DNA of 25,856 nucleotides from an uncultured Gammaproteobacteria bacterium (lineage in GTDB: Bacteria > Pseudomonadota > Gammaproteobacteria > GCA-002705445 > GCA-002716945): positions 1 through 25,856 of the forward strand of contig CAJWMM010000001.1 in assembly GCA_913043035.1 (NCBI GenBank). The letters run 5' to 3'. The notes under the pieces were generated by a model. The model saw nothing but the letters and a program-made list of their open reading frames with translations. It was not told the DNA's origin and made no database searches. A program made the position numbers and the translations under genes. Shown here piece after piece: positions 1 through 25,856 of this stretch (position 1 is the stretch's first letter; the number at the start of each line of letters is the position of its first letter).

Positions 1-1106
1 TTAAGATCCATTATTTCAGACATCCACTCAAATGGATTAGTTGCACCAGGAAATTGTTCTGGTAAACCAACTTGAGTCAATCTTCTGTTAGCTATGAATT
101 TAATGAATTCCTCATATAGACTAGCATTGATACCAAGAATTGGTTTTGGCATAGTATCGTATGCATACTGTGTTTCTAATTTGACTCCAGTCATAATTAA
201 ATCAACCATTTCTGATTTGAAACTATCTGTCCATAATTCTGGATTCTCAAGTTTTATTTGATTAATAACATCAATGCCAAAGTTCATATGCATGGATTCA
301 TCTCTTAAAATATATTGAAATTGCTGTGCGACACCAGTCAATTTATTTCTTCTACCCATAGAGAGTATTTGTGTGAAACCAACATAAAAGAAGATGCCCT
401 CAAATACAACATAGAATGCTATTAAGTCTCTAAGTAGTCTTTGATTATTTTCTTTTGTCCCTGTTCTAAAATTTGGGTCACCTAGACTTTGAGTAAATGG
501 TAGAGCCCACTCAGCTTTTGTTGCTACTGCAGGTATTTCTCGATACATATTAAATATGCGTGTTTCTTCAAGTCCAAGTGACTGAACACAATATGTGTAT
601 GCATGCGTGTGTATTGCTTCCTCAAATGCTTGTCTAAGTAAATATTGTCTACATTCTGGATTTGTTATATGTCTATATACTGCAAGAACTAAATTATTTG
701 CCACAAGCGAATCAGCAGTCGAAAAGAATCCTAGGTTAACTTCGACAATTTTTCTCTCATCTTCAGTAAGTCCTTTAGGGTCATTCCATAGCTTGATGTC
801 ATCATGCATGGCTATTTCCTCAGGCATCCAATGGTTAGCTGACCCATCTAAATATTTTTTCCAAGCCCATTCATATTTAAATGGTACTAATTGGTTTAAG
901 TCTGCTCTACAATTAATGATTGCCTTATCATCAACTCTTATTCTACTCGCACCTTTTTCTATGTTCTCAATACCTGTGAGTCCCTCTTGAGCATACGTAT
1001 TATCAGCTTGAATAATAGGTTCGCTAAGATTATCAGTTTTAGGTTCTGATATTTTTGGCTCAGGTTTGTTTAATGCTTCATTTATAGGGTCGTCCCAGTT
1101 ATACAT
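1..1106 (-). CDS. nrdB: Ribonucleotide reductase class Ia beta (R2) subunit, Pseudomonas/Chlamydia-like subclass; 3' end truncated by the window edge
   Basis: Not in the ORF track; translated by hand from ATG at 1106: [14 protein letters not shown]...[29 protein letters not shown]...[16 protein letters not shown]...[13 protein letters not shown]...[11 protein letters not shown]...[13 protein letters not shown]...[14 protein letters not shown]. Ferritin-like diiron ligands (D, ExxH, E, ExxH) and the radical Tyr are present. AGGCGG SD lies 8 nt upstream of the ATG. Confidence 0.97.
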
Positions 1107-1111
1107 AATAA

Positions 1112-1273
1112 TTACCGCCTTTGTTTGTTCGTTAAATGCTGCCATCCTTTCAGCGCAGACAAATTCTTTTTGGTTATTTCGAGTTCTTCCAGTTCTCTTT
1201 TAATGTTCACAACCGTATACACTAGTAGTGTTACAATAACTGCAATTGATGAAATAATATATATCATTGACAT
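1112..1273 (-). CDS. Putative small single-pass membrane protein (53 aa from ATG 1273, or 51 aa from ATG 1267) between nrdA and nrdB
   Basis: Hand translation: [53 protein letters not shown]. The ATG at 1267 overlaps the nrdA TGA (ATGA). The TAA at 1112-1114 ends 5 nt before the nrdB ATG, so the ORF fills the whole 157-bp gap. Confidence 0.7.
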
Positions 1274-4119
1274 GCCTCACATTCTGGATCATCTATTAAG
1301 CACTGCTCGCTCTCAGTATTATTACTTACGGCATTTAAAGCAGAACCACTGTTGTCTGTAGTACTTTTTTCAACATGTGTTGCTCCAAGTGATCGTAAAT
1401 AATAAGTCGTTTTCAAACCTCTAATCCATGCTAGTTTATAGGCACTATCTAGTTTTTTACCATCCGTATCAGGAATATACAAATTGAGAGATTGGGACTG
1501 ATCTATCCACTTTTGTCGTCTCGCAGCAGCTTCAACGAGCCACCTAGTGTCTATCTCAAAACATGTTTGATAGAGAGTTTTTAAATCATCAGGTACTCTA
1601 CTTATCGAGCTCAATTGACCATCAAAATATTTTAAATCTTTAATCATTACTTCATCCCAAATATTTGCTTTCTTGAAGTCTTCAATCAAATATGGATTGA
1701 TGACTGTGAATTCACCTGACAAGTTTGATTTAACATAGAGGTTTTGATATGTGGGCTCTATTGATTGAGAAACACCGCATATGTTTGATATCGTTGCGGT
1801 TGGTGCGATGGCTAATGTATTTGAATTTCTCATGCCATGCTCCTTAATCTGATCTCTAAGTTTTTGCCAATCAAGCGTCTCACTCATATCAACATCTAAA
1901 TACTTTCCACGTATTTTTTTTAAGTTTCTTAAGCTATCTATCGGAAGTATTCCTTGACTCCAAAGTGATCCATCAAAAGATTCATATGAACCTCTTTCTT
2001 TAGCTAACTCCATTGATGCAGAAAGAGCATAGTAACTTATAACTTCCATACTTTTATCTGCAAAGTCTACAGCATCCTCGGATGCATATGACATTCTAAG
2101 TTTGTAAAGTGAATCTTGAAAGCCCATAACTCCCAAGCCAACTGGCCTATGTTTAAAATTAGAGTTTTTCGCTTTATCGACACTATAATAGTTATAGTCA
2201 ATGACATTATCGAGCATTCTCATTGCAGTTTTCACAGTCTTCCGCAATTTTTTCGTATCAAGTTGCATATCATTAGTTATGTGTGCTGATAAATTGACAG
2301 AGCCTAGATTACAAACAGCGATTTCATCTTTAGATGTGTTTAAAGTAATCTCAGTGCAAAGATTTGAAGAGTGCACTACACCAGTGTGTTGCTGAGGTGA
2401 TCTTAAGTTACAAGGGTCTTTAAAAGTTATCCATGGATGTCCCGTTTCGAAAAGCATGCTTAGGATTTTTCTCCATAAATCAATAGCCTTAACTCTCTTG
2501 AAGTTACTTATCTTGCCTTGATCAGCTAAATTTTCATACTCAGTATATTTCTCCTCAAAATCTAAACCTGTTAAATCATGTAGGTCTACAGTATCGTTAG
2601 GCGAAAAAAGTGTCCATTCTTCGTCGCTATGAACCCGTTTCATAAATAAATCAGGTATCCAATTTGCAGTATTCATATCATGAGTTCTTCTTCTATCGTC
2701 CCCTGTGTTTTTTCTTAGTTCTAGGAATTGCTCTATATCAAGATGCCAAGTCTCTAAATAAGCACACATAGCTCCTTTTCGTTTTCCACCTTGATTAACT
2801 GCAACTGCTGTATCGTTAGCAACTTTCAAAAAAGGTATAACACCTTGGCTTTTACCATTAGTGCCTTTTATGTATGACCCAAGTGCCCTAACTTGTGACC
2901 AATCATTCCCGAGACCTCCTGCAAATTTAGATAGCATTGCATCGTCACTTATTCCCTCGAAAATACCTTTAAGGTCATCTGGTATAGTTGATAAATAACA
3001 CGACGATAGTTGTGGACGAAGAGTCCCTGAATTAAACAGAGTAGGTGTGCTGCACATAAAGTCAAAAGATGAAATTAAATCATAGAACTCTACAGCTCTT
3101 TCTTCTCTATTCTTTTCATTTATTGCAAGTCCCATTGCCACTCTCATAAAAAATGCTTGAGGTAGTTCAAACCTAATTTCTTTTGAGTGTATGAAATATC
3201 TATCATATAAAGTTTGTAAACCAAGATATGTGAAGGCTTTATCTTTATCAGCACTAATATGCTTACATAAGTAATCAAGATCAAAATTTAATAATTCTTT
3301 ATCAAGTAGATTAAGTTCACATGCTTTGACTAAATATGATTTAAAGTAAGTGGGATAAAGATCGCCTATTTCATCAAGCGTAGGAGCTTTATTAGGCTCA
3401 CCTAGAAAAGTTAGAGCTTCCTCATAGATGCTGCTCAAGAGTAATCTAGCAACTACATATGAATAATTTGGGTCTTTCTCAATTAATGGTCTAACTGAAA
3501 TCAAAATTGAGCTTGAGAGATCTTCTTTTTTTATGCCGTCATAAATGTTTTTATCAATGGTTTCATAGACGGCATCAGCAGATACGTCACTTATGTTTTG
3601 ACAACTTTGTGAAATAATTAAACGTAGTTTTGATATATCTAATTGCTCAGTTGTACCATCTTCAAGTGTTACAGATTTATCTATTGGTAAATCTTCTAAG
3701 TCTTCGACTACATTTTGGCTTCTCGCCTTTGTTCTCTCCTCACGATAGAGTACATATGACCTTGCTACATCTTGATAGCCTGCACGCATTATAGCTAACT
3801 CAACCTGATCTTGTATATCTTCGATATGGACAACACCTCCTTCAGGAAATCTTCTTTTAATTGCAGAGTCTACTTTATTGGCTAAATTCTCAACTTCATT
3901 ATGAATTCTTGTTGAAGCTGCGGCACTACTACCTTCGACACTCAGGAAAGCTTTAGTCATAGCTACTACTATTTTGCTTAGATCGTATGATGTTACTTTA
4001 CCATTTCTTCTCATCACTCGATACTTGCCTGGTATAGGCGGCATACTTAGATCTTTTTCGTAAACATCAGTCTCTGCTAACTCAGCATGCTGATTATCAT
4101 TGTGTAATTCTTCTTTCAT
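1264..4119 (-). CDS. nrdA: Ribonucleotide reductase class Ia alpha (R1) subunit with two N-terminal ATP-cone domains
   Basis: ATP-cone 1 (VMRRNG...HIEDIQDQVE...VARSYVLYREER) and a degenerate second cone (VTLEDG...EKDPNYSYVVARLLL). Catalytic motifs STPTLFNSG, QLSSCYL, SSNLCTEI, AVCNLGS, APTATIS, KTTYYLRS and C-terminal [12 protein letters not shown]. Confidence 0.98.
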   Translation of the reverse strand: MKEELHNDNQHAELAETDVYEKDLSMPPIPGKYRVMRRNGKVTSYDLSKIVVAMTKAFLSVEGSSAAASTRIHNEVENLANKVDSAIKRRFPEGGVVHIEDIQDQVELAIMRAGYQDVARSYVLYREERTKARSQNVVEDLEDLPIDKSVTLEDGTTEQLDISKLRLIISQSCQNISDVSADAVYETIDKNIYDGIKKEDLSSSILISVRPLIEKDPNYSYVVARLLLSSIYEEALTFLGEPNKAPTLDEIGDLYPTYFKSYLVKACELNLLDKELLNFDLDYLCKHISADKDKAFTYLGLQTLYDRYFIHSKEIRFELPQAFFMRVAMGLAINEKNREERAVEFYDLISSFDFMCSTPTLFNSGTLRPQLSSCYLSTIPDDLKGIFEGISDDAMLSKFAGGLGNDWSQVRALGSYIKGTNGKSQGVIPFLKVANDTAVAVNQGGKRKGAMCAYLETWHLDIEQFLELRKNTGDDRRRTHDMNTANWIPDLFMKRVHSDEEWTLFSPNDTVDLHDLTGLDFEEKYTEYENLADQGKISNFKRVKAIDLWRKILSMLFETGHPWITFKDPCNLRSPQQHTGVVHSSNLCTEITLNTSKDEIAVCNLGSVNLSAHITNDMQLDTKKLRKTVKTAMRMLDNVIDYNYYSVDKAKNSNFKHRPVGLGVMGFQDSLYKLRMSYASEDAVDFADKSMEVISYYALSASMELAKERGSYESFDGSLWSQGILPIDSLRNLKKIRGKYLDVDMSETLDWQKLRDQIKEHGMRNSNTLAIAPTATISNICGVSQSIEPTYQNLYVKSNLSGEFTVINPYLIEDFKKANIWDEVMIKDLKYFDGQLSSISRVPDDLKTLYQTCFEIDTRWLVEAAARRQKWIDQSQSLNLYIPDTDGKKLDSAYKLAWIRGLKTTYYLRSLGATHVEKSTTDNSGSALNAVSNNTESEQCLIDDPECEACQ

Positions 4120-4221
4120 TCTTTAACTGTTACCTTTTTCTATATAATTTTTGCTTATCTAATGTCCTTATCTTATATTTAGGCACTCGAAAATGTCTTC
4201 AGTGACACTGCTACAATTAGA

Positions 4222-4250
4222 ATTATACCACTAAATATTGTGGTTGTAAG
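4222..4250 (-). promoter_or_regulatory. sigma70-type promoter of nrdAB (-35 CTTACA, 17 bp spacer, extended -10 TGgTATAAT)
   Basis: On the minus strand TATAAT is at 4227-4222, preceded by TG-n. CTTACA is at 4250-4245 with an exact 17-nt spacer. It sits about 100 nt upstream of the nrdA ATG. Confidence 0.7.
4228..4243. promoter_or_regulatory. NrdR box 1
   Basis: CCACTAAATATTGTGG matches the NrdR consensus acaCwAtATaTwGtg and occupies the -35/-10 spacer of the nrdA promoter. Confidence 0.85.
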
Positions 4251-4259
4251 TACGTTGAA

Positions 4260-4275
4260 ACTCAATATGTTGTGT
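4260..4275. promoter_or_regulatory. NrdR box 2
   Basis: ACTCAATATGTTGTGT matches the NrdR consensus and starts 32 bp from box 1, the typical tandem spacing of about three helical turns. Confidence 0.8.
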
Positions 4276-4281
4276 TTTTTT

Positions 4282-4301
4282 TGTGGTAAAGTTGTGGAAA
4301 A
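4282..4301 (-). promoter_or_regulatory. Pair of DnaA-box-like sites upstream of nrdA
   Basis: Minus strand TTTTCCACA (4301-4293) matches TTWTNCACA exactly. TTTACCACA (4290-4282) has one mismatch. They are 11 bp apart. Confidence 0.55.
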
Positions 4302-4346
4302 CCTGTAAATACTTGATTATAAGAATATACTAATATTCTAAAAATA

Positions 4347-5738
4347 TTACATTATTAGGGTTGCAACACCGAGTAAAGATATAAATCCAACGATATCTGT
4401 GATGGTAGTGAGTATTACTCCTCCTGCTATGGCTGGATCTATGTTTAATTTTTTGAGGATCAACGGGAGAGTAACACCACTGATCGCACCTATGATCAAA
4501 TTTACCAGCAAAGCAACTGCAATTACTACCCCAAGAAAGACGCTATCAAACCAGAGATAAACTGCTATTGATACAACTGATGACCATAGAATACCGTTAA
4601 GTACACCAATCGCACTCTCTTTGAGTATAAGCAACTTTGAGTTTGATAAGCCAATTTGGTTTGTTGCTTGTGATCGAATTACAAGAGCAAGGCTTTGCAT
4701 ACCAGCTATCCCACCCATGCTAGCTACAATAGGCATCAGGATTGCAAGCGTTACTATTTTCTCTATCGTCGCTTCAAATATTCCTATTGCAGCAGCCGCA
4801 AGGATTGCTGTAATGAGGTTCGCTCCTAACCATAGAGTTCTTCTTTTTGTACTTTGTATTATTGGTGCAAAAATATCATCTTCTTTATTCAAACCTGCCA
4901 TATTTAAAACCGAGTCATCGGCTTCATCCCTTATGACATCGACAACATCATCAATGGTAATCCTGCCAAGCAGTATTCCATCCTTATCAACAACAGCTGC
5001 TGATAAGAGATCGTGGTCTTCAAATATCTTTGCGACTTCGTGCTCATTTACTTTTGGATCAATAATGTTTTTATCCTCAGTCATGATCTCTGATATAAGT
5101 GCTGAGGGTTTTGCAACTAATAGATTCTGAATAGAAACATATCCGAAATACCTATTCATGATATCTGTTACGAATACATTATCTGTTTGTTCGGGTAACT
5201 CACCTAATTTTCTTAAATACCTGAGAAGTACCTCAACAGTCACATTTGCACGAATATTGATTGTATCAGTGTTCATAAGACCGCCAGCTGTATCATCGGG
5301 GAAAGACAAAACTTTTGCTAGTCGATCTTGGTTTTGCTTATCTAAACTATTAACAGCCTTTTTAATAAGATTTGACGGAAGTGACTTTATGATGTCAGCT
5401 AGATCATCTGTATCAAGATTTTCTGCAATCTTGGCTAGTTCCTCAGTCCCTCCTTCATCTATAAGCTCATCCAATAAATTACCGCGTATCTCCTCACTCA
5501 GTTCAGCAAGGGTTTCCCCTTTGTTTTGATTAGAGACAAGCTTCCAAATTAAGTCTCTTCGATTACGAGGTGAACTCTCAATAACATCGGCAATCTCAGA
5601 TGGGTAAAGAGAGTTGAGCAGATTCCTTGCTTGAATAATTGCTCCACTATCGAGCACCTCAGATAATTGGTCTAAGGTGAGTGCATCTTGTTTTTGCTCT
5701 AATTTTGCTTCCATGAAACCATTATGCTCTTTAAACAC
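4347..5738 (-). CDS. mgtE: Magnesium transporter MgtE (start may be ATG at 5714)
   Basis: MgtE_N domain (LYPSEIADVIES), FPDDTAGGLM, two CBS domains (GRITIDDVVDVIRDEA), and TM domain with MPIVASMGGIAGMQ, IDPAIAGGVILTTITDIVG. Confidence 0.96.
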   Translation of the reverse strand: MFKEHNGFMEAKLEQKQDALTLDQLSEVLDSGAIIQARNLLNSLYPSEIADVIESSPRNRRDLIWKLVSNQNKGETLAELSEEIRGNLLDELIDEGGTEELAKIAENLDTDDLADIIKSLPSNLIKKAVNSLDKQNQDRLAKVLSFPDDTAGGLMNTDTINIRANVTVEVLLRYLRKLGELPEQTDNVFVTDIMNRYFGYVSIQNLLVAKPSALISEIMTEDKNIIDPKVNEHEVAKIFEDHDLLSAAVVDKDGILLGRITIDDVVDVIRDEADDSVLNMAGLNKEDDIFAPIIQSTKRRTLWLGANLITAILAAAAIGIFEATIEKIVTLAILMPIVASMGGIAGMQSLALVIRSQATNQIGLSNSKLLILKESAIGVLNGILWSSVVSIAVYLWFDSVFLGVVIAVALLVNLIIGAISGVTLPLILKKLNIDPAIAGGVILTTITDIVGFISLLGVATLIM

Positions 5739-5790
5739 AAGGTTTCAAATTTATTTGTTGGAAATTTTCTACTTATGGTGTTTTCAATTT

Positions 5791-5842
5791 AAGGTTGGTT
5801 TGAACAACGGGGAGTTAAATAATGTCATCCAAACCTTACCTT
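5791..5842 (-). other. Imperfect RNA hairpin between the porin stop and the mgtE start
   Basis: Minus strand AAGGT-AA-GGTTTGGATGAC-(15 nt loop)-GTTGTTCAAACC-A-ACCTT: a 12-bp upper stem with three G-U pairs plus a 5-bp basal stem. No U-tract follows. Confidence 0.55.
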
Positions 5843-5859
5843 ATGGGAATGTTTCTATT

Positions 5860-6972
5860 CTAGAAGTCGTGCCTTAAGCCTATCAATGTTGACTCGATAT
5901 TATGATTTACACCATCGCCTGAGCCAGCATCACTTTTAGAGTGAGCTAAATAAACTCTCGATGTTTTTGATAATTTATAATACATACCAATATTATATCC
6001 ATCTCTATCATAAGTAGGACCTTGCTTTGCATCAGTCTCAGCATATGAATATTGAAATTCCATTGGACCTGTCTTATAACGAATACCGTACCAGTTAGCC
6101 TCACCATCGTTGCCGGAGCCTGTAAACATCTTGCTATCAACGCCAATGTCTTCATGCATATACCATATCTTAATCTTATCTCCGCTTTGAAGTTTAAAGT
6201 CTTTTGTTAATGTAACTTTTTCATTGTAGTCTTGCCCTGAGCTATGACTGTCATCTGTATTTCTAGCATAGACAATACTCAAACCAGGCAGAAAAAGATT
6301 TTTGTATTCAATGCCTATTCCAGTATCTTTGTTTGTTGTTGATGTATTGGAATTTTCTCCAACACCGTATATAGCGGCGAATCTAAAGTTACCTGATTTT
6401 AACTCATATAACATAGACTCTCTCCAATAAGAACTATGTGCCATAGATCCCTGAGAAATCATCCTTGTATCACGAGCTTGAGAAATTGTATCGTGAAAAA
6501 TATCATGCTTAGCCAGATATTTGTATGGGGATTCAAGTGACCCGAATTTAAATTGACCGAACGGCGTTAATAATCCAACCCAACCTTGTTTCAAAACAAA
6601 TGAATTACACGGTGACTTAGCATTTGCATCACTATTACAATTTGTGCTGTTTGATGTTGCCCAACCATCAGAAATATCAATTGCATATTCTACTTTGTAA
6701 TTAACAGCATAACCATTACCTATAGTATTTTTACCTTTAACACCTACTCTTCCCATACCCTCATCATCACGAAGATTAGATATTTTTTTATTATTACTGG
6801 TTGAATTATCGGAATTATCGTATTGAACAAATAATCTCCCGTAAAAAATTGCACTCGAGCCTTTTTTTTCTGTGGCTGCATATGTATTTTCAGATGTCAT
6901 CAATCCACCAACAAAACTAAGTGCGGGAATTGCAATTATTGTTATAATTAAATATCTGTATATTTCTTTCAT
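5860..6972 (-). CDS. Outer-membrane porin, Gram-negative trimeric porin family
   Basis: Long signal peptide (likely cleavage near NTYA/A), first strand FYGRL, GRVGVKGKNTIGNGYAVNYKVEY, QGWVGLLTPFGQFKFG, alternating amphipathic strands and C-terminal BAM signal IGLRHDF. Confidence 0.88.
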   Translation of the reverse strand: MKEIYRYLIITIIAIPALSFVGGLMTSENTYAATEKKGSSAIFYGRLFVQYDNSDNSTSNNKKISNLRDDEGMGRVGVKGKNTIGNGYAVNYKVEYAIDISDGWATSNSTNCNSDANAKSPCNSFVLKQGWVGLLTPFGQFKFGSLESPYKYLAKHDIFHDTISQARDTRMISQGSMAHSSYWRESMLYELKSGNFRFAAIYGVGENSNTSTTNKDTGIGIEYKNLFLPGLSIVYARNTDDSHSSGQDYNEKVTLTKDFKLQSGDKIKIWYMHEDIGVDSKMFTGSGNDGEANWYGIRYKTGPMEFQYSYAETDAKQGPTYDRDGYNIGMYYKLSKTSRVYLAHSKSDAGSGDGVNHNIESTLIGLRHDF

Positions 6973-7083
6973 TGTATCTCTTCCTATTTAAATTATTGAT
7001 CTAAGACGTCAAAATCATAAATAGTATAAGATTAATAGTAGTATGTTTTTATAAAAGTAATATGAAAGAATTAAGTATCAATT

Positions 7084-7101
7084 ATTACAAAAATGTTACA
7101 A
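7084..7101 (-). promoter_or_regulatory. Pho-box-like 11-bp direct repeat upstream of the porin
   Basis: Minus strand TTGTAAC-ATTT-TTGTAAT: two half-sites with 11-bp period, compared with canonical CTGTCAT-AAAA-CTGTCAT. Confidence 0.65.
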
Positions 7102-7108
7102 GATAATA

Positions 7109-7795
7109 TTAATTTTTATCATCAAGTGAATAGCCAGATGATCGTATGGTTCGTATTACCTTGCATTCTTCACTAACGCTTAAGGCTTTGCGTAATCTTC
7201 TTATGTGTACATCTATAGTTCTATCTGTGATATAAACATTAGTGCCCCATACTGCATCAAGTAGTTGCTGTCTACTGTAAACCCTTCCTGGATTTTTCAT
7301 TAAAAATTCCAAAATTCTATACTCCCTTGGTCCGAGCTTAGTTTCTTTGTCACAACAGTAAACTCTATGCATATCAGTATCCATAACTATATTTCCATAT
7401 TTAAGTTTAGATGTAAGACTAGATTCATTGCTTCTTCGCAGTAGAGCACTTATCCGCGCCAGAAGCTCTTTTGGGCTAAAAGGCTTAATAAGATAATCAT
7501 CTGCGCCATTGTCAAAACCTTGGAGTAAATCCTCTTCTTCGCCCTTAGCTGTAAGCATTATCACTGGGGTTCTTTGTATCTCTTTTTTAGATCTTATAAA
7601 CTTACAGATCTCTGTGCCCTCGATGTCAGGCAACATTCTATCGAGAAGTATAAGGTCAGGCTTCAACTCCTGAATTTTGAGCATACCGTCATATCCATTT
7701 AACGAAAAATCAAATTTATATCCAGCAGATTTGATATTGTATTCTAGTAAGGAGACCAGTGATTCTTCATCTTCAATAGAGAAAATGGTTTTCAC
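7109..7795 (-). CDS. phoB: Phosphate regulon response regulator PhoB
   Basis: Receiver domain (IEDE, DLILLDRMLP, PVIMLTAKGEEED, GADDYLIKPFSPKEL) and winged helix (GRVYSRQQLLDAVWG, RTIDVHIRRLRKAL, IRTIRSSGY). GTG start overlaps the phoU TAG by one base. Confidence 0.95.
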   Translation of the reverse strand: MKTIFSIEDEESLVSLLEYNIKSAGYKFDFSLNGYDGMLKIQELKPDLILLDRMLPDIEGTEICKFIRSKKEIQRTPVIMLTAKGEEEDLLQGFDNGADDYLIKPFSPKELLARISALLRRSNESSLTSKLKYGNIVMDTDMHRVYCCDKETKLGPREYRILEFLMKNPGRVYSRQQLLDAVWGTNVYITDRTIDVHIRRLRKALSVSEECKVIRTIRSSGYSLDDKN

Positions 7796-8493
7796 TACTC
7801 TGATTCACCTTTTGGTCTTGGAGTTGTGATAATTTCACCAGTTACAGTATAAAATATTTCTTCTGCAATGTTAGTTATATGGTCACCCGCTCTCTCTATA
7901 GTTTTTATGGTGAAAAGTAATTTAGTATTCGCTAATGTCTTAATCTTGTTCGGTTTACTTTTGATATCTTCTATAATTTGGTTATAAATCATCTGATAGT
8001 GCTGATCTATAGCTGCATCAGCATTTCTAACTTCTAGTGCTTTATCTTTATTTTTTGTGACGTAAGCATCAATTACACGTTTGAGCTGACCTTGAACCAT
8101 GACTGTCATTCTTAAAATTTCATTTTTTATTTCTGCTGGTGGAATTTCCTCCAGAGCCTGAATTCTCAGGGAGATATTTTTACAATAATCTCCTAATCTC
8201 TCTAAATCTGTTGATATCTTAAGTGCGGTTAAACCCTCTCTGAGATCTATTGCCATAGGAGATCGCAAAGTTATAAAAGTTATAACCTGATCCCTTATCT
8301 TTCCGTCAAACGCATCCAACTTTGGTTCATTTTCTAAGACATCCTCAACTGTGGAGGCAGAGCCAGTATCTATAATATGATGTAGGAGTTTATATTGCTC
8401 CTCAACTAATGTAGCCATTTTAGTTACGGATCTTCTTATCGATGCAATGTCGTCATCAAAAGATGAAACAATATGACCGCTTTGTTCACTCAT
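7795..8493 (-). CDS. phoU: Phosphate signalling/uptake regulator PhoU
   Basis: GHIVSSFDDD start, PMAIDLRE, KISTDLERLGDYCKNI, KTIERAGDHITNIAEEIFYTVTG. GAGGT SD upstream. Confidence 0.95.
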   Translation of the reverse strand: MSEQSGHIVSSFDDDIASIRRSVTKMATLVEEQYKLLHHIIDTGSASTVEDVLENEPKLDAFDGKIRDQVITFITLRSPMAIDLREGLTALKISTDLERLGDYCKNISLRIQALEEIPPAEIKNEILRMTVMVQGQLKRVIDAYVTKNKDKALEVRNADAAIDQHYQMIYNQIIEDIKSKPNKIKTLANTKLLFTIKTIERAGDHITNIAEEIFYTVTGEIITTPRPKGESE

Positions 8494-8512
8494 ATAACTT
8501 ACCTCTCATTAA

Positions 8513-8541
8513 ATTATATCAATAATCCCTGTTTTAACCAA
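8513..8541 (-). promoter_or_regulatory. Candidate internal sigma70 promoter for phoU-phoB
   Basis: Minus strand TTGGTT (8541-8536), a 17-nt spacer ending in TG-A, then TATAAT (8518-8513), just upstream of the phoU SD (8505-8501). Confidence 0.55.
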
Positions 8542-9298
8542 TTCTACCAGTTATATAATCTTGAGTTTTTGCATGCTCTGGATTGGAAAAAATATTCTTT
8601 GTGAGTCCAGTCTCCACAAGCTCACCCATGTGCATGTAAGCTGTTCTATTAGACACTCTTGCTGCTTGTTGCATTGAATGTGTAACTATAACAATTGTAT
8701 ATTTCTCTTTTAGCTCCTCAATCAATTCTTCAATTTTTGCAGTTGCAATTGGGTCAAGTGCTGAGCAAGGTTCATCCATTAAAATGATTTCAGGATTCAC
8801 TGCAAGAGCTCTCGCAATACAGAGCCTTTGTTGCTGACCACCTGAAAGTCCAGTACCCGGTTCGAATAACCTATCTTTAACTTCGTTAAATAATCCTGCC
8901 TTTTGTAAGCTCGATACAACAATTTCATCTAGATCATCTTTGTTTTTATACATACCGTGTAGTTTAGGACCATATGCAATATTCTCATAAACTGATTTTG
9001 GAAAAGGATTAGGTTTTTGAAATACCATTCCTACTCTTGTTCTTAAGCTCACAGGGTCTGTGGACGCATCATTTATATTCTCCCCGTCAATCAAAACTTG
9101 CCCATTGTATTTACAAATTTCTACTAAATCATTCATTCTATTGAAGCACTTTATGAGAGTTGATTTACCACAACCAGATGGTCCAATTAATGAAGTGACT
9201 TCATTTGCAAAGATATTTAAATTTACATCAAATAGTGCTTGCTTTTTTCCATAGAAAACATCTAAATTTTTCACTGCTATTTTCAAAGACTCGCTCAT
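8534..9298 (-). CDS. pstB: Phosphate ABC transporter ATPase
   Basis: Walker [82 protein letters not shown]. Confidence 0.98.
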
Positions 9299-9308
9299 AA
9301 ATTCTTTG

Positions 9309-10526
9309 TCACCATTTTTTCTCTAATTTCTTTCTCAAGTACACCGCAGTAATATTTAGTAAAAACAAAAAGATTAATAATACTATTATAGCTGCAGATG
9401 TTCGTTCAACAAATGCACGCTCAGGACTATCCTGCCATAAAAATATTTGTACTGGAAGCGCGGTAGATGCATCTAATGGTCCTTGAGGAATATCAACGAT
9501 GAACGCTACCATCCCTATCATCAACAAAGGTGCTGTTTCTCCGATAGCTCGAGCAATACCTATTATTGTCCCAGTCAATATACCTGGCATAGCCAGCGGT
9601 AAAGTAAAATTGAATATGGTTTGAACTTTACTTGAACCCAGACCAATGGATGCTTCTTCAATTGATGGAGGAACGGACTTTATGGCAGACCTTGAGGCAA
9701 TCACAATGGTCGGAAGCGTCATCAAACCAAGTGTAAGCCCCCCAACTAAAGAGGCCGAACGTGGTAATTCAAAAAAATTGAGAAAAATAGCTAACCCTAG
9801 TAAACCGAATACAATTGAAGGCACAGCAGCTAAATTATTAATATTAGTCTCGATTAAATCAGAAAAAGCATTTTGTTTTGTTAACTTCTCTAGATAAATT
9901 GCAGTTAAGACACCTAGAGGGAAAGAAGTTACAAAGGCAATAAGTATGGCAAATAGTGATCCATAAATAGCTCCTAGTATACCAGCCATTTCAGGGTTCC
10001 TACTATCTGCTGAGCCAAGAAGATATCTATTAAATTGAAGTTCTATAAGATTCATTTTCACGAATTCATCAACAAACTTCATCTGGCTAGGTTTAATTCT
10101 TCCTGCGCTGTTGCCTTGTCTAGCCACAGTGCCTTTAAAATACATATCTAAATCATCAGAGGCCAAAAAATAATAATACCCATCAATCACATCACCATCA
10201 TATGCTTCTAGCATTTCCTTAAATTCAATATAAGCACCTGGGCTGAATAAAGAATAGAGATTTTTCTTATCAGACCTACTCTGAGCCTCAGGAAACATAT
10301 TTCTTAGATTTTTTCGCAGAGTTGACCTTGCATCTAGCTCTGATAAATTTTCACCTTTCTCAATTTGAATCTTGACCCCTAGATAGGTTTGATTGAATGC
10401 GCTGAAACCTGTACTGAAAATTTTAAATAACAGAACCAAGAGTAAAAAAATAGCAAGACCTACAGCTAGTAAACCATAAAATTGGAATCTTTTTTCACTC
10501 TTATTTCTTTGTATAATATTACTCAT
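9309..10526 (-). CDS. pstA: Phosphate ABC transporter permease PstA with N-terminal DUF3333-like extension
   Basis: [46 protein letters not shown]-type motif ([15 protein letters not shown]), ALPVQIFLW, plus an extra periplasmic region ([12 protein letters not shown]). Confidence 0.95.
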
Positions 10527-11895
10527 ATTGCTCTCTAAATTTCTTCACGATAGATAGTGAAATTATATTAAGTATTAAAGTAAGGAAGAATAAGACGAAT
10601 GCAAGTGCGAATGCAGACATGGTTTTAGCACTATCAAATTCTTGATCCCCAGTAAGGAGGCCGACAATTTGAACGGTAACTGTTGTCACTGCGTTAAAAG
10701 GATTCGCAGTAAGATTTGCCGCGAAACCAGCTGCCATTACCACAATCATCGTCTCGCCTATTGCTCTTGAGAAAGCTAGTAAAAAACTTCCTACTATTCC
10801 ATGAAACGAAGCTGGAATAATTACTCTTGTTGTTGTCTCTGATAATGTGGCGCCCATTGCCAAAGAACCCTCTTTCAATGACCTAGGCACAGCCGATAAT
10901 GAATCATCCGTCAGTGATGCGATAAAAGGTATTATCATGATACCCAAGACTGATCCTGCTATTAAAGCACTCTCTGAACTAAAGCCATCAATATTAAAAA
11001 AGATACCTAGATCTCTAAAAAATGGACCTACGGTTATAACCGCAAAGAAACCATAAACGACAGTCGGAATACCTGCTAATATTTCAATAATTGGTTTTGC
11101 ATACGATCGAACTCTATTTGAAGCATATTGGGATAGATAAATCGCAGAAAATAAACCTATTGGCCCAGCAACTAACATAGCTATTAATGATATTAACAAA
11201 GTACCTGTGAATACCGGAACTGCTCCAAAGCTTCCTGATGACCCGACTTGACCTTCTCTAATTGACATCTGCGGACTCCAATGCGTTCCAAATAAAAATT
11301 CTGTGACTGCAACTGATTCAAAAAAACGAAGGGTTTCAAATAATAATGACAATACAATTCCAAGCGTAATAAAGATGGCAAATATTGATGCATATTTCAT
11401 TGTTCTGATTACAATGTCTTCGACTAAATCACGTGCTTTAAATTTAGCGGTGACTAAATTTAGTGAATATCTGAATGTAATAAGAGTAATGATTACTATC
11501 ACAATAGACTTCAACGCTAAACTCATTTTAGTAGAAGTCTCATAATACTCGACTGCAGAAGAAAAATTAGAATGATTCATCAGGGTGTCACTCGCACCAG
11601 CGACAAAACTTTTTACACCAGAAACGTAAAAGCTTACCTTATATGGGTCAACAACATCAGAAAAATATGACTCAAGATTAGTTTTAAATATTGAATTCTC
11701 TAGCCAAGACCAAAGAAATAATAGAATGATCGCAGGCGCGATTGTTAGTATTGCCGAAAAGAGACCATGGTAATGTGGCTGTGAATGAACATCTAGAGGG
11801 TTTATAGCGTTCAGAGCTGATGCTTTTCTTTTGCTTAAGAAAAAACTATAAGCAGTTAGGCCTAGGATTGTTAGTATTAAAAATTCAATAGTCAT
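10519..11895 (-). CDS. pstC: Phosphate ABC transporter permease PstC with N-terminal extension
   Basis: HSQPHYHG N-terminal motif, FLFGTHWSPQM, FGAVPVFTGTLLIS, KPIIEILAGIPTVVYGFF, SRAIGETMIVVMAAG, TTVTVQIV. Confidence 0.95.
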   Translation of the reverse strand: MTIEFLILTILGLTAYSFFLSKRKASALNAINPLDVHSQPHYHGLFSAILTIAPAIILLFLWSWLENSIFKTNLESYFSDVVDPYKVSFYVSGVKSFVAGASDTLMNHSNFSSAVEYYETSTKMSLALKSIVIVIITLITFRYSLNLVTAKFKARDLVEDIVIRTMKYASIFAIFITLGIVLSLLFETLRFFESVAVTEFLFGTHWSPQMSIREGQVGSSGSFGAVPVFTGTLLISLIAMLVAGPIGLFSAIYLSQYASNRVRSYAKPIIEILAGIPTVVYGFFAVITVGPFFRDLGIFFNIDGFSSESALIAGSVLGIMIIPFIASLTDDSLSAVPRSLKEGSLAMGATLSETTTRVIIPASFHGIVGSFLLAFSRAIGETMIVVMAAGFAANLTANPFNAVTTVTVQIVGLLTGDQEFDSAKTMSAFALAFVLFFLTLILNIISLSIVKKFREQYE

Positions 11896-11932
11896 ATATA
11901 TTTCATCTTTAGAAACATATTATTCACTAATT

Positions 11933-11950
11933 GTTACAAATATATTAAAT
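11933..11950 (-). promoter_or_regulatory. Weaker Pho-box-like site upstream of pstC
   Basis: Minus strand ATTTAAT-ATAT-TTGTAAC. The second half-site is identical to a half-site upstream of the porin; the first is degenerate. Confidence 0.35.
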
Positions 11951-11979
11951 GTCTAAATTATCTAAATATTGTTTAACAA

Positions 11980-12006
11980 TAGCGCCAATATTGATATATG
12001 ACGCTA
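11980..12006 (-). terminator. Stem-loop downstream of pstS (weak terminator or mRNA-stabilising hairpin)
   Basis: Minus strand TAGCGTCA-tatatcaatat-TGGCGCTA: 8-bp stem with one G-U pair, 11 nt after the pstS stop, followed only by a weak TTGTT. Confidence 0.5.
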
Positions 12007-12017
12007 ATTCTTCCTAT

Positions 12018-13049
12018 CTAGTATTGGATGTTAGCTAGGCTTTTACTGTCTTTTTGGAATTTAGCGCGCATTGCTTTAGGCATTGGTATAAGACCATTAT
12101 CTAACAAATAGCCCTCATCTCCGATAGCATTCTCACTCATGAATTCTGCCATGTATTCTTTAATGCCTGGAATAGATCCTATATGATCTTTCTTCACGTA
12201 AAAAAATAATGAGCGTGAGACTTTGTATTCGCCAGAAGCTATTGTCTCAAAAGTCGGACTTATTCCATCAACAACTGCTCCTTTAACTGAGTCTGTGTTT
12301 TGATCTAAAAAACTAAACCCAAAAACACCCACGGCATTTGGATTACTGACAAGTTTTTGAATTATAAGATTATCATTTTCCCCAGCTTCAATATATCTCC
12401 CATCTTCTCGTATGGTATAGCATAACTTCTTCCATGAAGATTTATCTTTCTTCTTAAAAGCTTTTATCCAAGGGATAGTATTACATCCACCTCCAAGAGC
12501 TAATTCAACAAATGCATCTCGTGTTCCTGATGTTGGAGGAGGACCGTAAACTTCGATTTTAATATCCGGTAAAGATGAATTTACGTCTCTCCATGTCACA
12601 GATTCGTTGACACATGTAACCTCATCTTGCATTCCACATGGCACTTTTGCTGCTAGTGCTAGATATAAATCCTTCCTTGAAATGTCAAACGAAGGTCCAT
12701 TATTAGAATTAGCTACAACAATACCATCAAATCCAATTTTATGTTCTATAATATCGTTGATTCCATTTTCCGCGCACAAACTAATTTCTTTCTTTTTTAT
12801 TCTTCTTGAAGCATTAGTTATATCAGGTTTAGAGGGGCCTTTACCAGAACAGAATAATTTTAGTCCTCCCCCAGAACCAGTTGATTCAATAATTGGCGTC
12901 TTAAATCCATTATCTGCTCTTCCAAAAGTTTCTGCAACGACTGTGGCAAACGGGTAAACGGTTGAAGAACCTACAATCCTTATAGTATCTCTAGCTTCAG
13001 CTGGTAATGTCATAAGTAATAAAACTAGAAACAGTGAAATTTTATTCAT
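12018..13049 (-). CDS. pstS: Phosphate ABC transporter substrate-binding protein
   Basis: Signal peptide ending AEA, then RDTIRIVGSSTVYPF, ESTGSGGG, NASRRIK, GPPPTSGTRDAF, IEAGENDNLI, YKVSRSLFFYVK. Start moved to ATG 13049 because GGAG (13061-13058) lies 8 nt upstream; the track's GTG at 13058 overlaps that SD. Confidence 0.96.
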   Translation of the reverse strand: MNKISLFLVLLLMTLPAEARDTIRIVGSSTVYPFATVVAETFGRADNGFKTPIIESTGSGGGLKLFCSGKGPSKPDITNASRRIKKKEISLCAENGINDIIEHKIGFDGIVVANSNNGPSFDISRKDLYLALAAKVPCGMQDEVTCVNESVTWRDVNSSLPDIKIEVYGPPPTSGTRDAFVELALGGGCNTIPWIKAFKKKDKSSWKKLCYTIREDGRYIEAGENDNLIIQKLVSNPNAVGVFGFSFLDQNTDSVKGAVVDGISPTFETIASGEYKVSRSLFFYVKKDHIGSIPGIKEYMAEFMSENAIGDEGYLLDNGLIPMPKAMRAKFQKDSKSLANIQY

Positions 13050-13108
13050 TATTATCACTCCAAAAAAAATTAACTTCCATCATTACAAATGATTTAAATT
13101 AAGCACAA

Positions 13109-13126
13109 ATGAACATTTTGTTACAG
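13109..13126 (-). promoter_or_regulatory. Pho box upstream of pstS
   Basis: Minus strand CTGTAAC-AAAA-TGTTCAT, 18 bp, aligns with CTGTCAT-AAAA-CTGTCAT. A further half-site TTGTAAT lies at 13088-13082. Confidence 0.7.
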
Positions 13127-13131
13127 ATTTG

Positions 13132-14349
13132 TTAATTCATATCGTCAGAATATTTTGGGATACTTACCGAAAACTTACTGCCTTTTCCAACTTCGCTAGT
13201 AACCTCTAGCTTACCCTCATGACGATTTAAAATATGTTTTACAATCGCTAAGCCTAACCCAGAGCTATTACGCCGATAATCCACACTATTTTGAGCTCTA
13301 AAAAATCTCTCTGTCAATCTTGCAATCTCATTGGTTGGTATCCCAATCCCATTATCAATAATAGAGATTTTCTCATACTCAGCTAACGATTGGTGTTCTA
13401 TACTGATTTTACCCTCTTCGTCACCATAAGTGACCGCGTTTTCAAGTAAATTCTCAAAAACTTCAATGATTTGATCAGTGTTACCTCTTACAAATATCGA
13501 AGTTACTTGTTGAGATAATTCGATAGATATTTTTCTCTTTTTGGCAATTACATTCAGTGCATCCAGGGCAGAGTGTATGCATGCACCTAAATCAACTTTT
13601 TCATTTGGTAATTGAAATTCTGATTCCTCGACTCGTGAAAGAGATAATAAATCATTTACTAGCCTCTGCATTCTCTCTGCTTCACTTTTTATTGTTTGGA
13701 AAAATTCTTTCTTTTTTTTCTCGTCATCCTTAGCCGGTCCTTCAATTGTTTCTATAAAACCAAGAATGGAGGCAAGAGGCGTACGTAATTCATGGCTTAC
13801 ATTTGATACAAAATTTGTTTTAAGTTTATCAACAGCTTTTAGATCAGAGATATCAGTAATTGATAATAAAACAAATTTGCTTTTATGTTTGATGGTAAAT
13901 AATTGAGCTAACAAATATTTTTCTACTGATTGAAAAATACTAAATTCGACACTTCTAAACACATTTTTTGCGTTAATGCTTTCAATTGCCGAATCTATAT
14001 CCGGTGAACGTAGAGAGATAGCTATGGGTTGTCCGTCTGGATTGCCTCCACAAAAGTTCTTGAAAGCCTGATTTGATGATCTTATTATGAAGCCACTATC
14101 TACAATTACCATTGGTTGTTCATTATGCGTAAATAACGCAGACTTTTTGATAATACTATATTCAGTTGGATTTTTTGAAGTATCTAATTTTGATTGAACT
14201 ATAATTTCATTAGATTGTAATTTCTTATTTGTGAAATAAAAAGCCACGCCATAAAGACTTACTAAAGTAAAAATATATATCTGAGGAACATTAAATACAA
14301 AAAGTAAATATACAGTTGGAATTGAGACTATTAAAAAAAGCTTTTTCAT
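13132..14349 (-). CDS. phoR: Phosphate regulon sensor histidine kinase PhoR
   Basis: N-terminal TM hairpin, PAS-like region, H-box FVSNVSHELRTPL, EAERMQRLVNDLLSLSRVE, N-box FENLLENAVTYG, G-boxes DNGIGIP / ERFFR / SGLGLAIVKHI. Heads the pst-pho cluster. Confidence 0.93.
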   Translation of the reverse strand: MKKLFLIVSIPTVYLLFVFNVPQIYIFTLVSLYGVAFYFTNKKLQSNEIIVQSKLDTSKNPTEYSIIKKSALFTHNEQPMVIVDSGFIIRSSNQAFKNFCGGNPDGQPIAISLRSPDIDSAIESINAKNVFRSVEFSIFQSVEKYLLAQLFTIKHKSKFVLLSITDISDLKAVDKLKTNFVSNVSHELRTPLASILGFIETIEGPAKDDEKKKKEFFQTIKSEAERMQRLVNDLLSLSRVEESEFQLPNEKVDLGACIHSALDALNVIAKKRKISIELSQQVTSIFVRGNTDQIIEVFENLLENAVTYGDEEGKISIEHQSLAEYEKISIIDNGIGIPTNEIARLTERFFRAQNSVDYRRNSSGLGLAIVKHILNRHEGKLEVTSEVGKGSKFSVSIPKYSDDMN

Positions 14350-14416
14350 TTTGTATAAGGAATTGTTGTCAAGATATGTGCATGTTATTATCTCACTATT
14401 AACATAATATACTAAT

Positions 14417-15568
14417 ATGACAGATATATTAATCCATAAATCATCGAAATATATAAAAGAAGATAGAGATTACTATTGTTCGGACATTCGTGATAAACAC
14501 GGAATGATTAAACCTAGTGATGATCTTATCAGTTTATCTTGTGACTCTGAGATAATAAGACCAGATATTGATTGTGGTGAACTGTGCTCTATTTACTACC
14601 CGTTTGAAAAACATTCATTTAATAGAATTTACTTAGGCATAAGTTTCCCATTATTTGCTAATAATTGGGGAGCGGCCTTTCTTAGATATCTAATGTATCT
14701 TATCAAAAAAGATGGCGCAGTGATTCTTCCTGTATATGCCGAGCGTCAAGGTGTAGAGAAGAACTATTGGTCAAGAAGCTCGCTTGAAGTTATGTTTCAA
14801 AGCAGACAAAAATGGTGGGGTATGAGTAATATTTGGGCTGAAAATGACGGTGTTATGTCTATGAGAATAGGGAAAAAAGAACCTCCTCTAATAGATAGTA
14901 CTATAAATCATTTGTTCGATAATGAGTTTCAAAAAGCCAATGGCTCTGTAGATGAAGATTTTATAAAAACTGTGATGAGGCATCACAATAATGCAACTAC
15001 TAGTGCAATCATCGAACAAATTATTATAAATTATCATGGCAGAAAAAAATCTGTCTCTTTACTTAATGTCCTAGGTGATTCATTATTGCCATCAGAAATT
15101 CTCATGAGCGACTATGTAAATGTTATAGAGGCAACTCAACATTTTAACCAAAACTCTGAATCAAATTACAAGAATGGTTTTTTACCAGAATCTTTTAGTA
15201 AAAATCTGGGGGTTATCGTTAATGATCAGATCCCTCATGTAAGTGAAAAAAAATACGATATAATTACGATGATTGATTCTCTTTGTGGTAGATCTGAGAA
15301 CGAAAAACTATCAATTATTTCTGACCTTAAAGGTTTACTTAATAGGAAAGGTATAGTTGTAATTAGGGATAGTGCATTTGATAAAAAGGAATTCTGTGAG
15401 AAAATAAAAAATGATTTAAACGTAAACGAGCTAGATCAATACTCCTCCATTGTAGCTGCCAAACACATCAAAGATAAAAAGATTGCACATTATTCTGACA
15501 TAATTTTTGATGAGCTCAACAAAGAAAATCAAAGCAGACAAAGTGTATTTAGTATTATTCAATTTTAG
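14417..15568 (+). CDS. Hypothetical protein, 383 aa, with two degenerate class I SAM-methyltransferase-like repeats
   Basis: Long ORF divergent from phoR, 2 nt from the next gene. Repeat 1: YPFEKHSFNRIY...AFLRYLMYLIKKDGAVIL. Repeat 2: KKYDIITMIDSL...IISDLKGLLNRKGIVVIRD. Both resemble the methyltransferase beta4 to 'L.PGG.l' segment, but no intact GxGxG motif I is visible. The ORF is likely real; the fold call is tentative. Confidence 0.75.
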   Translation: MTDILIHKSSKYIKEDRDYYCSDIRDKHGMIKPSDDLISLSCDSEIIRPDIDCGELCSIYYPFEKHSFNRIYLGISFPLFANNWGAAFLRYLMYLIKKDGAVILPVYAERQGVEKNYWSRSSLEVMFQSRQKWWGMSNIWAENDGVMSMRIGKKEPPLIDSTINHLFDNEFQKANGSVDEDFIKTVMRHHNNATTSAIIEQIIINYHGRKKSVSLLNVLGDSLLPSEILMSDYVNVIEATQHFNQNSESNYKNGFLPESFSKNLGVIVNDQIPHVSEKKYDIITMIDSLCGRSENEKLSIISDLKGLLNRKGIVVIRDSAFDKKEFCEKIKNDLNVNELDQYSSIVAAKHIKDKKIAHYSDIIFDELNKENQSRQSVFSIIQF

Positions 15569-15570
15569 TT

Positions 15571-16896
15571 ATGGATATTTTTCTTAATCATCTCAGCAGT
15601 TTCCTTTGGGGTCCTTTTACGCTCGCATTTCTGCTATTAGTTGGAGTGTATTTAATGTATGGGCTAAGTGCATATCCACTTACAAACGTAGGTTATGCTC
15701 TAAGGTCTTTGTTTAAAAAAGAAGATAAAGAGTCAGGCGATATCTCTTCTTTTGAATCACTCATGACCGCTCTATCTGCAACTGTTGGAACAGGAAATAT
15801 TGCAGGTGTTGCGACTGCAATTTTTCTCGGTGGCCCAGGTGCTATTTTTTGGATGTGGATTACTGCGATATTTGGTATGGCCACAAAATATGCGGAGGCT
15901 TTTCTTGCTATTAAATACAGAGAAAAGAACCTAAACGATGAGTATGTTGGTGGTCCTATGTATTACATTAAAAATGGTTTAAGTCAAAGGTTTAGTTATC
16001 TAGCTTATTTTTTTGCTCTATTCGGGATGATCGCTGCTTTTGGAATTGGTAACGGTGTTCAGTCTAATTCTGTTGCTCAAGTTGTTACAAATGAATTTGA
16101 AATTGATAAATTGACAGTAGGCATAGTAATAGCTTTTCTAGTTACGCTAGTTATCTTGGGAGGGATAAAGAGTATAGGCAAAACTGCATCTAAGTTAGTA
16201 CCTATTATGTCATTGATTTATATCATTGGAGGTCTATATATTATATTAATAAATTATAATCAAATACCTACGATATTTTTTATGATCATAGAGTCTGCCT
16301 TCACTGGTAGTGCTGCAAGTGGTGGTTTTGCTGGTGCGACTATTTGGATGGCGATAAGATTTGGTGTATCACGAGGTGTTTTCTCTAATGAAGCGGGGCT
16401 AGGTAGCTCACCTATTGCACATGCTGCTGCTAGAACAAACAGTCCAATAAAACAAGGATCTGTCTCTATGCTTGAGCCACTTATTGATACGATTATTGTT
16501 TGCACGATAACTGCTTTTGTAATTCTATTGAGCCAAAGTTGGTTATCTGGTGTAAATGGTGCAGCTCTCACGTCTAATGCGTATGAACAAGGTCTACCCT
16601 CGTTTGGAAAATACATAGTGATTTTTGGATTAGTGCTCTTTGCATTTAGTACCATTATAGGCTGGAGTTACTATGGGGAAAAATGTGCAGAATTTATATT
16701 TGGAAATAGAATTATAATGCCTTATAGAATATTTTGGATCATAATTATTCCTGTTGGAGCTGTTATTGAGTTAAACCTTGTATGGTTAATAGCTGATATA
16801 ATGAATGCACTAATGGCATTACCGAATTTAATTGCTCTAGTACTACTAAGTCCTATAGTATTTAAGGAAACTAGAGCATATTTAAAAAATGAATAA
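15571..16896 (+). CDS. agcS: Alanine/glycine:cation symporter (AGCS family)
   Basis: ISSFESLMTALSATVGTGNIAGVATAI, GGPGAIFWMW, GGPMYYI, GIGNGVQSNS, GVSRGVFSNEAGLGS, FAFSTIIGWSYYGEKC, MALPNLIAL. Confidence 0.95.
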   Translation: MDIFLNHLSSFLWGPFTLAFLLLVGVYLMYGLSAYPLTNVGYALRSLFKKEDKESGDISSFESLMTALSATVGTGNIAGVATAIFLGGPGAIFWMWITAIFGMATKYAEAFLAIKYREKNLNDEYVGGPMYYIKNGLSQRFSYLAYFFALFGMIAAFGIGNGVQSNSVAQVVTNEFEIDKLTVGIVIAFLVTLVILGGIKSIGKTASKLVPIMSLIYIIGGLYIILINYNQIPTIFFMIIESAFTGSAASGGFAGATIWMAIRFGVSRGVFSNEAGLGSSPIAHAAARTNSPIKQGSVSMLEPLIDTIIVCTITAFVILLSQSWLSGVNGAALTSNAYEQGLPSFGKYIVIFGLVLFAFSTIIGWSYYGEKCAEFIFGNRIIMPYRIFWIIIIPVGAVIELNLVWLIADIMNALMALPNLIALVLLSPIVFKETRAYLKNE

Positions 16897-17713
16897 GAAG
16901 TTAAAAGATAAAATTAACAATCATGTAAAATTATCTTTATTAGAAGATCAAATAAAAAGAGACTGCACTACAAAAAATATAAAAAATCAAGATATTAAAG
17001 CTTCATTATTTTATAAAGAAGAATCTGTACTATTCGGCAAGGTGTGGTTTGAACAATCCTACAGGCTTTTTGATAAAAAGATTAAATTCAAATGGAATTA
17101 TGACGACGGAGACCTTATTAGAAAAAATAGAAAAGTATGCGAGGTAACTGGTAACGCAAAATCTATTCTATCATGCGAGAGAGTTTCCTTAAATTTTCTA
17201 CAAACACTCTCGGCAATTTCAAATAGCGCTTATCTTTATAATAAGAAAGTATCGAAAAAGAGAATACAAATATTATATACTCGTAAAACAATTCCTGGAT
17301 GGAGATATGCAATTGATTTAGCGTGTCAAAGACATAATTGTCTGCCACATAGACGAGATCTTGAAGATCAGATATTAGTTAAGGAAAATCATTTAAACTG
17401 TATAAATGATTTTTCAGAATACATTAGACAATGCAAAAAACTCAAAAAAAGCATTATTGTTGAAGCAAAAAGTATCAATGAGGCTAAAAAATTTTCAAAA
17501 ATAAAAGGAATAAAAAGAGTATTACTTGATAATTTCAAACCAAGTGACATCAAAAGATTTTTGTCAGGTATTAATAATATGGAAGTAGAAATTTCTGGAA
17601 ATATAAATTTAAATAATATCAACAAATATCTGATAAATGGTGTTGATTATATTTCTATAGGTTCTATTACTAAAAACATCAAAGCCACAGATATGACATT
17701 ACTAATCAAGTAA
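16889..17713 (+). CDS. nadC: Quinolinate phosphoribosyltransferase (nicotinate-nucleotide pyrophosphorylase), strongly diverged
   Basis: LLED...DCTT, ERVSLNFLQTLSAI, TRKTIPGWR, HR, ILVKENH, LLDN, EISGNI, GVDYISIGSIT. The start overlaps the agcS end by 8 bp. Confidence 0.85.
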   Translation: MNKKLKDKINNHVKLSLLEDQIKRDCTTKNIKNQDIKASLFYKEESVLFGKVWFEQSYRLFDKKIKFKWNYDDGDLIRKNRKVCEVTGNAKSILSCERVSLNFLQTLSAISNSAYLYNKKVSKKRIQILYTRKTIPGWRYAIDLACQRHNCLPHRRDLEDQILVKENHLNCINDFSEYIRQCKKLKKSIIVEAKSINEAKKFSKIKGIKRVLLDNFKPSDIKRFLSGINNMEVEISGNINLNNINKYLINGVDYISIGSITKNIKATDMTLLIK

Positions 17714-17749
17714 TATGGTGTAAATGTGTATATGCAGTTATAATATGGT

Positions 17750-18268
17750 ATGGCTGACATATCCAAAATCAACCTAAAGAGGAATTACCTTACAAAAGTA
17801 TTCATAATAATTGTGATTTTGTGGCTAGTTCTGTCAAGTATGTTTTTGCCTTTAATGATATCACTTGGAATTCTTTCCGCGCTAGTGACTACTTATATCT
17901 TATTTATCATGAACGTATTTAATTCAAAGGACGCTGCAGTGAGCATTAACTTAATGAAGATGACAGCTTACATTTTCTGGTTATTCAAAGAAATTATAAT
18001 ATCAAATTTCAAAGTTTGCTGGCTTATTCTCAAGCCTCAATATAAAATAACACCAATAATAGGCGAGACAAAGTCTGAATTATCCACAGATTTCACAACC
18101 ACAATATACGCTAACTCTATTACACTAACTCCTGGGACAATTACAATAGACATAAATGATAACGTGCTTACAGTTCATTCTTTGGATGAAAAATTTAAAA
18201 CATCTTTAGATTCAAGAGTTATGTATGAAAAAGTAAAATCTACTGAGATATCAAAGGAGCTCAAATAG
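17750..18268 (+). CDS. mrpE: Mrp/Mnh cation:proton antiporter subunit E
   Basis: YIFWLFKEIIISNFKVCWLIL and IYANSITLTPGTITIDI...LTVHSL. Confidence 0.9.
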   Translation: MADISKINLKRNYLTKVFIIIVILWLVLSSMFLPLMISLGILSALVTTYILFIMNVFNSKDAAVSINLMKMTAYIFWLFKEIIISNFKVCWLILKPQYKITPIIGETKSELSTDFTTTIYANSITLTPGTITIDINDNVLTVHSLDEKFKTSLDSRVMYEKVKSTEISKELK

Positions 18269-18531
18269 TGATAATTGATCCAATGTATCCAATTATATCT
18301 CTTGGTATTCTGATCTTTTTGTCTATGATCAGGTTCCTTAGCTGTCATGATATATTTACAAAAATTTTGACAGTAAATGTTGTTAGCACTAAAATTATTC
18401 TTATAATTTCGATGATAAGTATACTTGTTATACAAAGAGATTATCTTGATATCGTACTAGTATACGGACTCATTAATTTTATAACTATGATTGTTGTAGC
18501 AAAATATTTCCTAGAGAAAAAGCAATCATGA
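18268..18531 (+). CDS. mrpF: Mrp/Mnh subunit F
   Basis: 87 aa, three TM helices, YLDIVLVYGLINFI. AAGGAG SD 8 nt before a GTG that overlaps the mrpE TAG. Confidence 0.85.
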   Translation: MIIDPMYPIISLGILIFLSMIRFLSCHDIFTKILTVNVVSTKIILIISMISILVIQRDYLDIVLVYGLINFITMIVVAKYFLEKKQS

Positions 18532-18821
18532 GTATTTTTTCCTTTTTTATAGTAGCTTTTGGTGTTCTCATAATTTTTATTGGAACTTTAGGTCTTTTTA
18601 AATTTCAAGATTTTCTTACAAGAACTCATGCTGCATCTGTCATTGATACTCTAGGAACAACTCTTATTATACTTGGATTGGTTATTGTAGAAGGTTTTAC
18701 AATTACTTCATTCAAATTAATCTTGTTGCTAGTGCTATTATTAGTGTCTAATAGTACGATCTCGCATATACTTGCCCAAACATTCTTTAAGATAAGTAAC
18801 AAAAAAGGAGAAGTATCATAG
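18528..18821 (+). CDS. mrpG: Mrp/Mnh subunit G
   Basis: GTLGLFKFQDFLTRTHAASVIDTLG, SHILA. ATGA overlap with mrpF. Confidence 0.88.
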   Translation: MSIFSFFIVAFGVLIIFIGTLGLFKFQDFLTRTHAASVIDTLGTTLIILGLVIVEGFTITSFKLILLLVLLLVSNSTISHILAQTFFKISNKKGEVS

Positions 18822-19348
18822 ATAATATCCTAATAGAAATCTTTCTTGTTATTCTTATTGTGCTATCAGTATTTATAATATTTACAAGAAGCCTATTATC
18901 CTCAATTTTTGCAGTATCCTTTTACAGTATGGTTTGTGCTACGATATTTTTCATATCTGATGCAGTTGATGTTGCTCTTACAGAAGCTGCGGTAGGCGCA
19001 GGTATTTCAACTTTATTATTCATCAAAGTCCTTTATAATGTTGATGACACCCTTCCTAAGAATACAGCTCGTGATCTCTCTAGTTTTATTCTGTTTTTTT
19101 TACTCTCTATAATTTTAATATCATTCTCACTCAATTTCCCAGAATTCGGATTATCATCAACTACTAGTGATGCACCAAGCACTCAGTATTATCTTAACGA
19201 GTCACAAGTTGACATAGGGATACCAAATGTCGTGACATCTATACTTGCTGGTTATAGAGCATTTGATACTCTTGGTGAGGTTTTAGTTATCTTCATAGCT
19301 GGTATTTCAGTATTGGGTATACTTAGAGAGGAGAAAAATAATGGGTGA
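18818..19348 (+). CDS. Mrp subunit: DUF4040 domain fused to an MnhB-related segment (equivalent to part of the MrpA C-terminus; MbhD/E-like). Start is either non-canonical ATA 18818 or GTG 18860
   Basis: DAVDVALTEAAVGAGISTLLF and IPNVVTSILAGYRAFDTLGEVLVIF. The frame is open back to a TAA at 18797-18799. AAGGAG SD at 18805-18810 is 7 nt before ATA 18818. Confidence 0.85.
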   Translation: MDNILIEIFLVILIVLSVFIIFTRSLLSSIFAVSFYSMVCATIFFISDAVDVALTEAAVGAGISTLLFIKVLYNVDDTLPKNTARDLSSFILFFLLSIILISFSLNFPEFGLSSTTSDAPSTQYYLNESQVDIGIPNVVTSILAGYRAFDTLGEVLVIFIAGISVLGILREEKNNG

Positions 19349-19763
19349 TAATGTTGTAATTAAAATCATTAGCACACTAATGATCCCCCTTATTCTTATC
19401 TTCGGCTTATATGTTCAGTTTCATGGTGAATATTCTGCTGGTGGTGGTTTTCAAGCTGGAGTAATACTAGCAGCAAGTTTTATTTTATATGATCTTGTAT
19501 TTAGCAATGAGAATTTTGGATTCAAATTGAACACTGAAATAATTCTAAACTTCATAGCTACTGGGGTCGCGCTATACGTATTAGTAGGTATTTTTGGACT
19601 CCTTTATGGCGGTAATTTTCTAGACTATAGCTATCTCTCGTTATCAAATGATACAAGTTCAGGACAAAAAATTGGAATATTTCTAGTTGAAATAGGTGTG
19701 GGATTAACAGTCAGCGGTGTAATGGTTCTCATATACAAAATGTTTAACAATAGTAAAGCTTAG
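19341..19763 (+). CDS. mrpB: Mrp/Mnh subunit B
   Basis: GLYVQFHGEYSAGGGFQAGVI and LVEIGVGLTVSG. AGGAG SD; 8-bp overlap with the upstream gene. Confidence 0.9.
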   Translation: MGDNVVIKIISTLMIPLILIFGLYVQFHGEYSAGGGFQAGVILAASFILYDLVFSNENFGFKLNTEIILNFIATGVALYVLVGIFGLLYGGNFLDYSYLSLSNDTSSGQKIGIFLVEIGVGLTVSGVMVLIYKMFNNSKA

Positions 19764-19765
19764 TA

Positions 19766-20095
19766 ATGATTTATGCTCTTAATATGATTCTTTTTACTCT
19801 TGGATTAGTTATAATGATCCGCGAGTCAAATCTAGTCAAAAAAGTTATTGGTTTGAATATTTTTCAAAGCTCTATATTTATTTTTTTTATTTTATTGAGT
19901 AAATTAAATGATAGTCTCCCACCGATATTAGAAGACTATAACTATGATTATTCTAATCCTCTTCCTCATGTCCTAATATTGACAGCTATAGTTGTAAGTA
20001 TTTCAACAACCAGTCTTGCACTAGCATTAATATTAAACATCAAAAAACAATTTAATACAATCGATGAAGATGAAATAAGTAAGGACGATCAATGA
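19766..20095 (+). CDS. mrpC: Mrp/Mnh subunit C
   Basis: NLVKKVIGLNIFQSS and YSNPLPHVLILTAIVV. Confidence 0.92.
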   Translation: MIYALNMILFTLGLVIMIRESNLVKKVIGLNIFQSSIFIFFILLSKLNDSLPPILEDYNYDYSNPLPHVLILTAIVVSISTTSLALALILNIKKQFNTIDEDEISKDDQ

Positions 20096-21561
20096 GCCAA
20101 ATACCAGTTTTAATTCTAATTTTGCCATTATTATTTGTACCAATAATAATTCTAATGAGGATGTTTAAGGTATCTTACCTAATTATAGTTGTAAGTTCAG
20201 TATTGAATTTTCTCCTAATAACAATACTGACTATAAATGTCTTCACCAATGGAGCTGTGTTTTACGAATTGGGCGGCTGGCCACCGCCAATAGGGATTAG
20301 ATTAAATGCAGATATGTTGTCCTGTTTATTTCTAATGTTAATTGGATTTATGAATTTAGTATGTATTATTTCTTGTAAAGAGATTGTTGAAAAAACTGTC
20401 TCCTCAAGTAAGGTTTATTTATTCTATATAGCATGGTTATTATGTAATACCGGTTTCACTGGGATCATCTTAACAGATGACATATTTAATATGTTTGTGT
20501 TTCTCGAGATATCTTCATTATCTAGTTATTATTTAATTTCACAAGGCAATCAGAAAAAATCTACATTTGCAGCTTTGCAATATTTATTTATTGGAAGTAT
20601 AGGTGCAATTTTTGTCCTTTTTGCAATAGGGCTTCTGTATATGATTACTGGTACACTCAATATGCAAGATCTAACTAAACAGCTTGCTGTTGTTGAAGAA
20701 AAGCAAATAATACTTTTTGCGATTGTATTTTTACTTGCAGGAGTTGGGATCAAATCTGCATTGTTCCCACTCCATGGTTGGCTTATTAAAACTTATGCCT
20801 ATTCGCCATCAATAGTTACAACGTACTTTTCAGGCACTTCAACTAAGATTGGAATTTATATTTTCTTTCGTGTTTTTCTTGATATTCTTAATAATATTGG
20901 TCCATTAACATTATTTTCACTATCCGATATTCTAATTGCTCTATCTTCAATTGGTGTAGTTTTAATCACCTATTATGCAATTAAGCAGACTGATGTTAAA
21001 AAGATGTTAGCTTACTCGAGTGTAGGGCAACTAAGTTATATCTTTATCGCAATGATACTATATATACCTGATGGCATTACAGCCTCTCTTGTACATGTTA
21101 TTAATCACTCAATAATTAAAACATCTCTTTTTTTAACACTGACGCTTTTATTTATTTCTAAAAAAGAGGTGTTGCTAACAGACCTGGCTGGATTATCAAG
21201 TAAACAACCAATTGTTACAAGTTGCTTTCTCATCATGTCATTAGCTCTTGTAGGATTACCACTTACAGCAGGTTTTATAAGTAAATGGTACTTGATTCTA
21301 TCGCTTATTCAGTCTAAGTATTGGATGTTCACTAGTATTGTAGTATTAACATCATTCATGACACTATTTTATGTTTGGAAGATGATTGATCAAGTTTATT
21401 TCAAAGAAAATTCTAATGGGGAGATGTTTGAACTAAAAAAACATCAGTTTATCCCGATAGCGTTTTTAACGCTTCTAATTATATACTTGGGTATTGAAAC
21501 AAGTTTAACAGTTGGAGTATCACAGAGTATTGCTTACGATATCATATATGGAGTAATTTAG
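20092..21561 (+). CDS. mrpD: Mrp subunit D (NuoL/M/N-family antiporter-like), copy 1
   Basis: GGWPPPIGI, DIFNMFVFLEISS, GIKSALFPLHGW, TKIGIY, KKMLAYSSVGQ, GLPLTAGFISKWYL. Confidence 0.92.
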   Translation: MSQIPVLILILPLLFVPIIILMRMFKVSYLIIVVSSVLNFLLITILTINVFTNGAVFYELGGWPPPIGIRLNADMLSCLFLMLIGFMNLVCIISCKEIVEKTVSSSKVYLFYIAWLLCNTGFTGIILTDDIFNMFVFLEISSLSSYYLISQGNQKKSTFAALQYLFIGSIGAIFVLFAIGLLYMITGTLNMQDLTKQLAVVEEKQIILFAIVFLLAGVGIKSALFPLHGWLIKTYAYSPSIVTTYFSGTSTKIGIYIFFRVFLDILNNIGPLTLFSLSDILIALSSIGVVLITYYAIKQTDVKKMLAYSSVGQLSYIFIAMILYIPDGITASLVHVINHSIIKTSLFLTLTLLFISKKEVLLTDLAGLSSKQPIVTSCFLIMSLALVGLPLTAGFISKWYLILSLIQSKYWMFTSIVVLTSFMTLFYVWKMIDQVYFKENSNGEMFELKKHQFIPIAFLTLLIIYLGIETSLTVGVSQSIAYDIIYGVI

Positions 21562-21562
21562 A

Positions 21563-23002
21563 ATGACGCTTTACCTAACACATCTTATTTTTCTCACTCT
21601 GTCTCTAGTGATACTCTATATTCTAAGACATAAGTCTAATATTAGTAGATATCATAATTTCATCAGCCTCTTTTCATTTGTTATTTCTTTAAGTATTTTT
21701 CTTAAAAGAGATTTATTATTAGGTACAAAAGTACAACTCATAGAAGTGTTTGATAAAGTCTCAATTACTTTTTATCTAGATGAGATTGGTATTATATTTC
21801 TTCTAGTTTCAAATTTTCTATGGTTTCTGACATCTTTATACGCCTCCAGGTATCTTGTTTTAAATGATTACAATAATCAGAATATTTTCTACATATTTTT
21901 CTTGTTTGCTATGCTTGCAACGAATGGAATCATTTACTCAGAGAATTTATTTACAATTTTTATTTTTTATGAAATCCTCACACTATCAACATACCCTCTT
22001 GTAACTTTAAAGAAAAATGAAGACTCGTTAAAGTCGGGTAAAAAATATTTATTTATACTTCTTGGTACTTCAGTGATTTTTCTTCTTCCTGCAATTATAG
22101 TTACTTATTCTGTTACAGGGTCTATATCGTTTAGTGAGCCTATACCATTTTCTGGAGTAAGCGAAATAATCTTAATTATCACCATGCTACTATTTATCTT
22201 CGGTACAGCTAAAAGTGCTGTAATGCCATTTCATAAATGGCTACCATCAGCCATGGTCGCACCAACTCCTGTAAGCGCCCTGCTACATGCAGTAGCAGTC
22301 GTAAAGTCCGGAGTTTATATACTTACAAAAATTTTCTTACTTATCTATGGAGCTAGTGTTTCTTCTATGACAAGCATGCAAGTTTTCGTAGTTGTAATTT
22401 GTTTTACAATAGTGGCATCTTCAGTTATTGCACTTAGACAAGACAGTATAAAGCTCAGACTTGCCTATTCAACAATAGGTCAATTATCATATATCCTACT
22501 AGGTATAATTATACTAGCACCCCTGTCAATACTTGCTGCTTTATTGCATTTTATTTTTCATGCATTTGGGAAAATAGTGCTATTTTTAAGCGCTGGTATC
22601 TTTGCAACAAATTTCAAAGTAAAGAATGTTTCTGAAATGGATGGGTTAGCTACGATTGCGCCCCTCACATGCTTTTCAATGACTGTAGGTGCTTTAATAA
22701 TGATAGGATTGCCTCCGACAATAGGTTTCATAAGTAAATGGTATCTTCTCTTGGGTTTATCGAGTTCAGAAGAATATTTAGCGATAAGCGTGATAATTAT
22801 AAGCACCTTACTTAATGCAGGATATTATTTACCAATGATATACAAAGTGTACTTTAATGACTGTACTAATGCTAACTCCAAAATAAGAGAAGACATATTT
22901 CTAGTAACTCCTGTTTTTCTTGTTACACTTATTGGGATTATGATGTTCTTTTTATCTACACCGATCGTGTCTTTTGTACAACAGATAGGATACATGCAAT
23001 GA
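21563..23002 (+). CDS. Antiporter-like subunit, copy 2 (MrpA/NuoL-like N-terminal domain or MrpD paralogue)
   Basis: NLFTIFIFYEILTLSTYPLV, AKSAVMPFHKWLPSAMVAPTPVSALLHAVAVVKSG, RLAYSTIGQLSYI, GLPPTIGFISKWYL. Confidence 0.92.
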   Translation: MTLYLTHLIFLTLSLVILYILRHKSNISRYHNFISLFSFVISLSIFLKRDLLLGTKVQLIEVFDKVSITFYLDEIGIIFLLVSNFLWFLTSLYASRYLVLNDYNNQNIFYIFFLFAMLATNGIIYSENLFTIFIFYEILTLSTYPLVTLKKNEDSLKSGKKYLFILLGTSVIFLLPAIIVTYSVTGSISFSEPIPFSGVSEIILIITMLLFIFGTAKSAVMPFHKWLPSAMVAPTPVSALLHAVAVVKSGVYILTKIFLLIYGASVSSMTSMQVFVVVICFTIVASSVIALRQDSIKLRLAYSTIGQLSYILLGIIILAPLSILAALLHFIFHAFGKIVLFLSAGIFATNFKVKNVSEMDGLATIAPLTCFSMTVGALIMIGLPPTIGFISKWYLLLGLSSSEEYLAISVIIISTLLNAGYYLPMIYKVYFNDCTNANSKIREDIFLVTPVFLVTLIGIMMFFLSTPIVSFVQQIGYMQ

Positions 23003-23214
23003 AAACAAGAAAAAATATCATATACTCATTATTCATTATAATTAGTTTTACGCCGTACTTATATCTTTTCTACGATTTTAAAAAAGTGAAGTTTTCTGTG
23101 GATAATTTGGTAGGTTTTTATCCTATTTATGGGTTTTTTGCATGTGTTGGATTAATAATATTTGCTAAATTACTTGGTTTACTTCTTAAGAAAGACGAGG
23201 ATTTTTATGATTGA
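22999..23214 (+). CDS. Small two-TM membrane protein embedded in the mrp operon (71 aa)
   Basis: ATGA overlap with the upstream gene and 8-bp overlap with the downstream gene. Sequence ...GFYPIYGFFACVGLIIFAKLLGLLLKKDEDFYD. Confidence 0.8.
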   Translation: MKTRKNIIYSLFIIISFTPYLYLFYDFKKVKFSVDNLVGFYPIYGFFACVGLIIFAKLLGLLLKKDEDFYD

Positions 23215-24868
23215 CTTTTTATCGTATCCAGTCAGCTATTTAGTACTTGGTGCTGTAGCAATATTTCTGAAACCAAAGTTTGCTAATACAATTGGAATGC
23301 TATCTATAATCTCGTCAATGCTATGCCTATTAATAGTTTCTGACAGTCAAATATTAAATTATAAAATAATGTCATTTAATAATGTATTTTATCAAATCAG
23401 TGATTTGTCATTTTTATTTTGTATTGTGTTTTTAATAATTGGATTATTTGGAAAAATCTTCTCGTTTTACAGGGAAAATAGTAATGAAAAAGGGTATGTA
23501 CTTCTCTATATTGCTTCTGCTCTAGGTGTTGTGCTTTCTGGAGACTTTCTAACACTCTATGTTTTTTGGGAGATAATGGCCATAACATCGACATTTGTTA
23601 TTTGGTCAACTAGAAATCAACTTTCTTTAAATAGTGGTAATAGATATATAATTCTCCATCTTATAGGTGGATTAATTCTCCTAATTGGACTTATCGGTCT
23701 GTATGGTCAAACTTATGATCTAACGATTCGTGAGATTTCTCTCAATACTTGGTACAGCTGGTTCATATTAATCGGTTTGTTACTCAATGCAGGCGCTCCT
23801 CCATTCTCACAATGGATACCAGATGCCTATCCAGAGGGAAGTTATTCATCATCAGTTTTCTTATCTGCGTATACTACTAAAACGTCTGTATACGTTCTTA
23901 TTGTGACATTCGCTGGTAATACTATTCTAATTTACATTGGCATTTATATGATACTTTATGGCATCGTTTATGCTCTATTAGAAAATGACATCAGGAGGAT
24001 TTTGTCCTATAGTATTGTGAATCAAGTAGGGTTTATGATTGTGGGCATTGGAATTGGAACAGAGCTTGCAATAAATGGTACATCTGCACATGCATTCTCG
24101 CATATTATCTACAAGGGTCTTCTATTGATGTCAGCAGGTAGTGTTCTTTATGTGACTGGCAAAAGAAAATGTACTGATGTTGGTGGCTTATATAAAACTA
24201 TGCCAATTACTGCTGCTTGTGGGATAATTGGAGCTTTTGCGATTTCGGCTTTCCCCTTTACATCAGGATTTATCTCAAAATCAATGATTGTAGAGTCAAG
24301 CTATATAGAAGGATTAGAGATTATTTGGTATTTTCTCTTGATTGGCTCTGCAGGCGTTTTCTTACATGCAGGGATTAAGTTTCCTTGGTTCGTATTTTTC
24401 CACAGAGATAAAAAACTAAAGGCTACTGACCCACCAATTTTTATGATAATACCTATGGTTTCATTATCGTTTATATGCATCATAGTTGGGATATTTCCAA
24501 ATCTGCTTTATGCGCTACTACCATACAGTGTTGATTATGTCCCATACACAGGAAATCATATAGTATCGCAGCTACACCTATTATTATTCTCTGGATTAGC
24601 TTTCTTTATGGCATTAAAGTATTTAGAGAGGACTCTTACCATAACGTTAGATATAGATTACCTTTATCGTAGAAACTATGCTTTGTTAAGATTGATGCTA
24701 TCAAGGATAGTTAGTTATTTTCTATCTCTTCGAGAAATTTTTAGATATACAAAAATAGATAAGAAATTATATCTTATAGAGCATACACTACTCAACCAGT
24801 CATCAATATCGATTATGTTGTCTATAATTACTGTTGTGATTATATTAGTTTTCTTATTAAATGTATAA
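23207..24868 (+). CDS. Antiporter-like subunit, copy 3 (MrpD-like)
   Basis: GDFLTLYVFWEIMAITS, WIPDAYPE, FLSAYTTKTSVY, RRILSYSIVNQVGFM, AFPFTSGFISKS, HAGIKFPWFVFF. Start reassigned to ATG 23207 (GAGG SD at 23197-23200) rather than the track's 23162. Confidence 0.92.
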   Translation: MIDFLSYPVSYLVLGAVAIFLKPKFANTIGMLSIISSMLCLLIVSDSQILNYKIMSFNNVFYQISDLSFLFCIVFLIIGLFGKIFSFYRENSNEKGYVLLYIASALGVVLSGDFLTLYVFWEIMAITSTFVIWSTRNQLSLNSGNRYIILHLIGGLILLIGLIGLYGQTYDLTIREISLNTWYSWFILIGLLLNAGAPPFSQWIPDAYPEGSYSSSVFLSAYTTKTSVYVLIVTFAGNTILIYIGIYMILYGIVYALLENDIRRILSYSIVNQVGFMIVGIGIGTELAINGTSAHAFSHIIYKGLLLMSAGSVLYVTGKRKCTDVGGLYKTMPITAACGIIGAFAISAFPFTSGFISKSMIVESSYIEGLEIIWYFLLIGSAGVFLHAGIKFPWFVFFHRDKKLKATDPPIFMIIPMVSLSFICIIVGIFPNLLYALLPYSVDYVPYTGNHIVSQLHLLLFSGLAFFMALKYLERTLTITLDIDYLYRRNYALLRLMLSRIVSYFLSLREIFRYTKIDKKLYLIEHTLLNQSSISIMLSIITVVIILVFLLNV

Positions 24869-24869
24869 T

Positions 24870-25856
24870 CTAAGTACCACCAATAGTTACTTTATCTACT
24901 AGTATAGACCCGGTCCTTATGTTGCCACGAATGTCATAATCTTTACCAACATGTAAAATATTTTTAAACATTTGTGTTAAGTTTGAAGCAACTGTAATTC
25001 CTGTTACAGGGTATTTTATCTGCCCATCTTTAAAGTAATAACCAAATGCCCCTCTAGAATAATCACCTGTTAGTAGATTAGCGCCACTACCCATCATCTC
25101 AGTTATGATCACGCCCTCATCAACCAGATTAATTAAGTTATCTGTTTGCTCATCTGATGATTCAACTATGATATTTGTTAAAACTCCATTACCAGTACAA
25201 TCTAAATTCAATTTCCTAGCTGAATAAGTATCTAAGAGATAGGTTTCCAGAATACCTTTGTTAATTATATTCTTCTTTTCAGTCAAGACTCCATCTGAAT
25301 CAAACGGCCTTGTTCCCATCCCTTCGACGATGAGAGGATCTTCACGAATAGTTATAAAATCGGGAAAAATTTCAGATCCTAGTTTATCTAGTAAGAAACT
25401 TGATTTTTTATAAATAGCATGACCATTGATCGCACTAAGAAAATTATTAAAAAAAGATGTCGCGACCTCTGCCGGAAAAATAATAGGACAAACTCTAGAT
25501 GATATAGTTTTGGCATTTAGTCTTGATATTGCCCTAGATGAAGCTTTTTTTCCTATTTCTGATGGAGATTCTAAGTTTTCATATTTTCTTGTAGACGAAT
25601 ACCAATAATCTCTCTCCATTGCTTGATTGTCACCTGCAAGCATAACGCATGATAGCGAGTAATCTGTTGATTTAAAATGACCATACATCTCTTCAGAATT
25701 AAGTATCATGTACTCACTATTCGATTGAGAATAGGAGCTACCCTCAGAATTACTGATCTTTTTATCATACTCAAAACCAGCAGATTCACATGTCTTCGCA
25801 AGTTCTGTCGCCTCATCCATGTCAAAGTGTCGTGGAAAGTAGATTCCAATATCTTT
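24870..25856 (-). CDS. pmbA: PmbA (TldE) metalloprotease subunit; 5' end outside the window
   Basis: MERDYWYS, GHAIYKKSSFL, RPFDSDGV, LDTYSARKL, EMMGSGANLLTGDYSRGAFG, YPVTGITVASNL, GSILV. The frame stays open to the window edge (KDIGIYFPRHFDMDEATELAK), so ATG 25820 is internal. Confidence 0.95.
   Translation of the reverse strand, partial: KDIGIYFPRHFDMDEATELAKTCESAGFEYDKKISNSEGSSYSQSNSEYMILNSEEMYGHFKSTDYSLSCVMLAGDNQAMERDYWYSSTRKYENLESPSEIGKKASSRAISRLNAKTISSRVCPIIFPAEVATSFFNNFLSAINGHAIYKKSSFLLDKLGSEIFPDFITIREDPLIVEGMGTRPFDSDGVLTEKKNIINKGILETYLLDTYSARKLNLDCTGNGVLTNIIVESSDEQTDNLINLVDEGVIITEMMGSGANLLTGDYSRGAFGYYFKDGQIKYPVTGITVASNLTQMFKNILHVGKDYDIRGNIRTGSILVDKVTIGGT

Follow-up and report, generated by a model that had tools for sequence, protein, structure and literature searches.

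The operons of class Ia RNR count among the best studied in bacteria. Their accessory genes, such as those for the yfaE ferredoxin, the nrdI flavodoxin and the glutaredoxin-like nrdH, encode soluble redox proteins endowed with cofactor or cysteine motifs; literature searches turned up no report of nrdAB enclosing a gene for a membrane protein, and to our knowledge none is known within a class Ia RNR operon. The smORF yoaM of Escherichia coli lies antisense to nrdAB and is unrelated. Small membrane proteins encoded within or beside operons are represented in enterobacteria by KdpF, CydX, AcrZ, MgtS and MgrB, which are 30-60 residues long, possess one membrane helix and mostly a cytoplasmic C-terminus, are often coupled to a neighbouring gene and bind a larger membrane protein. 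The Pf3 coat protein represents another type of short membrane protein, a single span in the N-out/C-in orientation inserted by YidC. The gap between nrdA and nrdB itself holds small genes in T4-type coliphages, namely ORF231-233 in RB49 and nrdA.1, nrdA.2 and mobE in T4 (PMC2790892).

The locus described here belongs to a window of 25,856 nucleotides (the whole stretch of DNA that was analysed) from an uncultured gammaproteobacterium, the assembly of which is 73 % complete and 0.87 Mb in size. The corresponding order is made of a single family divided in six genera (g1-g6) with 37 species genomes of ~1 Mb, 33 of which carry nrdA. As in the T4-type coliphages, a tiny gene fills the nrdA-nrdB gap; here, however, the gene is bacterial and vertically conserved, its product is predicted to be membrane-anchored, and its own phage relatives are located elsewhere. 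In comparison with yfaE, nrdI and nrdH, it would likewise be a small extra gene co-transcribed with the RNR subunit genes, but the peptide, predicted to be membrane-spanning, contains neither cysteine nor cofactor motif. With KdpF, CydX, AcrZ, MgtS and MgrB, the predicted protein shares its size, its single helix and a gene embedded in an operon; there is, however, no sequence relationship (no Pfam or NCBIfam match), and while KdpF-type genes reside in operons for membrane complexes, the small gene resides in the operon of a soluble enzyme. The likeness to the Pf3 coat type lies in a short uncharged or acidic N-terminal side (I-P-D/E-F in g3, g4 and g6) followed by a helix and then basic residues, both proteins being devoid of a signal-peptide n-region; this is a resemblance in predicted topology only, with no homology. 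The features of the locus are as follows:

3..1106, minus strand: nrdB, for the class Ia RNR small subunit, truncated at the end of the contig (Pfam Ribonuc_red_sm, 1.5e-88)
1112..1267, minus strand: small gene, 51 codons plus TAA; frame kept in 33 of 33 genomes of the order; dN/dS 0.23
1115..1122, minus strand: plausible Shine-Dalgarno (SD) site of nrdB, AAAGGCGG, within the final codons (K-Q-R-R) of the small gene and 8 nt from the nrdB ATG
1264..4119, minus strand: nrdA, class Ia RNR large subunit, 951 aa (Pfam Ribonuc_red_lgC, 2.5e-194; lgN; two ATP-cone matches)
1275..1278, minus strand: GAGG, SD-like site of the small gene, inside the Glu-Ala codons of nrdA and 7 nt before the ATG at 1267
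4228..4275, minus strand: two palindromes resembling NrdR boxes (4260-4275 and 4228-4243), with starts 32 bp apart, upstream of nrdA

The sequence-only reading from which this work started had proposed that the whole gap is one open frame, joined to the nrdA stop by an ATGA overlap and ending 5 nt before the nrdB ATG, with the SD site of nrdB in its last codons; this layout is borne out in full. On the minus strand, the 157-base gap is occupied by a single open frame (1112..1273) with two possible starts, an ATG at 1267-1265 yielding 51 aa and an in-frame ATG at 1273-1271 yielding 53 aa. The former overlaps the nrdA TGA (1266-1264) as ATGA; it is also the start that is kept among relatives, and the small gene is already called in public assemblies as a 51-aa protein. 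At the other end, the TAA of the small gene (1114-1112) is followed by 5 nt and then by the nrdB ATG (1106-1104). The longest ORF for nrdB would begin at 1145 and overlap the small gene by 34 nt, but this start is rejected in favour of the ATG at 1106 (M-Y-N-W-D-D) because the tblastn alignments of relatives all begin at MYNWDD and the upstream extension is broken by stops in most of them. In two members of genus g1 (L002 and L004), the extension in the nrdB frame (frame +1) is open across the spacer and encloses the small gene entirely; this second open frame is not kept elsewhere and is probably due to chance. The first residues of NrdB (window positions 1086-1106) conform to the pattern M-L/Y-N-W-D-D/E-P, which is conserved class-wide and precedes a variable linker of ~40 residues.

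Is the frame in the gap a gene? A search of the genomes with the peptide (tblastn) matched 18 loci, all 18 between nrdA and nrdB, and missed genus g6. The frame itself (+2 relative to the nrdA stop) is nonetheless open over the full 138-201 nt of spacer in all 33 nrdA-bearing genomes, g6 included, and the length of the peptide varies across the order from 42 to 67 aa through in-frame insertions and deletions. Among the 31 distinct spacers, this frame contains 0-2 stops (its own terminator), versus means of 7.4 and 4.6 stops in the other two sense frames and of 2.2-4.4 in the antisense frames. Selection was estimated from 13 phylogenetically independent pairs, after removal of the codons overlapping with nrdA or containing the ribosome-binding site of nrdB: dN/dS is 0.23 in frame (dS 0.52, dN 0.12; 0.20-0.33 by bootstrap over codon columns), against 1.01 and 0.93 when the same alignment is read in the shifted frames, and differences at codon positions 1, 2 and 3 number 75, 59 and 160. 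Over the same pairs, the flanking nrdA and nrdB have dN/dS values of 0.05 and 0.014. By region, the hydrophobic helix (0.21) and the juxtamembrane segment (0.22) are followed by a distal tail at 0.42. Frameshifts, stops or a dN/dS near 1 in relatives, the pattern by which the earlier proposal of a gene could have failed, were thus not found.

The gap would otherwise be accounted for by a frame left open by chance, by a regulatory spacer that does not code for protein or by a gene of the opposite strand. From base composition, 53 open codons would arise by luck in an AT-rich sequence with a probability of ~0.01-0.02, or about 1-2 %, a figure that holds for one sequence, and plus-strand ORFs do exist at 1066-1203 and 1125-1361. 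The frame is, however, kept in 31 distinct spacers while the antisense frames are on average interrupted as given above, the codon-position pattern and dN/dS point to coding, and the spacer has neither an Rfam match nor an excess of RNA structure: its predicted folding is no stronger than that of shuffled sequences (z +1.9), and a search of Rfam 15 at permissive thresholds over 900-4500 returned no family in the spacer and only a chance-level match to sbrA upstream of nrdA. As the frame is conserved, dN/dS is low and the other frames are filled with stops, this group of explanations is regarded as refuted for practical purposes. Since the gaps between the other operon genes of the window range from -8 to 40 nt, an empty gap of 157 nt would moreover be an outlier. 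The usage of stop codons in the window, where TGA ends 6 of 23 genes, is uninformative as to the TGA of nrdA. The spacer frame is thus almost certainly a real protein-coding gene under purifying selection, as judged from comparative sequence evidence. One genome of the same genus contains two near-identical junctions between nrdA and the small gene on separate contigs (G001:C5:4912-5052 and G001:C8:87196-87339); this doubling is probably not a duplication but the result of mixed strains in an assembly with 4 % contamination.

The arrangement of the two junctions of the small gene is conserved as well. The 3' end of nrdA (minus strand) reads ...GAA TGT GAG GCA TGT CAA TGA, so that its last codons (E-A-C-Q-stop) provide the small gene with both its GAGG and its ATGA start. 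The spacing between GAGG and ATG is 7 nt in g1-g5 and 10 nt in g6; the alternative ATG at 1273 is disfavoured for use of this site because only 1 nt separates them, which is too close. The 5' junction is ATGA in g1-g5, while in g6 the ATG begins 1 nt into the stop of nrdA, giving TAATG or, in three genomes, TGATG; two g2 genomes start instead at an ATG located 10 nt upstream. At the 3' junction, the position of AAAGGCGG is occupied in relatives by AAGGTGAT, AAGGAGGT or AAGGAGAT, and the stop of the small gene falls between 12 nt before and 8 nt past the nrdB ATG. In many relatives the peptide ends with K-G-D-K-N-V, its TAA being made from codons 2-3 of nrdB.

Translational coupling to both nrdA and nrdB, already part of the sequence-only reading, is the natural interpretation of these conserved junctions. 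Ribosomes ending nrdA at its UGA would restart at the overlapping AUG, aided by the GAGG 7 nt upstream, and those ending the small gene would stop 5 nt before the nrdB AUG, the last codons that they translate being the SD site of nrdB. With its stop near this AUG and the SD in its last codons, the small gene would also relay translation from nrdA to nrdB, and would clearly exemplify a gene with a second role, that of passing translation on from one essential gene to another. This raises the question as to whether the relay is everything, only the act of translating the spacer being of consequence and the peptide being functionless. Both junctions are indeed built for coupling, with a stop that always falls within the narrow interval around the nrdB ATG. 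Against such a view, the dN/dS of the small gene is far under what stop-codon avoidance alone would give, the shifted frames being at ~1.0; phage copies found in a different context retain the hydrophobic helix and the R-x-x-E-E motif; and so compact a genome could delete the spacer, as other families manage with 34-63 nt. A relay with a functionless product is thus very unlikely.

The genes beyond nrdB are convergent, and the operon is therefore made of nrdA, the small gene and nrdB. Upstream of nrdA, the second of the two NrdR-like boxes abuts a TATAAT (4222-4227) and the boxes overlap the -10. Each has 2 mismatches to the consensus used, and 5 such sites are found window-wide versus 3.7 expected, which is not above chance; the argument for NrdR thus rests on the position of the boxes and their spacing. 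A nrdR gene is present in the genome (G000:C53:2964-3404, 163 bits). The NrdR regulation put forward earlier is accordingly plausible: paired boxes at a 32 bp spacing on the TATAAT and the presence of the regulator gene speak for it, while the lack of enrichment of the pattern over the window does not. On the RNA side, the lack of excess structure in the spacer fits a stretch in need of ribosome access. Marine metatranscriptomes from two studies contain related contigs, one of 784 nt (96 % identical) that spans nrdB, the small gene and nrdA, and a second one with the nrdB start and the complete small gene. Three variants fall inside the small gene, of which CGG>AGG (Arg) and CTG>CTA (Leu) are synonymous and AAA>AGA replaces Lys by Arg. 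These RNA contigs lend weak support to expression; contigs do not allow a single transcript to be proven, and carry-over of DNA is possible.

In the 51-aa form, residues 2-20 are hydrophobic (mean Kyte-Doolittle 2.49) and are followed by the juxtamembrane segment N-I-K-R-E-L-E-E-L and a basic end, K-Q-R-R; the hydrophobic N-terminus of about 20 residues and the basic tail noticed at the outset are thus both present. The best 19-residue window has a mean Kyte-Doolittle of 2.0-2.7 in each of the 29 distinct bacterial peptides, none of which carries a K or R before the helix, as opposed to 2-6 over the 15 residues that follow. Such a distribution of charges predicts, under the positive-inside rule, a single-pass protein of the inner membrane with an N-out/C-in topology, and the absence of a basic n-region indicates that the small protein has no classical signal peptide. 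Family members conform to the consensus M-I-Y-x-I-S...Y...(D/N)-x-(K/R)-R-x-x-E-E...K-K-N, in which Tyr3 and Arg24 (51-aa numbering) are invariant and flank the helix; these two residues could reflect the mere generic anchoring of a membrane helix. Peptides of genera g3, g4 and g6 have an extra short acidic N-terminal extension, such as M-N-x-Y-I-P-D-F. AlphaFold2, run with the family alignment, predicts one continuous helix with a pLDDT of 89-93 in the hydrophobic part and ~50-60 in the tail. The coiled-coil-like character suggested earlier for the stretch past the helix stands as an amphipathic pattern in the genus of the window and does not extend to the family, in which the C-terminal tail measures 19-39 residues and contains prolines and indels in addition to being modelled at low confidence. 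As the distal tail is poorly conserved and is partly set by the SD site of nrdB, little sequence is left there to specify a function.

All bacterial copies lie between nrdA and nrdB, in 33 of 33 genomes and also on metagenome contigs (P0030 and P0036). Beyond the order, the nrdA-nrdB spacers sampled from 27 other families of the class range from 34 to 661 nt, none with a comparable hydrophobic open frame. Searched with the single peptide, genome contigs yielded three close relatives only; a profile built from bacterial copies only and run against 1.84 billion representative proteins retrieved 37 cluster representatives (E <= 0.001), which share this architecture without exception; a few are obvious chimeras or truncated calls. 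Neither the peptide nor its phage relatives have a match in Pfam-A or NCBIfam (best E for the peptide 0.075-0.1, far below the cut-offs) or in PHROGs v4, and a feature search of the ESM Atlas reached a best score of 0.83, below a meaningful level. The gene is thus genuine and conserved, without annotation in the family libraries, and both its place and its link to phages are unexpected. It belongs to an unnamed family found in one marine gammaproteobacterial order with genomes of ~1 Mb and in a group of marine T4-like phages. Several other families have long spacers. That of L079 (G103), from another gammaproteobacterial family, is 629 nt long with two small ORFs that, by eye, resemble an antitoxin of the Phd/YefM type and a toxin of the RelE/ParE type; that of L054 (G039) has 335 nt, 63 % GC and an open frame of ~100 codons with no obvious membrane segment; those of L065, L066 and L071 measure 387-661 nt.

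Several of the profile matches are non-bacterial: P0023, P0024, P0039 and P0041, together with 12 IMG/VR contigs, come from AT-rich sequences. These phage contigs encode RNase H, DUF6433, a phrog_624 DNA-binding protein, PhoH, lysozyme, ribosomal protein S21 and a PD-(D/E)XK nuclease, and their nearest cultured relatives by DNA are T4-like myophages of Pelagibacter and Methylophilales. In 19 of 19 phage contigs, the small gene is located between a phrog_25889 gene of 89-93 aa, a neighbour common in pelagiphages, and a PF11927 (HODM_asu-like) gene of 257-276 aa, which it usually overlaps by 8 nt, ATGTTTGA (L083-L101 and L103; for example L089:3501-3620). This overlap mirrors the ATGTATAA overlap with nrdB in the bacterial genera g2 and g6. 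An RNR gene adjoins the phage homologue in none of the 19 contigs examined. The homology is strong, the alignment of the bacterial and phage sets by hhalign giving a probability of 99.2 % (E 1.9e-19); the phage copies retain the invariant Tyr and Arg as well as the E-E motif, and occur in both forms, with and without the M-N-x-Y-I-P-D extension. A tblastn search of cultured-phage records with a phage-type peptide returned no match, and Pelagibacter phage Mosig has the 89-aa neighbour gene with no small membrane gene after it.

In a maximum-likelihood tree of the peptides, those of g6 group with the main phage type (support 94/95) and not with the other bacterial genera. Gene exchange between phage and host, in one direction or the other, is likely from this grouping, the tree being built on only ~60 alignment columns and its root being arbitrary. 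The peptide might then be an accessory membrane protein derived from, or shared with, phages, with a role in phage-host conflict such as superinfection exclusion or envelope modification, which would have become fixed in the bacterial order at a place where its expression happens to be reliable. The homologues are indeed conserved genes of marine T4-like phage contigs, and the position of the g6 peptides fits an exchange between phage and host. Conversely, the bacterial copy occupies one and the same locus in each of the six genera, a pattern that resembles old vertical inheritance and not a recent acquisition, the tree suffers from the limits just given, and the family has no match in Pfam, NCBIfam or PHROGs, libraries that are independent of PADLOC. 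A function in phage-host conflict is therefore doubtful, with a probability well short of one in five. As for the origin of the gene, it may have originated de novo within the spacer, out of the GAGG and ATG that the conserved E-A-C-Q-stop end of nrdA already offered, and been captured by phages later.

The sequence-only reading had assigned the peptide to the enzyme encoded around it, as a third component that may tether RNR to the membrane or modulate it. In such a scheme, the cytoplasmic tail would bind NrdA, NrdB or the machinery of dNTP synthesis and replication at the membrane, and the phage copies would serve the RNR of the phage or of the host likewise. The strict linkage to nrdA and nrdB in 33 of 33 bacterial genomes, with coupling to both, is what a dedicated RNR component would display; the operon has no other gene, the following genes being convergent, and the phage copies lie among genes for replication and nucleotide metabolism (RNase H, the phrog_624 DNA-binding protein and PhoH). 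The family does not, however, co-occur with RNR genes wherever it is found, since the linkage seen in all the bacteria vanishes in all 19 phage contigs; a tail that measures 19-39 residues and accommodates prolines and indels does not resemble a conserved docking surface; and the gene was not found in the spacers of the 27 other families of the class in spite of closely similar NrdA and NrdB proteins. Prediction of a complex between the peptide (25-row alignment) and the NrdB of the closest relative (391 aa, 19-row alignment) gave a score of 0.00, which speaks neither for nor against binding. A tether or modulator of RNR is thus unlikely, at roughly one chance in seven, and we give slightly less credence still to the broader proposal of a membrane anchor or regulator that serves class Ia RNR, or the dNTP-synthesis and replication machinery, in the marine order and the T4-like phages alike.

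The best explanation overall, which we hold to be somewhat better than an even bet, is a translationally coupled inner-membrane protein of 51 residues that acts on its own on a membrane partner. The protein would be made from the transcript of nrdA, the small gene and nrdB by translational coupling, which would tie its expression to DNA-precursor synthesis; its N-terminus would face outward, and a charged C-terminal helix of ~30 residues would extend into the cytoplasm. As the helix and the R-x-x-E-E motif are retained in phage copies that are not adjacent to RNR genes, the peptide is probably a self-contained module, which would act alone, through the membrane helix and the juxtamembrane segment, on a membrane-embedded partner. 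Binding within the bilayer is favoured by the fact that the helix and its end residues are the best conserved while the tail is variable; by analogy, this is the pattern of small membrane proteins that bind larger membrane proteins. As to this particular mode of action, the binding of a larger membrane partner, the odds appear evenly balanced.

Whatever its partner, the gene is fixed throughout an order of marine bacteria that are abundant, uncultured and, with genomes of ~1 Mb, retain little DNA without a reason. Should the peptide act on RNR or on replication, it would link the supply of dNTPs to the membrane and, were it a true anchor of RNR, it would be the first component described to tether a bacterial RNR to the membrane. 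Should its target lie elsewhere, it would still offer a clean example of a family of small proteins shared between host and phage that annotation libraries have missed.

What the first reader, a model, noticed from the sequence alone, without database searches (positions are those of the whole stretch)
14417..15568. Unknown 383-aa protein with tandem degenerate methyltransferase-like domains, between phoR and an Ala/Gly symporter
Seen: two segments echo the class I methyltransferase core (PFEKHSFNRIY...FLRYLMYLIKKDGAVIL and KYDIITMIDSL...DLKGLLNRKGIVVIRD). The expected Gly-rich SAM motif is eroded (possibly SLLNVLGDSLL). A distinctive aromatic motif (YWSRSSL...KWWGMSNIWAENDGVMSMRIG) lies between them. 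The gene shares a 67-bp divergent region with phoR and is 2 nt from agcS. Known: tandem methyltransferases occur in glycine/sarcosine and phosphoethanolamine methylation, and SAM-dependent enzymes build phosphorus-free betaine lipids under P stress. Inference: either a new SAM-fold enzyme linking amino-acid uptake to P stress, or a non-catalytic ligand-binding partner of the transporter. This is the least explained gene in the window.
Basis: partly seen in the sequence, partly recalled or inferred. Interest (0 to 1): 0.65.

Follow-up and report, generated by a model that had tools for sequence, protein, structure and literature searches.

The report
Pseudo-methyltransferase tied to dimethylsulfide oxidation
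This gene encodes an undescribed two-domain protein with a methyltransferase fold that has lost its usual cofactor motifs and occurs almost only in marine bacteria carrying genes for breaking down the climate-active gas dimethylsulfide, so it is probably a helper in that pathway rather than in phosphate stress or amino-acid uptake.

Summary
The ORF is real, and both halves have the class I methyltransferase fold (AlphaFold pTM 0.91; C-domain Z 15, N-domain Z 8). The proposed links to phosphate stress and agcS fail. agcS is adjacent in 27 of 81 loci and phoR is divergent in 18, all in one host family, and the gene stays when the pho-pst cassette is absent.

The family instead tracks dimethylsulfide (DMS) catabolism. 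Of 50 carrier genomes, 49 have methanethiol oxidase (MtoX) and all 50 have a specific AlkB/XylM-like oxygenase; the class background is 46/400 and 15/400. In Methylophagaceae (14 of 83 genomes) the gene lies in that island. The M. thiooxydans orthologue MDMS009_52 ends a gene run induced 29- to 136-fold by DMS; its own expression is unreported.

Its nearest relatives are glycan-locus methyltransferases with an intact C-terminal SAM site. The marine clade lost that site and instead fixed 54 near-invariant residues in the N-domain. Best reading: a repurposed, probably SAM-independent cytoplasmic accessory of the DMS-to-methanethiol module; the chemistry is inferred only. Shared ancestry explains part of the co-occurrence. 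The scan already proposed the AlkB-like operon as a DMS monooxygenase on other DNA; this family's genome-wide link to it was not found in earlier notes.

The parts
14417..15568 (+). Gene for the 383-aa tandem class I methyltransferase-fold protein; cytoplasmic, no signal or transmembrane segment (max 19-aa hydropathy 1.15)
14417..14899 (+). N-terminal domain (aa 1-161): truncated methyltransferase fold that starts at beta1 and has no Gly-rich loop. It holds 54 near-invariant positions in the marine clade (e.g. H7, D16, Y20, R25, D26, S44, G74, S76, N82, W84, Y107, E109, W118, R120, R130, W133) and is the inferred functional site
14810..14872 (+). Family signature KWWGMSNIWAENDGVMSMRIG (aa 132-152): flexible loop plus beta6-beta7 hairpin of the N-domain, near-invariant in the marine clade and not conserved in the glycan-locus relatives
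14984..15565 (+). C-terminal class I methyltransferase domain (aa about 190-383), with only 8 near-invariant positions. The SAM and catalytic motifs seen in relatives (Y..G..YK, DxGGGxG, beta2 Asp, GSLLY, HEN) are lost
15056..15088 (+). Eroded motif I (SLLNVLGDSLL, aa 214-224), aligned to DxGGGxG of the distant clade
14363..14391 (+). Conserved sigma70-like promoter element (TTGTTG-17 nt-TATTAT with extended TG), seen also in several relatives that lack the pho-pst cassette; inferred from conservation only
15571..16896 (+). agcS amino-acid carrier, coupled to the gene only in the host family; judged operon packing in a streamlined genome rather than a functional partner
13132..14349 (-). phoR of a pho-pst cassette that is present in 18 and absent in 8 host-family loci; not functionally tied to the gene

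Best explanation
The protein is a repurposed tandem pseudo-methyltransferase that works as a cytoplasmic accessory of a DMS/methanethiol catabolic module: a membrane AlkB/XylM-like oxygenase with reductase, GST and FadL channel, then periplasmic methanethiol oxidase MtoX, then Sox. SHOWN: the fold; loss of the C-domain SAM motifs; the shift of conservation to the N-domain; co-occurrence with the oxygenase and MtoX; physical location inside that island in Methylophagaceae. INFERRED: it no longer does canonical SAM-dependent methylation in the C-domain. A remodelled pocket at the carboxy edge of the N-domain sheet (H7/K8 after beta1, S44 after beta2, S76/P78/N82 after beta4, Y107/E109/Q111 after beta5, with aromatic Y19/Y20/W84/W118/W133) binds a methylated-sulfur intermediate made on the cytoplasmic side (methanethiol, a methylthio adduct or a sulfonium). 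It then converts or hands on that intermediate between the oxygenase and MtoX or methionine synthesis. My odds: about 0.7 that the functional link to the module is real, and about 0.55 given the link that it acts on a small molecule rather than as a scaffold or regulator.
For: MtoX/SBP56 match in 49 of 50 carrier genomes (48 over cut-off) vs 46 of 400 class genomes. AlkB-like subfamily in 50 of 50 (49 at E<1e-150, one contig-edge fragment) vs 15 of 400. Within Methylophagaceae: family 14/83, oxygenase 14/83, MtoX 15/83, with overlaps of 12 and 13 and 67 genomes lacking both of each pair. In seven of these genomes the gene lies 5.5-7.3 kb from alkB and 10-28 kb from mtoX. The only named isolates retrieved, M. 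thiooxydans and M. sulfidovorans, are the two mtoX-positive Methylophaga in PMC6548844 Table S8. The orthologue MDMS009_52 follows same-strand genes whose transcripts rise on DMS: _226 1359 vs 10, _61 618 vs 12, _199 601 vs 21; DUF4242 _82 protein rises 9.33-fold (the three transcript tags mapped by accession offset, _82 by sequence). A terminator-like site follows the gene and none lies between it and the upstream gene. The gene is retained in 30/36 host-family genomes of about 0.6-1.2 Mb. The host has the mtoX cluster, soxB/soxX and DUF4242. Methylophagaceae copies nest inside the marine clade while their SecA falls outside the other carriers' group, which suggests transfer with the island. 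Conservation flip: 54 N vs 8 C near-invariant sites in the marine clade, 2 vs 13 in relatives.
Against: Nine of 15 class genomes with the AlkB-like oxygenase (eight with MtoX) lack the family (five rechecked with the wider profile), so it is not obligatory. Four of the five carrier lineages fall in one weakly supported SecA clade (SH-aLRT 89) with three oxygenase-positive non-carriers, so there may be only 2-3 independent events, and in Methylophagaceae co-presence follows from linkage. MDMS009_52 is not in the paper's Tables S4-S6, which are extracts. Pocket geometry could not be inspected because no coordinates were available; the pocket is inferred from strand positions. No ligand or activity is shown.
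Confidence: 0.4

Rival explanations
1. Same pathway, but a non-catalytic scaffold, maturation factor or sensor for a protein of the module (oxygenase, GST, reductase or the co-distributed DUF4242/SCO4226-like protein). The conserved N-domain surface would be a protein interface.
For: 54 near-invariant positions in 161 residues is more than an active site usually needs (inference). Conserved loops 21-30 and 130-136 are poorly ordered in the model. Strong DUF4242 hits occur in 26/29 carriers vs 1/9 oxygenase-positive non-carriers, and DUF4242 lies two genes upstream in Methylophaga. Inactive SAM-fold domains act as scaffolds or sensors elsewhere (RsmC N-domain, anamorsin, SAMTOR; own knowledge; these appear among weak hits).
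Against: The gene is unlinked from the oxygenase in four of five lineages and is missing from 9/15 oxygenase genomes. Two carriers (G449, G450) lack DUF4242.
Confidence: 0.25
2. A lineage housekeeping protein (for example a divergent RNA, protein or cofactor methyltransferase) inherited vertically in one clade of marine Gammaproteobacteria, which hitchhiked once into the Methylophagaceae DMS island.
For: Single copy, fixed synteny among housekeeping genes in four lineages. Those lineages may share an ancestor. An earlier agent reached 'core gene' for one lineage (e1-956426).
Against: It persists inside the island across 15 diverged loci, in two different downstream contexts. It was not found in 69 of 83 Methylophagaceae, nearly all of which also lack the oxygenase and MtoX. 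SAM motifs are lost.
Confidence: 0.2
3. An active SAM-dependent methyltransferase with an unusual cofactor site, for example methylating methanethiol or DMS (MddA/MddH-like detoxification or sulfonium formation).
For: Both domains keep the fold. Some members keep partial motif I (CDIGGDGLL) and weak Pfam methyltransferase hits (best E 3.7e-5 in 10 of 70). Relatives have intact SAM sites.
Against: The motif I Asp/Gly residues, the beta2 Asp and the post-II motif are not conserved across the marine clade (top residue 27-50%). The N-domain has no Gly-rich loop. No NCBIfam hit and no Pfam methyltransferase hit for the window protein.
Confidence: 0.1
4. One reading: a P-stress enzyme (betaine lipid or osmolyte methylation) or a ligand-binding partner of AgcS.
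For: Translational coupling to agcS in all 27 host-family loci. Foldseek's top full-length hits are tandem phosphoethanolamine methyltransferases.
Against: No agcS or pst cassette near the gene in 54 loci of four other lineages. The gene is kept in 8 host-family loci without the cassette. No Pho-box-like repeat in the divergent region. The PMT hits have TM 0.25-0.30, rmsd 17-22 and about 10% identity, so they only reflect two domains of the same fold.
Confidence: 0.05

Closest known systems
Uncharacterised tandem methyltransferases of glycan/capsule loci (P0141, P0149, P0247 etc.; one cluster member named 'class I SAM-dependent methyltransferase', Ca. Brocadiaceae)
   Same: True homologues over both domains (profile E to 1e-27); same two-domain layout; sister clade with SH-aLRT 100
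   Different: They keep an intact C-terminal SAM site and a variable N-domain. They sit in loci with sulfotransferases, hexapeptide acyltransferases, glycosyltransferases or ABC exporters, usually beside or fused to a polysaccharide-deacetylase-like protein. The marine clade has the reverse conservation pattern and no such context.
Tandem phosphoethanolamine N-methyltransferases (plant and nematode PMT) and RsmC
   Same: Two class I methyltransferase domains in one chain, one of which can be vestigial (own knowledge)
   Different: TM 0.25-0.30 and about 10% identity. Those enzymes keep at least one canonical SAM site; here neither domain has a conserved one.
SAM-fold non-enzymes (anamorsin N-domain, SAMTOR)
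   Same: Methyltransferase fold without canonical activity; weak structural hits to the N-domain (2yui, 9o5d)
   Different: Eukaryotic and single-domain; hits are tied with many ordinary methyltransferases, so they are an analogy only.
The unidentified 'DMS methyltransferase' of Methylophaga thiooxydans (Boden 2010, as cited in PMC6548844)
   Same: A methyltransferase-fold gene inside the DMS-induced gene run of that very strain (MDMS009_52)
   Different: That activity was suggested to be cobalamin-dependent. This protein has no corrinoid or TIM-barrel methyltransferase domain, and the neighbouring AlkB-like oxygenase is a better candidate for the first step.

Membership tests
Class I SAM-dependent methyltransferases | Rossmann-like seven-stranded fold | tested here: met
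   C-domain Z 15.1, rmsd 3.0, 173 aa; N-domain Z 8.2, rmsd 3.2, 123 aa, listed rows all SAM-fold
Class I SAM-dependent methyltransferases | Gly-rich motif I (D/E-x-G-x-G-x-G) after beta1 | tested here: not met
   C-domain reads NVL-GDSLL; motif positions 27-50% conserved in the marine clade vs 97-100% for D217/G219/G222 in relatives; N-domain has H7-K8-S instead
Class I SAM-dependent methyltransferases | Acidic residue at the end of beta2 | tested here: inconclusive
   Lost in the C-domain (Asp 83% in relatives, not conserved in the marine clade). The N-domain has D43 in many but not all members
Class I SAM-dependent methyltransferases | SAM binding and methyl transfer | not testable with these tools
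   needs ITC or an assay
Tandem phosphoethanolamine / glycine-sarcosine methyltransferases | Sequence or whole-chain structural match to the family with an intact SAM site | tested here: not met
   No Pfam or NCBIfam hit over cut-off; Foldseek TM 0.25-0.30, rmsd 17-22; SAM motif eroded
Pho regulon / P-stress lipid remodelling | Conserved linkage to pho/pst or lipid genes and a Pho box | tested here: not met
   18/81 loci next to phoR, all one family; no 11-bp repeat in the divergent region; no btaA/plcP-type gene among the recurrent neighbours annotated
Cobalamin-dependent DMS/thiol methyltransferases | Corrinoid-binding DxHxxG Rossmann domain or TIM-barrel methyltransferase | tested here: not met
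   Both domains are class I fold; no conserved DxHxxG in the alignment
DMS/methanethiol oxidation module (AlkB-like oxygenase + MtoX) | Co-occurrence and linkage with module genes | tested here: met
DMS/methanethiol oxidation module (AlkB-like oxygenase + MtoX) | Induction by DMS of this gene | tested here: inconclusive
   Neighbours induced; gene not listed in the extracts; RNA contigs cannot rank genes
Anti-phage defence systems | PADLOC model match | tested here: not met
   no hit for the window protein or the Methylophaga orthologue

The most novel reading that the evidence does not exclude
The protein is a SAM-independent enzyme of DMS catabolism with new chemistry in a methyltransferase fold (methyl or methylthio transfer from DMS, a sulfonium or a methanethiol adduct). 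It might be the methyltransferase activity inferred but never identified in Methylophaga thiooxydans, and it would be a core gene of streamlined 1.1-Mb marine DMS oxidisers.
Probability: 0.12. Interest if true: 0.9.

Novelty: new variant of a known kind. Interest (0 to 1): 0.57.

Why it matters
The first enzymatic step of DMS breakdown in Methylophaga is still unidentified (PMC6548844, PMC9563715). This family adds a named, testable locus (MDMS009_52) in a cultured strain. It follows the candidate DMS oxygenase and methanethiol oxidase even where it is unlinked, including in marine bacteria with genomes of about 1.1 Mb that keep few spare genes. It is also a clear case of a glycan-type methyltransferase whose conservation moved from the active domain to the formerly variable one. 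It may serve as a marker for a subset of marine DMS oxidisers.

Tried and rejected
Pfam, NCBIfam, PADLOC and PDB sequence searches of the window protein gave nothing over cut-off; DUF3196 and RIF1 hits were rejected as noise. Atlas searches returned unnamed clusters and generic methyltransferases.

The complex prediction of the Methylophaga orthologue with the AlkB-like oxygenase gave no answer (score 0.04) and is not used either way. Laying four M. thiooxydans RNA runs was uninformative, because contigs cover the whole stretch at flat depth.

An H4MPT-pathway link was considered: Mch is in 5/5 carriers but also 3/5 oxygenase-positive non-carriers, and most Methylophagaceae lack the gene although they are methylotrophs (own knowledge). 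metY lies nearby in 25/81 loci, but this follows slt-metY synteny in two lineages and was not taken as evidence.

The careful SecA tree and the one-clade test did not finish; only the quick tree is cited, and carrier rows have odd composition. Fisher tests overstate because genomes are related and are not relied on. Paper searches for AlkB plus DMS, or for this family, found nothing beyond PMC6548844; subscription papers are not covered. The window's own genome has no AlkB-like hit. Its contigs C33 and C39 end exactly at the genes that flank the operon in G187, so this is read as an assembly gap.

Full report
Observation. The ORF at 14417-15568 encodes 383 aa. It lies 67 nt from the divergent phoR start and 2 nt before agcS. 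The protein has 245 homologues and no named family. It has no membrane segment.

Fold. AlphaFold2 on a 70-row alignment gave pLDDT 88.4 and pTM 0.91. Residues 169-383 match class I methyltransferases at Z up to 15.1. Residues 1-163 folded alone match SAM-fold proteins at Z up to 8.2. That Z is modest, but the list is uniform and the strand order fits a methyltransferase core that begins at beta1. Foldseek's best whole-chain hits are tandem phosphoethanolamine methyltransferases at TM 0.25-0.30, which shows only that both have two such domains. The aromatic signature belongs to the end of the N-domain, not to a linker.

Origin. A profile search found a more distant group of about 380-460 aa proteins. 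They have an intact C-terminal D-x-G-G-G-x-G, a beta2 Asp, GSLLY and HEN motifs. Four of five loci examined carry glycan-modification or export genes, and the gene is usually beside, or fused to, a polysaccharide-deacetylase-like protein. The marine clade is separated from them with full support. In it the C-domain motifs are gone and conservation has moved: 54 near-invariant sites in the N-domain against 8 in the C-domain, versus 2 against 13 in the relatives. The marine set is less diverged overall, so only the within-group N-versus-C contrast is meaningful. Close relatives show the same bias in codon changes.

Test of the phosphate and agcS idea. I compared 81 loci. They fall into five lineage-specific neighbourhoods. 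agcS is adjacent in the 27 host-family loci only. phoR is divergent in 18 of them, and 8 lack the pho-pst cassette yet keep the gene, several with the same promoter-like element. The divergent region has no Pho-box-like repeat, while the porin upstream region has one. The idea is not supported.

What the family does track. In 15 Methylophagaceae-type loci the gene follows an AlkB/XylM-like oxygenase, globins, a GST, a 2Fe-2S reductase and a FadL channel; 9 loci also have DUF4242 and a nitronate-monooxygenase-like gene, and 8 have soxCD just downstream. The M. thiooxydans orthologue is MDMS009_52. Its upstream neighbours are among the most DMS-induced genes in PMC6548844; the gene itself is not in the published extracts. 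Across 50 carrier genomes from all five lineages, 49 match methanethiol oxidase and all 50 match the oxygenase subfamily. In a 400-genome class sample the background is 46 and 15, and only 8 genomes carry the family. Among 83 Methylophagaceae the three genes occur in 14, 14 and 15 genomes with overlaps of 12 and 13. The host itself has the mtoX cluster, sox genes and DUF4242, and its relatives carry the oxygenase operon directly before mtoX. The family is found in 30 of 36 genomes of the host family, whose complete genomes are about 1.1 Mb.

Limits. The family is nested in the module, not equal to it: 9 of 15 oxygenase-positive genomes lack it. A quick SecA tree puts four carrier lineages in one weakly supported clade with some non-carriers, so much of the co-occurrence may be inherited. 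The independent evidence is the Methylophagaceae case, where the gene nests inside the marine clade, is patchy, and sits in the island. That the oxygenase acts on DMS is itself an inference from induction and linkage; earlier notes of this scan proposed it, and I re-derived it from the paper's tables before reading them.

Mechanism. Shown: fold, motif loss, conservation shift, co-occurrence, linkage. Inferred: the function now lies at the carboxy edge of the N-domain sheet, where invariant polar and aromatic residues follow beta1, beta2, beta4 and beta5. I favour binding or conversion of a methylated-sulfur intermediate on the cytoplasmic side (0.4). A scaffold or sensor role in the same module (0.25), a housekeeping role with one hitchhike (0.2), an unusual active SAM enzyme (0.1) and the phosphate/agcS idea (0.05) follow.

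Verdict. This is a real, undescribed family: a new variant of the class I methyltransferase fold that fails the SAM-motif test. It has a strong but partly non-independent link to DMS/methanethiol oxidation and is directly testable in a cultured strain. Interest 0.57.

Noticed in passing
G187:C1 about 365100-374900 (L116:10103-19897); G000 contigs C33 end and C39 end: Host-family genomes of about 1.1 Mb carry alkB-like oxygenase, GST, 2Fe-2S reductase, small membrane protein, FadL, mtoX, SCO1/MauG and TlpA as one run, and many have a second oxygenase copy. They look like streamlined DMS/methanethiol oxidisers with H4MPT and Sox genes.
   Followed up: partly
L081, L082, L133, L134; P0225: The distant relatives pair with an unnamed 494-519 aa polysaccharide-deacetylase-like protein, fused to it in the 958-aa P0225, in glycan loci with sulfotransferases and hexapeptide acyltransferases: an undescribed glycan-modification pair.
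   Followed up: partly
G000:C55:505-777; L035:6559-6840: A DUF4242/SCO4226-like protein co-distributes with the family (26/29 carriers vs 1/9 oxygenase-positive non-carriers) and often lies near mtoX; it is 9.3-fold up on DMS in M. thiooxydans.
   Followed up: partly
window 7109-14349 versus L007-L010, L012-L014, L017: The phoR-pst-phoU-phoB cassette is variable in the host family. Where it is absent, a porin and a PHO4-family transporter gene lie upstream instead.
   Followed up: partly
window about 7084-7100: Two TGTAA half-sites 11 bp apart on the minus strand upstream of the porin, Pho-box-like.
   Followed up: no
L043 and L074: Bins labelled Rhodothermaceae and Mycobacterium carry the gene with gammaproteobacterial synteny (Porisulfidus-type and slt/bactofilin-type); probably misbinned or mislabelled.
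   Followed up: no
L036:7576-7995 and 12 other Porisulfidus-type loci: A conserved 139-156 aa protein with no Pfam match lies directly upstream of the gene in this lineage only.
   Followed up: no
G417:C23:16590-17686: One host-family genome has the gene split by a frameshift near its 3' end (possibly an assembly error).
   Followed up: no
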